Shown piece after piece: positions 1 through 64,000 of a stretch of DNA of 64,000 bases. How positions within the stretch are numbered: position 1 is the first letter of the stretch; each line of letters starts with the position of its first letter. Source of the DNA: an uncultured Lachnospiraceae bacterium (GTDB lineage: Bacteria; Bacillota; Clostridia; Lachnospirales; Lachnospiraceae); assembly GCA_948964755.1 (NCBI GenBank), contig CAREEU010000007.1, forward strand, positions 35,417 to 99,416. Reading direction: 5' to 3'. The translations under genes and the position numbers were made by a program. Below the pieces are notes generated by a model. It made no database searches. It saw only the letters and a list, made by a program, of their open reading frames with translations, and was not told where the DNA came from.

Positions 1-1000
1 ACAAAGTCATTTCTATAAAAAGAAAGGGACACCATAGTTCCCTTTTCTTCCGAATCTTCCGAATCTACAGCCAATCCAATTCCTAACTTATCACAAAGAC
101 GTCTGCAAAGATACAGCCCCATACCAGTAGAATTAGAAACCCTCCTCCCATTCTGCCCGGTAAATCCTTTTTCAAAAATACGGCACAAATCCCCTTTCGA
201 TATGCCCATCCCATTATCCTCTGCATACAAAACCACCTGCCCCTTTTTCTCTGCTGCAAAAAAATGCAGCACCGGCTGCTCGGTACGATACTTTACCGCA
301 TTACTAATAATCTGATTCAAAATAAACTGCACCCACTTACTATCGGTATAAACACAATATTCCATCTCATCCACTAGAACCGTCATATTGCTTTGCCGAA
401 GAAGATATTTATTCTCCCCAATCGCCTCATGTACCATATCCCCAAGCCTAACTTCCCGAATCAAATAATCTTTTTCTGTATGTTCACTGCGGGCATAATA
501 GAGGGTCTGCTCTGTAAACCGATTTACATTTTCCAATTCCGCCAGCAAATCCCTGGTAAACTCAAACCGATTATTTACACATATCAGCTTTATTGCGGTA
601 ATCGGCGTTTTTACCTCATGAATCCACTGTTCAATATATTCTTTATACTCCTTTCGCTCCCTCTGCACCTCACCAATCTTTTCAAGCATCGACTTTTCCG
701 CCAGTTTCATAATCTGATAAAACACCTGTTCCCCTGCTCTCTTTGGCACAGCAATCACCTCCGGTATTAAATACCGCTCCTCTAACTGCTCCGCCGTCTC
801 TAACAACTGACGAAAATATCTTTTTCTTATACCATAAAGAACACAGACATAAAAAATAAAAACCACTGTCCAAACAACTACAATAAACAAAACAACCGAA
901 ACAACATTCCCATTAGCCATTAAAAACAAAGCCAGCACCAGCATACCCAAAAGATTGATAAAAATAACCGGCAGCAGATTCTTCCAATACTGTCCTCCAT
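1..1000 (-). CDS. sensor histidine kinase, BceS/VanS-like intramembrane-sensing type (C-terminus runs off window edge)
   Basis: Reverse-strand reading from ATG at 1000 is open to position 1 (about 333 aa). Two N-terminal TM helices with no periplasmic domain. H-box HEVKTPIT, N-box NAVKY, G1 EDNGMGI, G2 GMGLYL. Not in the ORF track because no stop lies inside the window. Confidence 0.8.
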
Positions 1001-1693
1001 TCATAACAAATACCCCTGCCTATGCTTCGTCTTAATAAAATCCTTCAAACCGATTGCTGCCAGTTTCTCACGAATCCGAGTCATATTCACACTAAGAGCA
1101 TTATCATCTATATAGAGTCGATTATCCCAAAGAAAATCCACTATATCATTACGAGAACAAATCTTCCCCGCATTTTTAAAAAGATAAAAAAGAATCTTTA
1201 ACTCATTTTTCGTTAATTCCGCTTTTTGTCCCCGATACTCTATCCGACTGCTTTCTAAATACAAAACAGCCCCATTCCATCTAAAAACCTCCGCCTGCTT
1301 AAAAGCATACACCCGCCGCAGCAAAGCAGCAATCTTCGCAAGCAAAATAGCGGTATTATAAGGCTTTGTAATAAATGCATCTCCCCCCAGCATAATACTA
1401 TTTAACTCATCCATATCCGTATTGCTGCTCGTTACAAATACAATCGGCATATCCGAAAAAACCCGAATCTGCGAACACAATTCAAACCCACTCTTCTCCG
1501 GCAGTTTGATATCCAAAAGAACCAAATGCGGTGCAAAAACCTTTAATTCCTCTATCGTCTTAGAAAAATCCGCAACCGTAGCCACTTCATATCCATTTCC
1601 GGCCAATAAATTTTTTAACTGTACCTGTATCCCCTGATCATCTTCTATTATCATAATCCTATATCGATTCCATTCCATTCCTATTTCTCCCAT
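1001..1693 (-). CDS. OmpR-family response regulator (receiver + winged-helix DNA-binding)
   Basis: MIIEDD...LLDIKLPEKSGFEL receiver motifs and a C-terminal winged-helix region. Start ATG at 1693 is preceded by GAGGGGGAAG. Stop abuts the HK start (1000/1001). Confidence 0.85.
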   Translation of the reverse strand: MGEIGMEWNRYRIMIIEDDQGIQVQLKNLLAGNGYEVATVADFSKTIEELKVFAPHLVLLDIKLPEKSGFELCSQIRVFSDMPIVFVTSSNTDMDELNSIMLGGDAFITKPYNTAILLAKIAALLRRVYAFKQAEVFRWNGAVLYLESSRIEYRGQKAELTKNELKILFYLFKNAGKICSRNDIVDFLWDNRLYIDDNALSVNMTRIREKLAAIGLKDFIKTKHRQGYLL

Positions 1694-1860
1694 CAGCAAA
1701 CTTCCCCCTCTACACCTTTCAACATAATACCCATTATCAAAACCCAATTTTCTATCCTCTACTATCTCTGCAAACGCAAATTTATAAATGCAAACAAAAC
1801 TATTCTTATCCTACTATACCACTTTTTCATCCCAAATAACACTTTTTTCTACACTTTTAG

Positions 1861-2019
1861 TCAAATCGGATATTCGCAATCTGCTTCGCTACTTGCTCAT
1901 AACCTCATAGCTGCTACCGCAACTTTTCAGTGGGAGTCTGCACTCCCACTGAAACAAGGAAGTCCCCCGCTTCTAAGCCGCCAAGGCGAAAGCGGGGGAC
2001 TTCCTTAATGAGGTTAAAA
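1861..2019 (+). repeat. short hairpin element family 2 (SHE-2), full-length modular copy
   Basis: aatcggatattcgcaat..aacctcat [agctgc..gcagct][tttcagtggg..cccactgaaa][caaggaagtccccc..gggggacttcctt] atgaggttaaaa. Recurs at 11391, 37654, 40187, 49178 and 63810. Confidence 0.8.
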
Positions 2020-2180
2020 TAAAAACAAAAAACACATAACAAACACGGAACACTGGAATAAATAAATAAAATAAAAGAAAAGAAAAAAAAATCATAAACC
2101 AACCAATAAAAAAATATATCCAGCAAACACCCAAAATCAATCTAATTTCATAACAAAAAACAACAAAAGGTAAAAACAAA

Positions 2181-2441
2181 ACATAAATTGTGCCATAATA
2201 CAGCCAGAGTGCATTAGGGGTACACGGTGACTTCGTAGGAAAGTTAGAGGCTCTTAGACTTCTGTCGATCCATTAGGATTTTTTGCCATTCTCGAATGGC
2301 AAAAAAAGGGGTGTGTTTAGCCCGCTGTACGGGCGAATTGCACCCCGATCCGTCCGGTTAGATACACCCAACACCAGAAGTCTTAGAGCCTCTTACTTTC
2401 CGAAGAGCGGAACCGTGTACCCCTAATGCACTCTGGCGTCC
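2181..2441 (+). repeat. long palindromic element family 1 (LPE-1) copy A; A-type core, alpha-type 5' flank; preceded by an A-rich low-complexity tract at 2030-2200
   Basis: Conserved ends GCCAGAG/CTCTGGCGTCC. Long stem of about 65 bp encloses the core ttttttgccattctcgaatggcaaaaaaaggggtgtgtttagcccgctgtacgggcgaattgcacccc..ccgtccgg. Family has 9 copies in the window. Confidence 0.85.
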
Positions 2442-2465
2442 CCTCCGAAATCCTCTTTCCCCCTC

Positions 2466-3959
2466 TTAAATCCTCCCATACCGCTTTGCAATACCCAAAA
2501 TCTCTTCCTGCAATTCCTTTGACAAATCCTCTTCCGTCAAACGCCACCTCCAGTTCGTCCCCACTGTAGAAGGCGTATTAATCCGACATGTATTATCATA
2601 CCCAAGATAATCCTGCATTGGAATAATACAAGTCTTTGCATTACTTCGCATCACCAAAGCAATAAACGCCTTATACAACAACTCCTTCGGCGTATAAAGA
2701 TCACAAAGATACTCCCTTGCCATCTGCTGCTCTGCCTTTGAAATCGACTCAAACCACCCGCAGATTGTCTCATTATCATGAGTCCCTGTATAAGCCACAC
2801 TATTTTCCATATAATTATGAGGCAGATAGTCATTTGCCGATCCAGAATCCCTAGAATCAAAAGCAAACTCCAACACCTTCATTCCCGGAAATCCACTGTC
2901 TGCAACCAACTGCCGCACCGAATCCGTAACATACCCCAAATCCTCTGCGATTACCTCATGCCATCCAAGCCGCTGCTCTACACAGCGAAACAGCTCAATC
3001 CCAGGACCTTTTTCCCAATGCCCAATCTTCGCCGATTCCGCACCATAAGGAATCGAATAATACTCATCAAATCCCCGAAAATGATCAATCCGCACAACAT
3101 CATACAGCCGAAAACAATAAGCCAGTCTTGAAACCCACCATTCATATCCAGTCTGCTTATGATACTCCCAGCGATACAAAGGATTCCCCCAAAGCTGCCC
3201 GTCTGCCGAAAACCCATCCGGCGGACATCCTGCTACCGCACAAGGTACATTCTGTTCATCTAACTGGAACAATTCTGGATGTGCCCAAGTATCCGCACTG
3301 TCCATTGCCACATAGATAGGAATATCCCCAATCAAGGCAATCCCCTTCTGATTGGCATACGCCTTTAACCGCCTCCACTGTTCAAAAAACTTAAACTGCA
3401 TATACTGCTGAAATTCTATCTCAAAATATAACTCCCTGCGATAATAATCCATCGCAAATCCCCAACGCAGCCGAATATCCTCTGCCCACTGCGTCCATGC
3501 TACGCCCTCAAACCGATCCTTAACCGCCATAAACAACGCATAGTCCGAAAGCCACCACTTATTTTCCTCTACAAACCGCAGATAATCCGCATTTTCACTA
3601 ACCTTGCTGCGTTCATACGCCTTTCGAAGCAAAGGATACCGATTTTGATAGAGTTTCTCATAATCAATATCTTCTAACTGACTTCCAAAATCCGCCTCTT
3701 CACACTCCTCCTCTGTCAAAACCCCTTCCTCTATCAGTGCCTCCAAACTAATAAAATAAGGATTTCCTGCAAAAGTAGAAAATGACTGATAAGGAGAATC
3801 TCCATAACTGGTAGGTCCAAGCGGCAAAATCTGCCAATAAGTCTGTCCGGCTTCTTTCAGCCAGTCTATAAAATCATATGCACTCTTTGAAAAACAGCCA
3901 ATCCCATAGCGGGAAGGCAAACTGGTAATGGGAAGTAAAATACCTGCTGAACGTTTCAT
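2466..3959 (-). CDS. malQ: 4-alpha-glucanotransferase (amylomaltase, GH77)
   Basis: 497 aa. N-terminus ILLPITSLPSRYGIGCF..AGQTYWQILPLGPT is a classic MalQ signature. Confidence 0.9.
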   Translation of the reverse strand: MKRSAGILLPITSLPSRYGIGCFSKSAYDFIDWLKEAGQTYWQILPLGPTSYGDSPYQSFSTFAGNPYFISLEALIEEGVLTEEECEEADFGSQLEDIDYEKLYQNRYPLLRKAYERSKVSENADYLRFVEENKWWLSDYALFMAVKDRFEGVAWTQWAEDIRLRWGFAMDYYRRELYFEIEFQQYMQFKFFEQWRRLKAYANQKGIALIGDIPIYVAMDSADTWAHPELFQLDEQNVPCAVAGCPPDGFSADGQLWGNPLYRWEYHKQTGYEWWVSRLAYCFRLYDVVRIDHFRGFDEYYSIPYGAESAKIGHWEKGPGIELFRCVEQRLGWHEVIAEDLGYVTDSVRQLVADSGFPGMKVLEFAFDSRDSGSANDYLPHNYMENSVAYTGTHDNETICGWFESISKAEQQMAREYLCDLYTPKELLYKAFIALVMRSNAKTCIIPMQDYLGYDNTCRINTPSTVGTNWRWRLTEEDLSKELQEEILGIAKRYGRI

Positions 3960-4841
3960 CTATCTTTCTCCTTTCATCTTTTGCATGATTTCTTCCTCTG
4001 TCTCTATCAAAACTCCAAAATGATCCGATACCTTTGGTTCTCTTTCTCCATTAAACAGCACCTTAGAATACGAAATCGGCATCTCTTTATTACACCAAAT
4101 CACATCCATTCTCATTCCCTCCGGTCTGTCCTGCTCCTGAGAAAATTCTCTCCATCCATCAATACAGCCCTCTACTGTAATCCCGCTGTCCTTTTGCCCT
4201 GCCAGATTATAAGTATCCAGCCATCCATCCCCACTGATACAATCATAACCCTGTCCACGAAATTCTGCCGGACTGTTAAAGTCCCCCATCAGCCAGATCA
4301 CAGATTCCTCCCCTTTCTGCTGCAGCCGAGTATTCAGCCGTTTCCACTGTGCCAAAAAAGGTTCTTCTTCATCTTCCCACCAGCCCATATGAACCGTATA
4401 GAACCAGTGATCACTCTTCTCTGTCCGCACGCCTAATACCCGGCGTGTTTTCCAATTTTTATAGTCCTGACAACCACTGATAAAAAAAGATTCCATCTCG
4501 GTTAGTTTTTGATTAATAGCCAATACGGCGATTCCCTCATCATAGATATCATATCCTATCTTTGCCGAGATCCAAGTCCAAGAACAGGGAATTCCCGCCT
4601 GATGCAGCCGAAATGCTGCCTGTGCAGCATGGTTATCCTGACGAATCGGCACGGCATCCGGGCAGGGAACCCAGCCCTGCAGCAGCTTTGCATCTGCAAA
4701 AGGTGCTGACAGAGACTGATTCACTTCCTGCAAAGCGATCAAATCGGGTTTTTCTTTCTGAATAACAGAAAGAAAGAAATCGAGCTTCTGCAGATAATTC
4801 TCTTCTTGAAGACTGTGTGTATTTAAAGTCAACAGCTTCAT
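3960..4841 (-). CDS. endonuclease/exonuclease/phosphatase (EEP) family protein, probable MapP-like maltose-6'-phosphate phosphatase
   Basis: 293 aa with EEP-type N-terminus LLTLNTHS..PDLIALQEVNQ. Sits between a glucose/maltose-family PTS permease and malQ, as MapP does next to MalT in enterococci. Confidence 0.55.
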   Translation of the reverse strand: MKLLTLNTHSLQEENYLQKLDFFLSVIQKEKPDLIALQEVNQSLSAPFADAKLLQGWVPCPDAVPIRQDNHAAQAAFRLHQAGIPCSWTWISAKIGYDIYDEGIAVLAINQKLTEMESFFISGCQDYKNWKTRRVLGVRTEKSDHWFYTVHMGWWEDEEEPFLAQWKRLNTRLQQKGEESVIWLMGDFNSPAEFRGQGYDCISGDGWLDTYNLAGQKDSGITVEGCIDGWREFSQEQDRPEGMRMDVIWCNKEMPISYSKVLFNGEREPKVSDHFGVLIETEEEIMQKMKGER

Positions 4842-4896
4842 CTGTTCTATTCCCTCCTATTTTCTTAAACGAGATCACCCATTCTCGTTCTATTTT

Positions 4897-7167
4897 TTAA
4901 AGAATATCGTTGATATCCGATTTTAATACATCTGCTTTCGGTCCATAGATTGCCTGAATTCCATTGTCCTTTTTCACCAACCCCAGTGCTCCTTCTGCTT
5001 TCCATGCAGCAGTATCTGCAACCTGTTCTGGATTCTTTACCGTTACTCTTAAACGTGTCATACAAGCATCCACTAAAATAATATTTTCCCGACCGCCTAA
5101 TAACGCAATAATCCGCTCTGGCTGGCTGTTTTGTCCGCCCTTTTTCGCAGAATCAGAAGCCGCTGCCTCTCCGCCTGATTCCTCATTTTCATCTGTATAA
5201 TTTCCCAGACGTCCCGGCGTAGCAAATTGAAACTTTTCAATCATAAAGTAAGCAATCACATATCCAATCGCAAAGAAAGCAACGCAGCAGATAATAAAAT
5301 GAATAATATCCCCGCCTAATCCCGCTTTTAATGACATTGGAACACGAGTTAAAAATTCTAAGTTTCCAAAAGAATGAAGCCGCAGATCGAAAATACCTGC
5401 CATTGCAAACGCACACCCCTGCAGTACAGCATAGACAATATAAAGCGGCAGTGCACAGAACATAAACATAAATTCCAAAGGCTCCGTTACACCGGTTAAA
5501 AATACTGCTAACACAGTTGAAACAAACATAGAACGATAATTCTTTTTCTTATCTTCATCCACCCGCCGATACATAGCAAGTGCCACTCCTAAAAGCAGAC
5601 CAGTTGAACCAATCATCTGTCCCACCTTAAAACGAGCCGGTGTTACCGTATTCAATAAATTTTCATAAGCAGCAATATTTCCTGCATCCTTAAAATTAAT
5701 TAAATCTGTTACCCATGCCAGCCAAAGCGGATCTTGTCCAAATACTTCCGATCCCGCATTGATTCCGGTCTGAATTAGATAAGTTCCTCCGAAAGAAGTA
5801 TAATTCATCGGAATGGTCAGCATATGATGCAGACCAAAAGGCAGCAGAAGCCTCTCTAACGTTCCGTAGATAAACGGTGCCAAAACCGGAGAAGAGGAAG
5901 AAGAATTGGCAATCCATACACCAAACGAATTAATTCCTGTCTGTACAATCGGCCATATCACTGCCAAAACAAGAGAAATTCCTGTAGAATAAGCAATAAC
6001 AGCTAAAGGTACAAACCGTTTCCCATTAAAAAATGATAACGCATCCGGCAATTTACGGAAATTATAAAACTTATTATAGACAACACCACCTACAAATCCG
6101 GCAATAATTCCTACAAATACTCCCATATTTAAAGCCGGTGCCCCCAGTACAGAAGTAAAATAATTTTCTACCAGCATTTCCTGTCCAAAAAGAGAAGTAA
6201 CCACTGCTCCAGACTCATTTAACATTCCGCTGGTCACACCAAAAGCAGCTCCTGTAATACAGTTAATCAAAATAAATGAAATAATCGCTGCAAATGCACC
6301 TCCCGCACGTTCTTTTGCCCAAGAACCGCCGATTGCAGCCGCAAATAAAATATGCAGATTGTTAATAATCGCCCATCCGATATTCTCCATTGTACTGCCG
6401 ATTGTGAAAATAAAAGGAATCTCTGCCCCGCCCATCTGAATCAGTTTTCCAAGGCTAAGCATCAGTCCTGCTGCCGGCATTACCGCAATAACCGTCATCA
6501 GCACTTTTCCCAATTTCTGCAGAAAATCAAAATTAATTCCCGCCTTCTTCTCCGAACCCCCCGAAGAAGCCGTCTTAGAAGCAGAAGTCTCCTGTTTCTT
6601 TTCAGATACCGTTTGCCCTGCACTCTTTGTTTCTGTCGAAACAACATCCCTACCTGTTTCCTTTTCTTCTACAGTAGCCGCCGTTTCCTCCGTTACCAGC
6701 AATACCGCATCCTTTCCTGCCCGTACTTTACCGGAACACACATCCATCTGCTTTCCGTCCATTCCGTCACACAAAAGCACCGGAGTAATTAAATTCAAAT
6801 TTTTCCCCTTGATCAATTCTAAATCCGCTTCTGCTACCAAATCTCCTACTTTTACCAGGTCCCCCTCTTTCTTATAGAGAGTAAATCCCTCTCCATTTAA
6901 TCCAACCGTTTCCAGTCCGACATGTACCAGGACATCTAACCCGTCCTCCGATTGAAACCCATATGCATGATTTGTTGCAGCAATTGATGCAACAGTTCCG
7001 TTGACAGGACTATAAATCTTTCCGTCCTCCGGCAAAATGGCAGCTCCATCTCCCAATGCTTTCTCCGAAAACACTGGATCGGGCACTTCTTCCAATGCAA
7101 CAATCGTTCCAGATAGTGGTGCAATAATTGAAATTTTGCCCTTTTCTTTTGTTGTGTTACTCATCAT
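4897..7167 (-). CDS. PTS glucose/maltose-family transporter, fused EIIA-EIIC-EIIB
   Basis: 756 aa. N-terminal EIIA-Glc domain (HAYGFQSEDGLDVLVHVGLETV), central multi-TM EIIC, C-terminal EIIB with cysteine motif DACMTRLRV. Confidence 0.85.
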   Translation of the reverse strand: MMSNTTKEKGKISIIAPLSGTIVALEEVPDPVFSEKALGDGAAILPEDGKIYSPVNGTVASIAATNHAYGFQSEDGLDVLVHVGLETVGLNGEGFTLYKKEGDLVKVGDLVAEADLELIKGKNLNLITPVLLCDGMDGKQMDVCSGKVRAGKDAVLLVTEETAATVEEKETGRDVVSTETKSAGQTVSEKKQETSASKTASSGGSEKKAGINFDFLQKLGKVLMTVIAVMPAAGLMLSLGKLIQMGGAEIPFIFTIGSTMENIGWAIINNLHILFAAAIGGSWAKERAGGAFAAIISFILINCITGAAFGVTSGMLNESGAVVTSLFGQEMLVENYFTSVLGAPALNMGVFVGIIAGFVGGVVYNKFYNFRKLPDALSFFNGKRFVPLAVIAYSTGISLVLAVIWPIVQTGINSFGVWIANSSSSSPVLAPFIYGTLERLLLPFGLHHMLTIPMNYTSFGGTYLIQTGINAGSEVFGQDPLWLAWVTDLINFKDAGNIAAYENLLNTVTPARFKVGQMIGSTGLLLGVALAMYRRVDEDKKKNYRSMFVSTVLAVFLTGVTEPLEFMFMFCALPLYIVYAVLQGCAFAMAGIFDLRLHSFGNLEFLTRVPMSLKAGLGGDIIHFIICCVAFFAIGYVIAYFMIEKFQFATPGRLGNYTDENEESGGEAAASDSAKKGGQNSQPERIIALLGGRENIILVDACMTRLRVTVKNPEQVADTAAWKAEGALGLVKKDNGIQAIYGPKADVLKSDINDIL

Positions 7168-7396
7168 AAACCCTCCATTCCTTAATTTTGATATATAATA
7201 ATAAAAAAATTAATACATTGCATTGTGTTGCATAAATATTTGCACTAAAGTTTCATAAACTTTATGCAACATAACTGTACCGCATTTACTACAAAATTAC
7301 AATAAAAATTTCTAACTTTTTAGTATTTTCTATATATTGCATAATTATCCCCCTACTATTTTATGAAAAATGACGAAAAGGAAACTCGTCTTACGA

Positions 7397-7425
7397 TTGA
7401 CTTTTTTCCATTTTCTTTTTATAAT
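7397..7425 (+). promoter_or_regulatory. sigma-A type promoter for the LacI-family regulator
   Basis: TTGACT (7397-7402), 17-nt spacer, TATAAT (7420-7425), about 68 nt upstream of the ATG at 7494. Confidence 0.5.
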
Positions 7426-7493
7426 CTATAAATAAATCAAAAAACAATCAAGCTTACAATAAATCAGAAAATATCAAAAAAGGAGCATCTATT

Positions 7494-8531
7494 ATGGCTG
7501 TTACAATCCGAGATGTTGCTGCATTAGCAGGCGTATCTCCCTCCACTGTATCCAGAACCTGCAAAGATCACTCTTCGATCAGCAGAGAAACAAAAGAAAA
7601 AGTCCGATTTGCGATGGCACAATTAGGATACGAACCTAATATTTCCGCCAATTCACAAACCGGACAATCTCCCCAGACAATCAGTATTATTCTTCCTCCT
7701 TCCTCCAGAGAAGTCTATGAAAATTCTTTCTACTTAGAGGCAATCCGAGGAATCAGCCAATTCTGCAACGGAAGAGAATATATCAGTACCATTGTAACGG
7801 GACAAGACGAAGAAGAAATCCTGCGTGCCATTCAAACACTAGGAAAAGATGAGCAAATGGGGGGCTATATTATCCTCTATTCCAAACAAGACGATGCCAT
7901 TATTGACTACCTCTACAATGAGGGTCTGCTCTATGTCTTAATTGGCAAAGCAAAGCAGTTTGTCAACCAAACCATCTATATCGATAATGACAACCTTCTA
8001 GCAGGAAAAGAAGCCACCGAATATCTATACAGCTTAGGTCACAGACGAATTGCCTATGTCGGAAGCGAATATAATATGCTCTTTTCTGCAGAACGCAAAG
8101 CCGGTTATCAATTAGCACTCTCGGAGCATCAAATACCGATTTTCCCCGATTACTGCATCGAAGTAGAACAGCTTTCTCTGGATCAGAATCCACTCTTCCA
8201 TGCCCTGCTGAAACGAGAAGATCGCCCTACTGCCGTTGTCGCAAGTGATGATATTTTAGCTGTTGCACTAAAGCGGATCTGTGTACAGTGCGGTTTGTCT
8301 GTCCCAGAGGATCTCTCTATCGTTTCCTTTAATAATTCCCTGTTTGCACGGATTACATCCCCTCAATTAACTTCTATTGATATTAATTCACACCAACTGG
8401 GAATTGAAGCAGCTTCACAGCTTATTAATCATATTGAAAACCCTAATTTACTGGCAACAAAGATTATTGTTCCACATTCTCTTATTATAAGAGGTAGCTG
8501 CCGCCAAATAGAAGTAGAAGAAACCTTTTAA
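7494..8531 (+). CDS. LacI-family transcriptional regulator (likely maltose regulator), divergent from the PTS operon
   Basis: N-terminal HTH VTIRDVAALAGVSPSTVSR followed by a periplasmic-binding-fold sugar-binding domain. 345 aa. Confidence 0.85.
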   Translation: MAVTIRDVAALAGVSPSTVSRTCKDHSSISRETKEKVRFAMAQLGYEPNISANSQTGQSPQTISIILPPSSREVYENSFYLEAIRGISQFCNGREYISTIVTGQDEEEILRAIQTLGKDEQMGGYIILYSKQDDAIIDYLYNEGLLYVLIGKAKQFVNQTIYIDNDNLLAGKEATEYLYSLGHRRIAYVGSEYNMLFSAERKAGYQLALSEHQIPIFPDYCIEVEQLSLDQNPLFHALLKREDRPTAVVASDDILAVALKRICVQCGLSVPEDLSIVSFNNSLFARITSPQLTSIDINSHQLGIEAASQLINHIENPNLLATKIIVPHSLIIRGSCRQIEVEETF

Positions 8532-8560
8532 AATAGAGCTGAACCAGACACCGGACGTAT

Positions 8561-8692
8561 GAAGCAGAGAGGGTTTCTTTGCTGGGGCCGTTTGCACTAA
8601 GGCTTCCTCGCAGCGGACACATAAGGCACGAAAATACCGTGCCTAAGTGCCGGCGGGAAGCAATACCCCTGCAAAGAAACCCTCTCTGCTCC
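8561..8692 (+). repeat. element-3 repeat copy 1 (conserved ~90-nt core flanked by a copy-specific inverted stem)
   Basis: Core tggggccgtttgcactaaggcttcctcgcagcggacacataaggcacgaaaataccgtgcctaagtgccggcgggaagcaatacccctgca. Flanks gcagagagggtttctttgc / gcaaagaaaccctctctgc. Confidence 0.8.
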
Positions 8693-8836
8693 ATACTGTA
8701 TATTCCTAAATTCAAGTGTTCAAATTCGTCCTTCTGCATTTTCCCTATTGGGAACACAAACCAAATTTCCACGCTCTTAAAGTCATAGTAAAATGAAAGA
8801 AATTAAGTCATAAAACAAAAACGGAGAAAAGAAAAT

Positions 8837-9289
8837 ATGAAAAAGTACACATATATCACTTTAAGGCAAAAGCCACAGATAAAAGATACAGCAGCCGAAT
8901 GGTTCCATTGTAAATGGGGCGTTCCCAAAGAAGCTTATCTGGAATGTATGAACGCTTATCTTAACAACGAAACGGAATATGGCTGGTATCTTTGCTTAGA
9001 TGAGAAAAAAATAATAGGAGGTCTTGGTGTAATTGAAAATGACTTCCACAATAGAAAAGATCTTGTTCCTAATGTCTGTGCAGTCTATACAGAAAAAGAC
9101 TACCGATGTAGGGGGATAGCCGGACACTTGCTTAATATGGTGGTAGAGGATTTGAAATCCAAGTCCATAACGCCTATCTATTTACTTACTGATCATACCA
9201 GCTTCTATGAGAAATATGGCTGGGAATTCTTATATATGGTTCAAGGAGATGGAGAACCCCATATGTCAAGAATGTATATTCACAAATAA
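8837..9289 (+). CDS. GNAT family N-acetyltransferase
   Basis: 150 aa with GNAT fold motifs (ILGGLGV..CRGIAGHLL). Bracketed by inverted element-3 copies. Confidence 0.8.
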   Translation: MKKYTYITLRQKPQIKDTAAEWFHCKWGVPKEAYLECMNAYLNNETEYGWYLCLDEKKIIGGLGVIENDFHNRKDLVPNVCAVYTEKDYRCRGIAGHLLNMVVEDLKSKSITPIYLLTDHTSFYEKYGWEFLYMVQGDGEPHMSRMYIHK

Positions 9290-9318
9290 TTTCTAGCTTT
9301 CCGGTCGGAATACACAGC

Positions 9319-9456
9319 AGGCAGGAGAGAGGGAATCTTTGCAGGGGTATTGCTTCCCGCCGGCACTTAGGTGCTGTTCTTTAGCACCTTATGTGTCCGC
9401 TGCGAAGAAGCCTTAGTGCAAACGGCCCCAGCAAAGAATCCCTCTCTCCTGCCTGC
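9319..9456 (-). repeat. element-3 repeat copy 2 (inverted relative to copy 1)
   Basis: Reverse complement of the same core. Flanks gcaggcaggagagagggaatctttgc / gcaaagaatccctctctcctgcctgc. Confidence 0.8.
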
Positions 9457-9485
9457 GTCCTCCCCCCTCCTATTTATGTCCTTTC

Positions 9486-9953
9486 TCACACAATATCCTC
9501 CACCAAACAATCCATTACCCTTCGAAGCCCCTCCAGCCCCACTTCCACCTGGCATCCTATCTTCCCGGCACTAAAAAAAATCGTCTCAAACTCCCGCACC
9601 GTACAATGCACAACAGTAGGAAAAACTTTCTTCATCCCAATAGGAGAACACCCTCCATGCACATATCCTGTAAGCGGCAAAAGCTCCTTTGCCTTTACCA
9701 TCTCAACTGACTTTTCCCCTACTGCCGCAGCCGCTTTTTTTAAATTCAATTCCTGATCCACCGGAATGACAAACACATAATTCTTTTTTGACTTTCCCAC
9801 CGTAACCAGTGTCTTAAACACCCGCTTTGGATTCTGCCCCAGCAAAGCCGCTACCTCCACTCCACTAAGCGTCCCATCACCTGTATAATAATAACTTTTA
9901 TAATTCACCTTTTTTTGTTCCAATACCCGCATTACATTTGTCTTTTCTCCCAT
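9486..9953 (-). CDS. YbaK/EbsC-type Cys-tRNA(Pro) deacylase
   Basis: 155 aa. YbaK/ProX editing-domain fold (..LKTLVTVGKSKKNYVFVIP..GYVHGGCSP..). Confidence 0.75.
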   Translation of the reverse strand: MGEKTNVMRVLEQKKVNYKSYYYTGDGTLSGVEVAALLGQNPKRVFKTLVTVGKSKKNYVFVIPVDQELNLKKAAAAVGEKSVEMVKAKELLPLTGYVHGGCSPIGMKKVFPTVVHCTVREFETIFFSAGKIGCQVEVGLEGLRRVMDCLVEDIV

Positions 9954-9987
9954 ATGCTTTCTCCCTTTTTCTATTACTATATTATAT

Positions 9988-11340
9988 TTATCGTGTTACA
10001 TTTTGAAGCCAACGATACGTCCGATACCGCCAAGTAGTAATCGGTATCTTAATTACTTCATCACTCAGTAAAATTATATAGACCAAAGGTACCGAAAAAT
10101 CCAGAAAAAAAGCTCCGACCGCTCCAAACGCTATCGAAATTCCCCACATAATGGAAACATCTAAAATCAGCCCAAATAAGGTATCTCCTCCTCCTCGAAA
10201 GATTCCGACTACCAAAGTAGTATTATAAGACTGCCCTATTACAAAATAAGACATGACTAGCATCATAACTCCAAGATAATATCGGGACTCTTCCGATAAA
10301 GTAAATGCTGTCATTACAATCGGTCGGGCAAGCAGCACAACGACAGCTCCGGCAATTCCGGTAATTATACTTAGCTTTCGAAACCGCTTTCCATATTCTT
10401 TTGCTGTTTCTAATTTTCCCTCTCCTATCGCTTTTCCAATTAAAATCGCTGTAGTAGAAGAAACTCCAAATGCTACTACTGTAGCAAGCTGCCGAACGAC
10501 CTGTGCTACCGAATTTGCCGCTACAGCCGAGCTTCCCATATGTCCTAATATTGCTGCAATAGTAGAAACTCCTGCTCCCCACATCAGTTCATTAAAAATA
10601 ACTGGTATGGAATACTTGACAAAATCTCGAAATAACAGAGAATCCCTTCGAAATAAAAAGGAAAAACGAAATGCCAATACCTCGTTTTTTTTCCAATTAT
10701 AAAAAATTACTACTACAAGTTCTGCTATTCGAGCCAACAGTGTTCCTATTGCTGCACCTGCAACTCCCATTTTAGGAAAAGAACCCAGTCCAAATATAAA
10801 AAAACTGTTTCCAACAATGTTCGTTATCATAGAGATTAGATAAGTAACAGTTGCAATTGCTACCCGTTCCATTCCACGCATGGTATTTAAATAGACCATG
10901 GTAATGGCAGAGACTGTATAAGAAAGTGCAACAATTCGAAGGTAACGTACTCCCTGTAAGATCACTTCTGCATCATCTGTAAAAATCATCATGATTCTTT
11001 TAGGCATACATTCGGTTATAACAGCAAAAAAAATTCCGACAAGTGCAGCAGTTTTCATTGCCATTCCAAATACAGCAGCAATCGAATCTTTATCCCCTTT
11101 TCCCCAATACTGAGCAATTAAAACCGAAGCCCCGGAAGTCAGCCCAAATAAAATCAGGCTCATAATAAACTGAACCTGACTTCCTAAAGACGCTCCAGAA
11201 AGTACTTTTTCCCCGACTCGTCCAAGCATAATGACATCTACGGAAGAAATTCCGACATTAATCAGATTTTGAAGTGCCATAGGAATAAGAAGGGTCAGCA
11301 CTGCCCGATAAAATTGTTTCTTTTCCGTCTGTTCTGTCAT
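9988..11340 (-). CDS. MATE family efflux transporter
   Basis: 450 aa, 12 TM segments, MATE N-terminal signature ..LIPMALQNLINVGISSVDVIMLGRVG.. Confidence 0.85.
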   Translation of the reverse strand: MTEQTEKKQFYRAVLTLLIPMALQNLINVGISSVDVIMLGRVGEKVLSGASLGSQVQFIMSLILFGLTSGASVLIAQYWGKGDKDSIAAVFGMAMKTAALVGIFFAVITECMPKRIMMIFTDDAEVILQGVRYLRIVALSYTVSAITMVYLNTMRGMERVAIATVTYLISMITNIVGNSFFIFGLGSFPKMGVAGAAIGTLLARIAELVVVIFYNWKKNEVLAFRFSFLFRRDSLLFRDFVKYSIPVIFNELMWGAGVSTIAAILGHMGSSAVAANSVAQVVRQLATVVAFGVSSTTAILIGKAIGEGKLETAKEYGKRFRKLSIITGIAGAVVVLLARPIVMTAFTLSEESRYYLGVMMLVMSYFVIGQSYNTTLVVGIFRGGGDTLFGLILDVSIMWGISIAFGAVGAFFLDFSVPLVYIILLSDEVIKIPITTWRYRTYRWLQNVTR

Positions 11341-11390
11341 GTTTTTCTGTTTCCTTTCTAATACTTTTTACATTTCATAAATTAGATTTT

Positions 11391-11512
11391 AATCAAATCG
11401 GATATTCGCAGTCCGCTTTGCTACTTGCTCATAACCTCATCAAGGAAGTCCCAACCCACCGCTTTCGCCTTGGCGGCTTAGAAGCGGGGAACTTCCTTGA
11501 TAAGATTAAAAG
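11391..11512 (+). repeat. SHE-2 copy (single GC-hairpin module)
   Basis: aatcaaatcggatattcgcagtccgctttgctacttgctcataacctcat caaggaagtccc..gggaacttccttg ataagattaaaag. Overlaps the stop codon of the 11506 gene. Confidence 0.75.
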
Positions 11513-12408
11513 CATAGATTGATACATCCGATAATTAGTCCAATTAAAGCCCCCAAATTGATAATGGAATGAAGCTCCTTTTCCATAACGGAAAGGGTCA
11601 GTTTTTCAATCTCTTTTACATCCATAGTACGAATTTTTTCCTCGACAATCTGACTAATCGGAATATATTCCATTATAGTGCCAAAATAGTCTGTAATAAT
11701 CCGCCGATAGAGAGATAACATCAGCTGTTCTAAATTTTCTTCTGTAACAGGCAGACCTTCCACTGTTTCGGCAATGGTTTTATCTGTAAAGCGATAGACT
11801 TCTTCTTTTGTTTTTTCCTCTATTAATGCTTTACCATGTTCTTCTAGATATTGATTGAGTTCTTTTCTTATCATCTGTTCCATTCCGGCAATCATCTTAT
11901 CATTTAACATCATAGCAAGTAAGGTGCCCTGTGTTTTCTGCCGAATTACTTCTGCTACCTTTTCTCCTACAATACTTCCAAAGTCCATCTCCGTTACTTT
12001 GTGATAGAGAAGCTCTCCTACGGTTTCTATCGTTTTTGTCAAAAACTGATCTACGGTTTCTTCTGAAGTCTGTTTTTCGGCAAATTCTTTTATCGTATTC
12101 TGATTGGTAATTCCTTTTTGATAAAAAACCGAAATTTGATTTTTTACTGTTTCCTGCATCTGCTCTGATAATAAAAGCTGCTCAAAATCTTTCTTTGTCA
12201 ATAATACTTCTCCTACTGCTTCTCCCACCGCTTTTGCCAGCCGTTCCCTTCCTTTTGGAATAATTCCGGGAGTAAAGGGAAGCTGCCACTTTCCAAGATA
12301 GACGGGATACAACGGTCGAAACAGCATCTTTACTGCAATATAATTGGTGAAATATCCAATTGCAGCCCCTACCACAGGTCCTGCAAGCATTGTAATATCA
12401 AAAGCCAT
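11506..12408 (-). CDS. DUF445-family membrane-associated protein
   Basis: 300 aa. N-terminus GPVVGAAIGYFTNYIAVKMLFRP is typical of DUF445. Confidence 0.55.
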   Translation of the reverse strand: MAFDITMLAGPVVGAAIGYFTNYIAVKMLFRPLYPVYLGKWQLPFTPGIIPKGRERLAKAVGEAVGEVLLTKKDFEQLLLSEQMQETVKNQISVFYQKGITNQNTIKEFAEKQTSEETVDQFLTKTIETVGELLYHKVTEMDFGSIVGEKVAEVIRQKTQGTLLAMMLNDKMIAGMEQMIRKELNQYLEEHGKALIEEKTKEEVYRFTDKTIAETVEGLPVTEENLEQLMLSLYRRIITDYFGTIMEYIPISQIVEEKIRTMDVKEIEKLTLSVMEKELHSIINLGALIGLIIGCINLCF

Positions 12409-12430
12409 TGCTGATTCTCCTCTTTTGCCC

Positions 12431-13696
12431 CTATTTTTCTTTCATTAATTCTTCTAGTGCAGTGATCTGTTCGGTTCCTTCCTGAATATCTGTACAGGTC
12501 ACTTTCTGCCGATTTTCAATATAATAAACCTGAGCCATCTTTTCCCGCTTTGCATAGGCAATATAATCGGAAATCGTATAGCGGGTACGTCTTCTAGTCT
12601 GTTCTACCAGCTTGCCCTGTTTTCGAAAATATTCGGAAAGCACAATTCCTGCCTGCCGCTCCTGATGTTCAAATACTACCAGACAATCGACCAATACCGT
12701 ATCAATCGTAATCTTTTGTCTGGTTAAAGCTAACATCAACTGATCGACATGAATAGCAAATCCAATTGCTGCCGATTCTTTCCCAAACTGCTGCAGTAAG
12801 GAATTATAACGTCCCCCAGTTACCACTGCTTCTCCGGTTCCATAGGTATACCCTCGAAAGATAATTCCTGTATAATATTTATAATGTCCCAACATCCCCA
12901 GTTCAAAAGAAACATACTGTTCTAATCCATAATATTCCAAAATCCGATAGATTTTTTCCAAGCGAAGAATCGCTGCCATAGAAGTCGGATTTGCTGTTAA
13001 TTTTCTTGCTTCTTTTAGACAGTCCGCCGTTCCGAAAAGATTGGACAACTCTAAAAAGGTGGTTCTGATTTTTTCCTCTATTCCTTTTTGCAGCAGCATC
13101 TCTTCCATTCCAAAATAATTTTTATTTTCTATATATTCTCGAAGTGCGGTTTCCGTTTCCTCATCCAGTCCGGCTTCTTCTAAAAGTCCGTTAAAAAATC
13201 CCACTTCTCCTAATTCCACCTGAAACTCGGTCAATCCTGCCGCCAGCATACATTTAATAACAATAGCGATCATCTCGCCTGCTGCATCGGTCGTCTCATC
13301 TCCGATCAGCTCACAGCCCATCTGTGTCGTTTCTTTTAACCGCCCTTGGTAGCTGTGATTATTAATATAGGTATTTCCGGTATAACAGAAACGAAGCGGC
13401 ATATCCTCTGTCATAAAATATTTGCTTGCACAGCGGGCAATAGAAGGGGTTAAATCTGGGCGAAGCACCAGAGTATTGCCCTCCCGATCAATAAATTTAA
13501 ACATTTCATTGGAAACCACACTGCCCCGCTCTTTATTAAAAATATCAAAAAATTCAAAGGTCGGTGTCTGTATATCCTGATATCCATGAGAACGAATCAC
13601 TTGATGCAGACGTTTCTCTAATTCTAATTTTACTGCACATTCATGATTATAGATATCTCTGACTCCCTCAGGAGTATGTAATAGCTGATTTTTCAT
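12431..13696 (-). CDS. histidyl-tRNA synthetase-like protein (HisZ-like class II aaRS paralog)
   Basis: 421 aa. HisZ-like N-terminus PEGVRD. Has a GGRYNSLLQQFG..AIGFAIHVDQL motif-3 region but no GLER catalytic signature. No his genes nearby. Confidence 0.5.
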   Translation of the reverse strand: MKNQLLHTPEGVRDIYNHECAVKLELEKRLHQVIRSHGYQDIQTPTFEFFDIFNKERGSVVSNEMFKFIDREGNTLVLRPDLTPSIARCASKYFMTEDMPLRFCYTGNTYINNHSYQGRLKETTQMGCELIGDETTDAAGEMIAIVIKCMLAAGLTEFQVELGEVGFFNGLLEEAGLDEETETALREYIENKNYFGMEEMLLQKGIEEKIRTTFLELSNLFGTADCLKEARKLTANPTSMAAILRLEKIYRILEYYGLEQYVSFELGMLGHYKYYTGIIFRGYTYGTGEAVVTGGRYNSLLQQFGKESAAIGFAIHVDQLMLALTRQKITIDTVLVDCLVVFEHQERQAGIVLSEYFRKQGKLVEQTRRRTRYTISDYIAYAKREKMAQVYYIENRQKVTCTDIQEGTEQITALEELMKEK

Positions 13697-14256
13697 AATT
13701 TCTCCCTCTTTTTGTCTGTCTGATTTTCTCGATTGTTCAGATCTTTTTGCAGCATTGCCAGATAGTGAATCGGAACATTGCTTCTATGACCGATACGATA
13801 GGTTTTGTCGATCTCCTGATAGGTAAAGCTTTTCCTTCCTCCGGCTTTCATCCGAAGCCAAAACCGTTCCATATCCGCAAACGGCATATAATAACATTCC
13901 TCGACTGCGGTATAGTAAATCACCAAAAAAGCAATTCCCTCCTGCCGCTCAAATTCTCTCATAAAAGCAACTTGATGTTCATGCAGATTAGCAAGTGGAA
14001 ACGTTTCCTTTGCACACTCCTTTGCATCAAAACAAATCGGAATTCCCTGTACTGCTCCAATATAATCTACGGTACTTTTCTGGTCAAAATAAGCCAACGT
14101 AATATGGCGGGTCTGTTTGTCAATGGTAATCGGTTTAATCGGAGTCGGAATCTTTTGAATTAAAGCTAACCCCTCCTCTAAATATACTTCATTGCTGTAG
14201 TTAATCAATTCCTCTAAAGAAGATCCTCTCAATCCTCTAGAATTCCAGGTTGCCAT
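13693..14256 (-). CDS. recU: Holliday junction resolvase RecU
   Basis: 187 aa with RecU fold and conserved acidic/catalytic region (..VDYIGAVQGIPICFDAKE..). Confidence 0.75.
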   Translation of the reverse strand: MATWNSRGLRGSSLEELINYSNEVYLEEGLALIQKIPTPIKPITIDKQTRHITLAYFDQKSTVDYIGAVQGIPICFDAKECAKETFPLANLHEHQVAFMREFERQEGIAFLVIYYTAVEECYYMPFADMERFWLRMKAGGRKSFTYQEIDKTYRIGHRSNVPIHYLAMLQKDLNNRENQTDKKREKL

Positions 14257-15251
14257 AAAAGCTGTTCTCCTTTTATAAACTCTGCAAATCGTGTTGGATA
14301 AGGAGCCGTAAACTTCTTTTTTGAGAGATACGACAGCTCTCCGGCGATATCCGGCATTTCCAATCGATAGGCATGAAGAAGCTGGCTTCGAATCGAATAG
14401 CGTTCCTGATAAAAACGATTGATCTGCTGTTCGCCATACTTTGTATCTCCTATAATCGGATGTCCAATAGAAGCCAAGTGTGCCCGAATCTGATGAGAAC
14501 GCCCTGTCACCAGCTTTACTTCTAAAAGACTGACTTTTTGATTCGATGCCAGCGGTCGGTACTGCGTCTCAATCGGAACCATACCTTCCCTGTCAAAGGC
14601 AGAAGCAGTCTCTTTTAAAGTAACAATATTACTTTCTTTTTCTTTCTTTAGATATCCCCGTATCACACATGCCTCTTTTACTTCTCCTGCTGCAATACAA
14701 AGATAGTATTTGCCGAGTTCTCTTGATTTTAATAGTTCTGCCATAGTCTGAAGCCCCAGCAGAGATTTTCCTGCAATTAAAATTCCGCTGGTATTTCGAT
14801 CCAAACGATTACAGACAGAAGGAGAAAATCCTCTTAAATCCTCTTCTGTAAAAGAACCATTTGTCAGCAGATAAGCACGAAGCTGTTCTACCGCAGAAAT
14901 ATCTCCTTCCTTTGCCTTCTGTGATAACATCCCCACCGGCTTATTGATTAAAATAATATGGGCATCCTCATAGATAACCGACAGATTATTTTTTATTTGT
15001 TTTAGCTGCCGGATCGGTTTTTTTTCTGTAAAATTTGCGATCGTCTCATCGGAAAGGAATAACTGCACGGTATCTCCGGTCTCTAACTTTTTAGACCCTT
15101 CTGCCTTTTTTCCATTTACGGTAATATTTTTCTTTCGAAGCATTTTATAAAAAAAACTTTTCGGTGCCAAGTTTAGATATTTTGCCAGCATCTTATCCAG
15201 CCGCTGCCCGGCATCGTTTTGCTTTACCACAATTTCCTGCATCCCGCACAC
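14229..15251 (-). CDS. RluA-family 23S rRNA pseudouridine synthase with S4 domain
   Basis: 340 aa. S4 domain QRLDKMLAKYL..., catalytic region HQIRAHLASIGHPIIGDTKYG. Confidence 0.85.
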   Translation of the reverse strand: MCGMQEIVVKQNDAGQRLDKMLAKYLNLAPKSFFYKMLRKKNITVNGKKAEGSKKLETGDTVQLFLSDETIANFTEKKPIRQLKQIKNNLSVIYEDAHIILINKPVGMLSQKAKEGDISAVEQLRAYLLTNGSFTEEDLRGFSPSVCNRLDRNTSGILIAGKSLLGLQTMAELLKSRELGKYYLCIAAGEVKEACVIRGYLKKEKESNIVTLKETASAFDREGMVPIETQYRPLASNQKVSLLEVKLVTGRSHQIRAHLASIGHPIIGDTKYGEQQINRFYQERYSIRSQLLHAYRLEMPDIAGELSYLSKKKFTAPYPTRFAEFIKGEQLLWQPGILED

Positions 15252-15255
15252 TCCC

Positions 15256-15849
15256 TTACATAATTAAAGTAAGCAGAATTTCTGCAATTCTCTGATCCTT
15301 CTTCTGCTGCTTTTCCTCTGTTTCTATCTGCCGCATCGTATCTAACCGATTGAAAAATACTTTTTTATCCTTAAAAATTTTTACTGTGGCTTTTTGACCA
15401 TTTGTCATTAAATTTTGGGTTAAAAATGTCTCGGCATAGGCAGTATCATATTTTTCCGCCTCTGTATAACCGCAAACACTGCTGTTATGAACCGCTACAA
15501 ATAAAGTAGGAAGGGTCTTTTCTCCTGTTGTAATCACCAAATCCGTTAAAATCCGAACCTGTTTCGCATGCTCTAAGACACTTTGATATTGTTCAGATGA
15601 AGCGGACGGATAGGGTAAAAGAGCAAGAAAAGAAGCCGCAAACTTAGCAGTAGGAAGAGCACTTAAAATTGCCATAACCGTAAAAATATTATTTCTGGTT
15701 TTGGTGGTCAGATAACCGGTGAAAAAAAACGCTGCTACCATACAAAGACATAAAGCAGTCGCTGTCCCAAGCCGCTTTTTCCGCATAGTTAGATAACCGT
15801 ATTCTCCTTTTGCAATTTTCTTCTTTTCTTTTTTTCTTGTATTTTCCAT
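15256..15849 (-). CDS. hypothetical membrane protein
   Basis: ORF with K-rich N-terminus and two predicted TM segments. Start taken at the internal Met MENTRKK. Confidence 0.35.
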   Translation of the reverse strand: MENTRKKEKKKIAKGEYGYLTMRKKRLGTATALCLCMVAAFFFTGYLTTKTRNNIFTVMAILSALPTAKFAASFLALLPYPSASSEQYQSVLEHAKQVRILTDLVITTGEKTLPTLFVAVHNSSVCGYTEAEKYDTAYAETFLTQNLMTNGQKATVKIFKDKKVFFNRLDTMRQIETEEKQQKKDQRIAEILLTLIM

Positions 15850-15866
15850 TTTTTCTTTTCCTTTAT

Positions 15867-16625
15867 CTAAAGAAACCGCAGCAGCCAAGAATGAGGCAGC
15901 AGCTTACAAAGCCAGTAAAATCCGTTCATGGTTCCTCCATAAACCGATACACTTCGCCGTCTTAAAGAATCCCGAAACGCCTTTTTGACTACTTTAACTG
16001 GATTGGCAAGAAACAGTTTCTTATAGAGAGCCACTTCTCCGGTCTCCTCAGCAATCCCAAAAAACTCCGTCCGCACCGGTCCGGGACAGACTGCCGTTAC
16101 CGCAATTCCACGCCCCTTTAATTCCTCATTTAAAGCCCGGGAAAAACTCAGCACATAGGACTTTGTAGCAGCATAGACAGCAAACCGAGGCTGAGGCAGA
16201 AACGCTGCCGCAGAAGCAAGCTGAATGATTCGGGAATTTTCCGCCATATAGGGAAGCATTAGATTTGTCATCGCTGTAAGTGCCCGGCAGTTTACATCAA
16301 TCATTCCCACTGCCTCTTTAACAGGCACTTCCTCACAGTCCCCAATCTTTCCAAATCCCGCACAATTTACCAGCATTTTTACCCGAGGCTGCTTCTCCTC
16401 TAAGATCTGCTCTAACTTCTCTATCCAATCGTCTTTTTCTAAATCCCATACAAAAGATACCAATGGAATCGTTCCCTCTTTTGCTAATTCTTCCAGTCGA
16501 TCCTTCCGTCTTGCCACTACCCAGATCTCATCTACCGATTTTAACTTTTGATCGATCAATCGTACAAACTCTCTTCCCAATCCAGAAGAAGCCCCGGTAA
16601 CAACTGCAATCTTCTTTCTTTCCAT
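15867..16625 (-). CDS. SDR-family short-chain dehydrogenase/reductase
   Basis: TGASSGLG Rossmann motif and YAATKSYV (YxxxK) catalytic motif. Confidence 0.8.
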   Translation of the reverse strand: MERKKIAVVTGASSGLGREFVRLIDQKLKSVDEIWVVARRKDRLEELAKEGTIPLVSFVWDLEKDDWIEKLEQILEEKQPRVKMLVNCAGFGKIGDCEEVPVKEAVGMIDVNCRALTAMTNLMLPYMAENSRIIQLASAAAFLPQPRFAVYAATKSYVLSFSRALNEELKGRGIAVTAVCPGPVRTEFFGIAEETGEVALYKKLFLANPVKVVKKAFRDSLRRRSVSVYGGTMNGFYWLCKLLPHSWLLRFL

Positions 16626-16636
16626 TCTGTCAACCT

Positions 16637-18622
16637 CTATTTTCCTTTATTTTTATAATATCCTTTTTGATTTCTTTTATCTGCTTTATCTGTTTGATTT
16701 CTTTTGTCTGCCTTTTGACTAATACCCGTCATTCGTTTAGCTGATTTCTTTTTTCCTCTTTTCTGTTCCTCTTCTCTTTTTTTCGCCCGTGCCTTTTGCA
16801 TCCGTATCGCTGCTTCCCTTGGACGAATCAGGCATTTTTTATCAAATCCCACCAAATCCATCCGTCCTGCCTTTTTTAACGCCTCCAAAACCAGCTCATA
16901 ATTTGCCGGATTCCGATACTGAATCAAAGCCCGCTGCATTGCCTTTTCATGCGGATTCACTGGAACATACACCTTCTCCATTGTACGGGGATCCAACCCA
17001 GTATAATACATAGCAGTCGATATTGTAGAAGGAGTCGGATAAAAATCCTGTACCTGCTCTGGCATATATCCCAAATCTCTTAGATACTCCGCCAATACAA
17101 CCGCCTCTTTTAAAGTAGAACCCGGATGGGAAGACATTAGATAGGGAACCAAATACTGCTTCATTCCAAGCTGTTCATTCATCTTTCTATATTTTTCCGC
17201 AAATTTTTGATAAACTATATTTTTAGGTTTTCCCATCCTCTGCAGCACGGGATCGGCTACATGTTCCGGTGCGACTTTTAGCTGTCCGCTGATATGATAT
17301 TGACAAAGCTCCTTTAAAAATTGATCGTTTGCATCTGCCATTACATAATCAAAACGAATTCCAGAACGAATAAAAACCTTTTTTACCCCAGGAAGTGCCC
17401 GAAGTTCTCTTAACAATTTTAAATAGTCCTGATGATCTACCATTAAATTTTTACAAGGCGTAGGAAATAAACACTGCTTCTTTGTACAGACCCCTTTCGT
17501 CAATTGTTTTTCACAGGAAGGATGCCGAAAATTCGCTGTCGGTCCTCCCACATCATGCAGATATCCCTTAAACTCTTTATCCTGAATCAAACGTTTTGCT
17601 TCCTCTACAATTGAAGAATGACTTCTGGTCTGAACAATTCTGCCCTGGTGAAACGTCAGGGCACAAAAACTGCATCCGCCAAAACACCCCCGGTTGCTGA
17701 CCAAACTAAACTTTACCTCCGCTATAGCAGGAACACCGCCTTCCTTCTGATACATCGGATGACAGTCTCTCTGATAAGGCAGGGCATAAATATCATCCAT
17801 TTCCTGCATCGTAAGGGGTTTAGAAGGCGGATTCTGTACAACATACAGATACTCCCCATAGGGCTCTACTAACCGCTTGCCGGAAAACGGATCGGTATTA
17901 CAATACTGCGTATAAAAACTTTTCGCATACTGTGTCTTATCCAACTTTATCTCCGAAAAAGAAGGCAGCACTTCTGCATCATATACACTTTCTAAACTCT
18001 TCGTCTTATAAACGGTTCCGTCAATAAACGTAATCTCTGAAACAGGTATCCCGCTCTGCAGTGCCTCCGCCAGTTCCACCACTGCATGTTCTCCCATCCC
18101 ATACATTAAAATATCCGCCTGCGAATCCAATAAAATCGAACGCTTTACCCGATCCGACCAATAGTCATAATGCCCAAGCCTCCTAAGGGAAGCCTCAATC
18201 CCTCCTATCAAAATCGGCACATCCTTATAGACCTGCCGAATTAAATTCCCATACACAACCGTAGCATAATCGGGACGTTTCCCAATAACTCCGCCCGGAG
18301 TATAGGCATCTGTCTGTCTGCGTTTTTTTGACACGCTATAGTGATTTACCATAGAATCCATATTTCCGCCAGTCACCAAAAATCCAAGCCTAGGTCTTCC
18401 AAAAACAGTGATACTCTCTTTTCTCTTCCAGTCCGGCTGCGGCAATATTCCAACCCGAAATCCATGTGCCTCCAAAACCCGACTGATAATTGCATGTCCA
18501 AAAGAAGGGTGATCCACATAGGCATCTCCAATTACATAGACAAAATCCACCCATTCCCATCCCAACTGCACACAATCTTCCCAACATACGGGAAGATACT
18601 TCTTTTCCATTCCCATCCGCAT
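16637..18622 (-). CDS. YgiQ-family radical SAM protein (UPF0313)
   Basis: 661 aa. N-terminal YgiQ domain (VIGDAYVDHPSFG), radical-SAM core (GCFGGCSFC), K/R-rich C-terminal tail. Confidence 0.8.
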   Translation of the reverse strand: MRMGMEKKYLPVCWEDCVQLGWEWVDFVYVIGDAYVDHPSFGHAIISRVLEAHGFRVGILPQPDWKRKESITVFGRPRLGFLVTGGNMDSMVNHYSVSKKRRQTDAYTPGGVIGKRPDYATVVYGNLIRQVYKDVPILIGGIEASLRRLGHYDYWSDRVKRSILLDSQADILMYGMGEHAVVELAEALQSGIPVSEITFIDGTVYKTKSLESVYDAEVLPSFSEIKLDKTQYAKSFYTQYCNTDPFSGKRLVEPYGEYLYVVQNPPSKPLTMQEMDDIYALPYQRDCHPMYQKEGGVPAIAEVKFSLVSNRGCFGGCSFCALTFHQGRIVQTRSHSSIVEEAKRLIQDKEFKGYLHDVGGPTANFRHPSCEKQLTKGVCTKKQCLFPTPCKNLMVDHQDYLKLLRELRALPGVKKVFIRSGIRFDYVMADANDQFLKELCQYHISGQLKVAPEHVADPVLQRMGKPKNIVYQKFAEKYRKMNEQLGMKQYLVPYLMSSHPGSTLKEAVVLAEYLRDLGYMPEQVQDFYPTPSTISTAMYYTGLDPRTMEKVYVPVNPHEKAMQRALIQYRNPANYELVLEALKKAGRMDLVGFDKKCLIRPREAAIRMQKARAKKREEEQKRGKKKSAKRMTGISQKADKRNQTDKADKRNQKGYYKNKGK

Positions 18623-18634
18623 CCTCTCCTACTG

Positions 18635-19288
18635 TCACGCAAATGTAAGTTCATTATAATCCTTTATATAATAATCAGCAAGTCTTTGTTTCTCTCCCGT
18701 CAAATCAGCCGAATACGGATCTTCTATTGCATACACCGTCATCCCTGCACGCTTTCCCGCAAGAATCCCCTGCGGCACATCTTCAAACACCAGACACTCC
18801 TCCGGCTTTACTCCCACCAGCTTCGCTGCAGTCAGATAGACATCCGGTGCAGGTTTTCCGTTCTTTACTTCACATCCTGTTACCACCGCATCAAACCAAT
18901 CCAAAATCCGATGTGCACGCAAAACCGTTTCCGCCAGCTCCCTCGAATTACTGGTAGCAATAGCCAGACGAATTCCCCGTTCCTTTAACCGCTTTAAAAA
19001 CTCATAAGCCCCAGCCTTTAAAGGCACCTCAAAAGCATACTTATCATGTGCCATCTCATTCCAAGCCGCCTTCATTGCCTCCACCTCTTCTGGTATCTGA
19101 AACCGCTTCTTCATATAAACAGCCGTTTCCGTAAAACTCATCCCTTCAATACACTGTGCCAAATCTTCCGGCAATTCAATCTGATAACGTCCCAAATATT
19201 CTATATCAATCGCCTTCCACATCCACATAGAATCCACCAACGTTCCGTCCAAATCAAATAGTGCCGCCTTTATCCTACTGTCAATCAT
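18635..19288 (-). CDS. HAD-family hydrolase (beta-phosphoglucomutase-like)
   Basis: DLDGTLVDS motif I. 217 aa. Confidence 0.8.
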   Translation of the reverse strand: MIDSRIKAALFDLDGTLVDSMWMWKAIDIEYLGRYQIELPEDLAQCIEGMSFTETAVYMKKRFQIPEEVEAMKAAWNEMAHDKYAFEVPLKAGAYEFLKRLKERGIRLAIATSNSRELAETVLRAHRILDWFDAVVTGCEVKNGKPAPDVYLTAAKLVGVKPEECLVFEDVPQGILAGKRAGMTVYAIEDPYSADLTGEKQRLADYYIKDYNELTFA

Positions 19289-19294
19289 TCCTCT

Positions 19295-20011
19295 TTATCC
19301 TTTCTTCTGCTGCTTTAACCTCTTAATTTCTTCCTCTGTCAAAGCCCGATACTCTCCCTTTTTCAACATCGGATCTAACACCAGATCCCCCATTGCCAAA
19401 CGTTTCAAATACGTCACCCGCAGTCCGACTGCCTCAAACATTCGCTTTACCTGATGAAATTTCCCCTCATAAATCGTAAGTTCCACTTCCGACCTTCCCT
19501 CTCCCACACACAAAATCCGAAGAGAAGCCGGAAGAGTAACCACTCCCTCCTCCAATTCAATCCCTCTCTCAAACCATGCTGCCTGTTCTGCCCCAATCTC
19601 TCCGTCCAAAACAGCAAAATAAACCTTCCCCACATGTTTTTTAGGAGAAAGCAGCTGATGTGCCAGTTCTCCATCATTTGTAATCAATAAAAGCCCTTCT
19701 GTATCTTTATCCAATCGTCCAACAGGAAATAAATCTTTCCTCCTTTTTTCACCAATACAATCCAATACCGTTTTCTCCCGCTTATCACAAGTTGCAGAAA
19801 GAACCCCTGCCGGCTTATACAGCATATAATACTCCTGCATCACATAAGCAACACCCTTTCCCTCTACCTCTACCCGATCCTCAGCCGTTACCTTCTCTTC
19901 TGCCTTTCTGCAGATACTGCCATTCACTGCAACAAGCCCTTTCCGTATAAAATCTTTTACCTCTTTGCGGGTTCCTACCCCCATATCCGCCAAATATTTA
20001 TCCAACCGCAT
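19295..20011 (-). CDS. RsuA/RluB-family pseudouridine synthase with S4 domain
   Basis: MRLDKYLADMGVG S4 domain and GRLDKDTEGLLLITNDG catalytic motif. Start at ATG 20011 preceded by GAAAGAAGG. Confidence 0.8.
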   Translation of the reverse strand: MRLDKYLADMGVGTRKEVKDFIRKGLVAVNGSICRKAEEKVTAEDRVEVEGKGVAYVMQEYYMLYKPAGVLSATCDKREKTVLDCIGEKRRKDLFPVGRLDKDTEGLLLITNDGELAHQLLSPKKHVGKVYFAVLDGEIGAEQAAWFERGIELEEGVVTLPASLRILCVGEGRSEVELTIYEGKFHQVKRMFEAVGLRVTYLKRLAMGDLVLDPMLKKGEYRALTEEEIKRLKQQKKG

Positions 20012-20098
20012 CTGCCTGCCTTCTTTCTGCCCATAATCCCCCTCTTTCTTATCCGTTTGATTGTAACACAAAACCCAAAAACGAACAAGCCCCGGTTT

Positions 20099-20344
20099 CT
20101 ATATCCATCTCAAAAGAAATCGAACCACACCACTGCACATGGCAACTTTAAAGCCAATTTCCATCAATCGCTCACCGATCCCCGCATTAACCTGATATTG
20201 TATCCACAAATCCAAAGGCGGATCCTGATAAGGAATCCCCGCTTTTATCATAAAATAATACAAACCAATAAACAAAATAATGATACCAGCTATGATACCA
20301 GCGTTTATAACTTGACAGAAATAACCCCTTCTTTTATCTTTCAT
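20099..20344 (-). CDS. small hypothetical membrane protein
   Basis: About 81 aa with one hydrophobic helix. Weak RBS. Confidence 0.3.
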   Translation of the reverse strand: MKDKRRGYFCQVINAGIIAGIIILFIGLYYFMIKAGIPYQDPPLDLWIQYQVNAGIGERLMEIGFKVAMCSGVVRFLLRWI

Positions 20345-20391
20345 AATAAATACCCTTTCCAAAACCAAACCATTCTAAGTACGCCATCACA

Positions 20392-21417
20392 TTATCTCAT
20401 CTCTTGAAACGTCCCCGCCATTCCCCCTACAAAGCTCCACTGCCGCTGCATATAAGATTTTAACTCTGCCGTACTCTGTCTATACTCCTCCAAAATTGCT
20501 TTCGGACGATCAAAATTTTTCGCTATTGCAGAAGCAGCACAATATCCGCTTTCCATTCCCGCCGATATTCCTTCCCCCATCGGATTCAAAAACCCTGCTG
20601 CCTCTCCTGCAAAAAGAACACGCCCTACCCCATAATCCACCTCACAGCCCGGTCGAATATGCGGCATCAGCCACTGTTCTTCCCTTATCTGCCTGCTGAT
20701 TTGCAAACGATAGTTCTTCTTCATATAAGCAAGAAACCGTTCATAATAACAACGAATCAAATCTCTATTTTTAACCGCCACTCCCAGCACCAGCAGATGA
20801 TCTTTTACATTAAACCACGCATCATACTCCGAAAATTCCGGCTGCAGATAGGCATAAAAATAACACAGATCCAAATCGATACTCCCCTCATAAAATGTCT
20901 GAAACGTAGTAATATATTCTGGAACTCTTCCTATAAGCTTTCGCTTTAATACCCCTACCACCCCTTCACAATCAAGAACATATCGAGCCTGTTCTCTATC
21001 ATTCCCCTCACCATGCAGACAAACTTCTACCAATTCATCCTGTTCCCCACAAAAAAGAGCCGTCACACCGTCCCTAACCTCTGCCCCATATTCCTCTGCT
21101 TTCTTCGCCAACCATCCATCAAAATAGCTCCGCCACACATTTAACCCGTCCTGCTCAAAACAATACTCTCTTCCCCGGTCATCTGCCATAATCATTCCTC
21201 TATTTTCTACCGGAGTACACATAACAGACTCCGGCACATCTTCTCCAAAATAAGACTTTACAAGCCCTACTGCCTTCCTTATCAAAACACCCGAACAAGA
21301 CTTATACCTAGGTATTTTAAACTTCTCCACCATAAGAACACGATATCCCTTTTCCGCTAAACACTTAGCAGCCGTACACCCGGCAGGTCCTGCCCCAACC
21401 ACTATCACATCATACAT
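20392..21417 (-). CDS. FAD-dependent oxidoreductase (geranylgeranyl-reductase-like)
   Basis: MYDVIVVGAGPAGCTAA dinucleotide-binding motif. Start ATG at 21417 preceded by AGGAAGGG. Confidence 0.75.
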   Translation of the reverse strand: MYDVIVVGAGPAGCTAAKCLAEKGYRVLMVEKFKIPRYKSCSGVLIRKAVGLVKSYFGEDVPESVMCTPVENRGMIMADDRGREYCFEQDGLNVWRSYFDGWLAKKAEEYGAEVRDGVTALFCGEQDELVEVCLHGEGNDREQARYVLDCEGVVGVLKRKLIGRVPEYITTFQTFYEGSIDLDLCYFYAYLQPEFSEYDAWFNVKDHLLVLGVAVKNRDLIRCYYERFLAYMKKNYRLQISRQIREEQWLMPHIRPGCEVDYGVGRVLFAGEAAGFLNPMGEGISAGMESGYCAASAIAKNFDRPKAILEEYRQSTAELKSYMQRQWSFVGGMAGTFQEMR

Positions 21418-21549
21418 CCATATCCCTTCCTTTCTTTTGTTCTTCACAACTCGACTACTCCCACTAAAACCAAACATATCTCCTACCCAGTATACCATAA
21501 AAATCCTAATTTTAAATCCTCCAAAACATATCAAATTTTATCCCAAAGG

Positions 21550-21808
21550 GGACGCCAGAGAGTATTAAAAGCACGCTGTTCCGCTCTCCAGAAAACAGAA
21601 ACTCTAAGACTTCTGAATTTCAATGCATCCAACCGGACGGACCGGCACGCAATTCGCCTCTGCAGGAGGCTAAGCACGTGCCTTTTTCGGGCACAAGTGC
21701 CCGAAAATCCTACAGAATCGACAGAAGTCTAAGAGTTTCTAGTTTTCCTCCGAAGTCACAGCGTACTTTTAATACTCTCTGGCTATATAATTCCACAATT
21801 TACGTTTC
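21550..21808 (-). repeat. LPE-1 copy B (B-type core, alpha flank), head-to-head with copy C
   Basis: Core variant cggcacgcaattcgcctctgcaggaggctaagcacgtgcctttttcgggcacaagtgcccgaaaa. Ends ggacgccagag..ctctggct plus the flank tatataattccacaatttacgtttc. Confidence 0.85.
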
Positions 21809-22245
21809 TTTTCTTTCACGGTTGTATGGTTCTTCAATTTGCGTTTTTTCTCCTTGGTGGTTGTATGATTCTGCAATTTACGTTTCTTCCCCTTTATGGT
21901 TATATGACTCTGCAATTTATGTTTCTCCTTAGCGGTTGTATGATTCTGCAATTTACGTTTCTTCCCCTTTATGGTTATATGACTCTGCAATTTATGTTTC
22001 TCCTTAGCGGTTGTATGATTCTGCAATTTACATTTCTTCTCTTTCATGGTTGTATAATTCTGCAATTTATGTTTCTTCTTGGCGGTTGTATGATTCCGCA
22101 ATTTACGTTTCTTCTCTTTCATGGTTGTATAATTCTGCAATTTATGTTTCTTCCCCTTTGTGATTATATGACTCTGCAATTTATATTTCTTCTTGGCGGT
22201 TGTATGATTCCGCAATTTACGTTTCTTTTTCTTTGCAGATGTATA
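21795..22245. repeat. tandem array, about 12 units of 36-39 bp (AATTTAYGTTTCTTnnnCTTnnnGGTTGTATGATTCTGC), derived from the LPE-1 alpha flank
   Basis: Units alternate between two subtypes and are near-identical to one another. The first unit is continuous with the flank of copy B. Confidence 0.8.
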
Positions 22246-22365
22246 ATTTTATTTTGATAAACTCTATTCCAATAAAAGTATCTATAATAAACTCTAATCA
22301 GCTAAATCCAAAAACAAAATTATACTAACAGCAAAGATAACCTCTGCTATTGGCAAAAAATAAGA

Positions 22366-22634
22366 ACATAAATTGCGGGAATACCAGCCAGAGGGAGAAA
22401 GTAAAATGGTATCGCAGTGACTTCGGAGGAAAGTTAGAAGGTCTTAGACTTCTGTCGATTTTGTAGGATTTTCGGGCACTTGTGCCCGAAAAAGGCACGT
22501 GTTTAGCCTCCTGCAGAGGCGAATTGCGTGCCGGTCCGTCCGGTTGGATACACCGAAATTCAGAAGTCTTAGACCTTCTTACTTTCCGTAGAGCGGAACT
22601 GCGATACCATTTTACTTTCTCCCTCTGGCGTCCT
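22366..22634 (+). repeat. LPE-1 copy C (B-type core, alpha flank)
   Basis: acataaattgcgggaataccagccagag..ctctggcgtcc. Variable stem gggagaaagtaaaatggtatcgcag pairs with its own 3' arm. Confidence 0.85.
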
Positions 22635-22661
22635 CCCCCACCATCCTCCCCCACCATCTGC

Positions 22662-23636
22662 TCAATACTCCCACTCCAACCTCTTATCCTCAAAATACCG
22701 CAAAATCCAATAAGGATTCACACTCTGCTCCACATAATGCTCCGTCCGAATATAAATCCCAAGGTGCAGATGCACTGCAAAATTCCCCACTGTCCCTTCC
22801 ACCTTACTATATCCGCTGTCCCCCATAAATCCAATTAATTCTCCTGCACAAACCCTATCCCCTTCCTTCCATTCTTTTGCATAACGATAGAGATGTGCAT
22901 AATAAAAATATCCCCCATTCGGGCTGCGAATCCCAATCCGATATCCGCCCTTTTCTAACCATCCAATCCGTTCCACCACTCCATCTGTCATACTGACAAT
23001 CGGAAAATACCCCCGCTCATTATTCCCTGCCATAATATCACACCCCTCATGCACATGAGAAGCATCCCGATAAATCCGCTCACTTCCCCACCCATCGCTA
23101 TAGTAAACTTCCGCTGCCCGCAGATTCCTGCTCTTAGGCACTGGAAAATAAACAATATCCGAAATCACCGCCCGATAAGCCGCCAGCAGCTTTTCATACT
23201 CCTCCTGCTGCCGTTCCTCATACCACGCTTTACAATCCTGAAAATAGGTAACCTCTCGCATCGAATCCGGCATAGCAGCAAATCGATCCAACTGAAACTC
23301 ACTAATCCCCATCCACACCGCCAAAACCTCTTCAATAGGAATCTGATGCACCCTTTGAAATTCCTTTAAATCCGTAATTGCTTCTTCGCTCATCTGCATT
23401 TCCCGAAAATTCTCCGTCTCATAAGCACAGGCAGGAAGCCGGCATACTCCTCCACGAACCAGCAAATGATCCAATAAAATCACATTAAAAACAGCAAAAA
23501 AAATCAATACTCCAAAGAACCAATATAAACCCGTCCGATTTTTCTGCCCTTTATACCTTCTTACTGAATAAGCCTGCACCCCTATTCCTCCCCATCTATC
23601 AAAAGCTCTGTCTAAAGCATTGTATTCTGCCCCCAA
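22662..23636 (-). CDS. M23-family peptidoglycan endopeptidase (LytM-like) with N-terminal TM anchor
   Basis: C-terminal M23 motifs HEGCDI..YAHL..GDSGYS..HLH. 324 aa. Confidence 0.8.
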   Translation of the reverse strand: MGAEYNALDRAFDRWGGIGVQAYSVRRYKGQKNRTGLYWFFGVLIFFAVFNVILLDHLLVRGGVCRLPACAYETENFREMQMSEEAITDLKEFQRVHQIPIEEVLAVWMGISEFQLDRFAAMPDSMREVTYFQDCKAWYEERQQEEYEKLLAAYRAVISDIVYFPVPKSRNLRAAEVYYSDGWGSERIYRDASHVHEGCDIMAGNNERGYFPIVSMTDGVVERIGWLEKGGYRIGIRSPNGGYFYYAHLYRYAKEWKEGDRVCAGELIGFMGDSGYSKVEGTVGNFAVHLHLGIYIRTEHYVEQSVNPYWILRYFEDKRLEWEY

Positions 23637-23667
23637 AAAGAATATAACAGAAAAAACAACGGTAAAA

Positions 23668-23730
23668 AATAGAAAAAGCCGCCGATATCAGCAGAAATTT
23701 TATCTGCCGATATCAGCTGCTTTTATTTTT
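23668..23730 (-). terminator. putative rho-independent terminator downstream of the LCP gene
   Basis: Imperfect hairpin gcagctgatatcggcag / ctgctgatatcggcggc followed by a T-rich tract on the minus strand. Confidence 0.4.
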
Positions 23731-23776
23731 TATATCCTTTATCTCTTAATCTTTCTTCTAGTTCTTTCTTCTAGTT

Positions 23777-24862
23777 TTAATCCTGATTCTCTTTTTCTTT
23801 TCCTTCGTCTTCTCCGAAAATAAATCGATGCAGTTCTTCAATATTTTTTTCAAAATCTACATCTAATACCAACATGGCATTATACCAACTATTGGTATAT
23901 CCTCCGTCTACAGGAATTCGAAACTGTTCGATTTCACTAGAAAGCAGTCCCGATTCAAATGCTTTTGTTGCAATCGCCGTCATCTCTACCATATCTAAAT
24001 CTGTCGTTACATAAGGCAGTACAGTCTCCATTAAAGAAAGTAATTCCGGCAGGCTTTGATCTTTAAACTTTTCATAAATTGCATTTAATACGATTCGCTG
24101 TTTCTGCGTCCGTCCAAAATCACTGGTTGCCAAACTTACCCGATTTCTGCAGTATCCCACTACCTGACATCCGTTTAGTGTCTGTGTGGCACCCGGAATC
24201 AGATTTCGATAAGCCGGATTTGAGATAAAATTCGAGGTATTTTGAAAATTTGCTTCATCTGCATCAATATAGAGTGAAATTCCTCCCAGCTTATCAATTA
24301 CTTTTTCCAGCATATTGTAGTTAATCGCTACATAACCATCCAGTTCCAAATCAAAATTGTGAGAAAATACATCATAGACCAATTGAATTCCGCCCTTTTG
24401 ATAAGGAGTATTTAATTTATTATTGGAATACCCCGGAATCTGCACCAGCATATCCCGCATAAAAGAAGTCAGTTTGATCTCTTTATGATTGGTATCCAAT
24501 GTCACCACAATTAAAGTATCCGAAAGATTTCCTGATTCCTGATCCAACCCTAACAACAGGATATTGGTTATTCCTTCTTTCGAACGCCCATCGGTCTCTT
24601 TATCAACAATCGTTTCCAATGTAGCCTCCGGTAAATGTGTATACTCTTCTACCGGTACAGTTTCAAAATAATCTTCTTGTACCACATGATCCGATCCGTC
24701 ATCATAATTTGCCAGCGACATCAGATAATAAACATAAAAAATAACCCCCATCAGGCATAAAATAATGATTAATGCCGCAATCATAAAGACTTTATACCAT
24801 AACGGTTTTCTTGCAAAAGCCCCCTTTGATCTTCCCATCGTTCTTTCGTTCGTTCTAGCCAT
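23777..24862 (-). CDS. LytR-CpsA-Psr (LCP) family cell-wall glycopolymer transferase
   Basis: N-terminal TM segment. LCP core ..NILLLGLDQESGNLSDTLIVVTLD..LTSFMRD.. Confidence 0.85.
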   Translation of the reverse strand: MARTNERTMGRSKGAFARKPLWYKVFMIAALIIILCLMGVIFYVYYLMSLANYDDGSDHVVQEDYFETVPVEEYTHLPEATLETIVDKETDGRSKEGITNILLLGLDQESGNLSDTLIVVTLDTNHKEIKLTSFMRDMLVQIPGYSNNKLNTPYQKGGIQLVYDVFSHNFDLELDGYVAINYNMLEKVIDKLGGISLYIDADEANFQNTSNFISNPAYRNLIPGATQTLNGCQVVGYCRNRVSLATSDFGRTQKQRIVLNAIYEKFKDQSLPELLSLMETVLPYVTTDLDMVEMTAIATKAFESGLLSSEIEQFRIPVDGGYTNSWYNAMLVLDVDFEKNIEELHRFIFGEDEGKEKENQD

Positions 24863-24925
24863 ACTGTCTCCTTTTTTTCCGCCATAATTATAGCATCGTT
24901 TTTTATTCTATTCTATCACAATGTT

Positions 24926-26368
24926 CTATGATAATTTTGCAATCACTTCTATCAGATACTCCCAAACCCGTGCCGTAGAGGAAATACTTAATCGTTCCCG
25001 TGTGGTATGAATCTCTTTCATATCTGGCCCTAAAGAAATCGCATCCAGCCTTGGACATTTTTCTAAAAGAATTCCACACTCCAATCCGGCATGAATTGCC
25101 TGAACAAGCGGCTCTTTTCCATACTTTTCTCTATAAATTTCTATCATTACATTCCGCAGCTTTGAATCGGTTCGATATTCCCAAGCAGGATAATCGCCCC
25201 TTGTACGATATTCTCCGCCTAAAAATTCTGTTATATAGCATAATTGACTGCTCAGTGCTTCCTTTCTGCTCCGCACACTGCTTCGAACGGAAGCGGTAAC
25301 GGTTAAGTTCTCTTCATCTAGGGTTACGATTCCAAGATTTAAAGAGGTTTCTACTAACCCCGGAATATTCAAGCTTCGGTTCTGTACCCCGTTTGGCAGA
25401 TTTGCCAATAAATAAATTCCTTTCATTCGGGATGTTGGCTGCAGCTGTCTCTGTACAGAAGCCCCTTTTTTTATCAATTCTATCCGAAGATTTGGATCGG
25501 AACGTATATATTCCGCCTGATAAACCGCAGTACAGGTTTGAACTAAGTTTTCAAACTGTTCCGTCTCTTTTTCTTCTATTAATAAATGCAGCACACACTC
25601 TGCCGCAATTGCATTGTCCTTTTCTCCTCCCTGTATGCCGCAGATCCCATAAGAAATCTCCTGATCCAGTTCATAGAGCAGACGCCCTGCTAATTTAATG
25701 GCATTGGCACGTTCTTTATCAATCTCTGCACCGGAATGTCCGCCGGTCAGTCCGGTTATCTTTATCTGATAAGCGATTCCCTCTCCGTCTGTATACTCAA
25801 CAGGCAGGATGCAGTCTCCTCTTACTCCTCCGGCACAGCTAGTTAAAAAGATTCCCTCTTCTTCTGAATCTAAATTGATTAAATAGTCTCCCTTTAATCT
25901 GGATAGATCGATAGCGGAAGCCCCCAATAGTCCTATCTCTTCATCTACCGTCAGAACCGCTTCCAAATGCGGATGCGAAATAGAAGAATCCTCTAAAACA
26001 GCGAGAATATAAGCAACGGCAATTCCGTCATCTCCTCCTAAACTGGTGCCTTCTGCATAGATCGTGTCCCCCTCTATTCCAAGACGAAGGGCATCTTTTG
26101 TAAAATCAATGGAACAGTCTTCCTCTTTTACTGTTACCATATCCAGATGCCCCTGAAGTACAATTCCGGCATCCTGTTCCCTTCCTTTCGAAGCCTCTTT
26201 TATTATAATCACATTATTCCAATCATCCTGAATATAGGATAATCCATGTTCTTTTGCAAATGTTACACAGTAATCACTGATTGCTTTTGTATTTCCCGAA
26301 CCATGCGGGATTTTCGAAATTTCTTCAAAATAATAAAACACTCGTTCTGGTTTTAACGATTCCAGCAA
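24926..26368 (-). CDS. pepD: aminoacyl-histidine dipeptidase PepD (M20C)
   Basis: LKPERVFYYFEEISKIPHGSGN..QGHLDMV signature. Probable TTG start at 26368 preceded by AAAGGAGG. The ORF-track ATG at 26428 has no RBS. Confidence 0.8.
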   Translation of the reverse strand: MLESLKPERVFYYFEEISKIPHGSGNTKAISDYCVTFAKEHGLSYIQDDWNNVIIIKEASKGREQDAGIVLQGHLDMVTVKEEDCSIDFTKDALRLGIEGDTIYAEGTSLGGDDGIAVAYILAVLEDSSISHPHLEAVLTVDEEIGLLGASAIDLSRLKGDYLINLDSEEEGIFLTSCAGGVRGDCILPVEYTDGEGIAYQIKITGLTGGHSGAEIDKERANAIKLAGRLLYELDQEISYGICGIQGGEKDNAIAAECVLHLLIEEKETEQFENLVQTCTAVYQAEYIRSDPNLRIELIKKGASVQRQLQPTSRMKGIYLLANLPNGVQNRSLNIPGLVETSLNLGIVTLDEENLTVTASVRSSVRSRKEALSSQLCYITEFLGGEYRTRGDYPAWEYRTDSKLRNVMIEIYREKYGKEPLVQAIHAGLECGILLEKCPRLDAISLGPDMKEIHTTRERLSISSTARVWEYLIEVIAKLS

Positions 26369-26501
26369 AATAATACCTCCTTTCAAACACGCTATAGTAA
26401 TATTGACACAAAATTCAAAAAAAATCAACCTATTTTACGAATAGCCCGTTCTGTTTTTGAATACATTAACAATAAAGAATTGAAAAAAGGCAGATCGATC
26501 T

Positions 26502-27422
26502 ATGGCTGTTTTCCTGATTCTCCTGTTCCTTATGCTGCTTTCTAATCCAGAAATTACGGTACTTGGGGCAAAGACCGGTTTAAATTTATGGTTAAATTCA
26601 GTCGTTCCCTCTCTGCTCCCCTTTCTGATCTTCTCTAACCTTCTCTTTGAAGCAGATGCTGTCTCTTATTTGACTGCCCTGCTTTCTCCTCTATGCCGTC
26701 TTTTATTCGGCACCTCAAAAGATGGCAGCTTTGCTGTTATCTCCGGTTTTTTATGCGGATTCCCAATGGGAAGCAAAAGCTGCTTAGAATTGGTAAAACG
26801 TCAAAAAATAAAAAAAGAGGAAGCCGCTTATCTAGTCAGCTTCTGTAATAATGCAAGTCCTGCTTTTGTGGTAAGTTTTATCTGTCAGGGTATTTTTTAT
26901 GGTGAAAAAGAAATTTTGCTTCCGGTTCTATTCTCCTTTTACGCTGCACCACTGATCACAGGTATCCTATTCGGCTTCTTTTTTAGAAAACGGCAGAATT
27001 TTTATCTTACCGTTCCTTCCGATCCCGCTTTACATAAAAAATCTTCTGTATTTCAATTTCAATATCTCGATCATGCAATTATGAATTCGTTTCAGACCAT
27101 CGTAAGACTTGGCGGCTATATCACTTTCTTTGCTGTACTTTCTACTTTCCTTCAGTCAGCACAATGGCTTCCGATTCCACTCCGCATCTTTCTTACTGCT
27201 GTCATTGAACTGACAACAGGAGCAAGTCTATTAGGAAAACTAAATCTCTCTTTAAAATTACGGGTTATCGCCGTTTGTGCCTGCGTCTCTTTCGGCAGCC
27301 TTTCTGGTTTCGCCCAATCCTATACTCTATTAAAAGAAGGAGAAATTTCTGCAGTATACTATCTGATTGGAAAACTTATGGCATGTATCTTATGTACTAT
27401 TTTTTTAAATATTTTACTATGA
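26502..27422 (+). CDS. nucleoside-recognition (Gate) domain membrane protein, YlbJ-like
   Basis: 306 aa polytopic membrane protein. Lies next to the coaD/rsmD pair as ylbJ does in Bacillus (ylbH-ylbI-ylbJ). Confidence 0.55.
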   Translation: MAVFLILLFLMLLSNPEITVLGAKTGLNLWLNSVVPSLLPFLIFSNLLFEADAVSYLTALLSPLCRLLFGTSKDGSFAVISGFLCGFPMGSKSCLELVKRQKIKKEEAAYLVSFCNNASPAFVVSFICQGIFYGEKEILLPVLFSFYAAPLITGILFGFFFRKRQNFYLTVPSDPALHKKSSVFQFQYLDHAIMNSFQTIVRLGGYITFFAVLSTFLQSAQWLPIPLRIFLTAVIELTTGASLLGKLNLSLKLRVIAVCACVSFGSLSGFAQSYTLLKEGEISAVYYLIGKLMACILCTIFLNILL

Positions 27423-27424
27423 TT

Positions 27425-28054
27425 TTACTCATAATCTTCTGTTCTTCTTTCATAATTCTCTGCACCAGGCTCTGAAGAATTCTGTGCAGTCGGCACGGAT
27501 TCTTCCTGCGGCAGCAGCTCAGAACGATTTTCTCGAATCCGCTCATATGTGGCTACCATTAATTTCTGAAAACTGTCATACTTCATCGCCGCACTTTCCA
27601 AAGTATCTGCTATAATATTCTGTGTATCCGCAAGCATATCATCTGTATACTGAATCGCTCCCATACGGATATTGTTGGCATCCATAGTTGCCGCATCCAC
27701 AATTTCCTGTGCCTGCTGTGTCGCCATCTGCAGAATTTCATTTGCCCTTAGATAAGCCTGCTGCACCACTTCACTTTCATTAACCAGTTCATTGGTATGT
27801 GTCTTTGCATCCTGCAGAATTTTTGCTGCATCCGACTGTGCTTTTGCCAGAATCTCATCCCGATTTCGTATAATACTCTGATACTTTTTTATCTCATCTG
27901 GTGTACGCAGCTTTAACTCTGTAATTAATTCCAGAAATTGATCTTTATTTACAATAATCTTCGTATTAGATAACGGCTGCGGTTTACAGCCGTCAATAAA
28001 ATCTTCAATTTCTTCGATTAGCTGCTCGATTTTACTGGTATTATTTGTACTCAT
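27425..28054 (-). CDS. hypothetical coiled-coil protein
   Basis: 209 aa, Q/A/E-rich helical sequence with no recognisable catalytic motif. Confidence 0.35.
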   Translation of the reverse strand: MSTNNTSKIEQLIEEIEDFIDGCKPQPLSNTKIIVNKDQFLELITELKLRTPDEIKKYQSIIRNRDEILAKAQSDAAKILQDAKTHTNELVNESEVVQQAYLRANEILQMATQQAQEIVDAATMDANNIRMGAIQYTDDMLADTQNIIADTLESAAMKYDSFQKLMVATYERIRENRSELLPQEESVPTAQNSSEPGAENYERRTEDYE

Positions 28055-28069
28055 AAATAATATCTCCTT

Positions 28070-28561
28070 CTATCGAATCACTCCATATTTCTGATAGAGC
28101 CTTTCTACCACCAGTTCCGGCACAAATTTACAGATCTCCCCGCCCATTCCGGCAACCTCTTTTACTGTACTTGAACTTAAATAGGCAAATTCTAAACGAG
28201 TTGTAAGAAAAACAGTCTCTATCTTTGAATTCAATGCATGATTAATCTGTGACATCTGAAGCTCATACTCAAAATCGGTAATTGCACGAAGACCTCTTAC
28301 AATCATATTTGCCTGCGATTGTGCAGCAAAATCTACTAACAGACCATCAAAAGACTGAATTGTTACATGCTTCAAGTGCTTTGTCACTTCTTTTAACATA
28401 TTAACACGTTCTTCTACGGAAAACAATGGACTTTTTGCCTTATTATTCAATACCCCCACAATTAACTCATCCGTAATGGCAAGAGAACGCTCAATAATAT
28501 CGAGATGCCCAAATGTCACCGGATCAAAACTACCCGGATAAACTGCACGATTCATACTCAT
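28070..28561 (-). CDS. coaD: phosphopantetheine adenylyltransferase
   Basis: [18 protein letters not shown] motif. 163 aa. Confidence 0.9.
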
Positions 28562-28571
28562 TTCCTTTCTT

Positions 28572-29156
28572 TTATTCCTTATTTTTATTCTTTTCTTCTT
28601 CCGGTTCTTTTCTTAAAAAAATATGTTTATTCGTTTTATAGAGTTTTTCTTTTTCTACAAAAAATCCCCATTCTTCCACTCCTTTTAACTGAGTAGTAAG
28701 AGCTGCCTCTATGATCAATAACGTATCTTCTTTTATCAGCTTTGAACTGTCCAGATACTGCAGTACCTGTTCTTCATATCCTTTTCGATAAGGCGGATCC
28801 ATAAAGATCAGATCAAATTGGATTCCTCTTCCCTCTAAACGCCGAAGTGCCGTTAAAAAGTCACATTCCATCACCACTGCATCCTCTTTTAATTTTGTAA
28901 ATTCCAAATTCTCTCGAATACATGCCGCTGCCCTTTTATTATTTTCTACAAAATATGCCTCTTTTGCCCCACGGCTTAATGCCTCAATCCCGATACTGCC
29001 GCTTCCGGCAAAGAGATCCAGTACCCTGCTGCCCGCAATTTCACTCTGCAGAATATTAAATAATGTTTCTTTTATCCGATCCGTTGTCGGTCTGGTATCG
29101 GTACCATCTATTGTCTTAAGTGGAAGTCTCCTCGCTCTCCCCGCTATTACTCTCAT
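28572..29156 (-). CDS. rsmD: 16S rRNA (guanine966-N2)-methyltransferase RsmD
   Basis: [23 protein letters not shown]-binding motif and DPPY motif (FMDPPY). Confidence 0.85.
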
Positions 29157-29349
29157 TCCCTTCTCCTATCTTTCCCAAAAATAAACCGATATGATGATTA
29201 AGTATCCGATAATGATTATAACAGAAAAATAGTTCCTTACAAGTATTTTTTTTGCAAGATCTCACTTTTATTTTTTTTTAATATGATTTATACTAGAATT
29301 AATCAAAAAAATCCCCCTATTCGAGATAGAAAGGCAGGTCATAACCATT

Positions 29350-31113
29350 ATGAGAAAACATACGCTAGAAACCCGCTGGACACAGCAAATTACAGAAACA
29401 AATGCCTGGCAGGAATACCCTCGCCCTACTATGGTTCGCTCCTCTTATATAAACCTAAATGGTTACTGGGATTACAAAATCAGCAGACGTCACACCTTTC
29501 CCTCCGCCTATAGCGGAAAAATCCTAGTTCCGTTCTCTCCCGAATCCAAACTATCCGGTGTACAGCGTCAGTTAAAACCAAATGAATATCTCTGGTACCA
29601 CAGAACCCTTACCCCTTTATCATTTTCCAAACAAGAACGCCTCTATCTGCACTTTGGTGCAGTAGACCAATCCTGCACCATTTACCTCAACCGCCGGAAA
29701 GTCGGTTCCCATCAGGGAGGCTATCTTCCTTTTTCGATTGACATTACGGAAGCGATGCGGCACGCTTCACCCAAAAAGCCTCTAGACTTATTCGTATGTG
29801 TAACCGATCCCAGTGACACCTCCTATCACAGCCGGGGCAAACAAAAGCTCCGCAACGGCGGAATGTTTTATACTGCACAAAGCGGAATCTGGCAGACCGT
29901 CTGGATGGAACTTGTACCGGAAAATTTTATCCGCTATGTCAAATTCACTCCTGACTACGATAAAAAAGAAGTAAAAGTAAAGATTGCTACAGAAAAAACC
30001 TGTCCTGCTGTATTACATCTAAAATTAGAATCCGGCGATCTCTCTTATTCTTTTACAAGCAACCAAAGCTTTCGGATTCCGATTCGGGAATTTCACGCAT
30101 GGAGTCCAGAGCATCCCTATCTGTACCAAGTAAAAATCACTACAAAGACAGACTGTATCTCCAGTTACTTTGCCCTAAGAAAATGTGAAATTCAAACCGA
30201 TTCAAACGGAATCCGAAAAATCTTTCTTAATAATCGCCCCTATCCGCAGATTGGCATCCTCGATCAGGGATACTGGCCAGACGGACTCTATACCCCGCCC
30301 TGTGAAGAAGCGATTTTATTTGATCTTTTGGCAATAAAAAAATTGGGATTTAATATGATCCGCAAACATGTAAAAATCGAATCGGAACGCTGGTACTATC
30401 ACTGTGATCGGCTTGGTATTCTAGTCTGGCAGGATATGGTAAATGGCGGCTCACGCTACCACCGCTGGTTTGTTACCTACTTTGCCACTCTCTTTAACTG
30501 CCTGAATATCCGAATATTTGATCGTCCTCATGCTTTATTTTCACGCAGACAAAAAGAAAGCCGAACCGAATGGACCAAAGAAGTCGTATCCACTGTCCGC
30601 ACCTTATATCCTCATCCCTGCATTGTATGCTGGGTTCCATTTAACGAAGGATGGGGACAGTTTCGTGCACTTTCAGCAGCAGAATTGATTCGCAGTCTAG
30701 ACAAAGAGCGGCTGATCGATCACGCCAGCGGCTGGTTTGATCAGGGAGGCGGCGATATAAAAAGTATTCACTACTATTTCTTCTCCCTGATTCTAAAACC
30801 GGAACGGCGTGCACTCGCTCTGACCGAATTCGGCGGCTACACTTGGCATGTAAAAAAACACAGCTATTCCTCCAAAAAATTTGGCTATCGAACTTTTTAC
30901 AGCAAAAATTCCCTGTCAAAAGGCTATGCCAAATTATTAGAAGACCTGATTTTTCCTGCATTTCAAAACGGACTTTCCGCCTCCGTCTATACCCAGCTTT
31001 CCGATGTAGAAGAGGAACTAAACGGCATCTTTACCTATGACAGAAAAATTCTGAAATTAGACAAAAAAACGGTTACCGAATGGAACCAAAAAATAAAAAA
31101 TCTAATCGAGTAG
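29350..31113 (+). CDS. glycoside hydrolase family 2 protein (beta-glucuronidase/beta-galactosidase-like)
   Basis: 587 aa. GH2 sugar-binding domain (..HQGGYLPFSIDIT..) and TIM-barrel region with WVPFNEGWG. Confidence 0.75.
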   Translation: MRKHTLETRWTQQITETNAWQEYPRPTMVRSSYINLNGYWDYKISRRHTFPSAYSGKILVPFSPESKLSGVQRQLKPNEYLWYHRTLTPLSFSKQERLYLHFGAVDQSCTIYLNRRKVGSHQGGYLPFSIDITEAMRHASPKKPLDLFVCVTDPSDTSYHSRGKQKLRNGGMFYTAQSGIWQTVWMELVPENFIRYVKFTPDYDKKEVKVKIATEKTCPAVLHLKLESGDLSYSFTSNQSFRIPIREFHAWSPEHPYLYQVKITTKTDCISSYFALRKCEIQTDSNGIRKIFLNNRPYPQIGILDQGYWPDGLYTPPCEEAILFDLLAIKKLGFNMIRKHVKIESERWYYHCDRLGILVWQDMVNGGSRYHRWFVTYFATLFNCLNIRIFDRPHALFSRRQKESRTEWTKEVVSTVRTLYPHPCIVCWVPFNEGWGQFRALSAAELIRSLDKERLIDHASGWFDQGGGDIKSIHYYFFSLILKPERRALALTEFGGYTWHVKKHSYSSKKFGYRTFYSKNSLSKGYAKLLEDLIFPAFQNGLSASVYTQLSDVEEELNGIFTYDRKILKLDKKTVTEWNQKIKNLIE

Positions 31114-31255
31114 GAAAGGTTACTTTCCCTACTCGCTGTCTCAGGCGTCCGTCAGCTCCGCTGACCTATTTCATTAAAACATTCATGTGCATAAAAAGGG
31201 ACTGCTGCAAAATAATAAATTCCTATCCTATTTTGCAGCAGCCCCTTTTCCACTA
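31107..31255 (+). repeat. module-5 repeat (gagtaggg hairpin + gtcagc..gctgac hairpin) fused to a bidirectional terminator between convergent genes
   Basis: atcgagtaggaaaggttactttccctactcgctg..gtcagctccgctgac.. then gggactgctgcaaaata..tattttgcagcagcccc flanked by A and T tracts. The GH2 stop codon lies inside the first hairpin. Confidence 0.65.
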
Positions 31256-31723
31256 TAAAATCACTTCCATCCCAACTTTCTGAGGCTTTAACCCACAGGA
31301 CTGATAAAATTTCATAGCAGATTCATTTAAGCTCCAGACATTTAAGGTTACATTATAACACTGATTCTGCCTTGCAAGTGCAAGCACTTCCTGATAAAGC
31401 TGCTTTCCTATATGTTGTCCTCTCTGCGTCTCCTCCACACAGAGATCATCAATATACAAAGTCTTTATATCCGTTAAAATATTATTTTCTTTTTGCTGCT
31501 GAAAAACACAAAAGGCATAACCCAAAACCTGCTGTTCCGAATCCACCGCTACTAAAATAGGTCTCTGATCATCACAAATCAATTCCTTTAACTGTTCATC
31601 CGTATATTTCTTTGCACCATACTTAAATAAATCCGGTCTTCCTCTATGATGCACCAGACACACCTGCATCAGCAGCCGATTAATCCCCTCCATATCGCTT
31701 TCTTCCGCCCGTCTAATTTTCAT
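31253..31723 (-). CDS. GNAT family N-acetyltransferase
   Basis: 156 aa. Acetyl-CoA binding region ..QRGQHIGKQLYQEVL.. Confidence 0.8.
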   Translation of the reverse strand: MKIRRAEESDMEGINRLLMQVCLVHHRGRPDLFKYGAKKYTDEQLKELICDDQRPILVAVDSEQQVLGYAFCVFQQQKENNILTDIKTLYIDDLCVEETQRGQHIGKQLYQEVLALARQNQCYNVTLNVWSLNESAMKFYQSCGLKPQKVGMEVIL

Positions 31724-31757
31724 TGTTTATTCCCTTCCTTCACTAACTATTCCTTTC

Positions 31758-32414
31758 CTATTCCACTTCTGCTTCTATCGCTTCCACTACTAAAATACTC
31801 TCAATCACCGGCTGTTTCTCTTTTGGCAGCACCCCGCTCAACCCCTGCTCGGAAGCTTCTTTACAGATCGCATCCACAATCTCCATTCCCTCCGTAACAT
31901 AACCAAACACAGCATAATCTCCGTCCAAATGAGGGCTGTCCTCATGCACAATAAAAAACTGCGAACTGGCACTGTCCGGTATCATAGAACGTGCCATAGA
32001 AATCGCACCCCGTGTATGCTTAAGCGGATTATCCACTCCATTATTCGGAAATTCTCCAACAATTTTCGTATCCGAACCGCCGTAACCATCCCCCTGCGGA
32101 TCGCCTCCCTGTATCATAAACCCGTCTATCACTCGATGAAAAGTAAGCCCATCATAAAAATTAGATTCCGCAAGCTGAATAAAATTTGTAACTGTAATCG
32201 GAGCACTATCTGCATCTAACTCAGCATAAATAATTCCCTTATCCTTTACATGAATCTCTATCTGATGCTTCCCTGTCAGATAAGACTCCTCTGTACTAGA
32301 TTCTGTTTCTGCAGAAGGCACCTCCCCTTTTCCACAAGCAGTTATCCCTATTATAAAAAATAAAACCAAAACCACAAAACCATATAATCCCTTTTTCTGA
32401 TACAATTTTTTCAT
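31758..32414 (-). CDS. cyclophilin-type peptidyl-prolyl cis-trans isomerase, lipoprotein
   Basis: Lipobox ITAC. Cyclophilin motifs FHRVIDGFMIQGGDP. Confidence 0.85.
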   Translation of the reverse strand: MKKLYQKKGLYGFVVLVLFFIIGITACGKGEVPSAETESSTEESYLTGKHQIEIHVKDKGIIYAELDADSAPITVTNFIQLAESNFYDGLTFHRVIDGFMIQGGDPQGDGYGGSDTKIVGEFPNNGVDNPLKHTRGAISMARSMIPDSASSQFFIVHEDSPHLDGDYAVFGYVTEGMEIVDAICKEASEQGLSGVLPKEKQPVIESILVVEAIEAEVE

Positions 32415-32541
32415 AAAATACAGTTTTCCTCCTTTATCTAAAATCTAAAATCATAACTCTATCTAAATCATAAATCCTCTATCCAAAATAATAACTCCAT
32501 TCTCTCTAAATTTATTCACAATCTATCTTTAATTTTTTATC

Positions 32542-33165
32542 CTAATTCTTTTCATATATCTGAATCGTTGCATCAATCGAATCTACCACACTGACAATAT
32601 GATATTTTAATACAAACAATGCATTTGCCTCTTCTGGATATTTTTGCTTTACTTTTCGAAGAAGCGGAAGGATATATTGCCTGGTTTCTTCAATATATGC
32701 CTTTAATTTTTCCTTTGAAAATGCCCCCGCCATACACGATACATTATGACAGCGATCAATTAGTTTCGTAATAGACGCTTCCCGATTTTCTAAAAGTTCA
32801 TTATAATAACGATTCCTTGCAATCTCTTTTGTCTCACCTTCCATAACCCGAAATGTCATCAATTCTACACCTCGCCGCACAATATCATTTACTGGAAGTT
32901 CCTCCAAACTAATTCCGCAGTCTTCACAGACATCATGCAGTAAAATCGTTGCAATTATATTATCTTCCTTAATTCCAATACTAAGTGCATTGCACGCCAT
33001 AGTAAGAGGATGAATAATATAGGGTTCTCCTCCCTTACGCATCTGTCCCTCGTGTTTCTCTCTTGCAAAAGATAGTGCCTTTAATGTCTGTGTCATCTCT
33101 GCCCCAGAAGCATAACCTCGAATATAAGTATACATTTTATCTGGATAAAATACGGTTCTTTCCAT
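32542..33165 (-). CDS. HD-domain protein resembling the (p)ppGpp hydrolase domain of RelA/SpoT (small alarmone hydrolase-like)
   Basis: [25 protein letters not shown] metal-binding HD motif. 207 aa, stand-alone. Confidence 0.6.
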
Positions 33166-33287
33166 CTTCTATTTCCTTTATCGTTTTTATTATTGTTAAT
33201 AGGTTAAAACAATTACTCTACCAAAATCACTTTTTATAGTTTAGCATATTTTTTTTATATATTCAATATTCGATTTCAACTCCAAGG

Positions 33288-33546
33288 GGACGCCAGAGTG
33301 TTTTAGGGAGACGTGTTCCGCTCTCCAGAAAGCAGAAGTTCTAAGACTTCTGAATTTCCGTGCATCCCACCGGACGGACCGGCACGCAATTCGCCTCTGC
33401 AGGAGGCTAAACACGTGCCTTTTTCGGGCACAAGTGCCCGAAAATCCTACAGAATCGACAGAAGTCTAAGAACTTCTGCTTTCCTCCGAAGTCACAGCGT
33501 CTCCCTAAAGCACTCTGGCTGTATTGTCTCACAATTTACGTTTCCT
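33288..33546 (-). repeat. LPE-1 copy D (B-type core, alpha flank), head-to-head with copy E
   Basis: ggacgccagagtgttttagggagacgtg..core..cagcgtctccctaaagcactctggct gtattgtctcacaatttacgtttc. Confidence 0.85.
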
Positions 33547-33674
33547 TTCTCGATCCTCTATGAATACAGGAATCAACTTTTATGTTTTCTTTTCTCGATC
33601 CTCTATGGATACATAAATCAATTTCCATGTTTTCCTTTTTCGAACCTCTATGGATACAGGAATCAAATAAAAAC
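33547..33674. repeat. tandem array, about 3 units of ~46 bp, reiterating the alpha-flank-like sequence between LPE-1 copies D and E
   Basis: ctttctcgatcctctatgaatacaggaatcaacttttatgttttc repeated with variation. Confidence 0.7.
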
Positions 33675-33943
33675 TTATCGGCAGGAAAAAACAGCCAGAG
33701 TGGGGAAAAGATTCCTTGCCACTGTGACTTCGGAAAAAGTTAGAAAGTCTTATGCTTTTGTCGATCCACTAGGATTTTTTGCCATTCTCGAATGGCAAAA
33801 AAAGGGGTGTGTTTAGCCCGCTGTACGGGCGAATTGCACCCCGGTCCGTCCGGCTGGATGTATCTACATTCAAAAGCATTAGACTTTCTTACTTTTTGGA
33901 GAGCGGAACAGTGGCAAGGAATCTTTTCCCCACTCTAGCGTCC
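33675..33943 (+). repeat. LPE-1 copy E (A-type core, beta flank)
   Basis: tatcggcaggaaaaaacagccagag tggggaaaagattccttgccactg..core..cagtggcaaggaatcttttcccca ctctagcgtcc. Confidence 0.85.
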
Positions 33944-33989
33944 CCCCGCCCACACTATAACACCAAAACCTTTACACCCTATCCCCCTT

Positions 33990-35288
33990 CTATAAAATAT
34001 CAATATATTCCCCAGATAAAGCCTTATTCATACTGCGAACGGCACAAAATTTTCCGCACATCGAACAACTGTCCTCCTGCTCCGGTTTTCGCTCTTCCCG
34101 AATCTGCTTCGCCGTTTTTGGATCTATCGCACACTCCCACTGCTTTTCCCAATCCAATTCCCGCCGTGCCTGAGCCATTGCATCATCTAATTCCCTAGCC
34201 CCTCGAATCCCCTTTGCAATATCAGCCGCATGAGCCGCAATTCGGGAAGCTATTATCCCCTGCCGCACATCCTCTAAATTCGGCAAAGCCAAATGCTCCG
34301 CCGGAGTTACATAGCACAAAAAAGAAGCTCCCGCCGCTGCCGCAATCGCTCCTCCAATCGCAGCCGTAATATGATCATACCCAGGTGCAATATCGGTTAC
34401 CAAAGGTCCCAACACATAAAAAGGTGCCCCCATACAGATTGTCTGCTGGATCTTCATATTAGCCGCAATTTGATCCATCGGCATATGCCCGGGACCTTCC
34501 ACCATTACCTGCACATCCCTCTCCCAAGCACGTTTTGTTAATTCTCCCAGCCGCACCAATTCTTCTATCTGACAGACATCCGAAGCATCCGCCAAACATC
34601 CCGGCCGACAGGCATCCCCAAGAGAGATCGTAACATCATATTCCCGGCAAATTTCCAAAATTTCATCATAATACTGATAAAACGGATTTTCCTCTCCGGT
34701 CATGCACATCCAGGCAAATACCAAAGACCCTCCCCGTGATACAATATTCATTTTCCGCTTCTGCGTTCGAATCTGTTCGATTGTCTTTCTGGTAATCCCA
34801 CAGTGCAAAGTTACAAAATCTACTCCATCTTCTGCATGAAGCCGAATCACATCTAAAAAGTCCTGTGCACAAAGTGTCGCTAAATCCCGCTGATAGTGAA
34901 TCACCGCATCATAAACCGGTACGGTTCCAATCATTGCCGGACATTCTGCCGTTAATTTTCTCCGAAACGGCTGTGTATCTCCATGGGAAGATAAATCCAT
35001 AATCGAGTGAGCACCCATTTCCACTGCTTTTTGTACCTTTTTCATCTCTGCTTCTTTATCTTTACAATCTTTCGAGACTCCCAGATTGACATTGATCTTT
35101 GTGCGAAGCATTGATCCAATCCCTTCTGCATCTAAACAGGCATGATTTTTATTTGCACAGATCACAACTTTTCCCTCCGCTACAAGCGGCATCAGCTCCT
35201 CTGCTGTCATTTGTTCTTTAACCGCAACCGCTTTTAATTGTTCTGTAAGAATCCCTTTCCGTGCAGCTTCCATCTGTGTAGCATACAT
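33990..35288 (-). CDS. thiC: phosphomethylpyrimidine synthase
   Basis: 432 aa. Conserved ThiC regions and the C-terminal CxxC..C cluster region (..[12 protein letters not shown]..). Confidence 0.9.
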
Positions 35289-35367
35289 TCTTTTTTCCTC
35301 CTGCCGATTTTTTTAGTTTTTATTTCTTCTCTTATCTAATGTGTTTCCTTCTTATTGTGCCTGTTTT

Positions 35368-36165
35368 CTAATTTTCTAAATTCCACATATGGTTCAATGG
35401 ACCGTTTCCATGTCCAAGAAAAATCTCCTTCTGCAATGCTCCGCTGATATATTCTTTTGCCAGCCGCACGCTCTCTTCCAATTCCTTTCCCTTTGCTAAA
35501 TTAGAAACAATCGCTGCACTTAAGGTACATCCTGTTCCATGTGTATTAGAAACATAATATCGTTCTCCGCTTATCCAGATTTTCCGATTTTGTTTTATTT
35601 CATAAAGAAAATCATCTGCATCCTCTGCTGCATGTCCTCCCTTTAACAGAACACTGCATCCATACCGCTGACCCATTTCCACTGCCGCTGCCTCTCTCTC
35701 TGCTTTCCTTTGAATCGTTCTGTTCACTAATCGCTCTGCCTCTAAAAGATTAGGCGTAATCAGTCTTGCCATAGGAAACAATCTCTTTGCCAACTCGGTC
35801 TTTCCCTCTCTGCCTAAAAATTCCGTCCCGCTAGTAGAACCCATAACGGGATCGATAACAAGGTTGTCAGCCTGATAATAGGCAAGCCTTTCTGCAAGGA
35901 TCGGAATCAAACACTTAGAACCAATCATTCCAATCTTTACTGCATCCGGTACAATATCTGTAAAAATACTGTCTATCTGCTGCCTGAAACATTCCTCTGT
36001 CACCGGACAGACTGCAGACACTCCTCTTGTATTCTGTGCCGTCAAAGCTGTAATCACACTCATTCCATAAACGCCATGCATCGTCATCGTCTTTAAGTCT
36101 GCCTGAATCCCCGCTCCGCCTGAACAGTCACTTCCCGCTATTGTAAGTGCCGTTTTTATCATATT
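35368..36165 (-). CDS. thiD: hydroxymethylpyrimidine/phosphomethylpyrimidine kinase
   Basis: TIAGSDCSGGAGIQADLKT motif. Start at the internal Met (MIKTALTIAG), overlapping the thiE stop. Confidence 0.85.
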   Translation of the reverse strand, partial: NMIKTALTIAGSDCSGGAGIQADLKTMTMHGVYGMSVITALTAQNTRGVSAVCPVTEECFRQQIDSIFTDIVPDAVKIGMIGSKCLIPILAERLAYYQADNLVIDPVMGSTSGTEFLGREGKTELAKRLFPMARLITPNLLEAERLVNRTIQRKAEREAAAVEMGQRYGCSVLLKGGHAAEDADDFLYEIKQNRKIWISGERYYVSNTHGTGCTLSAAIVSNLAKGKELEESVRLAKEYISGALQKEIFLGHGNGPLNHMWNLEN

Positions 36166-36814
36166 AGCTTCTCCCTCCAATTTCAAATAGCTGCTCACAC
36201 CTTCTGCGAAGCCGCAAAACAGCCGACGGTATCTCTTTTTGGGCAAAAACAGCTCGAATCACAGCAACTCCGCAAATCCCGGTTCCTGCAAGCTGATCCA
36301 GATTTTCTTCTACAATCCCTCCAATCGCTATAACTGGAATAGAAACGGTCTGAACAATTTGCCGCAGTACTTCTATTTCGACAGCCTGTGCATCTGCTTT
36401 AGACTGTGTAGCAAAAATAGCTCCAACCCCTAAATAATCCGCTCCCTGCCGTTGTGCCAGCACAGCCTGTTCCACTGTCTGCACCGATACCCCAAGAATC
36501 TTTTCTTTTCCTATCTTCTCCCTTACTAAAGAAGCCTCCATATCCGTCTGCCCCACATGTACGCCGTCCGCATCCAGACAACAAGCCAGTTCTACATGAT
36601 CATTGATTAAAAAAGGAACCTGATACTGCCTGCAAAGTCTTTGTACCTCCAACGCTTCCCTATAACACTCCTCTTTAGACAATTCCTTTTCCCGAAGCTG
36701 CAGCATAGTTACTCCTCCCTTTAATGCCTCTTCCACCTGCCAAATAAAAGGATGCTCTCTATCCGACCAGCCCCGATCCGTCACCGCATAGAGCAGCCAA
36801 TCACCGCATCTCAT
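36164..36814 (-). CDS. thiE: thiamine-phosphate synthase
   Basis: 216 aa, TMP-TENI fold motifs (..LQLREKELS..IAIGGI..). Confidence 0.85.
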   Translation of the reverse strand: MRCGDWLLYAVTDRGWSDREHPFIWQVEEALKGGVTMLQLREKELSKEECYREALEVQRLCRQYQVPFLINDHVELACCLDADGVHVGQTDMEASLVREKIGKEKILGVSVQTVEQAVLAQRQGADYLGVGAIFATQSKADAQAVEIEVLRQIVQTVSIPVIAIGGIVEENLDQLAGTGICGVAVIRAVFAQKEIPSAVLRLRRRCEQLFEIGGRS

Positions 36815-37622
36815 AATTTGCCCTCCTCTCCAACTCCTCTCCGCTCATCCGATAGACCGCATCAATAATCCGATTTCGATAAGAAGCATTTCCGTCTCCC
36901 TTTTCCATTCTCTCCCATGCCACTTCTCCAGCAATCCCCATCACACAGACAGCAGCCGCACAAGCCTCCAATTTCCGCTCAGGATTTGCCGCCAAATAGG
37001 CAGCCGTCACAGCCGAAAGCTGACATCCGGTTCCTGTAATTTTGCTCATCTCAGGACGTCCGTTTCGAATAATATAACTATGCCTTTCATCCAAAACCAA
37101 ATCAATCGCTCCCGTACAGACAAGAATACAATGTCTTTCTTTTGCAAATGCCTGAAAAATCAAGATCATTTCTTCCAGATTTTCTTCTGTCACCACATCC
37201 ATTACATTGGCATCCACTCCCTGCGTATTTCCGCTTCCAAACACCAAAGCCTTTAGTTCCGAACTATTTCCCCGAATACAGTCAAAGGAAATCTCCCGCA
37301 TCAGTGAAAGAGCCGTATTGGTTCGAAACATACTAGCTCCAGCTCCCACCGGATCGAATACTACACAATGCCCCAATTTCACTGCCTGTTTCCCTGCAGC
37401 AAACATAGCCGGAACCGTATGCTGATTCAACGTCCCAATATTAATCGTCAGCCCGTCACAAATCGAAGTAATCTCCGCCGCCTCTTCCAAATCATCCGCC
37501 ATAATCGGACTTGCTTTACAAGCAAGCAGCACATTTGCCACATCATTCACCGTTACATAATTTGTAATATTATGAATTAACGGCATCTTTCTTTCCACAG
37601 CTTCCAAACATTCTTTTAACAT
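36801..37622 (-). CDS. thiM: hydroxyethylthiazole kinase
   Basis: 273 aa. ThiM signature ..PLIHNITNYVTVNDVAN.. Confidence 0.85.
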   Translation of the reverse strand: MLKECLEAVERKMPLIHNITNYVTVNDVANVLLACKASPIMADDLEEAAEITSICDGLTINIGTLNQHTVPAMFAAGKQAVKLGHCVVFDPVGAGASMFRTNTALSLMREISFDCIRGNSSELKALVFGSGNTQGVDANVMDVVTEENLEEMILIFQAFAKERHCILVCTGAIDLVLDERHSYIIRNGRPEMSKITGTGCQLSAVTAAYLAANPERKLEACAAAVCVMGIAGEVAWERMEKGDGNASYRNRIIDAVYRMSGEELERRANYEMR

Positions 37623-37653
37623 ATCACATTCCTCCTTTTCTTGGAGAACCTCT

Positions 37654-37706
37654 AATCAAAGGAAATTCGGAATCCGCTCCGCTACTTCCTTGATAGGTTA
37701 AAAATA
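37654..37706 (+). repeat. SHE-2 minimal copy
   Basis: aatcaaaggaaattcggaatccgctccgctacttccttgataggttaaaaa. Confidence 0.65.
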
Positions 37707-37862
37707 AGCCGTCCCTTTCCCTGTCATACCAAACCTGCCATCCCTTCCACCTGTCACAATGGAACCTCTACCCTCCTTCTACAATCAAACAAGAAAAATT
37801 TATCTTCCCCTGCTCATCTACCAAAATCCGTCAGCTTACTGAACGATTCCTTTGAACACCCA

Positions 37863-37950
37863 TATACCATCGAGTAGGAAAATTTCCTCTCCTTACTCGC
37901 TGCACCAAGCGTCCATCAGCTCCGCTAACATCGTTCCCTTGGACGCCCGC
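37863..37950 (+). repeat. module-5 repeat copy
   Basis: atcgagtaggaaaatttcctctccttactcgctg..catcagctccgctaac..cgttcccttg..catacataaaaaaa. Same order and orientation as the copies at 31107 and 49320. Confidence 0.65.
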
Positions 37951-37954
37951 ATAC

Positions 37955-38100
37955 ATAAAAAAATGCAGACACGCAAAAAGCATATCTGCACCGTTCTTCC
38001 GCAAATGATGTCCCTACGTTGGCATTATCCAAATCAGGTTTTAAGGGTAAAAGCCTCACATGCTTACTCTCAGCCTATTCTAATAAGCTCCCCATATATT
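37955..38100 (-). ncRNA. TPP riboswitch (THI element) with terminator-type expression platform
   Basis: Minus-strand sequence ggggagc..aggctgagag..acccttaaaacctgatttggataatgccaacgtagggaca matches the TPP aptamer consensus (CUGAGA, ACCUGAUCUGGAUAAUGCCAGCGUAGGGAA). It is followed by the hairpin gcagatatgc/gcgtgtctgc and a T7 run. Confidence 0.75.
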
Positions 38101-38159
38101 TCTATTATAACCTCTTTTTAAAAAAACACAATCCCCTTTTTCCAACAAAATCCTTTAAC

Positions 38160-38334
38160 CCCTCCCAACACCATACCTCATTTGAACCTCTATTTTTTAC
38201 TGAAATTATTCGAACCAAGTCCAATCAAATCCAACACCATACCTCATTTGAACTCCTATCTTTTACTGAAATTGGTCCAACCAAGTCCAATCAAATCCAA
38301 CATCGTACCTCATTTGAGCCTCTATCTTTTACTC
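38160..38334. repeat. tandem array, about 3 units of ~62 bp, immediately 5' of LPE-1 copy F
   Basis: tccaacaccatacctcatttgaacctctattttttactgaaattattcgaaccaagtccaatcaaa repeated with variation. Confidence 0.7.
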
Positions 38335-38603
38335 TATCGGCAGGATAAATCAGCCAGAACAAAGAAGCAATTTCTTGCTGACGTGACTTCGGAGAAAAGT
38401 TAGAAAGTCTTACGCTTTTGTCGATCCACTAGGATTTTTTGCCATTCCCGAATGGCAAAAAAAGGGGTGTGTTTAGCCCGCTGCACGGGCGAATTGCACC
38501 CCGGTCCGTCCGGCTGGATGCATCAAAATTCAAAAGCGTTAGACTTTCTTACTTTTCGGAGAGCGGAACGTCAGCAAGAAATTGCTTCTTTGTTCTAGCG
38601 TCC
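38335..38603 (+). repeat. LPE-1 copy F (A-type core, beta flank)
   Basis: tatcggcaggataaatcagccagaac aaagaagcaatttcttgctgacg..core..cgtcagcaagaaattgcttctttg ttctagcgtcc. Confidence 0.85.
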
Positions 38604-38635
38604 CCCCACCCCCATCCAATCATGAAAAAATCCCC

Positions 38636-48892: not shown

Positions 48893-49158
48893 GGACGCCA
48901 GAGTATGGCATTACAGTACTGTTCCGCTCTACAGAAAGTAAGAAGCTCTAAGACTTCTGAATTTAGATGCATCCAACCGGACGGACCGGGGTGCAATTCG
49001 CCCGTGCTGCGGGCTAAACACACCCCTTTTTTTGCCATTCAAGAATGGCAAAAAATCCTAATGAATCGACAGAAGTCTAAAAGCTTCTAACTTTCCTCCG
49101 AAGTCACAGTACTGCAATGCCATACTCTGGCTGTCTTTTTCCACAATATAGGTATTCT
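48893..49158 (-). repeat. LPE-1 copy H (A-type core, alpha-like flank)
   Basis: ggacgccagag tatggcattacagtactg..core (tttttttgccattcaagaatggcaaaaaa)..cagtactgcaatgccata ctctggctg tctttttccacaatataggtattc. Confidence 0.85.
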
Positions 49159-49177
49159 TTATTTCTCTTTTTTTGTT

Positions 49178-49235
49178 TTTTTAACCTATCAAGGAAGTAG
49201 CGAAGCGAATTCCGAATTTTTTTTGACTTAATAAA
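49178..49235 (-). repeat. SHE-2 minimal copy (reverse orientation)
   Basis: Reverse complement reads aagtcaaaaaaaattcggaattcgcttcgctacttccttgataggttaaaaa. Confidence 0.6.
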
Positions 49236-49243
49236 ATAAAAGG

Positions 49244-49290
49244 CAGTTATCTTATCTTTTGATAACTGCCCAAACTAATGGTGAATAAAA
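49244..49290 (-). terminator. putative rho-independent terminator
   Basis: Minus strand gggcagttatc aaaaga taagataactgcc followed by ttttattttatt. Confidence 0.45.
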
Positions 49291-49319
49291 TTTGTTATGT
49301 TCTTTCTATTTTTATAATC

Positions 49320-49445
49320 GAGTAGGGAAGGCTGCCTCCTCTACTCGCCGTGCTAAATGTCTGTCAGTTCTGCTGACATCGTTCCTTGAGATATCTGTGT
49401 ACATAAAAAAATTCCCTGTAAACATTTCGTCTACAGAGAACGCCC
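49320..49445 (+). repeat. module-5 repeat copy (contains the tRNA-Leu terminator on its minus strand)
   Basis: atcgagtagggaaggctgcctcctctactcgcc..gtcagttctgctgac..cgttccttg..tacataaaaaaa..ctgtaaacatttcgtctacag. Confidence 0.65.
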
Positions 49446-49455
49446 CTGCCAAGAG

Positions 49456-49538
49456 TGCCGCAGGCCGGACTTGAACCGGCACGAGGTCGCCCCCGCTAGA
49501 TTTTGAGTCTAGTGCGTCTGCCATTCCGCCACTGCGGC
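49456..49538 (-). tRNA. tRNA-Leu (anticodon CAA), class II with long variable arm
   Basis: Minus strand GCCGCAGTGGCGGAATGGCAGACGCACTAGACTCAAAATCTAGCGGGGGCGACCTCGTGCCGGTTCAAGTCCGGCCTGCGGCA. 7-bp acceptor, anticodon loop cuCAAaa, T-arm GGTTCAAGTCC. CCA is not encoded. Confidence 0.8.
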
Positions 49539-49688
49539 AATTCCTTAACACTTGATAAGTCTATCATAGAAATAAATCCTTGTCAACTCTTTTTTTACAA
49601 ATTTCGAAATTTGCTTGATATGGTTTTTTACAAATTTATTGTATCGTTTTTTTTAGAATTTTTCTGTAACTTTTTTTACAGTTATAAA

Positions 49689-52061
49689 CTACTCTGCTGC
49701 CCGCATCTGCTCTATTAGGGATTGTTTTTTCTGCCTACGAATCACCCAAGCGGTCAGGATAAATTCTATACTAAACAGTCCCAAGATAAACAGTCCCATT
49801 TCAAGGGTAGGAAATTGATATGGAACAATTTTGCCGCTAAAAGATCGCTTGCTCAGTTCCCTGCATACCATAACTGCAATTGGAAGTCCCATAAATAAGA
49901 CTGTCAAAATAACAAAACAGGTATAACAAAGCCCCTCACAAATATTCATCTGATATAGTTGTTTCTTTGTCAGACCAATCGAGCACAAGATACTGTTTTC
50001 CCGTTTTCGAAACATCTGATTGGAAAGTGTCGTATTGATTAAATTAATAACTCCAAACAGGAAAATCAACCAAGAAAATGCCTGCATACTCCCGAAAATA
50101 AAAGAATTTTGCCATTTCTCATATTCAATATGTGCCTCAATAGTATCCAATCCAATATTGCTGTGGTTAGACAGGATTTTTTGCAGTCCGTTTTCCACGC
50201 TCTCTGATTTTTCTGAATCACTGACAATACTCCAAGAATAGTCAAAATTTTTAATTTCAGGCAGAATCTCTTGAAATAGTGCTTCTGGTGCAAACATAGA
50301 AACACTGTCAAGAAAAAGTGCACCATGCCCATTTCCAATCTTAGTTACATCAAATAAACCACATATCGTAACAGTCGTGGTTTTTTGACCCAAAGACAGT
50401 TCCATAACCGCCCCTACCGTCATATCATCATAATGTTTATGATAATTTGTACCCAAAATAACGCTGTGTGAATCCTTCGGCATCGTACCAGATACCAGTG
50501 CAGCTTCTACTGACAAAACGTTTTCGTCAGTCAGCATATCGCACATACCTACGGAAGCATTTTTAGAAGTTCGAAATGCTGCATGTACGGATCTACGTGT
50601 AACCAGCACCTCTGCTACCCCATCCACAGATAAAATTTCCTGCCGCAGCTTTTCATTCAGCGGATTATCGATACTCATAATTTCCGTTTCTGACTGCTCC
50701 GAAGCCAAATAGATTTTATAATCTCCGTCCGAAAAAAACAGTCTTGCCGCCTGCTCCGGCGATCGAGTCAGCAGCATAGAAGATACAATTAAAAGAATCA
50801 TTCCACCCAAACTTAAAGATGCTACAATACTAACCGCCTTTCTGCGATCACGCAGAAAATTCGCTATCCCCATAGATACAGGATTTAATTTTATATGTTT
50901 CTTCCGACTGTATATTTTTTCCTGTCCCATAGAAAAACGCATTGCTTCCAGCGGTGAAATTCCGGCAGCTATTTTAACTGGTCTGCGAACAGAAACAGCC
51001 ACCATAAACCTGCAGATCCATACTGTGAAAAAAACAACCATCCCATAAGAAACAATATGAACACCTTTTGGGAATAAAACCAATCCTGCACAGACTCCCA
51101 AAAAAACTCCAAACAAAATTCCCATACTGCCAAGCTGTCGGCTCTCTCTCTTTACTATACCCCGAAGCTGTTTTGGCGTTGTGCCAATTGTACGAAGCTG
51201 TCCATAACTTCGAATCTTATTATTGACAGAGATGCAAAAAATACTCTGAATAACAACATAGCCGCCAATCAGTACAAGAATTGCAGCACCGCCAACTGTA
51301 ACAAAATCAATCGACCTTGAATAATAAGTGAAATAATTACTATTTATTCCCGCAGGAGGCAGATCATATTGAGCGGCAATCTCTTTGCAGCGGGCAGTTA
51401 TAATCTCCTGACCGAGCTGCCGATCATTCTGAAAATGTACATAGGCACGATATCCAACCGGATTAAAGCCTGCCCATTCTGTCAATGTCTCCTTTGAAAT
51501 AATAAAGACACAGATATTTTCCTCTTCCTCACTCATACCCCTCATAATACCAGTCACCATATATTCCCCTTGAAAACTTTCCGTATCCAACAGAACCGTT
51601 TCACCAATTCCAGCATTAGAGCCATAAGCAGAAAGAAAATATTCGCTGACAACAACTTCATTTGCCTGTTTCGGAAGCCGCCCTTTTACCAATTCCATCT
51701 GACTGCGGGCAATATACATCATCTCACTGTCACAGTACACATACGATGCATGATATCCCCGTTCCGAGTGCTCCTGCCCCAACAGATAATATTCACCCAC
51801 GCGGGCAAACTCTGGCAAACCTTTTAAAACTGCCACATCCGATTCATCAACACCAGTAAAAACCGCCTCATAAGTATCAGCCACCTGACGGCGTTGCATC
51901 TGTGTAATTGAAACAGATGTAATTCCTGCAAAACAAATCAAAAATGCCGCTAATCCAACCGCAACCACTACCATCAGATTCCTGCGTCTCTCACTTTTCA
52001 GACTCCTTTTTGCTAACTTCTTTACAACAGCACGGGTATCATTTTCAAAAGGCCAAGTCAT
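49689..52061 (-). CDS. ABC transporter permease with two FtsX domains (BceB/MacB-like), no adjacent ATPase gene
   Basis: 790 aa. Two FtsX-type 4-TM bundles separated by large extracytoplasmic domains. N-terminus KKLAKRSLKSERRRNLMVVVAV is typical of the family. Confidence 0.8.
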   Translation of the reverse strand: MTWPFENDTRAVVKKLAKRSLKSERRRNLMVVVAVGLAAFLICFAGITSVSITQMQRRQVADTYEAVFTGVDESDVAVLKGLPEFARVGEYYLLGQEHSERGYHASYVYCDSEMMYIARSQMELVKGRLPKQANEVVVSEYFLSAYGSNAGIGETVLLDTESFQGEYMVTGIMRGMSEEEENICVFIISKETLTEWAGFNPVGYRAYVHFQNDRQLGQEIITARCKEIAAQYDLPPAGINSNYFTYYSRSIDFVTVGGAAILVLIGGYVVIQSIFCISVNNKIRSYGQLRTIGTTPKQLRGIVKRESRQLGSMGILFGVFLGVCAGLVLFPKGVHIVSYGMVVFFTVWICRFMVAVSVRRPVKIAAGISPLEAMRFSMGQEKIYSRKKHIKLNPVSMGIANFLRDRRKAVSIVASLSLGGMILLIVSSMLLTRSPEQAARLFFSDGDYKIYLASEQSETEIMSIDNPLNEKLRQEILSVDGVAEVLVTRRSVHAAFRTSKNASVGMCDMLTDENVLSVEAALVSGTMPKDSHSVILGTNYHKHYDDMTVGAVMELSLGQKTTTVTICGLFDVTKIGNGHGALFLDSVSMFAPEALFQEILPEIKNFDYSWSIVSDSEKSESVENGLQKILSNHSNIGLDTIEAHIEYEKWQNSFIFGSMQAFSWLIFLFGVINLINTTLSNQMFRKRENSILCSIGLTKKQLYQMNICEGLCYTCFVILTVLFMGLPIAVMVCRELSKRSFSGKIVPYQFPTLEMGLFILGLFSIEFILTAWVIRRQKKQSLIEQMRAAE

Positions 52062-52302
52062 AATTCACCGCCTCCTGAACCCAAACTCCTATCCCTCTCA
52101 ATCCCCACAATTTACTCCACCAAACAGCACCATCCCGCCATCCCCCAAAAACATTCCAAACAATCCTCTGCAATACTTTCATCTTAATCTAAGACACTCC
52201 TTTCTAAACAATTTCCCTTATAGAGCCTATTATAAAATCCAAATATCACAGAAATGTCCGAATGAAACCATTCTCGTTTCATTTTTTATGACCCCATTCT
52301 TT

Positions 52303-52971
52303 CTATCTTCTATCCTCTATCTTCCCCTTTTCACAAAACGGTTTCTCGTTTCGTTTCTCACAGAACTGTTTCGAAAAAATACAACCGCAGTAATTCTGCC
52401 GATAAAGTCCATACTCCCTTGAAAGTTCAATAGAACGCTGGTATCCATTCTTCTTCTTAAAATCAGAAAAAAGATAAGGTACACCATACTCTTCTGAAAG
52501 AACCGCACCAATTTCATTTAACTTCTCTGCATTTTTCAAAGGACTAATACTCAAAGTAGTTGTAAAATAATCAAATCCCCCCTGCTGTGCCATCCGAGCT
52601 GTCTCCTCTAATCTTAACCTATAGCAACGAAAACACCTCTCTCCGCCTTCCCTTTCCCCTTCCAATCCCTTCACCGCATCAAAAAATCGCTCCTGTCTAT
52701 ACTCTCCCTCCAAAAAATGCACCGGATACCGAAACGGCATAGCAGCAATCAACCGCTTCTCCTCCTCTACCCGATACCGATATTCCTTCTCAGGAGAAAT
52801 ATTCGGATTAAAATAAAACACCGTAATTTCAAAATAATTCGATAAATACTCCATTACATAACTAGAACAAGGAGCACAACAACTATGTAAAAGAAGTCTC
52901 TTTCCTATCCCCTCCTGTTCCTGCATTTTTTCCAATATTCGTTCCAATATCTTCTGATAATTCTCAGCCAT
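52303..52971 (-). CDS. queH: epoxyqueuosine reductase QueH (DUF208)
   Basis: LLLHSCCAPCSSYV motif. 222 aa. Confidence 0.8.
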   Translation of the reverse strand: MAENYQKILERILEKMQEQEGIGKRLLLHSCCAPCSSYVMEYLSNYFEITVFYFNPNISPEKEYRYRVEEEKRLIAAMPFRYPVHFLEGEYRQERFFDAVKGLEGEREGGERCFRCYRLRLEETARMAQQGGFDYFTTTLSISPLKNAEKLNEIGAVLSEEYGVPYLFSDFKKKNGYQRSIELSREYGLYRQNYCGCIFSKQFCEKRNEKPFCEKGKIEDRR

Positions 52972-53109
52972 ACTCCTAAACTACATCCTTCCTAATTCAA
53001 AATCCCATCTCTATCCACACACCAAAAAATATCATACCACTCCTCATTCCACCAAACCACCCCAAAATTCCCTCCCATTCCCACCTGAATAAAAAATAAA
53101 AATCAAATC

Positions 53110-53376
53110 TATCGCCAGAAAGAACCAGCTGGAGTTTGGAAGCCCTTTCTCTATGCAGTGACTTCGGAGAAAAGTTAGAAAGTCTTATGCCTCTGTCGAT
53201 CTCCTAGGATTTTTGCCATCTTCTGATGGCAAAAAAGGGGTGTGTTTAGCCCGCTGCACGGGCGAATTGCACCCCGGTCCGTCCGGTTGGATATATTTTC
53301 ATTCAGAGGCATTAGACTTTCTTACTTTTCGGAGAGCGGAACAGCATAGAGAAAGGGCTTCCAAACTCCAGCGTCC
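53110..53376 (+). repeat. LPE-1 copy I (A-type core with gccatc/gatggc hairpin variant, beta-like flank)
   Basis: atcgccagaaagaaccagctggag tttggaagccctttctctatgcag..core (tttgccatcttctgatggcaaaa)..ctgcatagagaaagggcttccaaa ctccagcgtcc. Confidence 0.85.
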
Positions 53377-53510
53377 TCTACACCATCCCCCAGCTTTTCC
53401 ATCCTAATATCCACACATCATCCCCCAACTTTCCCATCTCAATATTCACACCATCCCCCCAACTTTCCCATCTCAGTATCCACACCATTCCCATTCCCCT
53501 CAACCTTCAC
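53377..53510. repeat. tandem array, about 3 units of ~37 bp, immediately 3' of LPE-1 copy I
   Basis: catcccccaactttcccatctcaatattcacac repeated with variation. Confidence 0.65.
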
Positions 53511-53519
53511 TTTTTTCTA

Positions 53520-55028
53520 TCAAGAAATCCCATACAACTTCTCATACTTTTCCGTAAGATACCCCACAAAATAATCGGGATTAAATTCCTCCCCAGTAGC
53601 TTCCTTTAAAATCTCCCGTGCCTCCTTAAAAGCACCATACTGGTGCACATACCGATGCAAAAACTCCCGTACAGCCCCAATATTTCCCTTAGAAAGCTCC
53701 GCCTCCACATCTATCTCACTCTTCATCTTAGCATAAATCTGAGCCGCAAAAGCATTTCCAAGTGCATAAGAAGGAAAATACCCAATATCCCCCATAGACC
53801 AATGTACATCCTGCAAAATCCCCACCGTATCATTCTCTGGTACCACTCCCAAATACTCCTGATACTTCTCCTTCCAAAGCCGAGACAGTTCCTCCACCTC
53901 CACTTCCCCATTTATCATCAGCTTTTCCAACTCATACCGAACCATAATATGCAGACAATACGTCAGCTCATCTGCCTCTGTTCGAATCTCATCTGCCCGA
54001 ACCCGATTAATTGCCGCTACAAACTGATCCAAAGAAACCTCCCCCAACTGTTCTGGAAACGTTTCTACTAACTTTCCATAAATAGGCACCCAAAAAGCCC
54101 GGCTCCTCCCAATCATATTTTCCATCAGCCGAGACTGTGACTCATGAATCCCACAGGAAGCTCCTTCTCCCAACACAGTCTGCGTATACCGATCCGCAAT
54201 CCCCTGTTCATAAATCGCATGTCCGCTCTCATGAATTGTAGAAAAAATTGCCCCTGCCAAATTCTCCTCATAATAATGAGTCGTAATCCGCACATCATGA
54301 TTATGCCAAGCCGTTGTAAAAGGATGTTCACTTTCCGCAATCACTCCACGATTCAAATCAAATCCAATATACTCCGCCAAAAACCGATTAAACTCCTTCT
54401 GCTTCTCAATATCATACTTCTGATACAAAAAAGAATCCTCAATCTGCGGCTTCTTTTGAATCTTTCGAAGCAGCGGAAGAATCCCCGCCTTTAGCTTTTC
54501 AAAAAATACATCTAACACTTCCACGGAAAAATCCTCTTCATAATCATCTAAAAGCACATCATACCCGTTTAATTTCTCTGTCGCACCATAAGAAGCAAAC
54601 TTTTTGCAGTATGCGATCACTTCCTTTAAATAAGGAGCAAAGATTGAAAAATCATTTTCTTTTTTTGCCCTCTGCCATGCCTTCTGCGACTTTGACTTCA
54701 GTTCCGCATAAGCCCGCTTCTCCTCCTTAGGAATTGCTTCTGTTTTTCTCAAATTTTTCTTTATTTTTCGAATAATCGCCTGCTCCGTCTCTTCCTGCTC
54801 CTTTGTCTCTTCTGTTTTAGACTCATAGTCCTCTAAAATCTTCTTTACCTGCGGATTAGTCAGACACAAAAAATCCTCTTCCGATAAAATCCCGATTACC
54901 TTTGCCGTATACTCTCCTGCTTCCTTTGGTGCAAGAGTTGCATCGTCCCAATCTAATAGGGCAAGTGCTGTCTGTAAAGCCATATGTTTTTCCAAATAAG
55001 GCACTAACTGTTCAAAAAGCTGACTCAT
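53520..55028 (-). CDS. M32-family carboxypeptidase (Taq-type)
   Basis: HESGHAIYEQG zinc motif (HEXXH). 502 aa. Confidence 0.85.
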   Translation of the reverse strand: MSQLFEQLVPYLEKHMALQTALALLDWDDATLAPKEAGEYTAKVIGILSEEDFLCLTNPQVKKILEDYESKTEETKEQEETEQAIIRKIKKNLRKTEAIPKEEKRAYAELKSKSQKAWQRAKKENDFSIFAPYLKEVIAYCKKFASYGATEKLNGYDVLLDDYEEDFSVEVLDVFFEKLKAGILPLLRKIQKKPQIEDSFLYQKYDIEKQKEFNRFLAEYIGFDLNRGVIAESEHPFTTAWHNHDVRITTHYYEENLAGAIFSTIHESGHAIYEQGIADRYTQTVLGEGASCGIHESQSRLMENMIGRSRAFWVPIYGKLVETFPEQLGEVSLDQFVAAINRVRADEIRTEADELTYCLHIMVRYELEKLMINGEVEVEELSRLWKEKYQEYLGVVPENDTVGILQDVHWSMGDIGYFPSYALGNAFAAQIYAKMKSEIDVEAELSKGNIGAVREFLHRYVHQYGAFKEAREILKEATGEEFNPDYFVGYLTEKYEKLYGIS

Positions 55029-55095
55029 AATAAACTCCTTTCTTTTTTAGCAAAACCGGAAAGCAGCCTTTTCTTCTCACTGCTTTCCGGTTATT

Positions 55096-55548
55096 TTAAA
55101 AGTATTTCTTACTTCCCCAAAGATTATTCCTTTTTAAATCCAAATATTCGTTATAAGCTTTTTCTAAAATCTGCTTTTCATTTGAAAATTTTAATAAGTG
55201 GTAAGCCTCATGAAATTTATAATAACCTGAATCCATGAAAAACTCTTCCCGCTGTGGTTTGCTGTAATAGCTGTCCGACATCATCAGATACCAGTGTACA
55301 TCTTTCTCTACCATATCAGCAGGAGTTGCAAACGTATATTGGCTTTTTCCTACATATTTAATTATATTTCCCTTTACTCCTGATTCCTCCAATACTTCAC
55401 GTAACGCAGTCTCCTTATACTCTTCTCCAGCCTCTACAGTCCCTTTTGGTAATACCCATCCCTCATATTTATTCTTATAATTTTTATATAAGAGTAAAAT
55501 CTTACCTCGAAAAATAACCACACCGCCACAGCTCGTTGCTTCAATCAT
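55096..55548 (-). CDS. NUDIX hydrolase
   Basis: NUDIX box GWVLPKGTVEAGEEYKETALREVLEESGV. Start ATG at 55548 preceded by AGGAGG. Confidence 0.8.
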   Translation of the reverse strand: MIEATSCGGVVIFRGKILLLYKNYKNKYEGWVLPKGTVEAGEEYKETALREVLEESGVKGNIIKYVGKSQYTFATPADMVEKDVHWYLMMSDSYYSKPQREEFFMDSGYYKFHEAYHLLKFSNEKQILEKAYNEYLDLKRNNLWGSKKYF

Positions 55549-55658
55549 TGCAATTCCTCCTGTCCTTTGGTGTGAAACCAAAACTAGGATAAGTATACCT
55601 CAATTGACAGAATTATGCAAGTAAATCCAAAAATATATAGAAATTTTCTGTTACTATT

Positions 55659-58427
55659 TTAGGATTCTTCCTGATCGAGAGAATACCATGTCCGAAACAG
55701 CTTATCTGCTATCGCCGCCGCTTTTGTACTTCCTGCTCCTCCCTCTTCTACAATCACACTCACTGCAATCTCTGGTTCCTCTGCAGGAGCAAACCCTACA
55801 AACCAAGAATGTGCCTCTTTCTTTACATCCCACTCTGCCGTTCCGGTCTTTCCTGCCACGGTATAATCCTCCGATGCAGCACGGCTTCCGGTTCCTTCTT
55901 CAACACACAGCATCATCCATTCTGTCAGTCTCTCTGCTTCTTCCTGGCTAATTGGTTCTCTGTACTTTTTTGGTCTATATTTCTTTACAGTAAATCCATG
56001 TGCATCTGTTATCCGATCTACAAAATAAGGCTTCATCATTACTCCGTCATTGGCAATCGCTGCTGCTATCATCGCCTGATGAAGCGGCGTCATCTCTGCC
56101 GTTCCCTGTCCGATTGCCGTCTGCATCTTCTCCCAGTCAGGTGAATCCTGCTTCCATTCAAATTGACTCGATACATAAGATAGGGCAATCGGTAAATCCT
56201 GATTTAGTAAAAAACTCTCACAAAGATCCGTAAACCGCTCTGCTGAAAGCTTTGATGCAATACTGGCAAAAGCCCCATTGCAGGATTTGGCAAAAGCCGT
56301 TTCAAAGGAAATTGTTCCATGTGCTTTTTTATGATAACACTGAATAACAGCCCCCTGATACTCATAGGAACCCTCACAAGTATAGGAAAAATCAGAAATT
56401 TCTTCTGGAAATTCTCTGGCATACTCCAATGCCGTTAAAATCTTAAATGTAGAACCAGGCGGATAACGCCCCTGCGTAGCACGATTTAATAGATAACTCT
56501 GCTCGGTATCAGGATTCTCCGAAAGCGATTCCCAGATCTCTTCTATTTGATTGGGATTATAATCCGGTTTTGAAACCATTGCAAGCACCTTTCCAGTAGA
56601 AGGCTCCATCACTACTACAGCCCCCTTTTCCTCTCCCAATGCTTCCCAAGCCGCTTTCTGAAGCGGATAATTTAACGTGGTCACAACTTGATTTCCTTTT
56701 TCTTTCTCTCCCTTTACTTCAGCCGCTATCTTTTCATAAATCGGAGCATCGGAAGTCAAAAGCTGAAAATTATAAATCTTTTCCAGTCCGTCCTTTCCAC
56801 TCTGTGAATATCCAACCACATGAGAAAACAAATTGCCAAACGGATACTCTCTTACCTCTGTCCCATCTGCTTCTACCTTTGTCTCTGCCAGAATCTCTCC
56901 GTCTGCTGACAGAATCGATCCCCGCACAACTTTTTTAGCAAACTCTTCCTGCCGCAGATTATAGGGATTATTTACAACTTCCTTACTCTCTGCTAAAAGA
57001 AAATATCCCAGATAACACGGCATCAAAATAAACAATCCGGTAAAAAGATACATAACCAGATAGAATTCCCGATTGCTGTTTCCTTTTTTTATTTGTATTT
57101 CTGACTCTATACTCTGCCCACAATCTGCCCTTACATCTGAATTTACATTTGCATTTGCATCAGAAATATACAGTCCCTGTATAATCCCATACATAATCAG
57201 AGAACTCAGCATCGAACTTCCCCCATAACTGACAAACGGAATCGTTACTCCAGTAGAAGGAATTAACTTCATCGCCCCGCCAATCGTTAAAAATACTTGG
57301 ATCCCATATTCACAGGCAAGCCCTAATGCCATATATCGATAAAAACGGTGATGCATCTGAATTGCTGCATTTAAAATTAGCAAAAGACAGCCCAAGCAGA
57401 TAAAAATAACACAGATTGCTACTAATCCTCCCATCTCTTCTGCAATTGCCGAAAAGAAAAAATCTTCCTCTACAACCGGAATCTGTGAAGGAGAGCCCTT
57501 ATTGAGTCCGACTCCTAACCATCCTCCCGTTCCGATTGCAAAAAGAGATTGTGCTATCTGATACCCTTTGCTTTCAATTACAGACCATGGATCTAACCAT
57601 GCAGTCACTCTGGTCTGAATATGAGAAAATAGCTGATATGCTGTATAGGAAGCCGCTGCCCCCGCCGCCATTCCGCCAAACAGATAAATCGGCTTTTTTG
57701 TAGCGACATAGACCATAAATACAAAGACCAATGAAAAGATCAATGCACTCCCTAAATCAGTTGAAGCAACCAAAATCAAGATATGTATTGCTGCTAAAAT
57801 TCCTGTTTTTACTACCTGCTTCCAGTCATTTCTTACCTCAAACATAGCAGCAATAAAAAATACATAGCTGATTTTTACAAATTCGGACGGCTGAAAAGAA
57901 ACACCCAGCAGTGCAATCGATAACTTTGCACCATAACTGGTCTCTGCCAAAATTAAAACAACCAAAAGCAGCAGTGCCCCGGCAATTCCATAGAGCCATG
58001 CAAATTTTCTCAATGCCTTCCACTTTTTCATAATATAGGGAATTACTGCCATAAAGACCGTACCCAATGCCAAGATTAAAAACTGCCGATTGGCCTTCCC
58101 TATCGAAAGTCTTGCCAGCATAATAAACCCTATCACCATTAACATGCAAACCAAACTGGTTAAAATCTGCGATCCCTCTGGATAAGCTGTATGGAATAAC
58201 GTCTCCATTAAAATCAGATAAACTAACTCTGCCCCATATAAAAGAATTAAATTTTCATTGCCTGTAGAAAGAAACAAGGATAAAAAACCTAAAAAATGAA
58301 CAGAAAACAGACAAATATTTAACACCGCCAGCTTTCTTTTTCTATAATAGGCAAAAGAATAATACGTATATACCATAATCAGCAGAATAATCAGATATTT
58401 TGAAAATTCCTCTATCAGATGAATCAT
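55659..58427 (-). CDS. fused SEDS glycosyltransferase (FtsW/RodA/SpoVE family) + class B penicillin-binding protein transpeptidase
   Basis: 922 aa in one ORF. N-terminal 10-TM SEDS with EEDFFFSAIAEEMG and IPFVSYGGSSM. C-terminal bPBP with STFK (SxxK), SCN (SxN) and KTGT motifs. Confidence 0.8.
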   Translation of the reverse strand: MIHLIEEFSKYLIILLIMVYTYYSFAYYRKRKLAVLNICLFSVHFLGFLSLFLSTGNENLILLYGAELVYLILMETLFHTAYPEGSQILTSLVCMLMVIGFIMLARLSIGKANRQFLILALGTVFMAVIPYIMKKWKALRKFAWLYGIAGALLLLVVLILAETSYGAKLSIALLGVSFQPSEFVKISYVFFIAAMFEVRNDWKQVVKTGILAAIHILILVASTDLGSALIFSLVFVFMVYVATKKPIYLFGGMAAGAAASYTAYQLFSHIQTRVTAWLDPWSVIESKGYQIAQSLFAIGTGGWLGVGLNKGSPSQIPVVEEDFFFSAIAEEMGGLVAICVIFICLGCLLLILNAAIQMHHRFYRYMALGLACEYGIQVFLTIGGAMKLIPSTGVTIPFVSYGGSSMLSSLIMYGIIQGLYISDANANVNSDVRADCGQSIESEIQIKKGNSNREFYLVMYLFTGLFILMPCYLGYFLLAESKEVVNNPYNLRQEEFAKKVVRGSILSADGEILAETKVEADGTEVREYPFGNLFSHVVGYSQSGKDGLEKIYNFQLLTSDAPIYEKIAAEVKGEKEKGNQVVTTLNYPLQKAAWEALGEEKGAVVVMEPSTGKVLAMVSKPDYNPNQIEEIWESLSENPDTEQSYLLNRATQGRYPPGSTFKILTALEYAREFPEEISDFSYTCEGSYEYQGAVIQCYHKKAHGTISFETAFAKSCNGAFASIASKLSAERFTDLCESFLLNQDLPIALSYVSSQFEWKQDSPDWEKMQTAIGQGTAEMTPLHQAMIAAAIANDGVMMKPYFVDRITDAHGFTVKKYRPKKYREPISQEEAERLTEWMMLCVEEGTGSRAASEDYTVAGKTGTAEWDVKKEAHSWFVGFAPAEEPEIAVSVIVEEGGAGSTKAAAIADKLFRTWYSLDQEES

Positions 58428-58448
58428 ACTCTACTACCTCCCTTGTAC

Positions 58449-64000: not shown

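Follow-up and report, generated by a model that had tools for sequence, protein, structure and literature searches.

Nine copies (A–I) of LPE-1, a repeated element of ~240 nt, are present in the window, the whole 64,000-nucleotide stretch of DNA from an uncultured Lachnospiraceae bacterium analyzed here. Each copy is probably an RNA gene of the TwoAYGGAY family (Rfam RF01731), in which the duplex private to that copy is an outer extension of the closing helix P1 and acts as a fixed-length structural spacer without a guide function. Because the AYGGAY loops are missing, we regard the element as a variant and not as a typical TwoAYGGAY member; it is a loop-variant, highly amplified lineage of this known family. 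The element itself is not new, and its variable duplex is the covarying helix of a catalogued RNA family as opposed to a new guide system.

All nine copies lie between open reading frames, at a density of approximately one copy per 7 kb. Copies A (2202-2441, + strand), B (21550-21784, − strand), D (33288-33520, − strand) and H (48893-49132, − strand) belong to a short class with a 17-nt variable segment. The remaining copies, C (22386-22633), E (33693-33943), F (38352-38603), G (42990-43238) and I (53127-53376), are all on the + strand and belong to a long class with a 23-nt segment; C is head-to-head with B, and E with D. The layout is common to all copies and comprises a terminal clamp AGCCAGAG..CTCTGGCGTCC, the private arms, a junction GTGAC..GAGCGGAAC, a conserved inner stem and a two-hairpin core.

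In copy A, all features of which are given on the + strand, the 5′ clamp AGCCAGAG (2202-2209) pairs with CTCTGGC (2431-2437), the latter being part of the 3′ clamp and tail CTCTGGCGTCC (2431-2441). Both sides are conserved in all copies, and the clamp pairs covary now and then (CCAGAG, CTAGAG, CTGGAG). Written as RNA, the terminal clamp of P1 is AGCCAGAG/CUCUGGC plus a GUCC tail. The 17-nt variable 5′ arm of the outer P1 helix, TGCATTAGGGGTACACG (2210-2226), is the exact reverse complement of the 17-nt 3′ arm (2414-2430) and lies outside the Rfam model. Next to it, the invariant GUGAC (2227-2231) faces GGAAC (2409-2413) across the helix, GGAAC belonging to the invariant GAGCGGAAC (2405-2413) that provides the 3′ side of the internal loop and of the tandem G.A boundary. 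The sequences GUGAC and GGAAC are compatible with the succession G-C, U-A, G.A, A.G, C-G and would thus form a putative tandem sheared G.A motif where the variable stem meets the conserved one.

The conserved inner P1 stem and core of copy A (2232-2404) were delineated using RNAalifold and pair counts, together with the Rfam alignment of the sister copy G. Within this stretch are a junction helix GGA/UCC that never varies, hairpin A (UUUUUUGCCAUUC..GAAUGGCAAAAAA) and hairpin B (GGGGUGUG..GCCCG..CGGGC..UGCACCCC), the last with invariant U-G/G-U pairs. Compensatory variants are present in both hairpins. The conserved stem neighboring the variable segment also covaries, CTTCTG/CAGAAG being replaced by CTTTTG/CAAAAG or CCTCTG/CAGAGG, which confirms an observation made in the initial annotation of this DNA.

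Copies A, G and H, scanned as short stretches, matched RF01731 with 66.7 bits (2231-2408, + strand), 63.7 bits (43025-43199) and 68.2 bits (48927-49102), respectively, against a gathering cut-off of 43 bits. The matches covered the full model (positions 1-168) and occurred on the element strand only. A gathering scan of the whole window reported no Rfam family at the elements; speed filters had hidden the TwoAYGGAY matches, which were recovered from the short stretches. The model stops at the GUGAC/GGAAC boundary, and the variable arms, immediately beyond it, prolong P1. P1 of TwoAYGGAY has been described as "often very large (e.g. 24 bp with only 2 mismatches)" (Weinberg et al. 2010, PMC2864571), a tandem G.A has been noted in the family (PMC4333381), and binding of CsrA via two GGA loops has been predicted for it (Gardner and Eldai 2015, PMC4333381). 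The name-giving AYGGAY is absent from both terminal loops of the copies studied here.

A scan of species-representative genomes with the core pattern returned at least 118 stretches, nearly all of them from the metagenome-assembled genome "uncultured Lachnospiraceae bacterium MGBC128194". One contig of MGBC128194 is 100% identical to positions 2305-4546 of the window, which therefore belongs to that species. The number of copies in this one gut Lachnospiraceae genome exceeds 100, as a lower bound. The matches listed, together with the window, yielded a set of 105 distinct full copies for the analyses that follow.

The variable segment is perfectly paired in copies A, C, E and F. Departures from Watson–Crick pairing elsewhere in the window amount to one G-U in B, one G-U in H, one C-A in G, one A-A at the inner end of the segment in I, and one C-A plus a 1-nt bulge in D. 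Across the 105 copies, 95.2% of variable-segment positions are Watson–Crick pairs, 2.4% are G-U, 1.2% are A-C and 1.0% are other combinations, compared with 50% pairing when the arms are drawn from different copies; the outer duplex is perfect in 44 of the 105. These data bear out, for nine of nine window copies, the initial claim that every copy carries a private self-complementary segment whose 3′ arm mirrors the 5′ arm exactly or nearly so, with occasional G-U differences. The segment strings originally listed for copies D and H blend both arms, however, and the range of 18–28 nt given for segment length resolves into two discrete lengths, 17 or 23 nt (18 or 24 nt if the G of GTGAC is counted), with no continuous range between them. 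In the 105-copy set the segment is exactly 23 nt long in 58 copies and exactly 17 nt in 40, and only 4 of 2163 variable-segment positions are gaps.

Covariation in this helix is massive. In the 23-nt class, examined in 57 copies, 98.6% of cells are paired and both sides have changed in 653 cells, compared with 159 ± 13.5 after shuffling, and none of 500 shuffles reached 653. Sliding the partner by 1–3 columns lowers pairing to 41–50% in the same 57 copies. Individual outer-helix positions show as many as four Watson–Crick pair types, and the 17-nt class, which includes copy A, behaves in the same way. The segments are nevertheless related by descent, being graded variants of a few subfamily consensus sequences (e.g., YGGGGAAGCGATTCCTTTCCGCT, TTTGGAAGCGGTATCTTGCTGCT and TGCATTAGGGGTACGCT), and several pairs of the duplex are nearly invariant, such as an A-U in 56 of 57 copies (columns 15/237) and a G-C in 55 of 57 (columns 29/223). 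The predicted fold of copy A has an energy of −145.8 kcal/mol (z = −15.9); the opposite strand folds equally well (−142.9 kcal/mol), and energy does not discriminate between the strands.

The types of mismatch do discriminate. The window has a very strong GC skew, for which reason mutation bias must enter any analysis of mismatches, and we counted G-U and A-C oppositions separately according to the composition of the element sense strand. The ratio of G-U to A-C is 23:3 where the sense strand is G-rich and 28:23 where it is C-rich. A strand-symmetric DNA process predicts the mirror image of 23:3, and this is rejected (Fisher p = 2e-4), while mutation bias, too, has a discernible influence on mismatch type (p = 0.004). 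The excess of G-U over A-C thus tracks the element sense strand and not the replication strand. In the core, the invariant U-G/G-U pairs would be C-A mismatches on the opposite strand. Taken together, the bias on the element strand and the invariant wobble pairs of the core indicate that selection for pairing acts on the sense strand in single-stranded form.

This molecule is most likely RNA, the natural reading given the match to an Rfam family; a single-stranded DNA sense strand would also fit the G-U bias. Strong structural selection, one of two alternatives to a guide offered in the initial annotation, gains support from the covariation and the sense-strand bias. The other, hairpin-templated conversion, survives in part: arm-to-arm template switching is possible, but given the strand asymmetry of G-U and A-C it fails as the whole explanation. 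We infer the strand, the ends and the processing of the transcript from sequence. At copies B/C and D/E, scans predicted neither a canonical sigma-70 promoter nor an intrinsic terminator convincingly. A conserved upstream box, AAACGTAAATTG, was considered as a promoter and dropped, as it belongs to a 39-nt tandem unit.

Comparison of closely related copies suggests that the outer stem changes quickly while staying paired. Paralogues with cores 2–5% apart differ on both sides at 4–14 of 32 outer pairs and on one side at only 0–2, and in the closest paralogue pair 3 bases of the core and 5 of 32 outer-stem pairs differ. Double changes so frequent at such low core divergence would also fit a DNA-level correction of one arm by the other operating beside selection. 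At the orthologous locus of copy G, the outer stems of two strain groups differ in that one C-G pair has become A-U, a double compensatory change, and one C-A mismatch has been repaired; at most one core base has changed, while the flank diverges. In a relative whose neighboring protein is 94% identical, the copy G site holds a remnant consisting of the clamp, the tail, a full 3′ arm and an 8-bp stem, and the arm of this remnant differs from that of the window about as much as the neutral flank does between the two species. The remnant is best explained as a deletion between two CGGAAC direct repeats. Insertion of the core into a pre-existing terminator hairpin was rejected, since a full-length 3′ arm and the last six bases of the core are still present in the remnant. 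In another relative, at 95% identity, the element is absent and an 18-bp intergenic gap takes its place.

Sites are thus gained and lost over short evolutionary distances. The outer stem appears to evolve at a roughly neutral rate yet stays paired, the orthologue evidence for rapid compensation coming from one locus, that of copy G. Orthologues of A, D/E and I show almost no divergence across strains, and their contigs often end in the element; the look-up returned no orthologue for copy F and a single short contig for copy C. The copies also recombine, as follows from two observations: hairpins A and B each come in two variants, with every one of the four possible combinations represented in the short as well as the long class, and one copy (locus L084) combines arms of two different subfamilies. 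Core identity is no clock.

The two length classes are arranged differently in the genome. Of the short-class copies with clear flank skew, 30 of 42 occupy the G-rich, gene-sense strand, whereas 53 of 62 long-class copies occupy the C-rich strand and run antisense to the genes beside them. Neighboring copies that form pairs are head-to-head in 18 of 18 cases, 15 of which join a short-class to a long-class copy. The spacers between paired copies contain tandem arrays and no shared coding cargo.

We propose that P1 would be built in three parts, namely the clamp AGCCAGAG/CUCUGGC with its GUCC tail, the 17- or 23-bp stretch, and the tandem G.A loop GUGAC/GAGCGGAAC leading into the inner stem and core. 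Only pairing and length would be constrained in the middle stretch, which would act as a rigid spacer between two sequence-specific modules and also close and stabilize the molecule. Its sequence being free, the stretch would drift at an approximately neutral rate, and mismatches would be tolerated briefly as G-U in the transcript before being compensated or purged. Uniformity of the core would arise because its sequence is constrained and because core modules are exchanged among copies by recombination or gene conversion, an exchange that could not reach into the diverged outer arms.

Most likely, then, LPE-1 specifies a stable, independently folded small RNA in which the long P1 closes and protects the molecule or serves its processing, and in which the clamp, the G.A loop and the core are read by a protein. 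The rod may be a ruler, or a stem that protects the ends or is processed, for instance as a site for RNase III. The core may bind a protein; CsrA is the one predicted for the family, and genes for at least two CsrA-family proteins (Pfam CsrA, 64.5 and 58.9 bits) are present in the genome. The idea of a CsrA sponge is weakened in this lineage because the GGA loops are missing, and it may not carry over. In the literature of the family, we found no validation of the CsrA prediction.

Explanations at the level of DNA must be weighed against an RNA gene. We consider it unlikely that LPE-1 is a palindromic DNA repeat, mobile in the manner of a MITE or duplicative, in which intramolecular template switching (quasipalindrome correction) or hairpin or cruciform repair, and not selection on RNA, is the main cause of arm identity. 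Such an element would account for more than 100 copies in one genome, inside which assemblies break, for the state of the orthologous site varying among close relatives (full element, clamp-retaining deletion remnant or 18-bp intergenic gap), for the great excess of double over one-sided changes even between very similar paralogues, for the 44 perfect outer duplexes among 105, and for both strands folding equally well. It does not account for the G-U/A-C asymmetry tracking the element strand instead of the replication strand (p = 2e-4), for the invariant G-U pairs and the putative tandem G.A loop, or for a scaffold homologous to an RNA family found across phyla. Near-identical copies, a sign of recent transposition, are lacking, the closest pair being 3 core bases and 5 of 32 outer pairs apart. 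At the element ends the 8-bp clamp is the only conserved part, the spacers of paired copies have no cargo in common, no transposase was detected among the few flanking genes and B–C spacer ORFs examined, and nothing similar was found in plasmid or phage records. A fold of single-stranded DNA read by a recombinase or HUH-type enzyme, comparable to integron attC sites or IS200/IS605 ends and with the variable stem as its structure-only part, is very improbable. G-T wobble tolerance on one strand is likewise expected of folded single-stranded DNA, the opposite biases of the length classes relative to GC skew (30:12 and 9:53) recall the replication-strand bias of single-stranded DNA transposons, and sites are gained and lost between relatives. 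Against this stand an above-threshold score on a curated RNA family model, flanks made up of housekeeping genes with no cassettes, no integrase or Y1 transposase among the neighbors examined, and a layout opposite to that of attC, with a conserved core and a variable outer stem.

The remaining alternatives concern what the duplex does in RNA. The guide or specificity segment envisaged in the initial annotation would have the variable duplex processed by an RNase III-type enzyme and one of its strands directing an effector to a complementary nucleic acid, with a different target for each copy. We judge this extremely improbable. Its resemblance to LPE-1 is formal, in that a variable duplex of ~20 bp lies at a fixed distance from conserved modules. 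Long, perfect double-stranded RNA is a substrate of RNase III, and such a duplex would suit the enzyme. The segments are, however, related by descent within subfamilies, with conserved positions in common, and they are of fixed length and fully paired. The variable arms have no match outside the elements in the window, and none above shuffled controls in 844 kb of DNA of the species, a partial sample estimated at a quarter to a third of the genome and biased towards element neighborhoods, in which apparent matches were truncated copies at contig ends. Matches in phages and plasmids, the other place where the initial annotation would have looked, were likewise not obtained: exact 21-mers from three copies were unmatched in viral contigs, as was the core pattern, an exact 21-mer from a fourth copy was unmatched in metagenome contigs, and the whole element had no match in phage and plasmid records. 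A metagenome scan with the boundary pattern gave 38 matches where we estimate ~30 by chance, and only one of these (L160) was homologous. The flanking genes examined are unrelated housekeeping genes encoding a GH77 protein, an FAD oxidoreductase, an M23 peptidase, an HD-domain protein, ThiC, NAPRTase, an FtsA-like protein, an anti-sigma zinc finger, an M32 peptidase and QueH, with no nuclease, recombinase or Argonaute-like effector gene beside the elements. Also improbable is a pair of more speculative readings. In the first, a nuclease acting on double-stranded RNA would measure the perfect, copy-specific duplexes of fixed length and cleave them, each of >100 loci thereby releasing a small duplex RNA of its own, by analogy with precursors of miRNAs or siRNAs; in the second, LPE-1 would be a SINE-like element mobilized through RNA, its hairpin being rebuilt from a single arm whenever it is copied. 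CRISPR, REP-like repeats and open reading frames running through the repeats were rejected on layout and covariation pattern.

With the guide question answered in the negative, the remaining interest of the element is modest. TwoAYGGAY is an orphan family, in the literature of which we found no validated function, and the present lineage lacks the loops that underlie its only functional prediction, that of a CsrA sponge. The ruler length, the clamp and the orientation classes offer concrete starting points from which the partner protein and the family's role could be sought. Moreover, the element family is a good natural dataset for compensatory and concerted evolution within one genome.

Among known systems, guide RNAs (crRNA/tracrRNA, the omega RNAs of IscB and TnpB, the IS110 bridge RNA and pre-miRNA) share with LPE-1 a conserved scaffold carrying a copy-specific segment of ~20 nt. 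Their guides are single-stranded or released, mutually unrelated, matched to a target and adjacent to an effector gene, and none of these properties was found for the element. The repeats ERIC, Correia/NEMIS, RUP, BOX and REP/BIME resemble it in being numerous and confined to intergenic DNA, in forming long imperfect palindromes, and in having sites that are gained or lost between relatives. They conserve their arms as terminal inverted repeats, whereas LPE-1 conserves its core and varies its arms, and they are without a multi-helix core having conserved G-U and putative G.A pairs. Integron attC sites were rejected on similar grounds, since attC has conserved outer R/L boxes and a variable center where LPE-1 has a variable outer stem and a conserved center; attC is also located 3′ of promoterless cassettes beside an integrase, whereas the element is found amid housekeeping genes, with no integrase among the flanking genes examined.

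Sponge sRNAs of the CsrB/RsmZ type are comparable insofar as CsrA binding is predicted for TwoAYGGAY and CsrA-family genes are present in the genome. They differ in that the hairpin loops of the present copies contain no GGA, the conserved GGA being predicted to pair with UCC in the junction helix. A working analogy for a rod that defines or protects the ends is offered by the processing stalks of rRNA precursors. In these, the 5′ and 3′ flanks of a conserved RNA form a long helix that is cut by RNase III, and the sequence of the helix drifts while pairing is kept. LPE-1, known from sequence alone, departs from them in the fixed length of its rod and in its conserved terminal clamp.

The closest relatives are the TwoAYGGAY RNAs themselves. 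The hairpin loops of LPE-1 are UCUCGA or CUUG, and CUGCA, in place of the ACGGAU or AUGGAU of canonical members, and the invariant UAGGAU and a (U/C)UGGAU flank the two hairpins instead. The lineage also stands apart by its amplification to >100 copies per genome, by the opposite orientation bias of its two length classes and by the head-to-head pairing of copies; in the TwoAYGGAY literature we found no description of these differences in loops, copy number, length classes or pairing of copies. In common with the family, LPE-1 has a long P1, an internal loop whose sequence is compatible with a tandem G.A, a junction helix and two adjacent hairpins, and a long P1 extension poorly conserved in sequence is already on record (PMC2864571, PMC4333381). 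Occurrence in several copies per genome and in Clostridia from the gut is likewise shared. Human-gut members in the original alignment have the inner stem CUUAGACUU/AAGUCUUAGA in common with the copies described here, and they too carry long, copy-specific outer stems.

Element copies lying close together adopt a single arrangement. Among the matches listed for the window and the other loci, all copy pairs no more than 1.5 kb apart (18/18) are head-to-head, with their 5' ends facing, and 15 of these 18 pairs of neighboring copies are of mixed class, combining one copy with 17-nt variable arms and one with 23-nt arms. Two such pairs lie in the window, B/C at 21550–22633 and D/E at 33288–33943, and further pairs were found in L009, L028, L030, L035, L044, L053, L061, L066, L068, L093, L097, L104, L112, and other element-bearing database loci. 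The entire D-spacer-E unit recurs at at least 10 loci with 73–77% identity.

Both pair spacers in the window are tandem arrays. The B/C spacer (21796–22227) repeats a 39-nt unit 11.4 times, or can be read as a 75-nt higher-order unit with a 90% match, and open reading frames (ORFs) crossing this array had no Pfam match. The 39-nt unit includes the motif AAACGTAAATTGYRG, which is also present just upstream of copies of the short, 17-nt class. The array in the D/E spacer (33541–33666) consists of 2.8 copies of a 45-nt unit.

The site orthologous to copy G (L144–L147, 3295–3490; L153, 3292–3309) takes three forms in close relatives: the full element, a 13-bp mini-hairpin remnant retaining the clamp and tail, and an 18-bp intergenic gap lacking the element. 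The mini-hairpin is best explained by a deletion between CGGAAC repeats. Recombination between copies is evidenced by a chimeric copy in L084 (1131–1368, plus strand), whose 5' and 3' variable arms are unpaired and each derive from a different subfamily. An 812-aa protein encoded directly downstream of copy G (40461–42899, minus strand) matches the Major Vault Protein shoulder domain at 80 bits and, weakly, a Vault_3 repeat at 29.8 bits; an overlapping SPFH/Band_7 match stays below threshold (22 bits against a cut-off of 23.6). This protein is conserved across relatives whether the element is present or absent.

A separate hairpin repeat family, AAGGAAGTCCCCCGCTT ... AAGCGGGGGACTTCCTT, is unrelated to the TwoAYGGAY-like element and is matched five times in the window (including 1956–2006, approximately 11482–11498, and 40283–40333), where 0.01 matches were expected. 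It also occurs immediately upstream of element copies in two other loci (L011 and L054), and no Rfam family reached its threshold at the repeat sites.

Strand asymmetry in the window is extreme, with a GC skew of -0.16 to -0.48 in all 2-kb bins and nearly all long ORFs on the minus strand, and the mismatch spectrum of the repeats is visibly shaped by this strand mutation bias. The minus strand also carries an ordinary TPP riboswitch upstream of thiamine genes (37994–38104) and an ordinary tRNA (49456–49538).

At least two divergent proteins of the CsrA family are also encoded in this genome (Pfam CsrA scores of 64.5 and 58.9 bits; L101, 774–1049, and L020, 544–675, both minus strand), their genes lying 3–6 kb from elements and not adjoining them. 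Their presence is relevant to the published prediction that TwoAYGGAY RNAs bind CsrA.

Follow-up and report, generated by a model that had tools for sequence, protein, structure and literature searches.

Repeats of the ERIC, Correia, RUP and BOX types are transcribed together with neighbouring genes and have reported effects on the termination, processing and stability of the transcripts. The REP and BIME elements of enterobacteria and the REPINs of Pseudomonas proliferate within a lineage, REPINs being doublets of REP sequences that are mobilised by RAYT (PMC3116915), and arrays of ncRNA hairpins belonging to UG27 reverse transcriptases are reported from gut Bacillota, among them one species of Lachnospiraceae (bioRxiv 10.64898/2026.09.22.753630). 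A literature search on repeats like the one analysed here returned nothing relevant for Lachnospiraceae. The repeat analysed here, which we call element-3, is a lineage-restricted, non-coding, palindromic intergenic repeat, and represents a previously undescribed family of hairpins found in the gaps between genes of a few mouse-gut Lachnospiraceae.

The window (the whole 64,000-nt stretch of DNA that was analysed) carries four element-3 copies arranged as two inverted pairs, one around a GNAT acetyltransferase gene and the other around an 88-aa ORF (ORF88), as an earlier note on this DNA had described. Its coordinates and description of the copies proved correct, and the full unit is longer, with GGACG at one end and CTGT plus a ~20-nt tail at the other. 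The relevant features are:

8553-8722, + strand: element-3 copy c1, with GGACG at 8553-8557, stem arms at 8557-8579 and 8674-8696, core at 8580-8673, CTGT at 8696-8699 and tail to ~8722
8766-8794, + strand: promoter-like site TTTCCA-17-TAAAAT inside pair 1, upstream of the GNAT gene (consensus match only)
8837-9289, + strand: GNAT N-acetyltransferase gene, 150 aa, with four GNAT Pfam matches
9292-9460, - strand: element-3 copy c2, which on the + strand reads tail 9292-9313, ACAG 9314-9317, arms 9317-9339 and 9434-9456, core 9340-9433 and CGTCC 9456-9460
63162-63330, + strand: element-3 copy c3, with GGACG at 63162-63166, arms at 63166-63188 and 63283-63305, core at 63189-63282, CTGT at 63305-63308 and then the tail
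63340-63606, - strand: ORF88, a conserved Lachnospiraceae protein of ~85 aa, enclosed by pair 2 (c3 and c4)
63809-63930, no strand assigned: copy of another repeat family, also inside pair 2
63929-64000, - strand: element-3 copy c4, truncated by the window end (BLAST match 63949-64000) and complete in L079 (2905-3055)

The GNAT gene is indeed the sole gene between c1 and c2. Pair 2 does surround ORF88, as claimed, and in addition encloses the copy of the other repeat family, which had gone unmentioned and of which further copies lie at 1855-2019, 11393-11511 and 40182-40346. Viewed as an inverted repeat, c1 and c2 have arms at 8553-8706 and 9307-9460 that are 86% complementary over 154 nt, and each of the two is also self-complementary (31-nt arms, 94%); their apical hairpins differ by three compensated base pairs. 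A BLAST search against the window matched the c3 core (63189-63282) to the query copy at 99% over 94 nt, and a 33-nt core probe gave three matches where none was expected. Each window copy folds in silico into a ~140-nt hairpin of -79 to -92 kcal/mol with z-scores of -8 to -12.5, equally on both strands. Separately, a second hairpin family was noticed by eye in the window, a handful of copies with copy-specific complementary arms around a common core. This commensal lineage thus appears to carry several long-hairpin families that combine a near-invariant core with stems that are hypervariable but complementary.

Alignment of 50 full copies defined the architecture of the ~170-nt unit, in which GGACG is followed by the first arm of a copy-specific stem of 23 bp, the conserved and asymmetric core (94 nt), the complementary arm, CTGT and the ~20-nt tail. 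The 5' end is conserved as (cc)GGACG and the 3' end runs from CTGT into the conserved tail nTATTyCAnCCGGAAC; though the unit is almost wholly palindromic, its two ends, GGACG and CTGT, do not form an inverted repeat. The core (TGCTGGGG...CCCCTGCA) has invariant asymmetric internal loops, including a 15-nt loop, CCGTTTGCACTAAGG, that faces CAATA, and its apical 7-bp hairpin covaries as well. The paired region comprises the 23-bp stem and seven closing pairs of the core, in agreement with the copy-specific, self-complementary stems of 19-26 bp proposed earlier, and the general design of a conserved structured core between copy-specific paired flanks holds across the alignment. Beside several copies, the 5' end and the tail are partially duplicated in tandem, which fits replication slippage at a stable hairpin.

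A scan of species-representative genomes for the core motif yielded ~60 copies (the number sampled) on 46 loci of one mouse-gut MAG, uncultured Lachnospiraceae MGBC128194, and three copies on two loci of a second Lachnospiraceae MAG; matches in other phyla were to a 19-22-nt probe only. A distant relative, L077, holds one diverged copy that retains the same frame with a core ~79% identical, which shows that the family extends across species and has diverged among them. At orthologous junctions, some related species carry a copy and others do not, indicating that element-3 proliferates. BLAST against phage and plasmid collections gave no match, and a degenerate two-block pattern that matches every known copy found no element-3 in IMG/VR and JGI metagenomes. 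Rfam returned no match to the window at gathering thresholds, and at E values up to 10 it returned only plant miRNA-precursor models far below threshold (27.6 vs 137 bits). On the practical side, the repeats break MAG assemblies, with several contigs ending within copies, and such copies could pass wrongly for the boundaries of mobile elements.

The habit of forming inverted pairs is real and non-random. In all 17 pairs of neighbouring copies (15 in MAGs and 2 in the window) the order is + then -, with the 3' tails facing inward. The earlier note had proposed tabulating what other pairs enclose, and this was done for the 15 MAG pairs: 10 of them contain no ORF of at least 40 aa (the enclosed non-coding DNA measuring 64-440 nt), one surrounds a 102-aa Cys/Gly-rich ORF, another a 286-aa metallophosphoesterase, and one with a spacing of 2.4 kb spans two adjacent ORFs of 246 and 178 aa, which, judging from their own sequences alone, read as the housekeeping genes scpA/scpB. 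Classified by flanking genes, pairs occur in convergent (2), co-directional (7) and divergent (3) contexts. In the co-directional and divergent contexts the second copy has no obvious transcript to stop, so that the dimers may be mechanistic rather than selected. Partner cores in tight pairs are close to identical (0, 0, 0, 1, 3 and 5 differences, against a family mean of 6.9), and the partner stems differ at 9-13 of 22 positions, like those of random copies; the arms of c1 and c2 differ at 5 of 22 positions where the mean is 10, and so are somewhat closer to each other than usual. Pairing is a property of the element-3 family and not of any cargo, and both pairs in the window are ordinary dimers, or else copies lying near each other, with a gene in between.

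Inverted, near-identical 94-nt cores that lie 90-700 nt apart might serve as recombination sites flipping the interior segment for phase variation, and homogenisation of the partner cores is what such recombination would give. We consider this hardly credible, because the interior has a single orientation in every assembled contig (16 for GNAT and 24 for ORF88, although a minority could escape notice in consensus assemblies), no recombinase gene is recurrent in the neighbourhood, most copies are solitary and the GNAT gene has what appears, from a consensus match, to be its own internal promoter.

A second possibility, raised by the earlier note, is a composite MITE-bounded cassette, in which c1 and c2 would have brought the GNAT gene to the LacI|ybaK junction, and ORF88 would have travelled with c3 and c4. 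For pair 2 this is largely refuted: among 314 ORF88 homologues, the one in L085 (68% identical) occupies the same GerA-ORF-ruvA position at a locus devoid of any element-3, and ORF88 thus predates the repeats at its locus. The empty LacI|ybaK site sought by the earlier note exists in L077, where the 64-nt ybaK|LacI spacer holds a plain bidirectional terminator, but L077 is distant (ybaK 75% identical) and other relatives hold other genes there, namely a Dam-like methyltransferase with a 235-aa ORF in one and a 5'-nucleotidase in another, both without repeats. In the window, c1 and c2 lie where L077 has its terminator, and this junction contains no other terminator-like site. The GNAT gene is missing from the junction in relatives and is not syntenic; since the contents differ among relatives, the junction varies and the GNAT gene arrived there. 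Homologues ~80% identical in many unrelated contexts confirm that the gene does move, and the similarity of the c1 and c2 arms would also suit a cassette. However, the GNAT homologues seen in three unrelated contexts (79-86% identical) have no element-3 repeats, the c1-GNAT-c2 unit is confined to one context across 16 contigs with no second location found, and other cargo occupies the same junction without repeats. The composition of the GNAT gene (GC 0.37, GC3 0.37) falls within the range of its neighbours, so that a foreign composition was rejected.

The search for target-site duplications, which covered all boundary offsets and k = 3-8 in 48 copies, detected none for k of at least 5, and the best case (12 of 48 copies at k = 3) is due to conserved internal motifs. 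The filled and empty junctions HisS|DUF445 and LacI|ybaK gave no exact insertion boundaries, these species being too diverged for their flanks to be aligned. Taking into account the 10 of 15 MAG pairs that are empty, the one that spans scpA/scpB, and the fact that c1 and c2 each sit in the sense orientation just past a stop codon, as solitary copies do, we regard the cassette as very unlikely, and labelling the GNAT gene as transposon cargo is unwarranted. The earlier note had named two observations that would refute its own proposal, mostly solitary copies and a GNAT gene syntenic in relatives without the repeats: most copies are solitary, and it is ORF88 that is syntenic in a relative lacking them, the GNAT gene not being so. 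The ybaK|LacI junction varies between relatives independently of the repeats, and nothing ties the arrival of the GNAT gene to them, each repeat being explained by a general rule of placement.

This rule emerges from the solitary copies, which make up most of the family. Of the 23 with a scorable neighbour, 20 are in the sense orientation relative to the upstream gene (p = 5e-4), 16 of the sense solitary copies lie between two co-directional genes, and ~16 copies start 12-39 nt past the stop codon of the upstream gene. Both members of pair 1 obey the same rule, with the GGACG of c1 starting 21 nt past the stop codon of the LacI-family gene (8531), in sense, and c2 starting 25 nt past that of ybaK (9486), sense to ybaK and antisense to GNAT. 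In pair 2, c3 lies upstream of ruvA (- strand) and its tail adjoins the ORF88 stop codon, and in L079 the TGACG of c4 (its version of GGACG) starts, in sense, ~90 nt past the GerA stop codon. The tail of the hairpin is likewise directional: the basal 8 bp of the stem are 63% GC, and the 8 nt that follow the stem contain at least five T in 35 of the 50 copies when read in sense and in 0 of 50 when read in antisense.

We propose that element-3 is a palindromic repeat of the REP/BIME kind and, judging purely from this geometry, that it forms a polar hairpin at the 3' ends of transcripts, a reading to which we assign a probability of roughly 0.5. Read in sense, its GC-rich stem base with the U-rich tail behind it would form a polar 3'-end hairpin functioning as a terminator and/or as a block to 3' exonucleases, and a tail-to-tail pair would stop transcription entering from both sides and thereby insulate its interior. 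The core may be kept constant through selection and/or gene conversion between copies. The bidirectional insulator/terminator that the earlier note had offered as an alternative to its cassette is plausible as a putative function, as it fits the orientation data and the U-rich tail present only in sense. Several observations count against a polar or strong terminator. Canonical intrinsic terminators are much shorter than this hairpin, whose U-tract, UGUnUAUU, is imperfect; a consensus terminator scan did not call element-3 as a terminator; and some operons contain sense copies, among them the one that sits, by eye, between uxuA and uxuB in L015, although strong termination there would have polar effects. 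Canonical terminators are no rarer after genes bearing an element (2 of 18) than after other genes (29 of 229), a comparison that carries no information either way. The bias in gene orientation, moreover, could be a by-product of a replication-strand bias. If element-3 does set transcript 3' ends, it would amount to a large, lineage-specific layer of gene insulation.

The unusual part of element-3, and the one worth following up, is the coupling of hypervariable complementary stems to an invariant core. In the alignment of 50 copies, pairing is found in 97.6% of cells for the structure as a whole and in 96% for the stems, compared with 38-49% in slid controls. Both sides change in 29 of 51 pairs and 444 cells are compensated, values that none of 500 shuffles reached. 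The stem arms reach a nucleotide diversity of 0.45 and the variable apical pairs one of 0.41, against 0.02 for the remainder of the core, a ~20-fold higher value in the stems than in the core. How far two copies differ in their stems bears no relation to how far they differ in the core (r = 0.004), and copies with identical cores still differ at ~9 of 22 arm positions. When the 14 closest copy pairs are compared, their stems differ at 46 positions in all, of which 39 have already changed on both arms, with Watson-Crick pairing in either copy; a change is therefore compensated almost at once. Such mirrored changes point to arm-to-arm copying in DNA, whereas slow second-site selection on an RNA would be expected to leave a different pattern. 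Only 6 of 2547 cells are G.U, and the non-Watson-Crick cells of the sense strand comprise 28 A.C against 4-6 G.T (p = 2e-4), whereas selection on a sense RNA would predict the reverse.

Template switching that equalises the arms of inverted repeats is an established mechanism (PMC7202029, PMC8604942). The stems of element-3 may thus stay Watson-Crick because one arm templates the other in DNA, by quasi-palindrome template switching or by hairpin-templated repair; if so, the family would preserve a naturally occurring record of such template switching in a gut anaerobe. Three other origins of the stems were rejected. Hypermutation in situ was excluded at about 20-fold, as the c1 and c2 stems show 0 changes in 92 nt between strains that differ at 13 of 2460 nt. 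Adenine-restricted diversification of the diversity-generating retroelement type does not agree with the per-pair counts, in which, by eye, all types of change occur and are mirrored on both arms. Capture of host terminator stems was dismissed because the stems share a common consensus and lie within the conserved GGACG/CTGT frame.

The same data bear on whether element-3 is a structured RNA, that is, a cis-acting or small RNA family (protein-binding, ribozyme-like or a substrate of RNase III) whose conserved internal loops form the functional site and whose variable stems need only pair. The very strong covariation in two helices around invariant unpaired nucleotides is what one would look for in such a family, as are the folding z-scores of -8 to -12.5. 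The RNA may be transcribed from the - strand, on which the mismatches become wobble-type (28 vs 4-6), as expected if this strand is the RNA. Nevertheless, G.U pairs are nearly absent on the sense strand and make up ~2.5% of cells on the other, less than RNA families usually tolerate, and folding is equally good on both strands. A consensus scan found no promoter-like site adjoining the copies, the Rfam matches to plant miRNA hairpins are noise, and for 20 of the 23 solitary copies an RNA from the - strand would run antisense to the flanking genes. Collectively, these considerations make a structured RNA distinctly unlikely.

Possible, if rather doubtful, is that element-3 is a purely selfish, non-autonomous mobile hairpin of REPIN- or MITE-like nature, without host function and moved in trans, for example by a single-strand transposase of the HUH/Y1 type with the folded core as its recognition site. 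The insertion mechanism would then account for both the bias in orientation and the tail-to-tail dimers, through strand-specific single-stranded targets and insertion beside a resident tail, and the dimer may be the replicative unit, for which REPIN doublets provide a precedent (PMC3116915). The patchy presence of copies at orthologous junctions, their large number per genome, the occurrence of dimers in every gene context and the near-identity of partner cores all agree with this explanation, and the invariant asymmetric core loops resemble a protein recognition site within a structure of strict Watson-Crick pairing with almost no G.U. On the other hand, there is no target-site duplication at a fixed offset, and among 317 clustered ORFs in ~400 kb around the copies no transposase-like neighbour recurs, the recurrent families being only ABC ATPases, response regulators and similar. 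The GGACG and CTGT ends are not mutual inverted repeats, the uncorrelated diversities of core (0.02) and arms (0.45) misfit a simple burst from a master copy, and the tight placement 12-39 nt after stop codons needs an additional explanation.

A more speculative proposal, which we deem unlikely, is that element-3 and the LPE-1-type family in the window, which has the same design, together form a new class of DNA hairpins that move or propagate themselves, in which an enzyme would recognise the core on folded single strands, the stems would be re-templated arm-from-arm at transposition or replication, and the tail-to-tail dimer would be either the product or the unit. If true, this would explain why the stems are saturated yet complementary and unlinked to the lineage of the core.

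Returning to our preferred reading of a polar hairpin at transcript 3' ends, element-3 can be compared with the known systems. Similar to REP, BIME and REPIN, it is a non-coding intergenic palindrome that often lies just past genes and occurs both as inverted doublets and as singletons, and REP and BIME are thought to shape mRNA 3' ends, as is proposed here for element-3. The inverted doublets in fixed orientation that characterise REPINs are also found (17 of 17 pairs tail-to-tail). However, a REP or REPIN is a conserved imperfect palindrome of ~20-40 nt that has a conserved 5' tetranucleotide and is associated with a RAYT gene flanked by the repeats, whereas element-3 is ~170 nt long, 4-6 times longer than a REP, and lacks a GTAG-type 5' motif; among 317 neighbouring ORFs, no RAYT-like gene was found near any copy and no HUH-like neighbour recurs. 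The design is reversed as well, in that the core is conserved and the stems are hypervariable in element-3, while in REP the stem is conserved and the loop variable. In addition, the spacer of its doublets, at 64-440 nt, can hold genes, unlike that of REP doublets.

ERIC/IRU, Correia (NEMIS) and RUP/BOX repeats share with element-3 a length of ~120-180 nt, an imperfect palindrome and compensatory changes in the stem, but they possess defined terminal inverted repeats and, in the case of Correia and RUP, target-site duplications, neither of which element-3 shows; nor do they show any counterpart of saturated stems around a near-invariant core. Identification as a MITE is not supported either, no fixed-length target-site duplication having been detected in 48 copies. 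With intrinsic terminators element-3 shares a stem rich in GC at its base, a T-rich tract that directly follows it in one orientation only (35 of 50 vs 0 of 50) and a position shortly past stop codons, its copies replacing the terminator of a relative at LacI|ybaK. Yet such terminators have a stem of 5-14 bp and a loop of 3-8 nt, in contrast to ~140 nt with large internal loops, and the U-tract of element-3 is interrupted; its termination activity is putative.

Integron attC sites, which recombine as folded single strands, likewise vary in sequence while keeping their pairing and extrahelical bases, and they too accompany single small genes. They differ in that there is one attC per cassette, in the same orientation, in arrays beside an integrase, whereas element-3 is inverted around a gene and dispersed with no integrase nearby; attC conserves its outer boxes and element-3 its centre, and most element-3 pairs enclose nothing. 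The UG27 arrays, in turn, consist of ~150-nt hairpin units of conserved structure and diverse sequence, which is reminiscent of element-3, but they are tandem arrays beside a reverse-transcriptase operon in prophages rather than dispersed copies, and they have a variable central hairpin with AUCN7UANAG/UUYA motifs where the centre of element-3 is conserved. The AUCN7UANAG motif was present in 0 of 50 element-3 copies on either strand, and a UG27 array was rejected accordingly, as were the identities of Rfam family, integron cassette and inverton. Element-3 is closest in its workings to the REP/BIME/REPIN and ERIC/Correia-type repeats, yet it is a member of neither group, being set apart by its size, its departure from a conserved-stem design and the lack, among the copies and the 317 neighbouring ORFs covered, of terminal repeats, target duplications and an associated enzyme.

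The junction between ybaK and LacI varies in content among the relatives examined, and in the window it holds two copies of element-3, a ~170-nt hairpin repeat in which a copy-specific stem encloses a conserved core:

5468-5533 in L077: 64 nt, within which lies a plain bidirectional terminator
5447-7291 in L075: a Dam-like methyltransferase and a 235-aa ORF
5468-7526 in L073: a 5'-nucleotidase/LysM protein
8531-9486 in the window: GNAT and two element-3 copies

In an alignment of 50 copies, the non-Watson-Crick cells of the outer stem, read on the sense strand, comprised 28 A.C versus 4-6 G.T (p = 2e-4). This excess of A.C is contrary to the prediction from selection on a sense RNA, and also to the C-to-T pressure that we would expect on that strand.

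Many element-3 copies are directly flanked by partial tandem duplications, either of the tail or of the 5' end (where the duplicated piece consists of GGACG and the start of the arm), or by unrelated short tandem repeats:

5' side: L016, L037, L041, L049, L058
3' side: L004, L012, L022, L025, L026, L055
63086-63160 in the window

This pattern suggests replication slippage at the hairpin. Several metagenomic contigs of the window species terminate within element-3 copies (L063, L064, L066, L067, L082-L084); the repeats fragment MAG assemblies, and copy number in MAGs will be under-counted. Another element-3 pair, in L030, encloses a 102-aa Cys/Gly-rich ORF with CGGGC repeats and hydrophobic stretches (~2280-2590, +), which had no Pfam match; its product may be a small peptide that is secreted or sits in the membrane.

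At the second element-3 pair of the window, the forward copy is inserted just distal to a LexA-box-like sequence (CGAACATATATACG; ~63000-63030) upstream of ruvA (- strand); this box-like sequence is also conserved in a relative lacking element-3 at this site (L085, ~3360-3385). Within the same pair, adjoining its reverse copy, lies a member of a third interspersed repeat family. This family and a fourth, of ~95 nt, occur in the window as follows:

Third family (GGATATTCGCAATCYGCTT...): 1855-2019, 11393-11511, 40182-40346, 63809-63930 (the copy within the pair); also 37654-37691
Fourth family (TAATCGAGTAGG...): 31103-31197, 37867-37961, 49315-49409

Two fourth-family copies are near a TPP riboswitch (37994-38104) and a tRNA (49456-49538). 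Of the 52 window ORFs that reach 110 aa or more, 48 lie on the - strand, and coding strands of the related MAG (MGBC128194) are, by visual impression, G/T-rich; the whole window probably belongs to one replichore arm.

Nine copies of a second hairpin family of ~245 nt, presumably the LPE-1 of the earlier note, were also located in the window:

2203-2437
21554-21783
22387-22629
33292-33519
33694-33939
38353-38599
42991-43234
48897-49131
53128-53372

In the handful of copies inspected, the ends (GCCAGAG...CTCTGGC) and core are conserved, and the ~20-nt arms are copy-specific and 94-100% complementary, a design like that of element-3. As with element-3, copies also form inverted pairs, here with tandem repeats between the partners: repeats of 36-39 nt in the pair 21554/22387 (21780-22234) and three of 45 nt in the pair 33292/33694 (33541-33675).

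Follow-up and report, generated by a model that had tools for sequence, protein, structure and literature searches.

A high-copy extragenic repeat with covarying stems in a Lachnospiraceae genome and its relation to the TwoAYGGAY motif

Nine copies of LPE-1 and the anatomy of one unit

The host is a Lachnospiraceae MAG from mouse gut (MGBC128194), of which about 0.86 Mb was scanned. In the window, by which we mean the whole stretch of 64,000 nt that was analysed, housekeeping genes flank a repeat, LPE-1, for which a preliminary description had listed nine copies with their positions and strands. A profile search found exactly these nine as full-length copies (E 1e-79 to 1e-89), and none of them has a transposase, reverse transcriptase or integrase gene beside it, as had also been claimed (Table 1). 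The expectation of hundreds of copies per genome is borne out as well: at least 183 matches lie in 118 blocks of the same MAG, and at least 192 copies of the repeat, which is about 250 nt long and always extragenic, are present in the ~0.86 Mb sampled.

Table 1. Positions of the LPE-1 copies, of their parts and of neighbouring features in the window.
Feature	Position	Strand	Remarks
Copy A	2172-2448	+	Short P1 class, C-rich tail; hairpin 2203-2441; 4-alpha-glucanotransferase gene tail to tail, stop codon at 2466
Promoter-like site	21516-21489		Between copy B and the FAD oxidoreductase gene
Copy B	21544-21814	-	Short P1 class, TTTGGGA/T-rich tail; hairpin 21550-21783; FAD oxidoreductase gene, likely start ~130 nt downstream of the element
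Copy B, upstream box	21784-21814		AAACGTAAATTGTGG
Tandem array between B and C	21796-22227		Period 39/36 nt, 75-nt super-unit, ~11 copies; unit is a repeat of the copy B upstream box (GAAACGTAAATTGCAG, minus strand)
Copy C	22357-22640	+	Long P1 class, C-rich tail; hairpin 22387-22633; convergent M23 peptidase gene, stop codon 28 nt away
Copy C, 5' arm of P1	22387-22416	+	GCCAGAG clamp and 23-nt copy-specific segment; partner 22600-22629
Copy C, invariant GUGACUUCGGAGG	22417-22429	+	Opposite CCGUAGAGCGGAAC at 22586-22599
Copy C, RF01731 match	22422-22594	+	Spans P2, H1-H3 and the CCGGUCCGUCCGG segment
Copy C, H1	22469-22492
Copy C, H2	22494-22501 with 22525-22532
Copy C, H3	22506-22520
Copy C, 3' end	22630-22658	+	Unpaired GUCC, then C-rich, G-poor tail; 13-nt unit TCCTCCCCCACCA x2.2
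Copy D	33282-33550	-	Short P1 class; hairpin 33288-33519; upstream of HD-domain gene 32542-33165
Tandem array between D and E	33541-33666		45 nt x2.8; long-class upstream box CCTCTATGGAT..GAATCAA
Copy E	33665-33951	+	Long P1 class, C-rich tail; hairpin 33694-33943; convergent thiC, stop codon 46 nt away
Tandem array before F	38165-38333		66 nt x2.6; runs into the upstream box of copy F
Copy F	38328-38610	+	Long P1 class, C-rich tail; hairpin 38353-38603; convergent NAPRTase gene, stop codon 32 nt away
Copy G	42972-43245	+	Long P1 class, C-rich tail; hairpin 42991-43238; convergent PilM/FtsA-like gene, stop codon 57 nt away
Copy H	48885-49162	-	Short P1 class; hairpin 48893-49131; upstream of zf-HC2 gene 48441-48776
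Copy I	53099-53382	+	Long P1 class; hairpin 53128-53376; third variant of hairpin 1; convergent M32 carboxypeptidase gene, stop codon 143 nt away

The long stem of about 65 bp described earlier is made up of an outer helix, P1 (24-30 bp), a purine-rich non-canonical stretch and an inner helix, P2 (~24 bp), and it encloses three hairpins, H1 to H3. The folds reach minimum free energies between -141 and -151 kcal/mol, and compared to shuffled sequences their z-scores are -16 to -17. The conserved unit starts ~25-55 nt before GCCAGAG, and the tail after GCGTCC also belongs to it. This tail is either C-rich or T-rich; the C-rich type contains 41-44% C and 4-6% G. That the ends are identical everywhere turned out to be only partly correct: copy I carries GCTGGAG...CTCCAGC, a change of the clamp which is compensated on both sides, and copies E, F and G have CTCTAGC with a C.A mismatch at position 3.

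Inside the long stem the invariant GUGAC faces GGAAC, and GGA faces GGA. Judged from the sequence alone, both can form sheared G.A pairs; in the GUGAC/GGAAC internal loop of copy C these would stand in tandem, which makes it a candidate protein-binding site. GGAU occurs in each copy in two junction motifs only, UAGGAU and UUGGAU, and the invariant asymmetric internal loop together with the junction sequences probably binds a protein.

Covariation, folding strand and family membership

The preliminary description proposed selection on the fold and not on primary sequence, and this idea passed the covariation test. Among the 88 predicted pairs in 45 long-class copies 43 have changed on both sides, counts which are not phylogenetically independent. 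In these copies 98.8% of the cells are paired, while shuffles reach 86.9% and slid controls 43-50%, and on each of five measures the observed value was reached by 0 of 500 shuffles. The most variable part is a segment of 17-23 bp in P1, for which 79 distinct arms exist among 80 copies, ~98% of it being paired. At 59-60% identity between copies this part is 98.1% paired compared to 70.8% when shuffled; the remaining core is 88% identical between copies. The pairs of P1 are 95% Watson-Crick with up to five pair types per position, and two tandem G.U pairs are fixed in H2.

The compensatory variants of the three hairpins are found in the alignments as they were described, including the third variant of H1 in copy I (GCCATC/GATGGC). 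What did not stand is their grouping into two whole-core haplotypes. The variants are mosaic among copies, and since they assort independently they must be regarded as modules. Near-identical copies are not found among the aligned long-class copies, where the nearest-neighbour identity is at most 95%. We also considered that the variable P1 segment could be a guide. When 80 arms were compared to 860 kb (blastn-short), the matches outside the elements were at chance level only (16-18 nt with one mismatch, E >= 0.03), and this candidate was rejected.

The strand on which the fold was described, here called the given strand, is the better folder in 76 of 80 copies. Variable pairs are of the G.U type in 52 cases and of the A.C type in 21; for P1 alone the bias is modest (58 versus 36). 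G.T wobble is the most stable DNA mismatch, and because it is tolerated in single-stranded DNA too, the strand bias is no proof of RNA and sequence does not separate the two forms. The selected single-strand fold is probably RNA.

A model which we regard as possible, if doubtful, lets the fold act in single-stranded DNA as a substrate similar to those of REPINs, IS200/IS605 or integron attC sites. It postulates that a HUH enzyme or a tyrosine recombinase supplied in trans recognizes the hairpin on one strand during replication, and that the covariation reflects selection for transposability. With DNA folding parameters the fold is also strong (-88.8 kcal/mol, z -17), and G.T wobble in DNA leads one to expect the strand bias equally well; against the model, the family to which the core has matches was modelled as an RNA, and the tails resemble transcription signals.

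This family is TwoAYGGAY (Rfam RF01731), a motif described in 2010 without assigned function (Weinberg et al., 2010; PMC2864571), of which we found no functional study in the literature. The preliminary description missed that the core was already in Rfam. Copy C matches RF01731 with 75.1 bits (E 1.6e-12) and copy H, at 48927-49102, with 68.2 bits, the gathering threshold being 43 bits. The similarity in sequence is so low that a gathering-mode scan with default filters reported none of the nine copies, and a search at E <= 1 with permissive filters still left copies B, D and E unreported, which we read as filter losses. The family assignment thus rests on two copies and on the homology among the nine, all of which are mutually homologous. 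By these matches the ~175-nt core is a divergent member of RF01731. LPE-1 is thus a genuine repeat with a genuine fold, but being related to a catalogued motif it does not represent a new kind of element.

TwoAYGGAY and LPE-1 have in common a long closing stem followed by a purine-rich non-canonical stretch and then hairpins, and TwoAYGGAY also occurs in gut Clostridiales. The closing P1, 24-30 bp here, is "often very large", e.g. 24 bp, in TwoAYGGAY, and several copies in Psychromonas ingrahamii were part of the original alignment (Weinberg et al., 2010; PMC2864571). Tandem G.A pairs in the TwoAYGGAY stem are cited by Gardner and Eldai (2015). The AYGGAY terminal loops of the family are absent in LPE-1: H1 has a loop of UCUCGA, UCUG or UU, and the loop of H3 reads CUGUA or CUGCA throughout the 77 aligned copies. 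LPE-1 has several features which are undescribed for TwoAYGGAY, i.e., hundreds of copies, head-to-head pairs, two P1 length classes, conserved upstream boxes with tandem arrays, and tails.

TwoAYGGAY has been proposed to bind CsrA (Gardner and Eldai, 2015), and on this published hypothesis the copies would be genes for trans-acting small RNAs that soak up a CsrA-family protein, as CsrB/RsmZ sponges do. At least two such proteins are encoded in the genome (PF02599, 63 and 61 bits), and the two conserved GGAU motifs per copy lie at the junction. The loops are at variance with the model. Those which carry AYGGAY in the family are here UCUCGA or UU (H1) and CUGYA (H3), and a sponge acting via AYGGAY loops was rejected since LPE-1 lacks them; the other GGA triplets are located inside the structured purine-rich helix. 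LPE-1 differs from CsrB/RsmZ in having no GGA in hairpin loops and no small-RNA gene signals, neither a promoter nor a terminator delimiting such a gene, and in occupying hundreds of loci. To our knowledge hundreds of gene copies are unprecedented for a sponge RNA, which also counts against this model, and we consider it very unlikely.

Arrangement, neighbouring genes and the question of mobility

Neighbouring copies form 45 head-to-head pairs compared to at most nine of any other arrangement. The boxes upstream of copies form tandem arrays, both element ends show stutter duplications, and truncated and core-deleted derivatives are present (L114 and L102). That the pairs are recent inverted duplications was rejected, since the similarity of partners does not exceed that of random copies (0.856 versus 0.848, p = 0.25). 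An autonomous element adjacent to the copies was rejected as well; the ORFs in the long spacers of pairs encode an esterase and an HTH protein.

The two P1 length classes have opposite placements with respect to the neighbouring genes (Fisher p = 4.5e-5). A gene lies tail to tail with the long class in 35 of 48 cases, at a median of 57 nt to the stop codon, and 22 of 29 short-class copies are located upstream of a gene. Taken over all copies, roughly half look toward a gene start and not a gene end. Upstream of the copies no canonical -35/-10 (sigma-70) promoters were found beyond chance, the sole promoter candidates being an extended -10-like TGnGACAAT or a TAAATT box in part of the short class. 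No intrinsic terminator was found on the given strand. An orthologous gene (97% amino-acid identity) could be compared in two MAGs, one of them from a related species; element occupancy differs, and the elements lie outside the gene's own promoter and terminator. The nearest non-self homologue of the flanking FAD oxidoreductase has 76% identity and lacks synteny, and in the same species contigs are broken at the repeat.

On the opposite strand TGTYTTTTCC comes directly after the P1 stem, most copies having 5-8 T in 10 nt, and the sequence resembles an intrinsic terminator in its stable stem and direct U-tract. In 30 of 42 tail-to-tail copies the stop codon is closer than 94 nt and the gap holds no other terminator; in 7 of the 12 with larger gaps the gene has its own. 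A model built on these observations makes LPE-1 mainly a cis element serving the host, a bidirectional terminator or insulator with the TwoAYGGAY-like core as a passenger, and a P1 which is nearly perfect on both strands agrees with it. We find it rather unlikely. The fixed as well as the variable G.U pairs favour the other strand, and neither the asymmetric loops, which are invariant, nor the three inner hairpins that covary are required in a terminator. Nor does it fit that about half of the copies face a gene start, or that in the orthologue comparison the gene keeps its own terminator with the element beyond.

The preliminary description allowed that LPE-1 might be an ordinary MITE with target-site duplications. 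No 3-9 bp duplication was found: shuffling the partner flanks gave matches of k = 3-9 nt at least as often, whichever boundary was taken. That LPE-1 is an ordinary MITE or a foldback DNA element with subfamilies, the hairpin being only a long terminal inverted repeat and the apparent covariation the result of descent and of gene conversion between arms or copies, is in our opinion improbable. Such a model is consistent with the conserved terminal inverted sequences GCCAGAG/CTCTGGC, the high copy number, the truncated copies and assembly breaks, the stutter duplications at both ends, and the mosaic of hairpin variants, which would be recombination between copies. It does not account for the covariation of the inner hairpins, which are not terminal repeats, for a P1 with up to five pair types per position that is 98% paired at 60% identity, or for the strand bias; pair partners are as alike as random copies, and no related transposase was found in the sample. 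MITEs such as Correia/CREE, RUP, BOX, ERIC and bcr1 can supply promoters, terminators and RNA hairpins, and like LPE-1 these MITEs that fold as RNA are small, non-coding, multi-copy and intergenic with inverted ends. LPE-1 differs from them in the missing target-site duplication, in the lack of a parent insertion sequence in ~0.86 Mb, in stems that covary copy by copy, and in invariant internal loops, which suggest that a folded single strand is recognized.

No multi-copy transposase family was found among 624 ORFs near copies in the ~0.86 Mb, and in tblastn searches of 860 kb (with approximate sequences of IS200 TnpA, IS608 TnpA and YafM as queries) no Y1/RAYT homologue appeared below E = 0.7. 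An origin from phages or plasmids was rejected as blastn gave no match in either and the exact core pattern is absent from viral contigs; a loose split core pattern gave chance matches only in viral and metagenome contigs, none of them confirmed by profile. The sample contains three small tyrosine recombinases of 196-201 aa, one of which is encoded 170 nt from the 5' end of an element. The genes for a tyrosine recombinase and a CsrA-family protein are neighbours at two loci, the third recombinase copy being the one beside an element.

For the model of a fold acting in single-stranded DNA these results point both ways. High copy number, inverted pairs and the lack of an adjacent transposase are the pattern of REPIN/RAYT systems, where a single enzyme gene sits away from the repeats; a missing target-site duplication fits Y1-type single-strand transposition, and the three small recombinases could be the enzyme. 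Their family is widespread in Clostridia, though, with more than 5600 homologues, and one of them adjoining an element is expected by chance given the element density. The tblastn result for Y1/RAYT and the lack of near-identical copies, which would signal recent activity, also weigh against the model. Neither a mobilising enzyme nor a target-site duplication was found in the sample, nor are there near-identical copies among the aligned long-class ones, so that the case for mobility is indirect.

Interpretation and significance

The explanation which we prefer, at even odds (a probability of roughly 0.5 for the whole of it), is that LPE-1 is a REP/BIME-like non-autonomous repeat with a single-strand fold, probably of RNA, under selection, such that the fold of the given strand is kept at each locus. 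At the DNA level the repeat behaves like a REP/BIME-type element, being extragenic and of high copy number, with head-to-head pairs, truncated and core-deleted derivatives and exchanged hairpin modules; the differing occupancy at the orthologous gene and the lack of a transposase beside copies agree with this. Each copy would sit between transcription units. Transcription of the given strand would produce a rod-shaped RNA ending in a tail which is either U-rich or rich in C and poor in G, the latter being suited to Rho, and on the other strand P1 and TGTYTTTTCC may serve as the terminator of a convergent gene where no other exists.

REP, BIME and REPIN sequences are known as mRNA stabilisers or terminators. 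LPE-1 is like them in being extragenic, present in hundreds of copies, hairpin-forming, located at gene ends and without adjacent transposase, and the inverted pairs and two subtypes around a central motif are shared as well. It should be noted that REP units are palindromes of 20-40 nt, whereas the LPE-1 unit is ~250 nt with a multi-hairpin core, and that nearly every LPE-1 copy has a private stem sequence instead of following a master sequence. Furthermore, REP/BIME/REPIN are proteobacterial and the LPE-1 host is a Firmicute, and no RAYT was found in the 860 kb sampled.

A more novel reading, to which we attach little probability, takes the family to be an element that is recognized by its structure and that moves or switches with the help of a new partner acting in trans. 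In one form it could be REPIN-like, the tyrosine recombinase and/or the adjacent CsrA-family protein recognizing and spreading the folded strand. In another the head-to-head pairs, as inverted repeats of 250 bp which enclose arrays of upstream boxes, could act as invertible switches at boundaries. If true, either form would be the first mechanism for the TwoAYGGAY family.

One genome with hundreds of diverged copies, each of which keeps its fold independently, gives far more covariation data than the original TwoAYGGAY seed alignment. The strand used, the invariant loops and the placement relative to promoters and terminators can be tested in one organism. Since the default Rfam annotation misses the LPE-1 subfamily, the number of such repeats in gut Firmicutes is probably underestimated. 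Should selection on the fold act for the host, LPE-1 would be a large set of RNA modules at the boundaries of transcription units; should it act for the element, LPE-1 would be a Firmicute counterpart of the REPINs with a putative partner enzyme.

Copies and anatomy of LPE-1

Repeat finding, a nine-way alignment (mean column identity 77%) and a profile search run at its most sensitive setting all gave exactly nine full-length copies of LPE-1, a multi-hairpin intergenic repeat, in the window. They agree with the coordinates and strands of the preliminary description, and the profile search turned up no additional degenerate ones there. The ends, which had been described as common to all copies, are not strictly identical throughout. 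A single copy folds as one long rod with a minimum free energy of -141 to -151 kcal/mol as RNA (z-scores -16 to -17 against dinucleotide shuffles); with DNA parameters copy C gives -88.8 kcal/mol (z -17). From the outside inwards LPE-1 consists of a conserved upstream box (about 25-55 nt), a clamp GCCAGAG/CUCUGGC, a copy-specific duplex (17 nt in the short class, 23 nt in the long), a purine-rich, invariant stretch with GUGACUUCGGAGG facing GGAGAGCGGAAC, the inner stem P2 (about 24 bp), and a junction that holds CCGGUCCGUCCGG and three hairpins (H1, H2 and, nested in H2, H3); the 3' arms follow, then an unpaired GUCC and the tail. The compensatory variants reported for the three hairpins are correct as described, but they assort independently between copies. 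The core therefore does not come as two haplotypes; the hairpin variants are modules that can be exchanged.

A search for an exact 21-base pattern of the core matched more than 118 blocks of a genome collection. Among the matches listed nearly all are in the Lachnospiraceae MAG MGBC128194, with a few in another MAG of that family, CBFFYP01. Phages, plasmids and viral contigs gave no match. Window 2305-4546 recurs with 100% identity in one MAG contig, hence window and MAG represent the same organism. The LPE-1 profile gave at least 183 matches in the matched blocks, in addition to the nine in the window, and many MAG contigs terminate within a copy. The 80 distinct full-length copies among the matches listed carry 79 distinct arms of the outer stem, P1. 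Variants in CBFFYP01 and at one MGBC128194 locus (L072) have much longer H1 and H3 and compensated clamps, e.g. GCCGGAUU/AAUCCGGC. Core-deleted and truncated derivatives also occur; in L114 parts of the outer stem are joined without the core.

Coordinates of LPE-1 copies and other features (window positions unless a locus, L, is named)
Feature	Position	Strand	Remarks
Copy A	2172-2448	+	
Copy B	21544-21814	-	
Copy C	22357-22640	+	TwoAYGGAY match 22422-22594
Copy D	33282-33550	-	
Copy E	33665-33951	+	
Copy F	38328-38610	+	
Copy G	42972-43245	+	
Copy H	48885-49162	-	
Copy I	53099-53382	+	
3'-end stutter	22631-22658		
LPE-1 derivatives	L114 2117-2250; L102 2302-2385		
Vault-domain protein, 812 aa	40461-42899	-	PF11978 (Major Vault Protein shoulder) 80 bits; PF17795 (Vault repeat) 30 bits
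~160-nt repeat	1855-2019; 11400-11511; 40182-40346; 63816-63887		three hairpins
D10 repeat	31103-31197; 37867-37961; 49315-49409		perfect hairpin CGAGTAGG...CCTACTCG
TPP riboswitch	37994-38104	-	
tRNA	49456-49538		
~154-nt inverted repeats	8551-8706 / 9307-9460		86% complementary
Third ~154-nt copy	63160-63312		near window end
GNAT acetyltransferase ORF	8837-9289		
CsrA-family proteins	L096 774-1049; L014 412-726	-; -	PF02599
Small tyrosine recombinases	L096 1204-1782; L014 818-1423; L051 4684-5274	+; -; +	PF00589

Covariation and strand

In 45 long-class copies 43 of the 88 pairs of the consensus fold show changes on both sides. The observed pairing of 98.8% of cells compares with 86.9% after shuffling and 43-50% after sliding by 1-3 columns, and the 446 cells changed on both sides with 99 and 25-83, respectively; none of 500 shuffles reached the observed value on any of the five measures. 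Up to five pair types are found per P1 position. Between copies the variable part of P1 has an identity of 59-60%, close to the 66% of an unpaired junction loop, yet it is 98.1% paired against 70.8% after shuffling; the remaining core is 88% identical. The nearest neighbour of an aligned long-class copy has a median identity of 89% and at most 95%, so no burst of copying has taken place recently.

The fold is better on the given strand, that of the copies as first described, than on the complement in 76 of 80 copies. Variable pairs are of the G.U type 52 times versus 21 for A.C, and two adjacent G.U pairs are fixed in H2; for P1 taken by itself the excess is modest (58 vs 36). This bias agrees with the orientation of the Rfam model and fits RNA and single-stranded DNA alike. 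That LPE-1 folds as single-stranded DNA for transposition is a less likely alternative.

Relation to the TwoAYGGAY family

A permissive Rfam scan matched the core of copy C (75.1 bits) and copy H (68.2 bits) to the catalogued RNA motif TwoAYGGAY (RF01731), 25-32 bits over its gathering score of 43 once the Rfam filters are relaxed. The default gathering-mode scan of the whole window reported none of the nine copies, and copies B, D and E gave no reported match even at E <= 1. In sequence the subfamily is therefore remote, and standard annotation would leave it unlabelled. TwoAYGGAY was described from human gut, Clostridiales and gamma-proteobacteria, rated "probably RNA, not cis-regulatory", with several Psychromonas ingrahamii loci in its alignment and, in the supplement, a P1 "often very large (e.g., 24 base pairs...)" (Weinberg et al., 2010, PMC2864571). 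The model score together with the large P1 leads us to file LPE-1 as a divergent subfamily, with ancestry or architecture in common.

Gardner and Eldai (2015), who also noted tandem G.A pairs in a TwoAYGGAY stem, proposed that CsrA is bound via the two AYGGAY loops; a functional study was not found in the literature. At these positions LPE-1 has UCUCGA or UU (H1) and CUGYA (H3), so that the loops which name the family are absent from the copies. That LPE-1 serves as a CsrA sponge seems very improbable.

CsrA-family proteins adjoin small tyrosine recombinases of 196-201 aa with the catalytic domain only, a family widespread in Lachnospiraceae (>5600 homologues). In L051 the 5' end of an LPE-1 copy is 170 nt away from a third copy of the recombinase.

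Arrangement, gene context and proposed function

Among copies less than 1.5 kb apart, 45 cases of head-to-head arrangement stand against at most nine others, most of the latter being split or self-palindromic matches. The pairs are long-long (15), short-long (11) or long-short (8), never short-short; their spacer has a median of 186 nt, and the two partners resemble each other no more than randomly chosen copies do. The upstream box is often tandemly repeated in the spacers: between B and C a 39/36-nt repeat occurs about 11 times, between D and E one of 45 nt 2.8 times; before F there is one of 66 nt, 2.6 times. Some copies have 3'-end stutter duplications, in which the last 13-30 nt of LPE-1 (…CTCTAGCGTCC) or of its tail are tandemly repeated directly downstream (L110, L078, L107, L047, L005 and once in the window). 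These mirror the upstream-box arrays, as if both ends were prone to slippage.

The flanking genes are unrelated housekeeping genes, and no transposases were found near the copies. Of the long-class copies 35 meet a convergent gene tail to tail, at a median distance of 57 nt to its stop codon, and 13 lie upstream of a co-directional gene; for the short class the counts are 7 and 22 (Fisher p = 4.5e-5). In long copies and in short tail-to-tail copies the tail is rich in C and poor in G (41-44% and 4-6%, respectively, over 40 nt); in short copies that precede a co-directional gene it is TCTTTGGGA, then T-rich sequence. The opposite strand reads TGTYTTTTCC directly after P1. In 30 of 42 tail-to-tail copies the stop codon is less than 94 nt away and the gap holds no other terminator; 7 of the 12 with larger gaps have a terminator of their own. 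One orthologous gene (97% amino-acid, 89% nucleotide identity) has retained a promoter and a terminator of its own in either MAG; one MAG has an LPE-1 pair past the terminator, the other a single copy ahead of the promoter, so the two share no occupancy there. That LPE-1 is a host terminator or insulator and nothing else we consider unlikely. A plain MITE is more doubtful still: judged by target-site duplications, of which its boundaries show none, LPE-1 is not a MITE.

The window holds further repeats. The multi-copy, intergenic ~160-nt repeat (-87.9 kcal/mol, z -10.5) often adjoins LPE-1 in the MAG and matches Clostridiales-1 RNA only below threshold (17 bits vs 48). One D10 copy lies between the TPP riboswitch and a thiazole kinase gene, another just downstream of the tRNA, and the ~154-nt inverted repeats surround the GNAT ORF. 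The vault-domain protein is unusual in a Lachnospiraceae bacterium; given the density of LPE-1, its position beside copy G is probably coincidence.

Closest to LPE-1 in way of working are the REP/BIME/REPIN elements; it is a candidate REPIN, and no RAYT gene turned up in the 860 kb of sequence sampled. With a probability of about 0.5, LPE-1 is a non-autonomous, REP/BIME-like repeat whose single-strand fold is held by selection at each locus. The selected strand would most likely be an RNA transcribed from the given strand, its 3' end formed via Rho or a U-tract, and the invariant asymmetric loop and junction may offer a recognition surface to a protein. The copies would sit at transcription-unit boundaries, where the opposite strand could double as terminator.

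The element class was already catalogued, and its large P1 recorded in 2010. New are the extreme copy number, the private, always-paired stem segment of each copy, the head-to-head organisation with upstream-box arrays, the two P1 classes with opposite gene-boundary preferences, and the loss of the family-naming loops. LPE-1 is not a new category but a good system for working out the function of TwoAYGGAY.

Follow-up and report, generated by a model that had tools for sequence, protein, structure and literature searches.

Tandem arrays were found at the ends of TwoAYGGAY hairpin elements in the window, the whole 64-kb stretch of DNA analysed here, which holds nine copies of this element, each of 233–252 nt. 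The arrays are not a separate genetic system. We consider it rather probable that they are locus-specific minisatellites which arose where they now lie, next to the base of very stable hairpins, and were afterwards changed by slippage and unequal exchange. The positions of the elements, the arrays and the neighbouring genes are given in Table 1.

Table 1. Elements, tandem arrays and flanking genes of the window. R1 is a covariance model built from the nine element copies of the window; MFE, minimum free energy.
Feature	Position	Strand	Basis and remarks
Copy A	2202–2441	+	R1 266.2 bits; no array of score ≥50 at its ends
Family J copy	8537–8721		Fold
Family J copy	9307–9460		Fold
FAD-dependent oxidoreductase gene	20392–21417	minus	Flanks the B–array–C intergenic region on the copy B side
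Copy B, TwoAYGGAY-type hairpin, 235 nt	21550–21784	-	R1 249.5 bits; RNA MFE −129 kcal/mol
Conserved 5′ extension of B, AGAAAAGAAACGTAAATTGTGGAATTATAT, which is the element-proximal array unit	21785–21821	-	Alignment of copies
B–C minisatellite, 12 units alternating 39/36 bp	21786–22248	-	TRF; repeat family D1; units split by hand
AT-rich unique spacer, 137 bp, from array to copy C	22249–22385	.	Sequence
Copy C, 248 nt	22386–22633	+	R1 268.9 bits; RF01731 match
Mini-array, 13 bp ×2.2, TCCTCCCCCACCA	22631–22658	+	TRF, 100% matches
M23 peptidase gene	22662–23636	minus	Flanks the B–array–C intergenic region on the copy C side
Copy D	33288–33520	-	R1 239.5 bits
D–E array, 45 bp × ~3	33541–33675	-	TRF (33541–33666); repeat family D17
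Copy E	33693–33943	+	R1 268.9 bits
F array, 66 bp ×2.6, 5′ side of F	38165–38333	+	TRF; repeat family D14
Copy F	38352–38603	+	R1 281.8 bits
Copy G	42990–43238	+	R1 264.9 bits; no large array
Copy H	48893–49132	-	R1 268.4 bits; RF01731 match; no array
Copy I	53127–53376	+	R1 267.2 bits
I array, ~34–35 bp ×3.3, 3′ side of I	53380–53492	+	TRF
J3 array, 22 bp ×2.5, abuts the 5′ end of J3	63099–63153	+	TRF; flank repeated, z = 5.5
Family J copy J3	63160–63312		Fold

The element had been treated in the original prediction as one of its own, under the name LPE-1. Judged by covariance-model matches it is not new: the matches to Rfam RF01731 in copies C and H identify it as the described family TwoAYGGAY RNA. 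Copy C gave 75.1 bits at 22422–22594 and copy H 68.2 bits at 48927–49102, both over the full model (1–168) in cmscan with permissive filters; the gathering score of RF01731 is 43 bits. None of the nine copies was detected when the whole window was scanned against Rfam in gathering mode with default filters. The permissive cmscan reported two of the nine (C and H), and the other seven, including D and E, were absent even when small regions were scanned. All nine copies are homologous, with a mean column identity of 82% and scores of 240–282 bits with R1.

Analysis of the predicted fold showed a consensus of 82 pairs (RNAalifold), 32 of which have compensatory double changes. The second helix, of about 25 bp, corresponds to the published large P1 of TwoAYGGAY, and both the covariation-backed structure and the long closing stem of this family were found here. 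The small hairpins of the element carry YUAGGAU and (U/C)UGGAU, in which the GGAY core is kept and the strict A–Y prefix is not. The Rfam core is enclosed by an extra outer helix of 26–32 bp, whose sequence differs in each copy with almost perfect pairing, and which is closed by a conserved clamp, AGCCAGAG...CTCTGGCGTCC. A conserved ...CGTCC tail is present at one end of the element. Several invariant G-U pairs favour the Rfam strand, and in eight of the nine copies the sense strand folds into the more stable structure of the two. The RNA folding energy of the copies ranges from −129 to −151 kcal/mol, and copy C folded as single-stranded DNA reaches −88.8 kcal/mol (z = −16.9). The ‘drum’ motif of Weinberg 2017 was considered and proved to be unrelated.

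TwoAYGGAY has been described as ‘probably an RNA’ and not cis-regulatory (PMC2864571 and its supplementary text, Weinberg et al. 2010). Its reported sources are human gut samples, Clostridiales and gamma-proteobacteria, and it often has a very long closing stem (PMC2864571). A role as CsrA-binding sRNA has been proposed (PMC4333381), and no experimentally established function of TwoAYGGAY was found in the literature searched. Exact-pattern scans for the element core in genome, metagenome and viral contig collections gave chance matches only, the genome-contig match being inside a coding region, and blastn searches of plasmids and phages with the element found nothing. The features of a MITE, target-site duplication and presence/absence polymorphism, were not found for the element. 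No direct repeats flank the copies, and every strain examined (at least 98.3% identity) has B, C, D, E and F at unchanged sites.

The copies are placed regularly relative to genes. In the six plus copies, the C-rich 3′ tail faces the stop codon of a convergent upstream gene at a distance of 25–58 nt, except in copy I (144 nt, 113 nt of which are array). The 3′ end of copy C and the stop codon of the M23 peptidase gene, which is convergent, are 29 nt apart, and copy E is 47 nt from the ThiC stop codon. The three minus copies (B, D and H) lie 117–133 nt upstream of start codons; for copy B this is 133 nt upstream of the oxidoreductase start codon, with a promoter-like site within the interval. 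Candidate promoter sites were also seen in the upstream intervals of D and H, by eye only. Read opposite to the Rfam sense, several copies run straight into a U-rich tract, e.g. GUUUUUUCC in E, G and L014a (an element outside the window). In these copies, the antisense hairpin together with its U tract is shaped like an intrinsic terminator that would serve the upstream gene.

The largest array lies between copies B and C, in a 1.24-kb intergenic stretch between the M23 peptidase and FAD-dependent oxidoreductase genes. The two copies face each other 5′ end to 5′ end. The original prediction of a head-to-head pair, B(−) and C(+), across an array of about 450 bp with about 12 units of 36–39 bp agrees with both the TRF output and the element coordinates. 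TRF reported a period of 39 (×11.4, 75% matches), a period of 75 (×4.6, 90%) and also a period of 150. The units are in the same orientation as the 5′ extension of B and are organised in higher-order blocks of 75 and 150 bp; they share the motif GAAACGTAAATTG. One 75-bp block is an exact tandem duplication, in which units 2–3 equal units 4–5 (21858–21932 = 21933–22007). The units had been called near-identical, which does not hold for the B–C array at the 39-bp period, where matches are 75%. The spacer on the copy C side of the array contains a small terminator-like hairpin on the minus strand (22351–22327) and the 5′ extension of C, ACATAAATTGCGGGAATACC.

Arrays of other kinds were found at further element ends. 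The 13-bp mini-array begins inside the last 3 nt of copy C, the D–E array occupies the interval from the 5′ end of D to that of E, the F array ends about 18 nt short of its hairpin, and the I array sits between copy I and the stop codon of an M32 peptidase gene. The arrangement predicted for these loci was right in each case (D(−) and E(+) head to head across an array, an array on the 5′ side of F and one on the 3′ side of I); the unit lengths were not, being 45 bp and not 46 bp at D–E, 66 bp and not 62 bp at F, and about 34–35 bp and not 37 bp at I. The arrays had also been called locus-specific, and this stands, as periods and units differ from locus to locus (13, 20, 22, 34, 36/39, 45 and 66 bp, with loci outside the nine copies included). 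That they always abut an element end is true less strictly: the four large arrays come within 2–19 nt of one, and the F array stops 18 nt short. The periods of the 5′-side arrays (36, 39, 45 and 66) are all divisible by three, an observation that counts against an explanation by formation in place.

Only four arrays in the window have a TRF score above 100, and these lie 2, 18, 19 and 4 nt from the ends of B, D/E, F and I, respectively. When arrays of the same lengths were placed at random in the 10.3 kb of intergenic DNA, 0 of 20,000 placements put all four within 25 nt of an element end. Large satellites away from the elements, which would have spoken against the association, are not seen in the window: its four large arrays are all at element ends. 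Four of the nine copies (A, E, G and H) have no array, and this counts against an origin seeded by the hairpin.

We then compared the arrays with the sequences next to the hairpins by local alignment against shuffled queries. The 30-nt flank of B recurs in the B–C array (z = 10.7), and it is identical at 25 of 27 positions to the most distal complete unit. This ‘flank’ is in fact the 5′ extension conserved in one subfamily of the element, since the same motif precedes A, C, D, H and L014(+); the flanks of A, C, D and H also match the B–C array (z = 2.3–4.7), and no such match was seen for E, F, G and I, whose flanks are of a different build. This indicates that the B–C array repeats a part of the element and not an anonymous flank. 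Among the window arrays, only the units at B and D share the 5′-extension motif. The 3′ flank of I is repeated in the I array (z = 5.9). The D–E units repeat no more than about 14 nt of the flank of D (z = 1.3, not significant), so that the predicted continuity of the first array unit with the flank of the minus copy is confirmed for B and fails for D. The F array does not repeat the immediate flank of F but sequence further out. The little or no similarity of the D and F arrays to the adjoining flank counts against formation in place. A degenerate copy of the first 10–16 nt of the hairpin seemed by eye to be present in the array units, and shuffle tests of this were negative for all window arrays. 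Neither the initial nor the terminal 22 nt of the hairpin recur significantly in any window array. Because the initial 22 nt show no significant repetition, the end points of duplication are not demonstrably inside the stem in these arrays.

Further examples came from outside the window and from another hairpin family. With concatenated six-frame peptides of the element core as a query, two matches to spurious ORFs were found, which led to loci L013 and L014. L014 is probably from the same species as the window. Samples that yielded L014 also yielded contigs identical to the window, and the NCBI accession of its protein lies near that of an oxidoreductase belonging to the 90%-identity cluster of the window's own oxidoreductase. 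At L014 an inverted element pair encloses a GNAT acetyltransferase gene, and directly after the plus element comes a 20-bp array in which the final 20 nt of the hairpin, TCCCTGCCAAACCGCCGTCC, recur; its most distal unit matches the hairpin end at 18 of 20 positions (z = 7.0). The idea of looking for arrays at LPE-1 copies elsewhere was thus borne out by the terminal array of L014. Family J is an unrelated hairpin family of the window, with no Rfam match, whose outer stem is also variable but paired, and its copy J3 has an array at its 5′ end. In the published TwoAYGGAY alignment, one copy of Psychromonas ingrahamii has two modules of about 115 nt in tandem directly behind it (TRF). At a second P. 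ingrahamii copy the module seems by eye to recur non-tandemly, and TRF was negative. Tandem repetition next to hairpins is therefore present at several loci, in two hairpin families here and in at least one gamma-proteobacterial copy. Arrays on either side of the hairpin, each with its own sequence and period, and the array at the end of the unrelated J3 speak for a physical effect that hairpins exert and not for a module specific to one family.

Many MAGs and metagenome contigs match the window at 98–100% nucleotide identity. By its flanking proteins the window belongs to an uncultured Lachnospiraceae. The closest named relative has 76% protein identity in these proteins; its oxidoreductase homologues were found without the same gene order and without the element. 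In two NCBI MAGs the B–array–C region is colinear with the window at 99.9% identity and without gaps, and in these same two MAGs a protein identical to the translation of the plus ORF across the array is on record. The further strains compared are members of the oxidoreductase cluster, all of them short-read assemblies. Between fixed anchors in B and C, 12 units were counted in the window, L011/L017, L012, L030 and L031; 10 in L032 and L034; and 8 in L021, L025 and L033, with two internal structures, one of which has a hybrid unit. L026 has the same eight units on a contig that ends before C. The alleles of the B–C array differ by whole 75-bp blocks. In several short-read assemblies the contig breaks off within the exact 75-bp duplication or is interrupted there by a 100-N gap, so the shorter alleles of 10 and 8 units may be assembly collapses. 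In the ENA assemblies L030 and L031, the two 75-bp blocks differ by a SNP, by which the assembler could separate them. In the array of the L014 type, five units were counted for L014 and four each for L038 and L039; as it measures only about 100 bp, a single read can span it.

Comparison of array copy number across assemblies, proposed along with the original prediction, accordingly gave 12, 10 or 8 units for B–C, from short reads, and 5 or 4 for the L014 type. On these assemblies the copy number of the B–C array appears to vary between strains. Strain differences of whole units, as in bacterial minisatellites and VNTRs, were found, those of the B–C array in short-read data. The unit number of the D–E and F arrays is unchanged in L041 and L042, which are about 1.1% diverged from the window. 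The F array itself is 4.8% diverged against this background of 1.1%, and the changes make its unit 1 resemble unit 2, the pattern expected from conversion or unequal exchange. Slipped-strand or unequal-exchange dynamics, which such changes fit, are shown directly for L014 and are probable for B–C; in F they can be seen as conversion-like changes.

Four other explanations were weighed. That the array is an artefact of assembly, by expansion or chimera, is already largely refuted and can be given hardly any credence. The contigs which end in the array or have a 100-N gap at the 75-bp duplication would fit it; independent assemblies, however, reproduce the 12-unit array, as the two NCBI MAGs are gapless at 99.9% and the two ENA assemblies have 12 units, with the 75-bp blocks resolvable by a SNP. 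A small repetitive protein encoded by the B–C array is equally improbable. Reading frames on both strands run through the array, with a minus ORF at 21769–22215 (a lysine-rich KEKKRKLQNHTTA repeat) and a plus ORF at 21826–22257; the unit lengths are multiples of three, the 75-bp allele steps keep the frame, and gene callers annotated one or the other ORF in MAGs. But open frames on both strands are to be expected of a unit that is stop-free and keeps the frame. Moreover, no Pfam family matches either ORF, the plus ORF had no homologues in a database search, the variability among units is flat over codon positions (0.09, 0.16 and 0.10) in both frames with no excess at the third, and the unit is homologous to the non-coding 5′ extension of other element copies. 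A coding array was rejected on the Pfam result and the flat variability. Also rejected were an array of promoters, as promoter-like sites are no commoner than in shuffles, and an array of structured RNA, as shuffled sequences fold more stably than the array RNA (z = +2.6).

The main rival holds that the arrays are functional cis-elements, i.e. repeated binding sites for protein or RNA beside the hairpin whose copy number tunes termination, transcript stability or the titration of a regulator; a variant is that extra GGA motifs may extend a CsrA-sponge role. We consider this unlikely, even though several findings would agree with it. GTAAATT is fixed at −19 to −13 from the hairpin in copies A–D and L014(+). 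The best conserved part of the units is the stretch that matches the 5′ extension, GTAAATT included, with a variable part between. TwoAYGGAY has been proposed as a CsrA-binding sRNA (PMC4333381), and the copy number is apparently strain-variable. However, the arrays of F, I, C and L014 lack the GTAAATT motif, four of nine copies lack arrays, the promoter signal is not above chance, and the GC skew of the window (−0.2 to −0.48) alone could enrich GGA motifs. Somewhat less likely again is a mosaic mobile element of BOX, BIME or NIME type, of which the arrays would be built-in modules that travel with it when it spreads, and B–array–C one composite foldback unit. For this, head-to-head or inverted pairs recur (B/C, D/E and L014), such dimers are typical of REP families (PMC3733652), the P. 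ingrahamii copies are followed by repeated modules of about 115 nt, and B and D share extended flanks on both sides (repeat families D12 and D20). On the other hand, unit sequence and period differ at each locus, and the arrays are external to the hairpin. Since the outer helices of B and C are unrelated and D and E are of different subfamilies, neither pair is a single unit duplicated in inverted form. The inverted pair of L014 encloses a gene and not an array, and the pattern scans of other contig collections gave chance matches only.

Formation in place at the hairpin base thus remains the reading we prefer. In it, the TwoAYGGAY element, with its long outer helix, would have been in place first. 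The stable hairpin would then stall replication or be cut, and realignment or repair would duplicate the adjoining 13–66 bp, which for B would be its own 5′ extension. Once two copies exist, slipped-strand mispairing and unequal exchange would grow, shrink and homogenise the array, giving the 75- and 150-bp blocks and the differences between strains, a step which the assembly comparison shows within the limits of short reads. Stalling or breakage at the hairpin as the cause of the first duplication is suggested by the arrays on either side of the element, their unrelated periods and the second hairpin family. The arrays at B and L014 are clearly younger than the element, because they copy element sequence. 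The I array has seemingly pushed its element from about 30 to 144 nt from the stop codon, which means that it arose after the element. Slippage promoted by the adjacent hairpin, one of the two readings first offered, fits these data: local sequence is repeated, at either end, strains differ by whole units or 75-bp blocks, and J3 has an array as well. Against formation in place, the low variability of the 5′-extension part could reflect selection on a binding site and not neutrality.

The arrays themselves are probably without function, and their main effect is probably on the spacing between hairpin and gene. A wider claim, that stable hairpins of both TwoAYGGAY and family J are general birthplaces of minisatellites here and that persisting arrays tune the distance or strength of the effect of the hairpin on its neighbours, such as termination or regulator titration, as a class of contingency locus in a gut commensal, seems doubtful to us. 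If hairpin ends do seed minisatellites, this would be a concrete mechanism for the origin of bacterial VNTRs; if they do not, what we describe is ordinary repeat instability around a known element. For typing strains of this uncultured Lachnospiraceae, the arrays offer markers that vary naturally in size. TwoAYGGAY has been a widespread gut-associated motif without established function since 2010, and the window shows it as a dense, REP-like intergenic element, fixed relative to gene ends, with a fast-evolving paired helix and with unstable tandem arrays at its termini. Assays of terminator or insulator activity and of replication stalling now make sense, beyond sRNA assays.

Several known repeat systems resemble these loci in part. 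CRISPR had been excluded from the start, and rightly: the units are contiguous, unique spacers and nearby cas genes were not found, and the 18 flanking genes scanned against Pfam are all of ordinary housekeeping type. In the pneumococcal BOX element, boxB units of about 45 bp are present in variable number between boxA and boxC, with the same sequence at all loci. The likeness lies in a structured intergenic repeat combined with a tandem unit of varying number. The BOX-type modular reading that had been offered does not hold, since the units here are locus-specific and lie outside the hairpin, and not as one module common to all loci between pairing modules. Bacterial minisatellites and VNTR loci, for example MIRU of Mycobacterium tuberculosis, are likewise intergenic, with units of tens of bp whose number changes between strains in whole units, and in some of them the period is a multiple of three. 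MIRU units form genome-wide families, whereas every array described here has a sequence of its own and is tied to the end of a hairpin.

REP sequences, or CGTC-tagged palindromes, are of high copy number, mostly just downstream of genes and often head-to-head dimers; they are 20–40 nt long with stems of 5–13 bp, and such structures can stall replication (PMC3733652). REPs are single stem-loops with an unpaired GTAG or CGTC tag, the GTAG type being associated with RAYT. The element shares with REP and BIME a short conserved unpaired end tag (...CGTCC), a high copy number, a position mostly just downstream of genes and head-to-head pairs. It differs in its length of 233–252 nt and its multi-branched core, which place it outside the REPs, and no RAYT or other transposase was found among the flanking genes scanned. 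The closest likeness is to TwoAYGGAY itself: a full-length model match, a long closing stem, two GGA-containing loops, gut Clostridiales and multiple copies. The differences are the hypervariable but paired outer helix of 26–32 bp, the clamp, the conserved 5′ and 3′ extensions and the density of 9 copies per 64 kb, with two of the nine reported by cmscan. Terminal minisatellites, an extra helix and high density are not in the descriptions of TwoAYGGAY (PMC2864571 with supplement; PMC4333381), and a keyword search of the literature found no description of such terminal arrays. The element family is thus a known one, and the extra helix, the density and the terminal arrays are apparently what this window adds to its descriptions.

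The outer helix of LPE-1, a hairpin element of 233-252 nt whose core matches Rfam RF01731 (TwoAYGGAY RNA), differs in sequence in each of the nine copies in the window, with near-perfect complementarity kept (columns 9-33 and 217-241 of the alignment of those copies). Its inner helices, unlike the outer one, are conserved in sequence across the nine copies. This variable but paired outer helix could result from compensatory changes that accumulate quickly, or from correction of one hairpin arm using the other as template.

For the plus-oriented LPE-1 copies, the distance to the stop codon of the convergent gene is 25-58 nt (144 nt for copy I, of which 113 nt is array). Read on the strand of that gene, several copies lead into a U tract (GUUUUUUCC). 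Given this U tract, they resemble giant intrinsic terminators, read in the opposite sense to the Rfam annotation.

Features of the window: hairpin copies, repeat families, genes and riboswitch
Feature	Coordinates	Strand	Remark
J1, hairpin repeat family J	8537-8721	+	
J2, hairpin repeat family J	9307-9460	-	
J3, hairpin repeat family J	63160-63312	+	
GNAT acetyltransferase gene	8837-9289	+	between J1 and J2
Plus-oriented LPE-1 copies	2202-2441, 22386-22633, 33693-33943, 38352-38603, 42990-43238, 53127-53376	+	
Intergenic repeat family K	1855-2019, 11400-11511, 40182-40346, 63816-63887		
Intergenic repeat family L	31103-31197, 37867-37961, 49315-49409		
Vault-protein-like gene	40461-42899	-	812-aa product; Pfam domains
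TPP riboswitch	37994-38104	-	67.7 bits; upstream of thiamine genes

Our analysis also showed a second structured hairpin repeat family in the window, family J, with copies of about 150-185 nt, a conserved core (CTGGGGCCGTTTGCACTAAGGCTTCCTCGCAGCGGACACATAAGG...) and an outer stem that is variable yet paired. It had no match in Rfam, and J1 matched the covariance model built from the nine LPE-1 copies weakly (21 bits). At two places an inverted pair of hairpins surrounds a GNAT acetyltransferase gene, namely window 8537-9460 and positions 1931-3118 of L014, a second locus probably of the same species, where the pair consists of two LPE-1 copies. The window GNAT gene is oriented oppositely to nearly all its neighbours. 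The gene and its inverted hairpins could form a hairpin-flanked gene cassette.

Intergenic repeats are unusually abundant in this genome. Families K and L gave no Rfam match (one copy of each lay within the regions searched). An Rfam scan of the whole window at the default gathering score reported none of the nine TwoAYGGAY-type copies, and permissive scans reported two, so the elements would go unnamed in a routine annotation.

A vault-protein-like gene occurs here in a Firmicute (Major Vault Protein shoulder, 1.4e-22; Vault_3 repeat, 6.6e-07). The TPP riboswitch has LPE-1 copy F and its array immediately upstream. A strain about 1.1% diverged from the window carries a 9-bp insertion (GTTTCTTTC) at about 31749, within or beside the gene pair 31253-31723 / 31758-32414.

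The periods of the 5′-side LPE-1 arrays are all divisible by three, being 36/39 (21786-22248), 45 (33541-33675) and 66 bp (38165-38333), and the 75-bp allele steps preserve reading frame. No coding signal was found in these arrays, and the divisibility may be due to chance.

Downstream of TwoAYGGAY copies in Psychromonas ingrahamii come a hairpin and then repeated modules of about 115 nt (Weinberg 2010 supplementary alignment, PMC2864571; NC_008709.1/3670439-3669875 and neighbouring entries). TRF gave a period of 115 x1.9 for the modules, detected in tandem at one copy, and one copy has an upstream 14-bp x2.8 repeat.

Follow-up and report, generated by a model that had tools for sequence, protein, structure and literature searches.

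The thiM-thiE-thiD-thiC operon in the window (the whole 64,000-nt stretch of DNA that we analyzed) begins 334 nt beyond the T-run of a TPP riboswitch terminator. In our judgment, the likely explanation is that a conventional TPP terminator switch acquired this gap through insertion of repeats after its T-run and that the insert is passive. Sequence comparison directly supports the reading of the extra thi leader as inserted DNA, because orthologous sites occur both empty and occupied. In the direction of transcription, the locus consists of the following parts.

38104–38131, minus strand: putative thi promoter, assigned from sequence (−35 TTGTGT at 38131–38126, 16-nt spacer, −10 TATAAT at 38109–38104)
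37994–38104, minus strand: TPP (THI-box) aptamer
38001–38010, minus strand: P1 3′ strand CAUCAUUUGC, with the terminator 5′ arm GCAGAUAUG (37989–37981) as alternative partner in a predicted antiterminator
37957–37992, minus strand: intrinsic terminator (13-bp stem 37992–37980/37974–37962, loop UUUUU, T7 run 37963–37957)
37867–37956, minus strand: module-5 unit 1, intact, beginning ATGTATGC (nhmmer match 37962–37864, E 6.5e-23)
37781–37866, minus strand: module-5 unit 2, in tandem and decayed (GGGTGTTCAAAGGAATCGTTCAGTAAGCTGACGGATTTTGG ... GAGCAGGGGAAGATAAATTTTTCTTGTTTGATTGT), placed by aligning it locally with unit 1 and the 31.1-kb copy
37709–37780, minus strand: purine-rich spacer with two copies of TGACAGG..GRAAGGGA
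37647–37708, minus strand: minimal SHE-2 repeat, the 5′ end TTTTTAACCTATCAAGGAAGT joined to the 3′ tail AGCGGAGCGGATTCCGAATTTCCTTTGATTAGAGGTT of a 165-nt element
37623–37646, minus strand: ancestral ribosome-binding stretch CTCCAAGAAAAGGAGGAATGTGAT with SD GGAGG at 37635–37631, homologous in relatives
33990–37622, minus strand: regulated operon (thiM 36801–37622, thiE 36164–36814, thiD 35368–36162, thiC 33990–35288)

The aptamer matches RF00059 over the full model (positions 1–105) with a score of 67.7 bits (gathering threshold 54.3; E 3.8e-11), and approximately 95 nt of it are identical in the related locus L001. The terminator stem (−19.1 kcal/mol) was picked up by a terminator scan and is present in the centroid fold; its 3′ arm and T-run (GCGTGTCTGCATTTTTTT) are identical in L001 and near-identical in L186, L188, L193, and L195. 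In the promoter region, GTTATAATA and an upstream GATTG are kept in L001 and L188. Thermodynamic prediction gives the antiterminator helix −8.1 kcal/mol (RNAfold, 38016–37975) and its L001 counterpart −8.6 kcal/mol. As in the TPP riboswitches of Firmicutes, an above-threshold aptamer is directly followed by a terminator, with a predicted P1 antiterminator option that makes the platform switch-capable and with same-strand thiamine genes downstream. Because both the terminator and the antiterminator are intact in the window and relatives conserve them, the thi riboswitch is of the standard transcription-termination type, with a predicted response to TPP. With TPP bound, P1 would form and the 13-bp terminator would end transcription at the T7 run; in the absence of TPP, the P1 3′ strand would pair with the terminator 5′ arm, giving read-through into thiM-thiE-thiD-thiC. 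Promoter, aptamer, and terminator are near-unchanged while ThiM is only 72–83% identical among these relatives, which argues that the switch is under selection. The preliminary description had recognized a minus-strand THI element, terminator, and T7 run approximately 330 nt upstream of thiM and had seen no second riboswitch before thiC; our results agree on each point, and the Rfam scan returned no further TPP element within the whole window.

The operon assignment is supported by NCBIfam matches to ThiM (286.6 bits), ThiE (221.6), HMP-P kinase (297.2), and ThiC (652.4) and by gene calls on a same-species contig (L054). The thiM start is the ATG at 37622, behind the GGAGG, and the encoded N-terminus aligns to the ThiM model from residue 2. 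A riboswitch before thiamine genes on one strand is an arrangement common to approximately 41 relatives. From aptamer end to ATG, however, the window has approximately 375 nt versus a median of approximately 125 nt in the 41 related loci with a riboswitch directly before thiM, only three of which exceed 200 nt (250, 314, and 481). Self-BLAST of the long leaders L002, L003, and L029 (8.8 kb per locus) returned internal palindromes only. The premise of the preliminary description that expression platforms abut the regulated ORF holds roughly, the usual spacing being tens to approximately 150 nt; mechanistically, a terminator-type riboswitch needs no proximity to its gene.

What fills the gap is approximately 310 nt between the T-run and the ancestral ribosome-binding stretch, mostly copies of module-5 (approximately 100 bases each): the intact unit, the decayed tandem unit, approximately 70 nt of purine-rich spacer, and a 58-nt SHE-2 deletion derivative. 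The preliminary description had correctly placed both a module-5 repeat and a minimal SHE-2 in the leader. It had not recognized the decayed second module-5 unit that we find at 37865–37781. Alignment of unit 1 to the other copies in the window and to 72 members of the family shows stem A (GCGGGCGTCC/GGACGCTTGG) followed by an internal loop (AAGGGAACGAT), hairpin B (GTTAGC/GCTGAT), hairpin C (CGAGTAAGGAGAGG/TTTTCCTACTCG), and a 3′ end ATGG. Unit 2 scores 32–33 in local alignment, compared to 16 ± 2.8 for shuffled sequences (0–1 of 1000 shuffles as high), and the profile search gives a marginal match at its hairpin-C part only (E 0.046). The purine-rich spacer has no similarity to module-5, and BLAST matched it to nothing else in the window and to none of the fetched loci. 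The fold of the whole leader is unremarkable (z = −1.78).

Of the 165-nt element, the minimal SHE-2 retains the first approximately 20 nt and last approximately 35 nt; its fold is a single long, imperfect hairpin. It is 92% identical to 49178–49226 in inverted orientation (BLAST) and matches the ends of full-length copies at 1855–2019, 11387–11511, 40182–40346, and 63809–63921. With five or six copies in the window, terminal inverted repeats (TTTTAAyC...GAyTAAAA), and deletion derivatives that keep both ends, SHE-2 has the features of a MITE-like element. The terminator scan also flagged a SHE-2 hairpin at 37681–37668; we rejected it as a second terminator on its 5-bp stem and poor T-run, and this segment also lies before genes whose expression is required.

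Empty and occupied versions of the site were observed directly in relatives, through the comparison of thi leaders with and without repeats that the preliminary description had proposed. In L193 and L001, the terminator and the TCCCC..AAAAGGAGG ribosome-binding stretch are homologous to those of the window and are separated by only 31–33 nt. These sites carry no repeat, and the ATG comes 31 nt after the T-run in L193/L194 (ThiM 77% identical to that of the window) and 33 nt after it in L001 (72%), compared to 334 nt in the window. The ribosome-binding stretch itself has homologues in L193 (TCCCCGGCAAAAAAGGAGG), L001 (TCCCAGAAAAGAAGGAGG), L186 (TCCCCGATAAAAGGAGG), and L187 (TCCCCGACAAAAAAGGAGG). 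Occupied sites are found in L186 (ThiM 83% identical), L187 (80%), L192 (77%), and L195 (74%). The T-run-to-ATG distance is 116 nt in L186 and 192 nt in L195, both, like the window, with module-5-derived DNA; in L187 and L192 the module-5 3′ end CTACTCGATTG directly abuts TCCCC..GGAGG. Across these four relatives, the module-5-derived DNA at the thi terminator varies in length and state and some units are truncated; hairpin C is recognizable in the window, L186, and L187 and diverged or partial in L195 and L192. Within the species, contigs are at least 99.4% identical, and every one that reaches the leader has the insert.

A leader of this length would be sufficient to hold a promoter of its own that drives thiM, the riboswitch then being vestigial or making only a terminated small RNA. 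The full-length SHE-2 upstream of pncB illustrates the idea, as its 3′ end provides a good −35 (TTGACT, 40191–40186) 18 nt before TATACT, so such repeats have the potential to generate promoters. Within 37955–37623, however, a crude sigma-70 consensus test, which weak or alternative-sigma promoters could escape, gave no thi-strand site with at least 9 of 12 matches, and inspection by eye found none. The TTGATT of the thi SHE-2 copy precedes the SD rather than a −10, and preservation of the upstream promoter, aptamer, and terminator at the ThiM divergence given above also speaks against an independent start. We therefore rejected this as the main reading on the scan and inspection and regard it as improbable; the preliminary description had named an internal promoter as an observation that would count against its own account.

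It had likewise raised the possibility that the riboswitch controls an unannotated small leader ORF and not thiM directly, which we regard as the most improbable of the readings considered. ORFs of 32–57 codons do overlap the leader on the thi strand, and two of the three module-5 copies in the window have an ATG behind the T-run. Every candidate, however, begins inside the aptamer or terminator or is without an SD, and no credible ORF starts downstream of the terminator. The 31.1-kb copy does not keep the module-5 reading frame open, most substitutions between copies either are non-synonymous or compensate within stems, and the 31–33-nt leaders of some relatives are too short for such an ORF. 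We rejected it on the positions of the candidates, their lack of an SD, and the unconserved module-5 frame.

The preferred reading, insertion behind a conventional switch, places the gap outside the switch, with the approximately 310 nt of interspersed-repeat DNA having been put between the T-run and the ribosome-binding stretch. Module-5, a structured repeat of gut-type Clostridia metagenomes, occurs directly 3′ of intrinsic terminators of whatever kind, with a tendency to tandem arrays, and the riboswitch terminator would be just another target; the MITE-like, species-specific SHE-2 and approximately 70 nt of purine-rich DNA follow farther down the leader. As the regulatory decision would be made upstream of the insert, we infer that in the ON state the insert is simply carried along in the 5′ UTR of the transcript and is tolerated.

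The distribution of module-5 bears on this directly. The window holds three full copies (37962–37864, 31101–31198, and 49313–49411), one decayed copy, and one partial copy. All three full copies sit behind an unrelated hairpin and T-run: the terminators of the riboswitch, a gene, and a tRNA. More than 100 copies with sharp boundaries occur among the matches listed from metagenome loci, a census biased by a search pattern that fixed hairpin C. Similarity between copies begins at the T-run/ATGC and stops at CTACTCGATTG. Among the matches listed, a hairpin of at least 5 bp ending no more than 5 nt from the T-run precedes 67 of 78 full-length copies (86%), compared to 465 of 2000 random 45-mers and 77 of 267 sequences before any T5 run. 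The 50 nt upstream of module-5 fold at a mean of −12.0 kcal/mol versus −8.1 kcal/mol for random 50-mers (p = 4e-11). A gene lies upstream on the same strand in 54 of 66 cases, at a median stop-to-module distance of 66 nt. The distance to the downstream start ranges from approximately 0 to 1560 nt (median 127), and some copies lie between convergent genes. Tandem arrays occur elsewhere in the family. Viral contigs gave four pattern matches, with one full copy in L183.

Two other loci place module-5 between an attenuator and its gene. In L112, a T-box terminator is followed by 1.5 module-5 units and then trpE; in L119, an L10 leader terminator is followed by module-5 and then rplJ, an essential ribosomal-protein gene. 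Module-5 is thus compatible with expression of the gene downstream. We considered hairpin C as a terminator and rejected it, since most copies are without a T-run after hairpin C and both rplJ and trpE follow module-5.

Some features of the family are what one might expect if the repeats had been co-opted, with module-5, SHE-2, or both acting as a second regulatory layer on read-through thi mRNA, for example as sites for CsrA-like or other GGA-binding proteins, as RNase entry points or stabilizing hairpins, or as an SD-sequestering structure. The module-5 stems covary strongly (95% of cells paired; 275 cells changed on both sides versus 92 in shuffles) and flank an internal loop, A(A/G)GGAA, that is conserved across the family; covariation and loop would also fit a functional RNA. 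SHE-2, which lies 25–30 nt from the SD, has ATCAAGGAAGT, and the window contains nine TwoAYGGAY RNAs (counted by nhmmer, as the speed filters of the whole-window Rfam scan miss most copies), a class for which a role as CsrA sponges has been suggested (PMC4333381). At least five diverged lineages retain module-5-derived DNA at the thi terminator; selection could account for this, as an alternative to slow decay or recurrent insertion. The predicted structure leaves little of the SD unpaired, with an accessibility of 0.07–0.14 in the window versus 0.20–0.24 in L001, from which a modest effect of the insert on thiM translation is possible. Against a regulatory role, no two species share the same insert (lengths of 116, 192, and 334 nt, some units being truncated or decayed), the site is empty in two related lineages, and among the fetched loci only this species has SHE-2 and the purine-rich spacer. 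The variable distance from module-5 to downstream starts points the same way, as do the convergent-gene copies, which have nothing to regulate. There are also signs of decay rather than conservation in the degenerate unit 2, the lost stem A pairing of the 31.1-kb copy, and the truncated units in relatives. On balance, we think co-option unlikely. The preliminary description had offered two alternatives, insertion of the repeats into the leader or their co-option as leader sequence; the first stands on the empty and occupied orthologous sites, and the second does not fit the varying contents and decayed unit. Its further proposal, that each antiterminated thi transcript would include the repeats, agrees with the co-transcription that we propose above.

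We return to insertion behind a conventional switch, for which the nature of module-5 matters. No entry in Rfam 15 corresponds to module-5 or SHE-2: a permissive scan of 37500–38700 gave only TPP, TwoAYGGAY, and two chance-level matches, and the tandem array of well-conserved module-5 units in L157 gave only matches far below threshold. We also found no annotated homologues in the PLSDB plasmid collection and no match to the sequence or keywords in the literature searched. Many dispersed, sharp-edged copies and presence/absence polymorphism at orthologous sites are the marks of a mobile repeat, and it is from these presence/absence patterns and the copy number that module-5 appears to be mobile. 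Terminal inverted repeats are absent (the ATGCRCAS 5′ end is not an inverted copy of the CTACTCGATTG 3′ end), and comparison of empty with occupied sites revealed no duplicated flank, so module-5 is not a classical MITE.

Bacterial class C group II introns insert after intrinsic terminators (PMC4424553), and module-5 is likewise oriented and directly downstream of a hairpin and T-run whatever the gene. Module-5, however, is 90–100 nt long, without a reverse transcriptase ORF, and most copies begin ATGCR rather than GUGYG; no group II intron or domain V match was found in Rfam at E up to 5. Size, missing reverse transcriptase ORF, wrong 5′ end, and missing domain V mean that it cannot be an intron, and we rejected an intron fragment on the absence of an Rfam intron match and the 5′ end. 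Module-5 also resembles the miniature elements derived from IS200/IS605 (PATEs) and the REP/BIME repeats, which are defined by end hairpins, an oriented flank, clustering, intergenic location, and the absence of terminal inverted repeats and target duplication. In module-5, no inverted repeats or duplication were detected, hairpins lie near both ends, orientation is fixed to the flank TTTTTAT, and copies are intergenic and form tandem clusters. A need for a preceding hairpin of arbitrary sequence is not described for those families, and we treat the likeness as a lead rather than a test. SPRITE of S. pneumoniae is also a small repeat tied to gene 3′ ends and terminator-like structure (PMC3049150); SPRITE is itself terminator-like, whereas module-5 follows host terminators and mostly has no T-run of its own.

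We tentatively suggest, as one possibility among others, that module-5 is an uncatalogued structured family of approximately 90–100 nt in gut-type Clostridia, specific to the 3′ flank of intrinsic terminators. Its targets may then include the attenuator terminators of riboswitches, T-boxes, and ribosomal-protein leaders. It may be a non-autonomous mobile element that recognizes a hairpin and U/T-run without a ribozyme or reverse transcriptase, or it may be a functional RNA on read-through transcripts, in which the A(A/G)GGAA loop would bind a protein or the ribosome. If either is true, the thi leader would be one of many regulated read-through RNAs carrying module-5. Lying outside Rfam, with more than 100 copies among the matches listed and covarying stems, module-5 merits description, whether as a structured RNA or as a mobile element whose target is unusual, and we find this terminator-adjacent family more interesting than the thi leader itself.

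The leader is a further case of a known phenomenon. In the pneumococcal trp leader, the T-boxes have a BOX repeat between them, which is transcribed along with the leader without loss of regulation (Croucher et al. 2011, PMC3049150). Both are small modular repeats within a riboswitch-controlled leader that form a long compound UTR; repeat family, host, and riboswitch class differ, and co-transcription is demonstrated for BOX and probable for the thi insert. BOX has terminal inverted repeats and no reported terminator preference, whereas module-5 lies exactly at the 3′ edge of the terminator. For the riboswitch the case is of minor importance, since this is a standard switch whose leader length the inserted repeats would explain. 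A terminator-type riboswitch would seem to tolerate hundreds of extra bases between terminator and gene, so that in repeat-rich genomes the assignment of riboswitches to genes by distance can go wrong. Attenuator terminators, as apparent targets of terminator-adjacent repeats, offer a natural series of empty, occupied, and decayed sites.

This genome is repeat-laden in general, and the spacer between thiC and the next gene is 825 nt, compared to approximately 120 nt in L001. The repeats break short-read assemblies exactly in the thi leader, where short same-species contigs end within the minimal SHE-2.

The aptamer upstream of the thi operon is a member of RF00059 on all testable criteria, and an Rfam scan found no second TPP element in the 64-kb window. 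This agrees with the preliminary description, which saw no additional riboswitch before thiC and whose coordinates for a TPP riboswitch far from thiM, with repeats between, match the Rfam aptamer, the terminator, and the thiM start. One segment, at 37866-37781, had been taken for unique sequence and is instead a decayed unit of module-5, a structured repeat of ~90-100 nt. Promoter and terminator calls here are consensus or thermodynamic predictions.

Features of the thi leader, all on the minus strand
38109-38104: −10 TATAAT just 5′ of the aptamer, with a weak −35 (consensus prediction)
37994-38104: TPP aptamer (RF00059, 67.7 bits; gathering score 54.3)
37992-37962: predicted 13-bp terminator hairpin, directly 3′ of the aptamer
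ending at 37957: T7 run following the hairpin (terminator prediction)
37956-37867: module-5 unit 1, intact (profile search)
37866-37781: module-5 unit 2, a decayed tandem copy (alignment to unit 1 and the 31.1-kb copy, 32-33; shuffles, 16 ± 2.8)
37780-37709: purine-rich stretch without a match in the window, the fetched loci, or module-5
37708-37647: minimal SHE-2, a MITE-like repeat, made up of ~20 nt from the 5′ end and ~35 nt from the 3′ end of the 165-nt element
from 37622: thiM, preceded by a GGAGG Shine-Dalgarno and aligned to the ThiM model from residue 2, with thiE, thiD, and thiC downstream

Across 41 related loci with a TPP aptamer directly before thiM, the median distance from aptamer end to ATG is ~125 nt, and only three exceed 200 nt (250, 314, and 481). 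The window, at ~375 nt, would rank second longest beside them. The longest leader, about 476-481 nt in Maccoyibacter intestinihominis (L003), holds a TwoAYGGAY RNA (104 bits; 3658-3824, opposite strand) between riboswitch and thiM. Because this leader also contains an extra element, leader growth by such additions recurs in the group.

To compare orthologous sites, we searched for closer relatives by protein and retrieved their contigs.

The thi site in the window and its relatives (ThiM identity; distance from T-run to ATG; state)
L193/L194: 77%; 31 nt; empty, ...GCGTATCTGCATTTTTT joined to GCGTCCCCGGCAAAAAAGGAGG..ATG
L001: 72%; 33 nt; empty
L188-L190: 74%; 107 nt; unrelated sequence without a repeat match
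L186: 83%; 116 nt; truncated module-5 consisting of ATGCG and hairpin C, abutting the T-run and followed by a second, partial unit
L195: 74%; 192 nt; two decayed module-5 units
L187: 80%; contig starts within the repeat; module-5 3′ end CTACTCGATTG fused directly to TCCCC..GGAGG
L192: 77%; contig starts within the repeat; right junction as in L187
Window: 100%; 334 nt; largest version of the insert

All compared sites share the terminator at the left and a TCCCC/CTCC..AAAAGGAGG stretch at the right. The module-5 profile matched L186 (E = 2e-7), L187 (2e-5), and L195 (5e-5), and found no match in L193, L188, or L001. These comparisons support insertion as the origin of the extra leader DNA. Occupancy does not strictly parallel ThiM similarity; therefore, either this terminator was targeted repeatedly or some lineages have lost an old insert. 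Short-read contigs from the species and its relatives (L058-L061, L187, L192) terminate within SHE-2 or module-5, at 54-97 nt before thiM. Assemblies break at the thi leader because of these repeats, which could mask the riboswitch-gene link in fragmented MAGs.

Structure prediction and knowledge of the family indicate a classical terminator/antiterminator design, in which the P1 3′ strand CAUCAUUUGC (38010-38001) can pair with the terminator 5′ arm (predicted −8.1 kcal/mol, versus −19.1 kcal/mol for the terminator). An equivalent pair of alternative structures is predicted in L001, an uncultured Lachnospiraceae MAG that is the closest genome within the GTDB collection. The −10, ~95 nt of the aptamer, and the terminator 3′ arm with its T-run are identical between the two, and the DNA from thiM to thiD is 72% identical; the switch looks to be under selection. 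The aptamer alignment (37999-38095, minus strand, with L001 3821-3923) has 100% identity over ~95 nt, variable P3 region included, and the identical aptamer occurs in L188. Judged by sequence, this identity exceeds what structure alone would demand.

We consider it probable, from sequence and predicted structure, that the leader is a standard riboswitch with passively carried repeat DNA: termination would be decided before the insert gets transcribed. Two alternatives raised in the preliminary description found no support. That a promoter within the insert drives thiM is very improbable, as a sigma-70-consensus scan of the thi strand offers nothing in its favor, and an ORF search of the leader leaves even less room for a small leader ORF as the regulated target. 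The Shine-Dalgarno is predicted to be mostly paired in the window and L001 alike, so no clear translational effect of the insert can be claimed.

All three full module-5 copies in the window start with TTTTTATG right after unrelated GC-rich hairpins: one copy follows the riboswitch terminator, another that of the gene ending at 31253, and the third the one downstream of the tRNA at 49456-49538. We then took a census of metagenome contigs by pattern scan followed by profile search; the pattern was hairpin C, which biases the census and makes the invariance of this hairpin uninformative. Among the matches listed, there are more than 100 copies; 67 of 78 non-redundant full-length copies have a hairpin of ≥5 bp ending ≤5 nt from the T-run (random 45-mers do so in 23% and sequence preceding any T5 run in 29%); the mean folding energy of the 50 nt upstream is −12.0 kcal/mol, with random 50-mers at −8.1 (p = 4e-11); in 54/66 cases the upstream gene has the same orientation, and the median distance from its stop to the module is 66 nt; and only 5/83 copies lie inside long ORFs. 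Tandem units behind one terminator occur in L157, L129, L139, and L112.

The consensus reads T-run, ATGCRCAS, stem A (9 bp), an internal loop with A(A/G)GGAA, hairpin B, the stem A 3′ arm, SGCGCG, hairpin C (GCGAGTAGGGG...CCCCTACTCG), and ATTG. Stems A and B covary strongly, with 95.2% paired cells versus 80.3% when shuffled and ~40% with partners slid, and 275 cells changed on both sides versus 92 in shuffles. This covariation, the conserved GGA loop, the persistence of module-5-derived DNA at the thi site in several species, and the many nearby TwoAYGGAY RNAs, proposed CsrA sponges, would fit co-option of the repeats, the other option of the preliminary description. However, the insert differs in each species, its units show decay, and it is absent from two lineages, which makes co-option unlikely and leaves passive carriage as our preferred reading.

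Rfam annotation of 20 module-bearing loci placed module-5 in other regulated leaders. In two unrelated metagenome contigs, it lies directly 3′ of a T-box terminator and 5′ of trpE (L112, 12572-13025) and after an L10-leader terminator, 53 nt before rplJ (L119, 12478-12747); in L139 and L091 it stands behind tRNA terminators. The thi case is thus one instance of a general habit, and by sequence context module-5 follows any intrinsic terminator, attenuators included. Since rplJ, a ribosomal-protein gene, lies downstream, module-5 would be no strong block to transcription or translation.

Module-5 has no terminal inverted repeats, no detected target duplication, and no match in Rfam or among plasmid records, and we found no published description of it. 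It appears to be an uncatalogued terminator-adjacent repeat family, which accounts for the thi leader and is more worth pursuing than the leader itself. IS200/IS605-type miniature elements likewise have no inverted repeats or duplications and carry hairpins near both ends, a likeness that serves as a lead only. Module-5 shares a preference for terminators with group IIC introns (PMC4424553); it is not one, and we rejected that assignment. The trp T-box leader of the pneumococcus also contains an interspersed repeat, a BOX element, and RNA-seq showed its co-transcription with regulation preserved (PMC3049150); the repeat-expanded thi leader is a fresh example of this known phenomenon.

Among all fetched loci, SHE-2 is present only in the window's species. 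Its ends are short terminal inverted repeats, TTTTAAyC...GAyTAAAA.

SHE-2 copies in the window
1855-2019: full copy
11387-11511, minus strand: full copy
40182-40346, minus strand: full copy
63809-63921: full copy
49178-49226: inverted orientation

The copy at 11387-11511 fills nearly the entire spacer between two co-oriented genes (stop 11506, next start 11340) and therefore is either co-transcribed or bears the downstream gene's signals.

By nhmmer, the window contains nine TwoAYGGAY-like RNAs (RF01731), or roughly one every 7 kb across its 64 kb, with 68 bits for two scored copies; whole-window Rfam scans missed most because of speed filters.

TwoAYGGAY-like RNAs and adjoining tandem arrays
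2232-2407, 22421-22593, 33729-33903, 38387-38563, 43026-43198, 53162-53336: plus strand
21584-21755, 33321-33491, 48927-49103: minus strand
38165-38362: array, 66 nt x3
33541-33675: array, 45 nt x3
53387-53489: array, 34 nt x3
21780-22234: array, 39/36 nt x9, overlapping ORFs

The arrays may be regulator-binding, and the 39/36-nt array could be coding. Two divergent TwoAYGGAY copies flank each of the arrays at 21.6-22.6 kb and 33.3-33.9 kb. Upstream of the thi promoter, one copy sits at a distance of 280 nt on the opposite strand, and the 66-nt array begins ~35 nt before the −35. Between thiC and an HD-domain RelA/SpoT-like gene, the spacer (33165-33990) spans 825 nt versus ~120 nt in L001 (7573-7692) and is filled by a pair of TwoAYGGAY copies plus a tandem array. 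Repeat-driven intergenic expansion is, as far as the sequence indicates, general in this genome.

A partial module-5 (hairpin C; 40401-40446, minus strand) lies just past the stop of an 812-aa gene, followed by the full SHE-2 upstream of pncB; this order is also that of the thi leader and of the region following the tRNA (49411-49178). The SHE-2 3′ end supplies TTGACT (40191-40186), 18 nt before TATACT (40167-40162), a plausible hybrid promoter for pncB. The 812-aa ORF (40461-42899, minus strand) matches Pfam MVP_shoulder and, faintly, Vault_3; to our knowledge, a major-vault-protein-like protein is unusual for a Lachnospiraceae genome.
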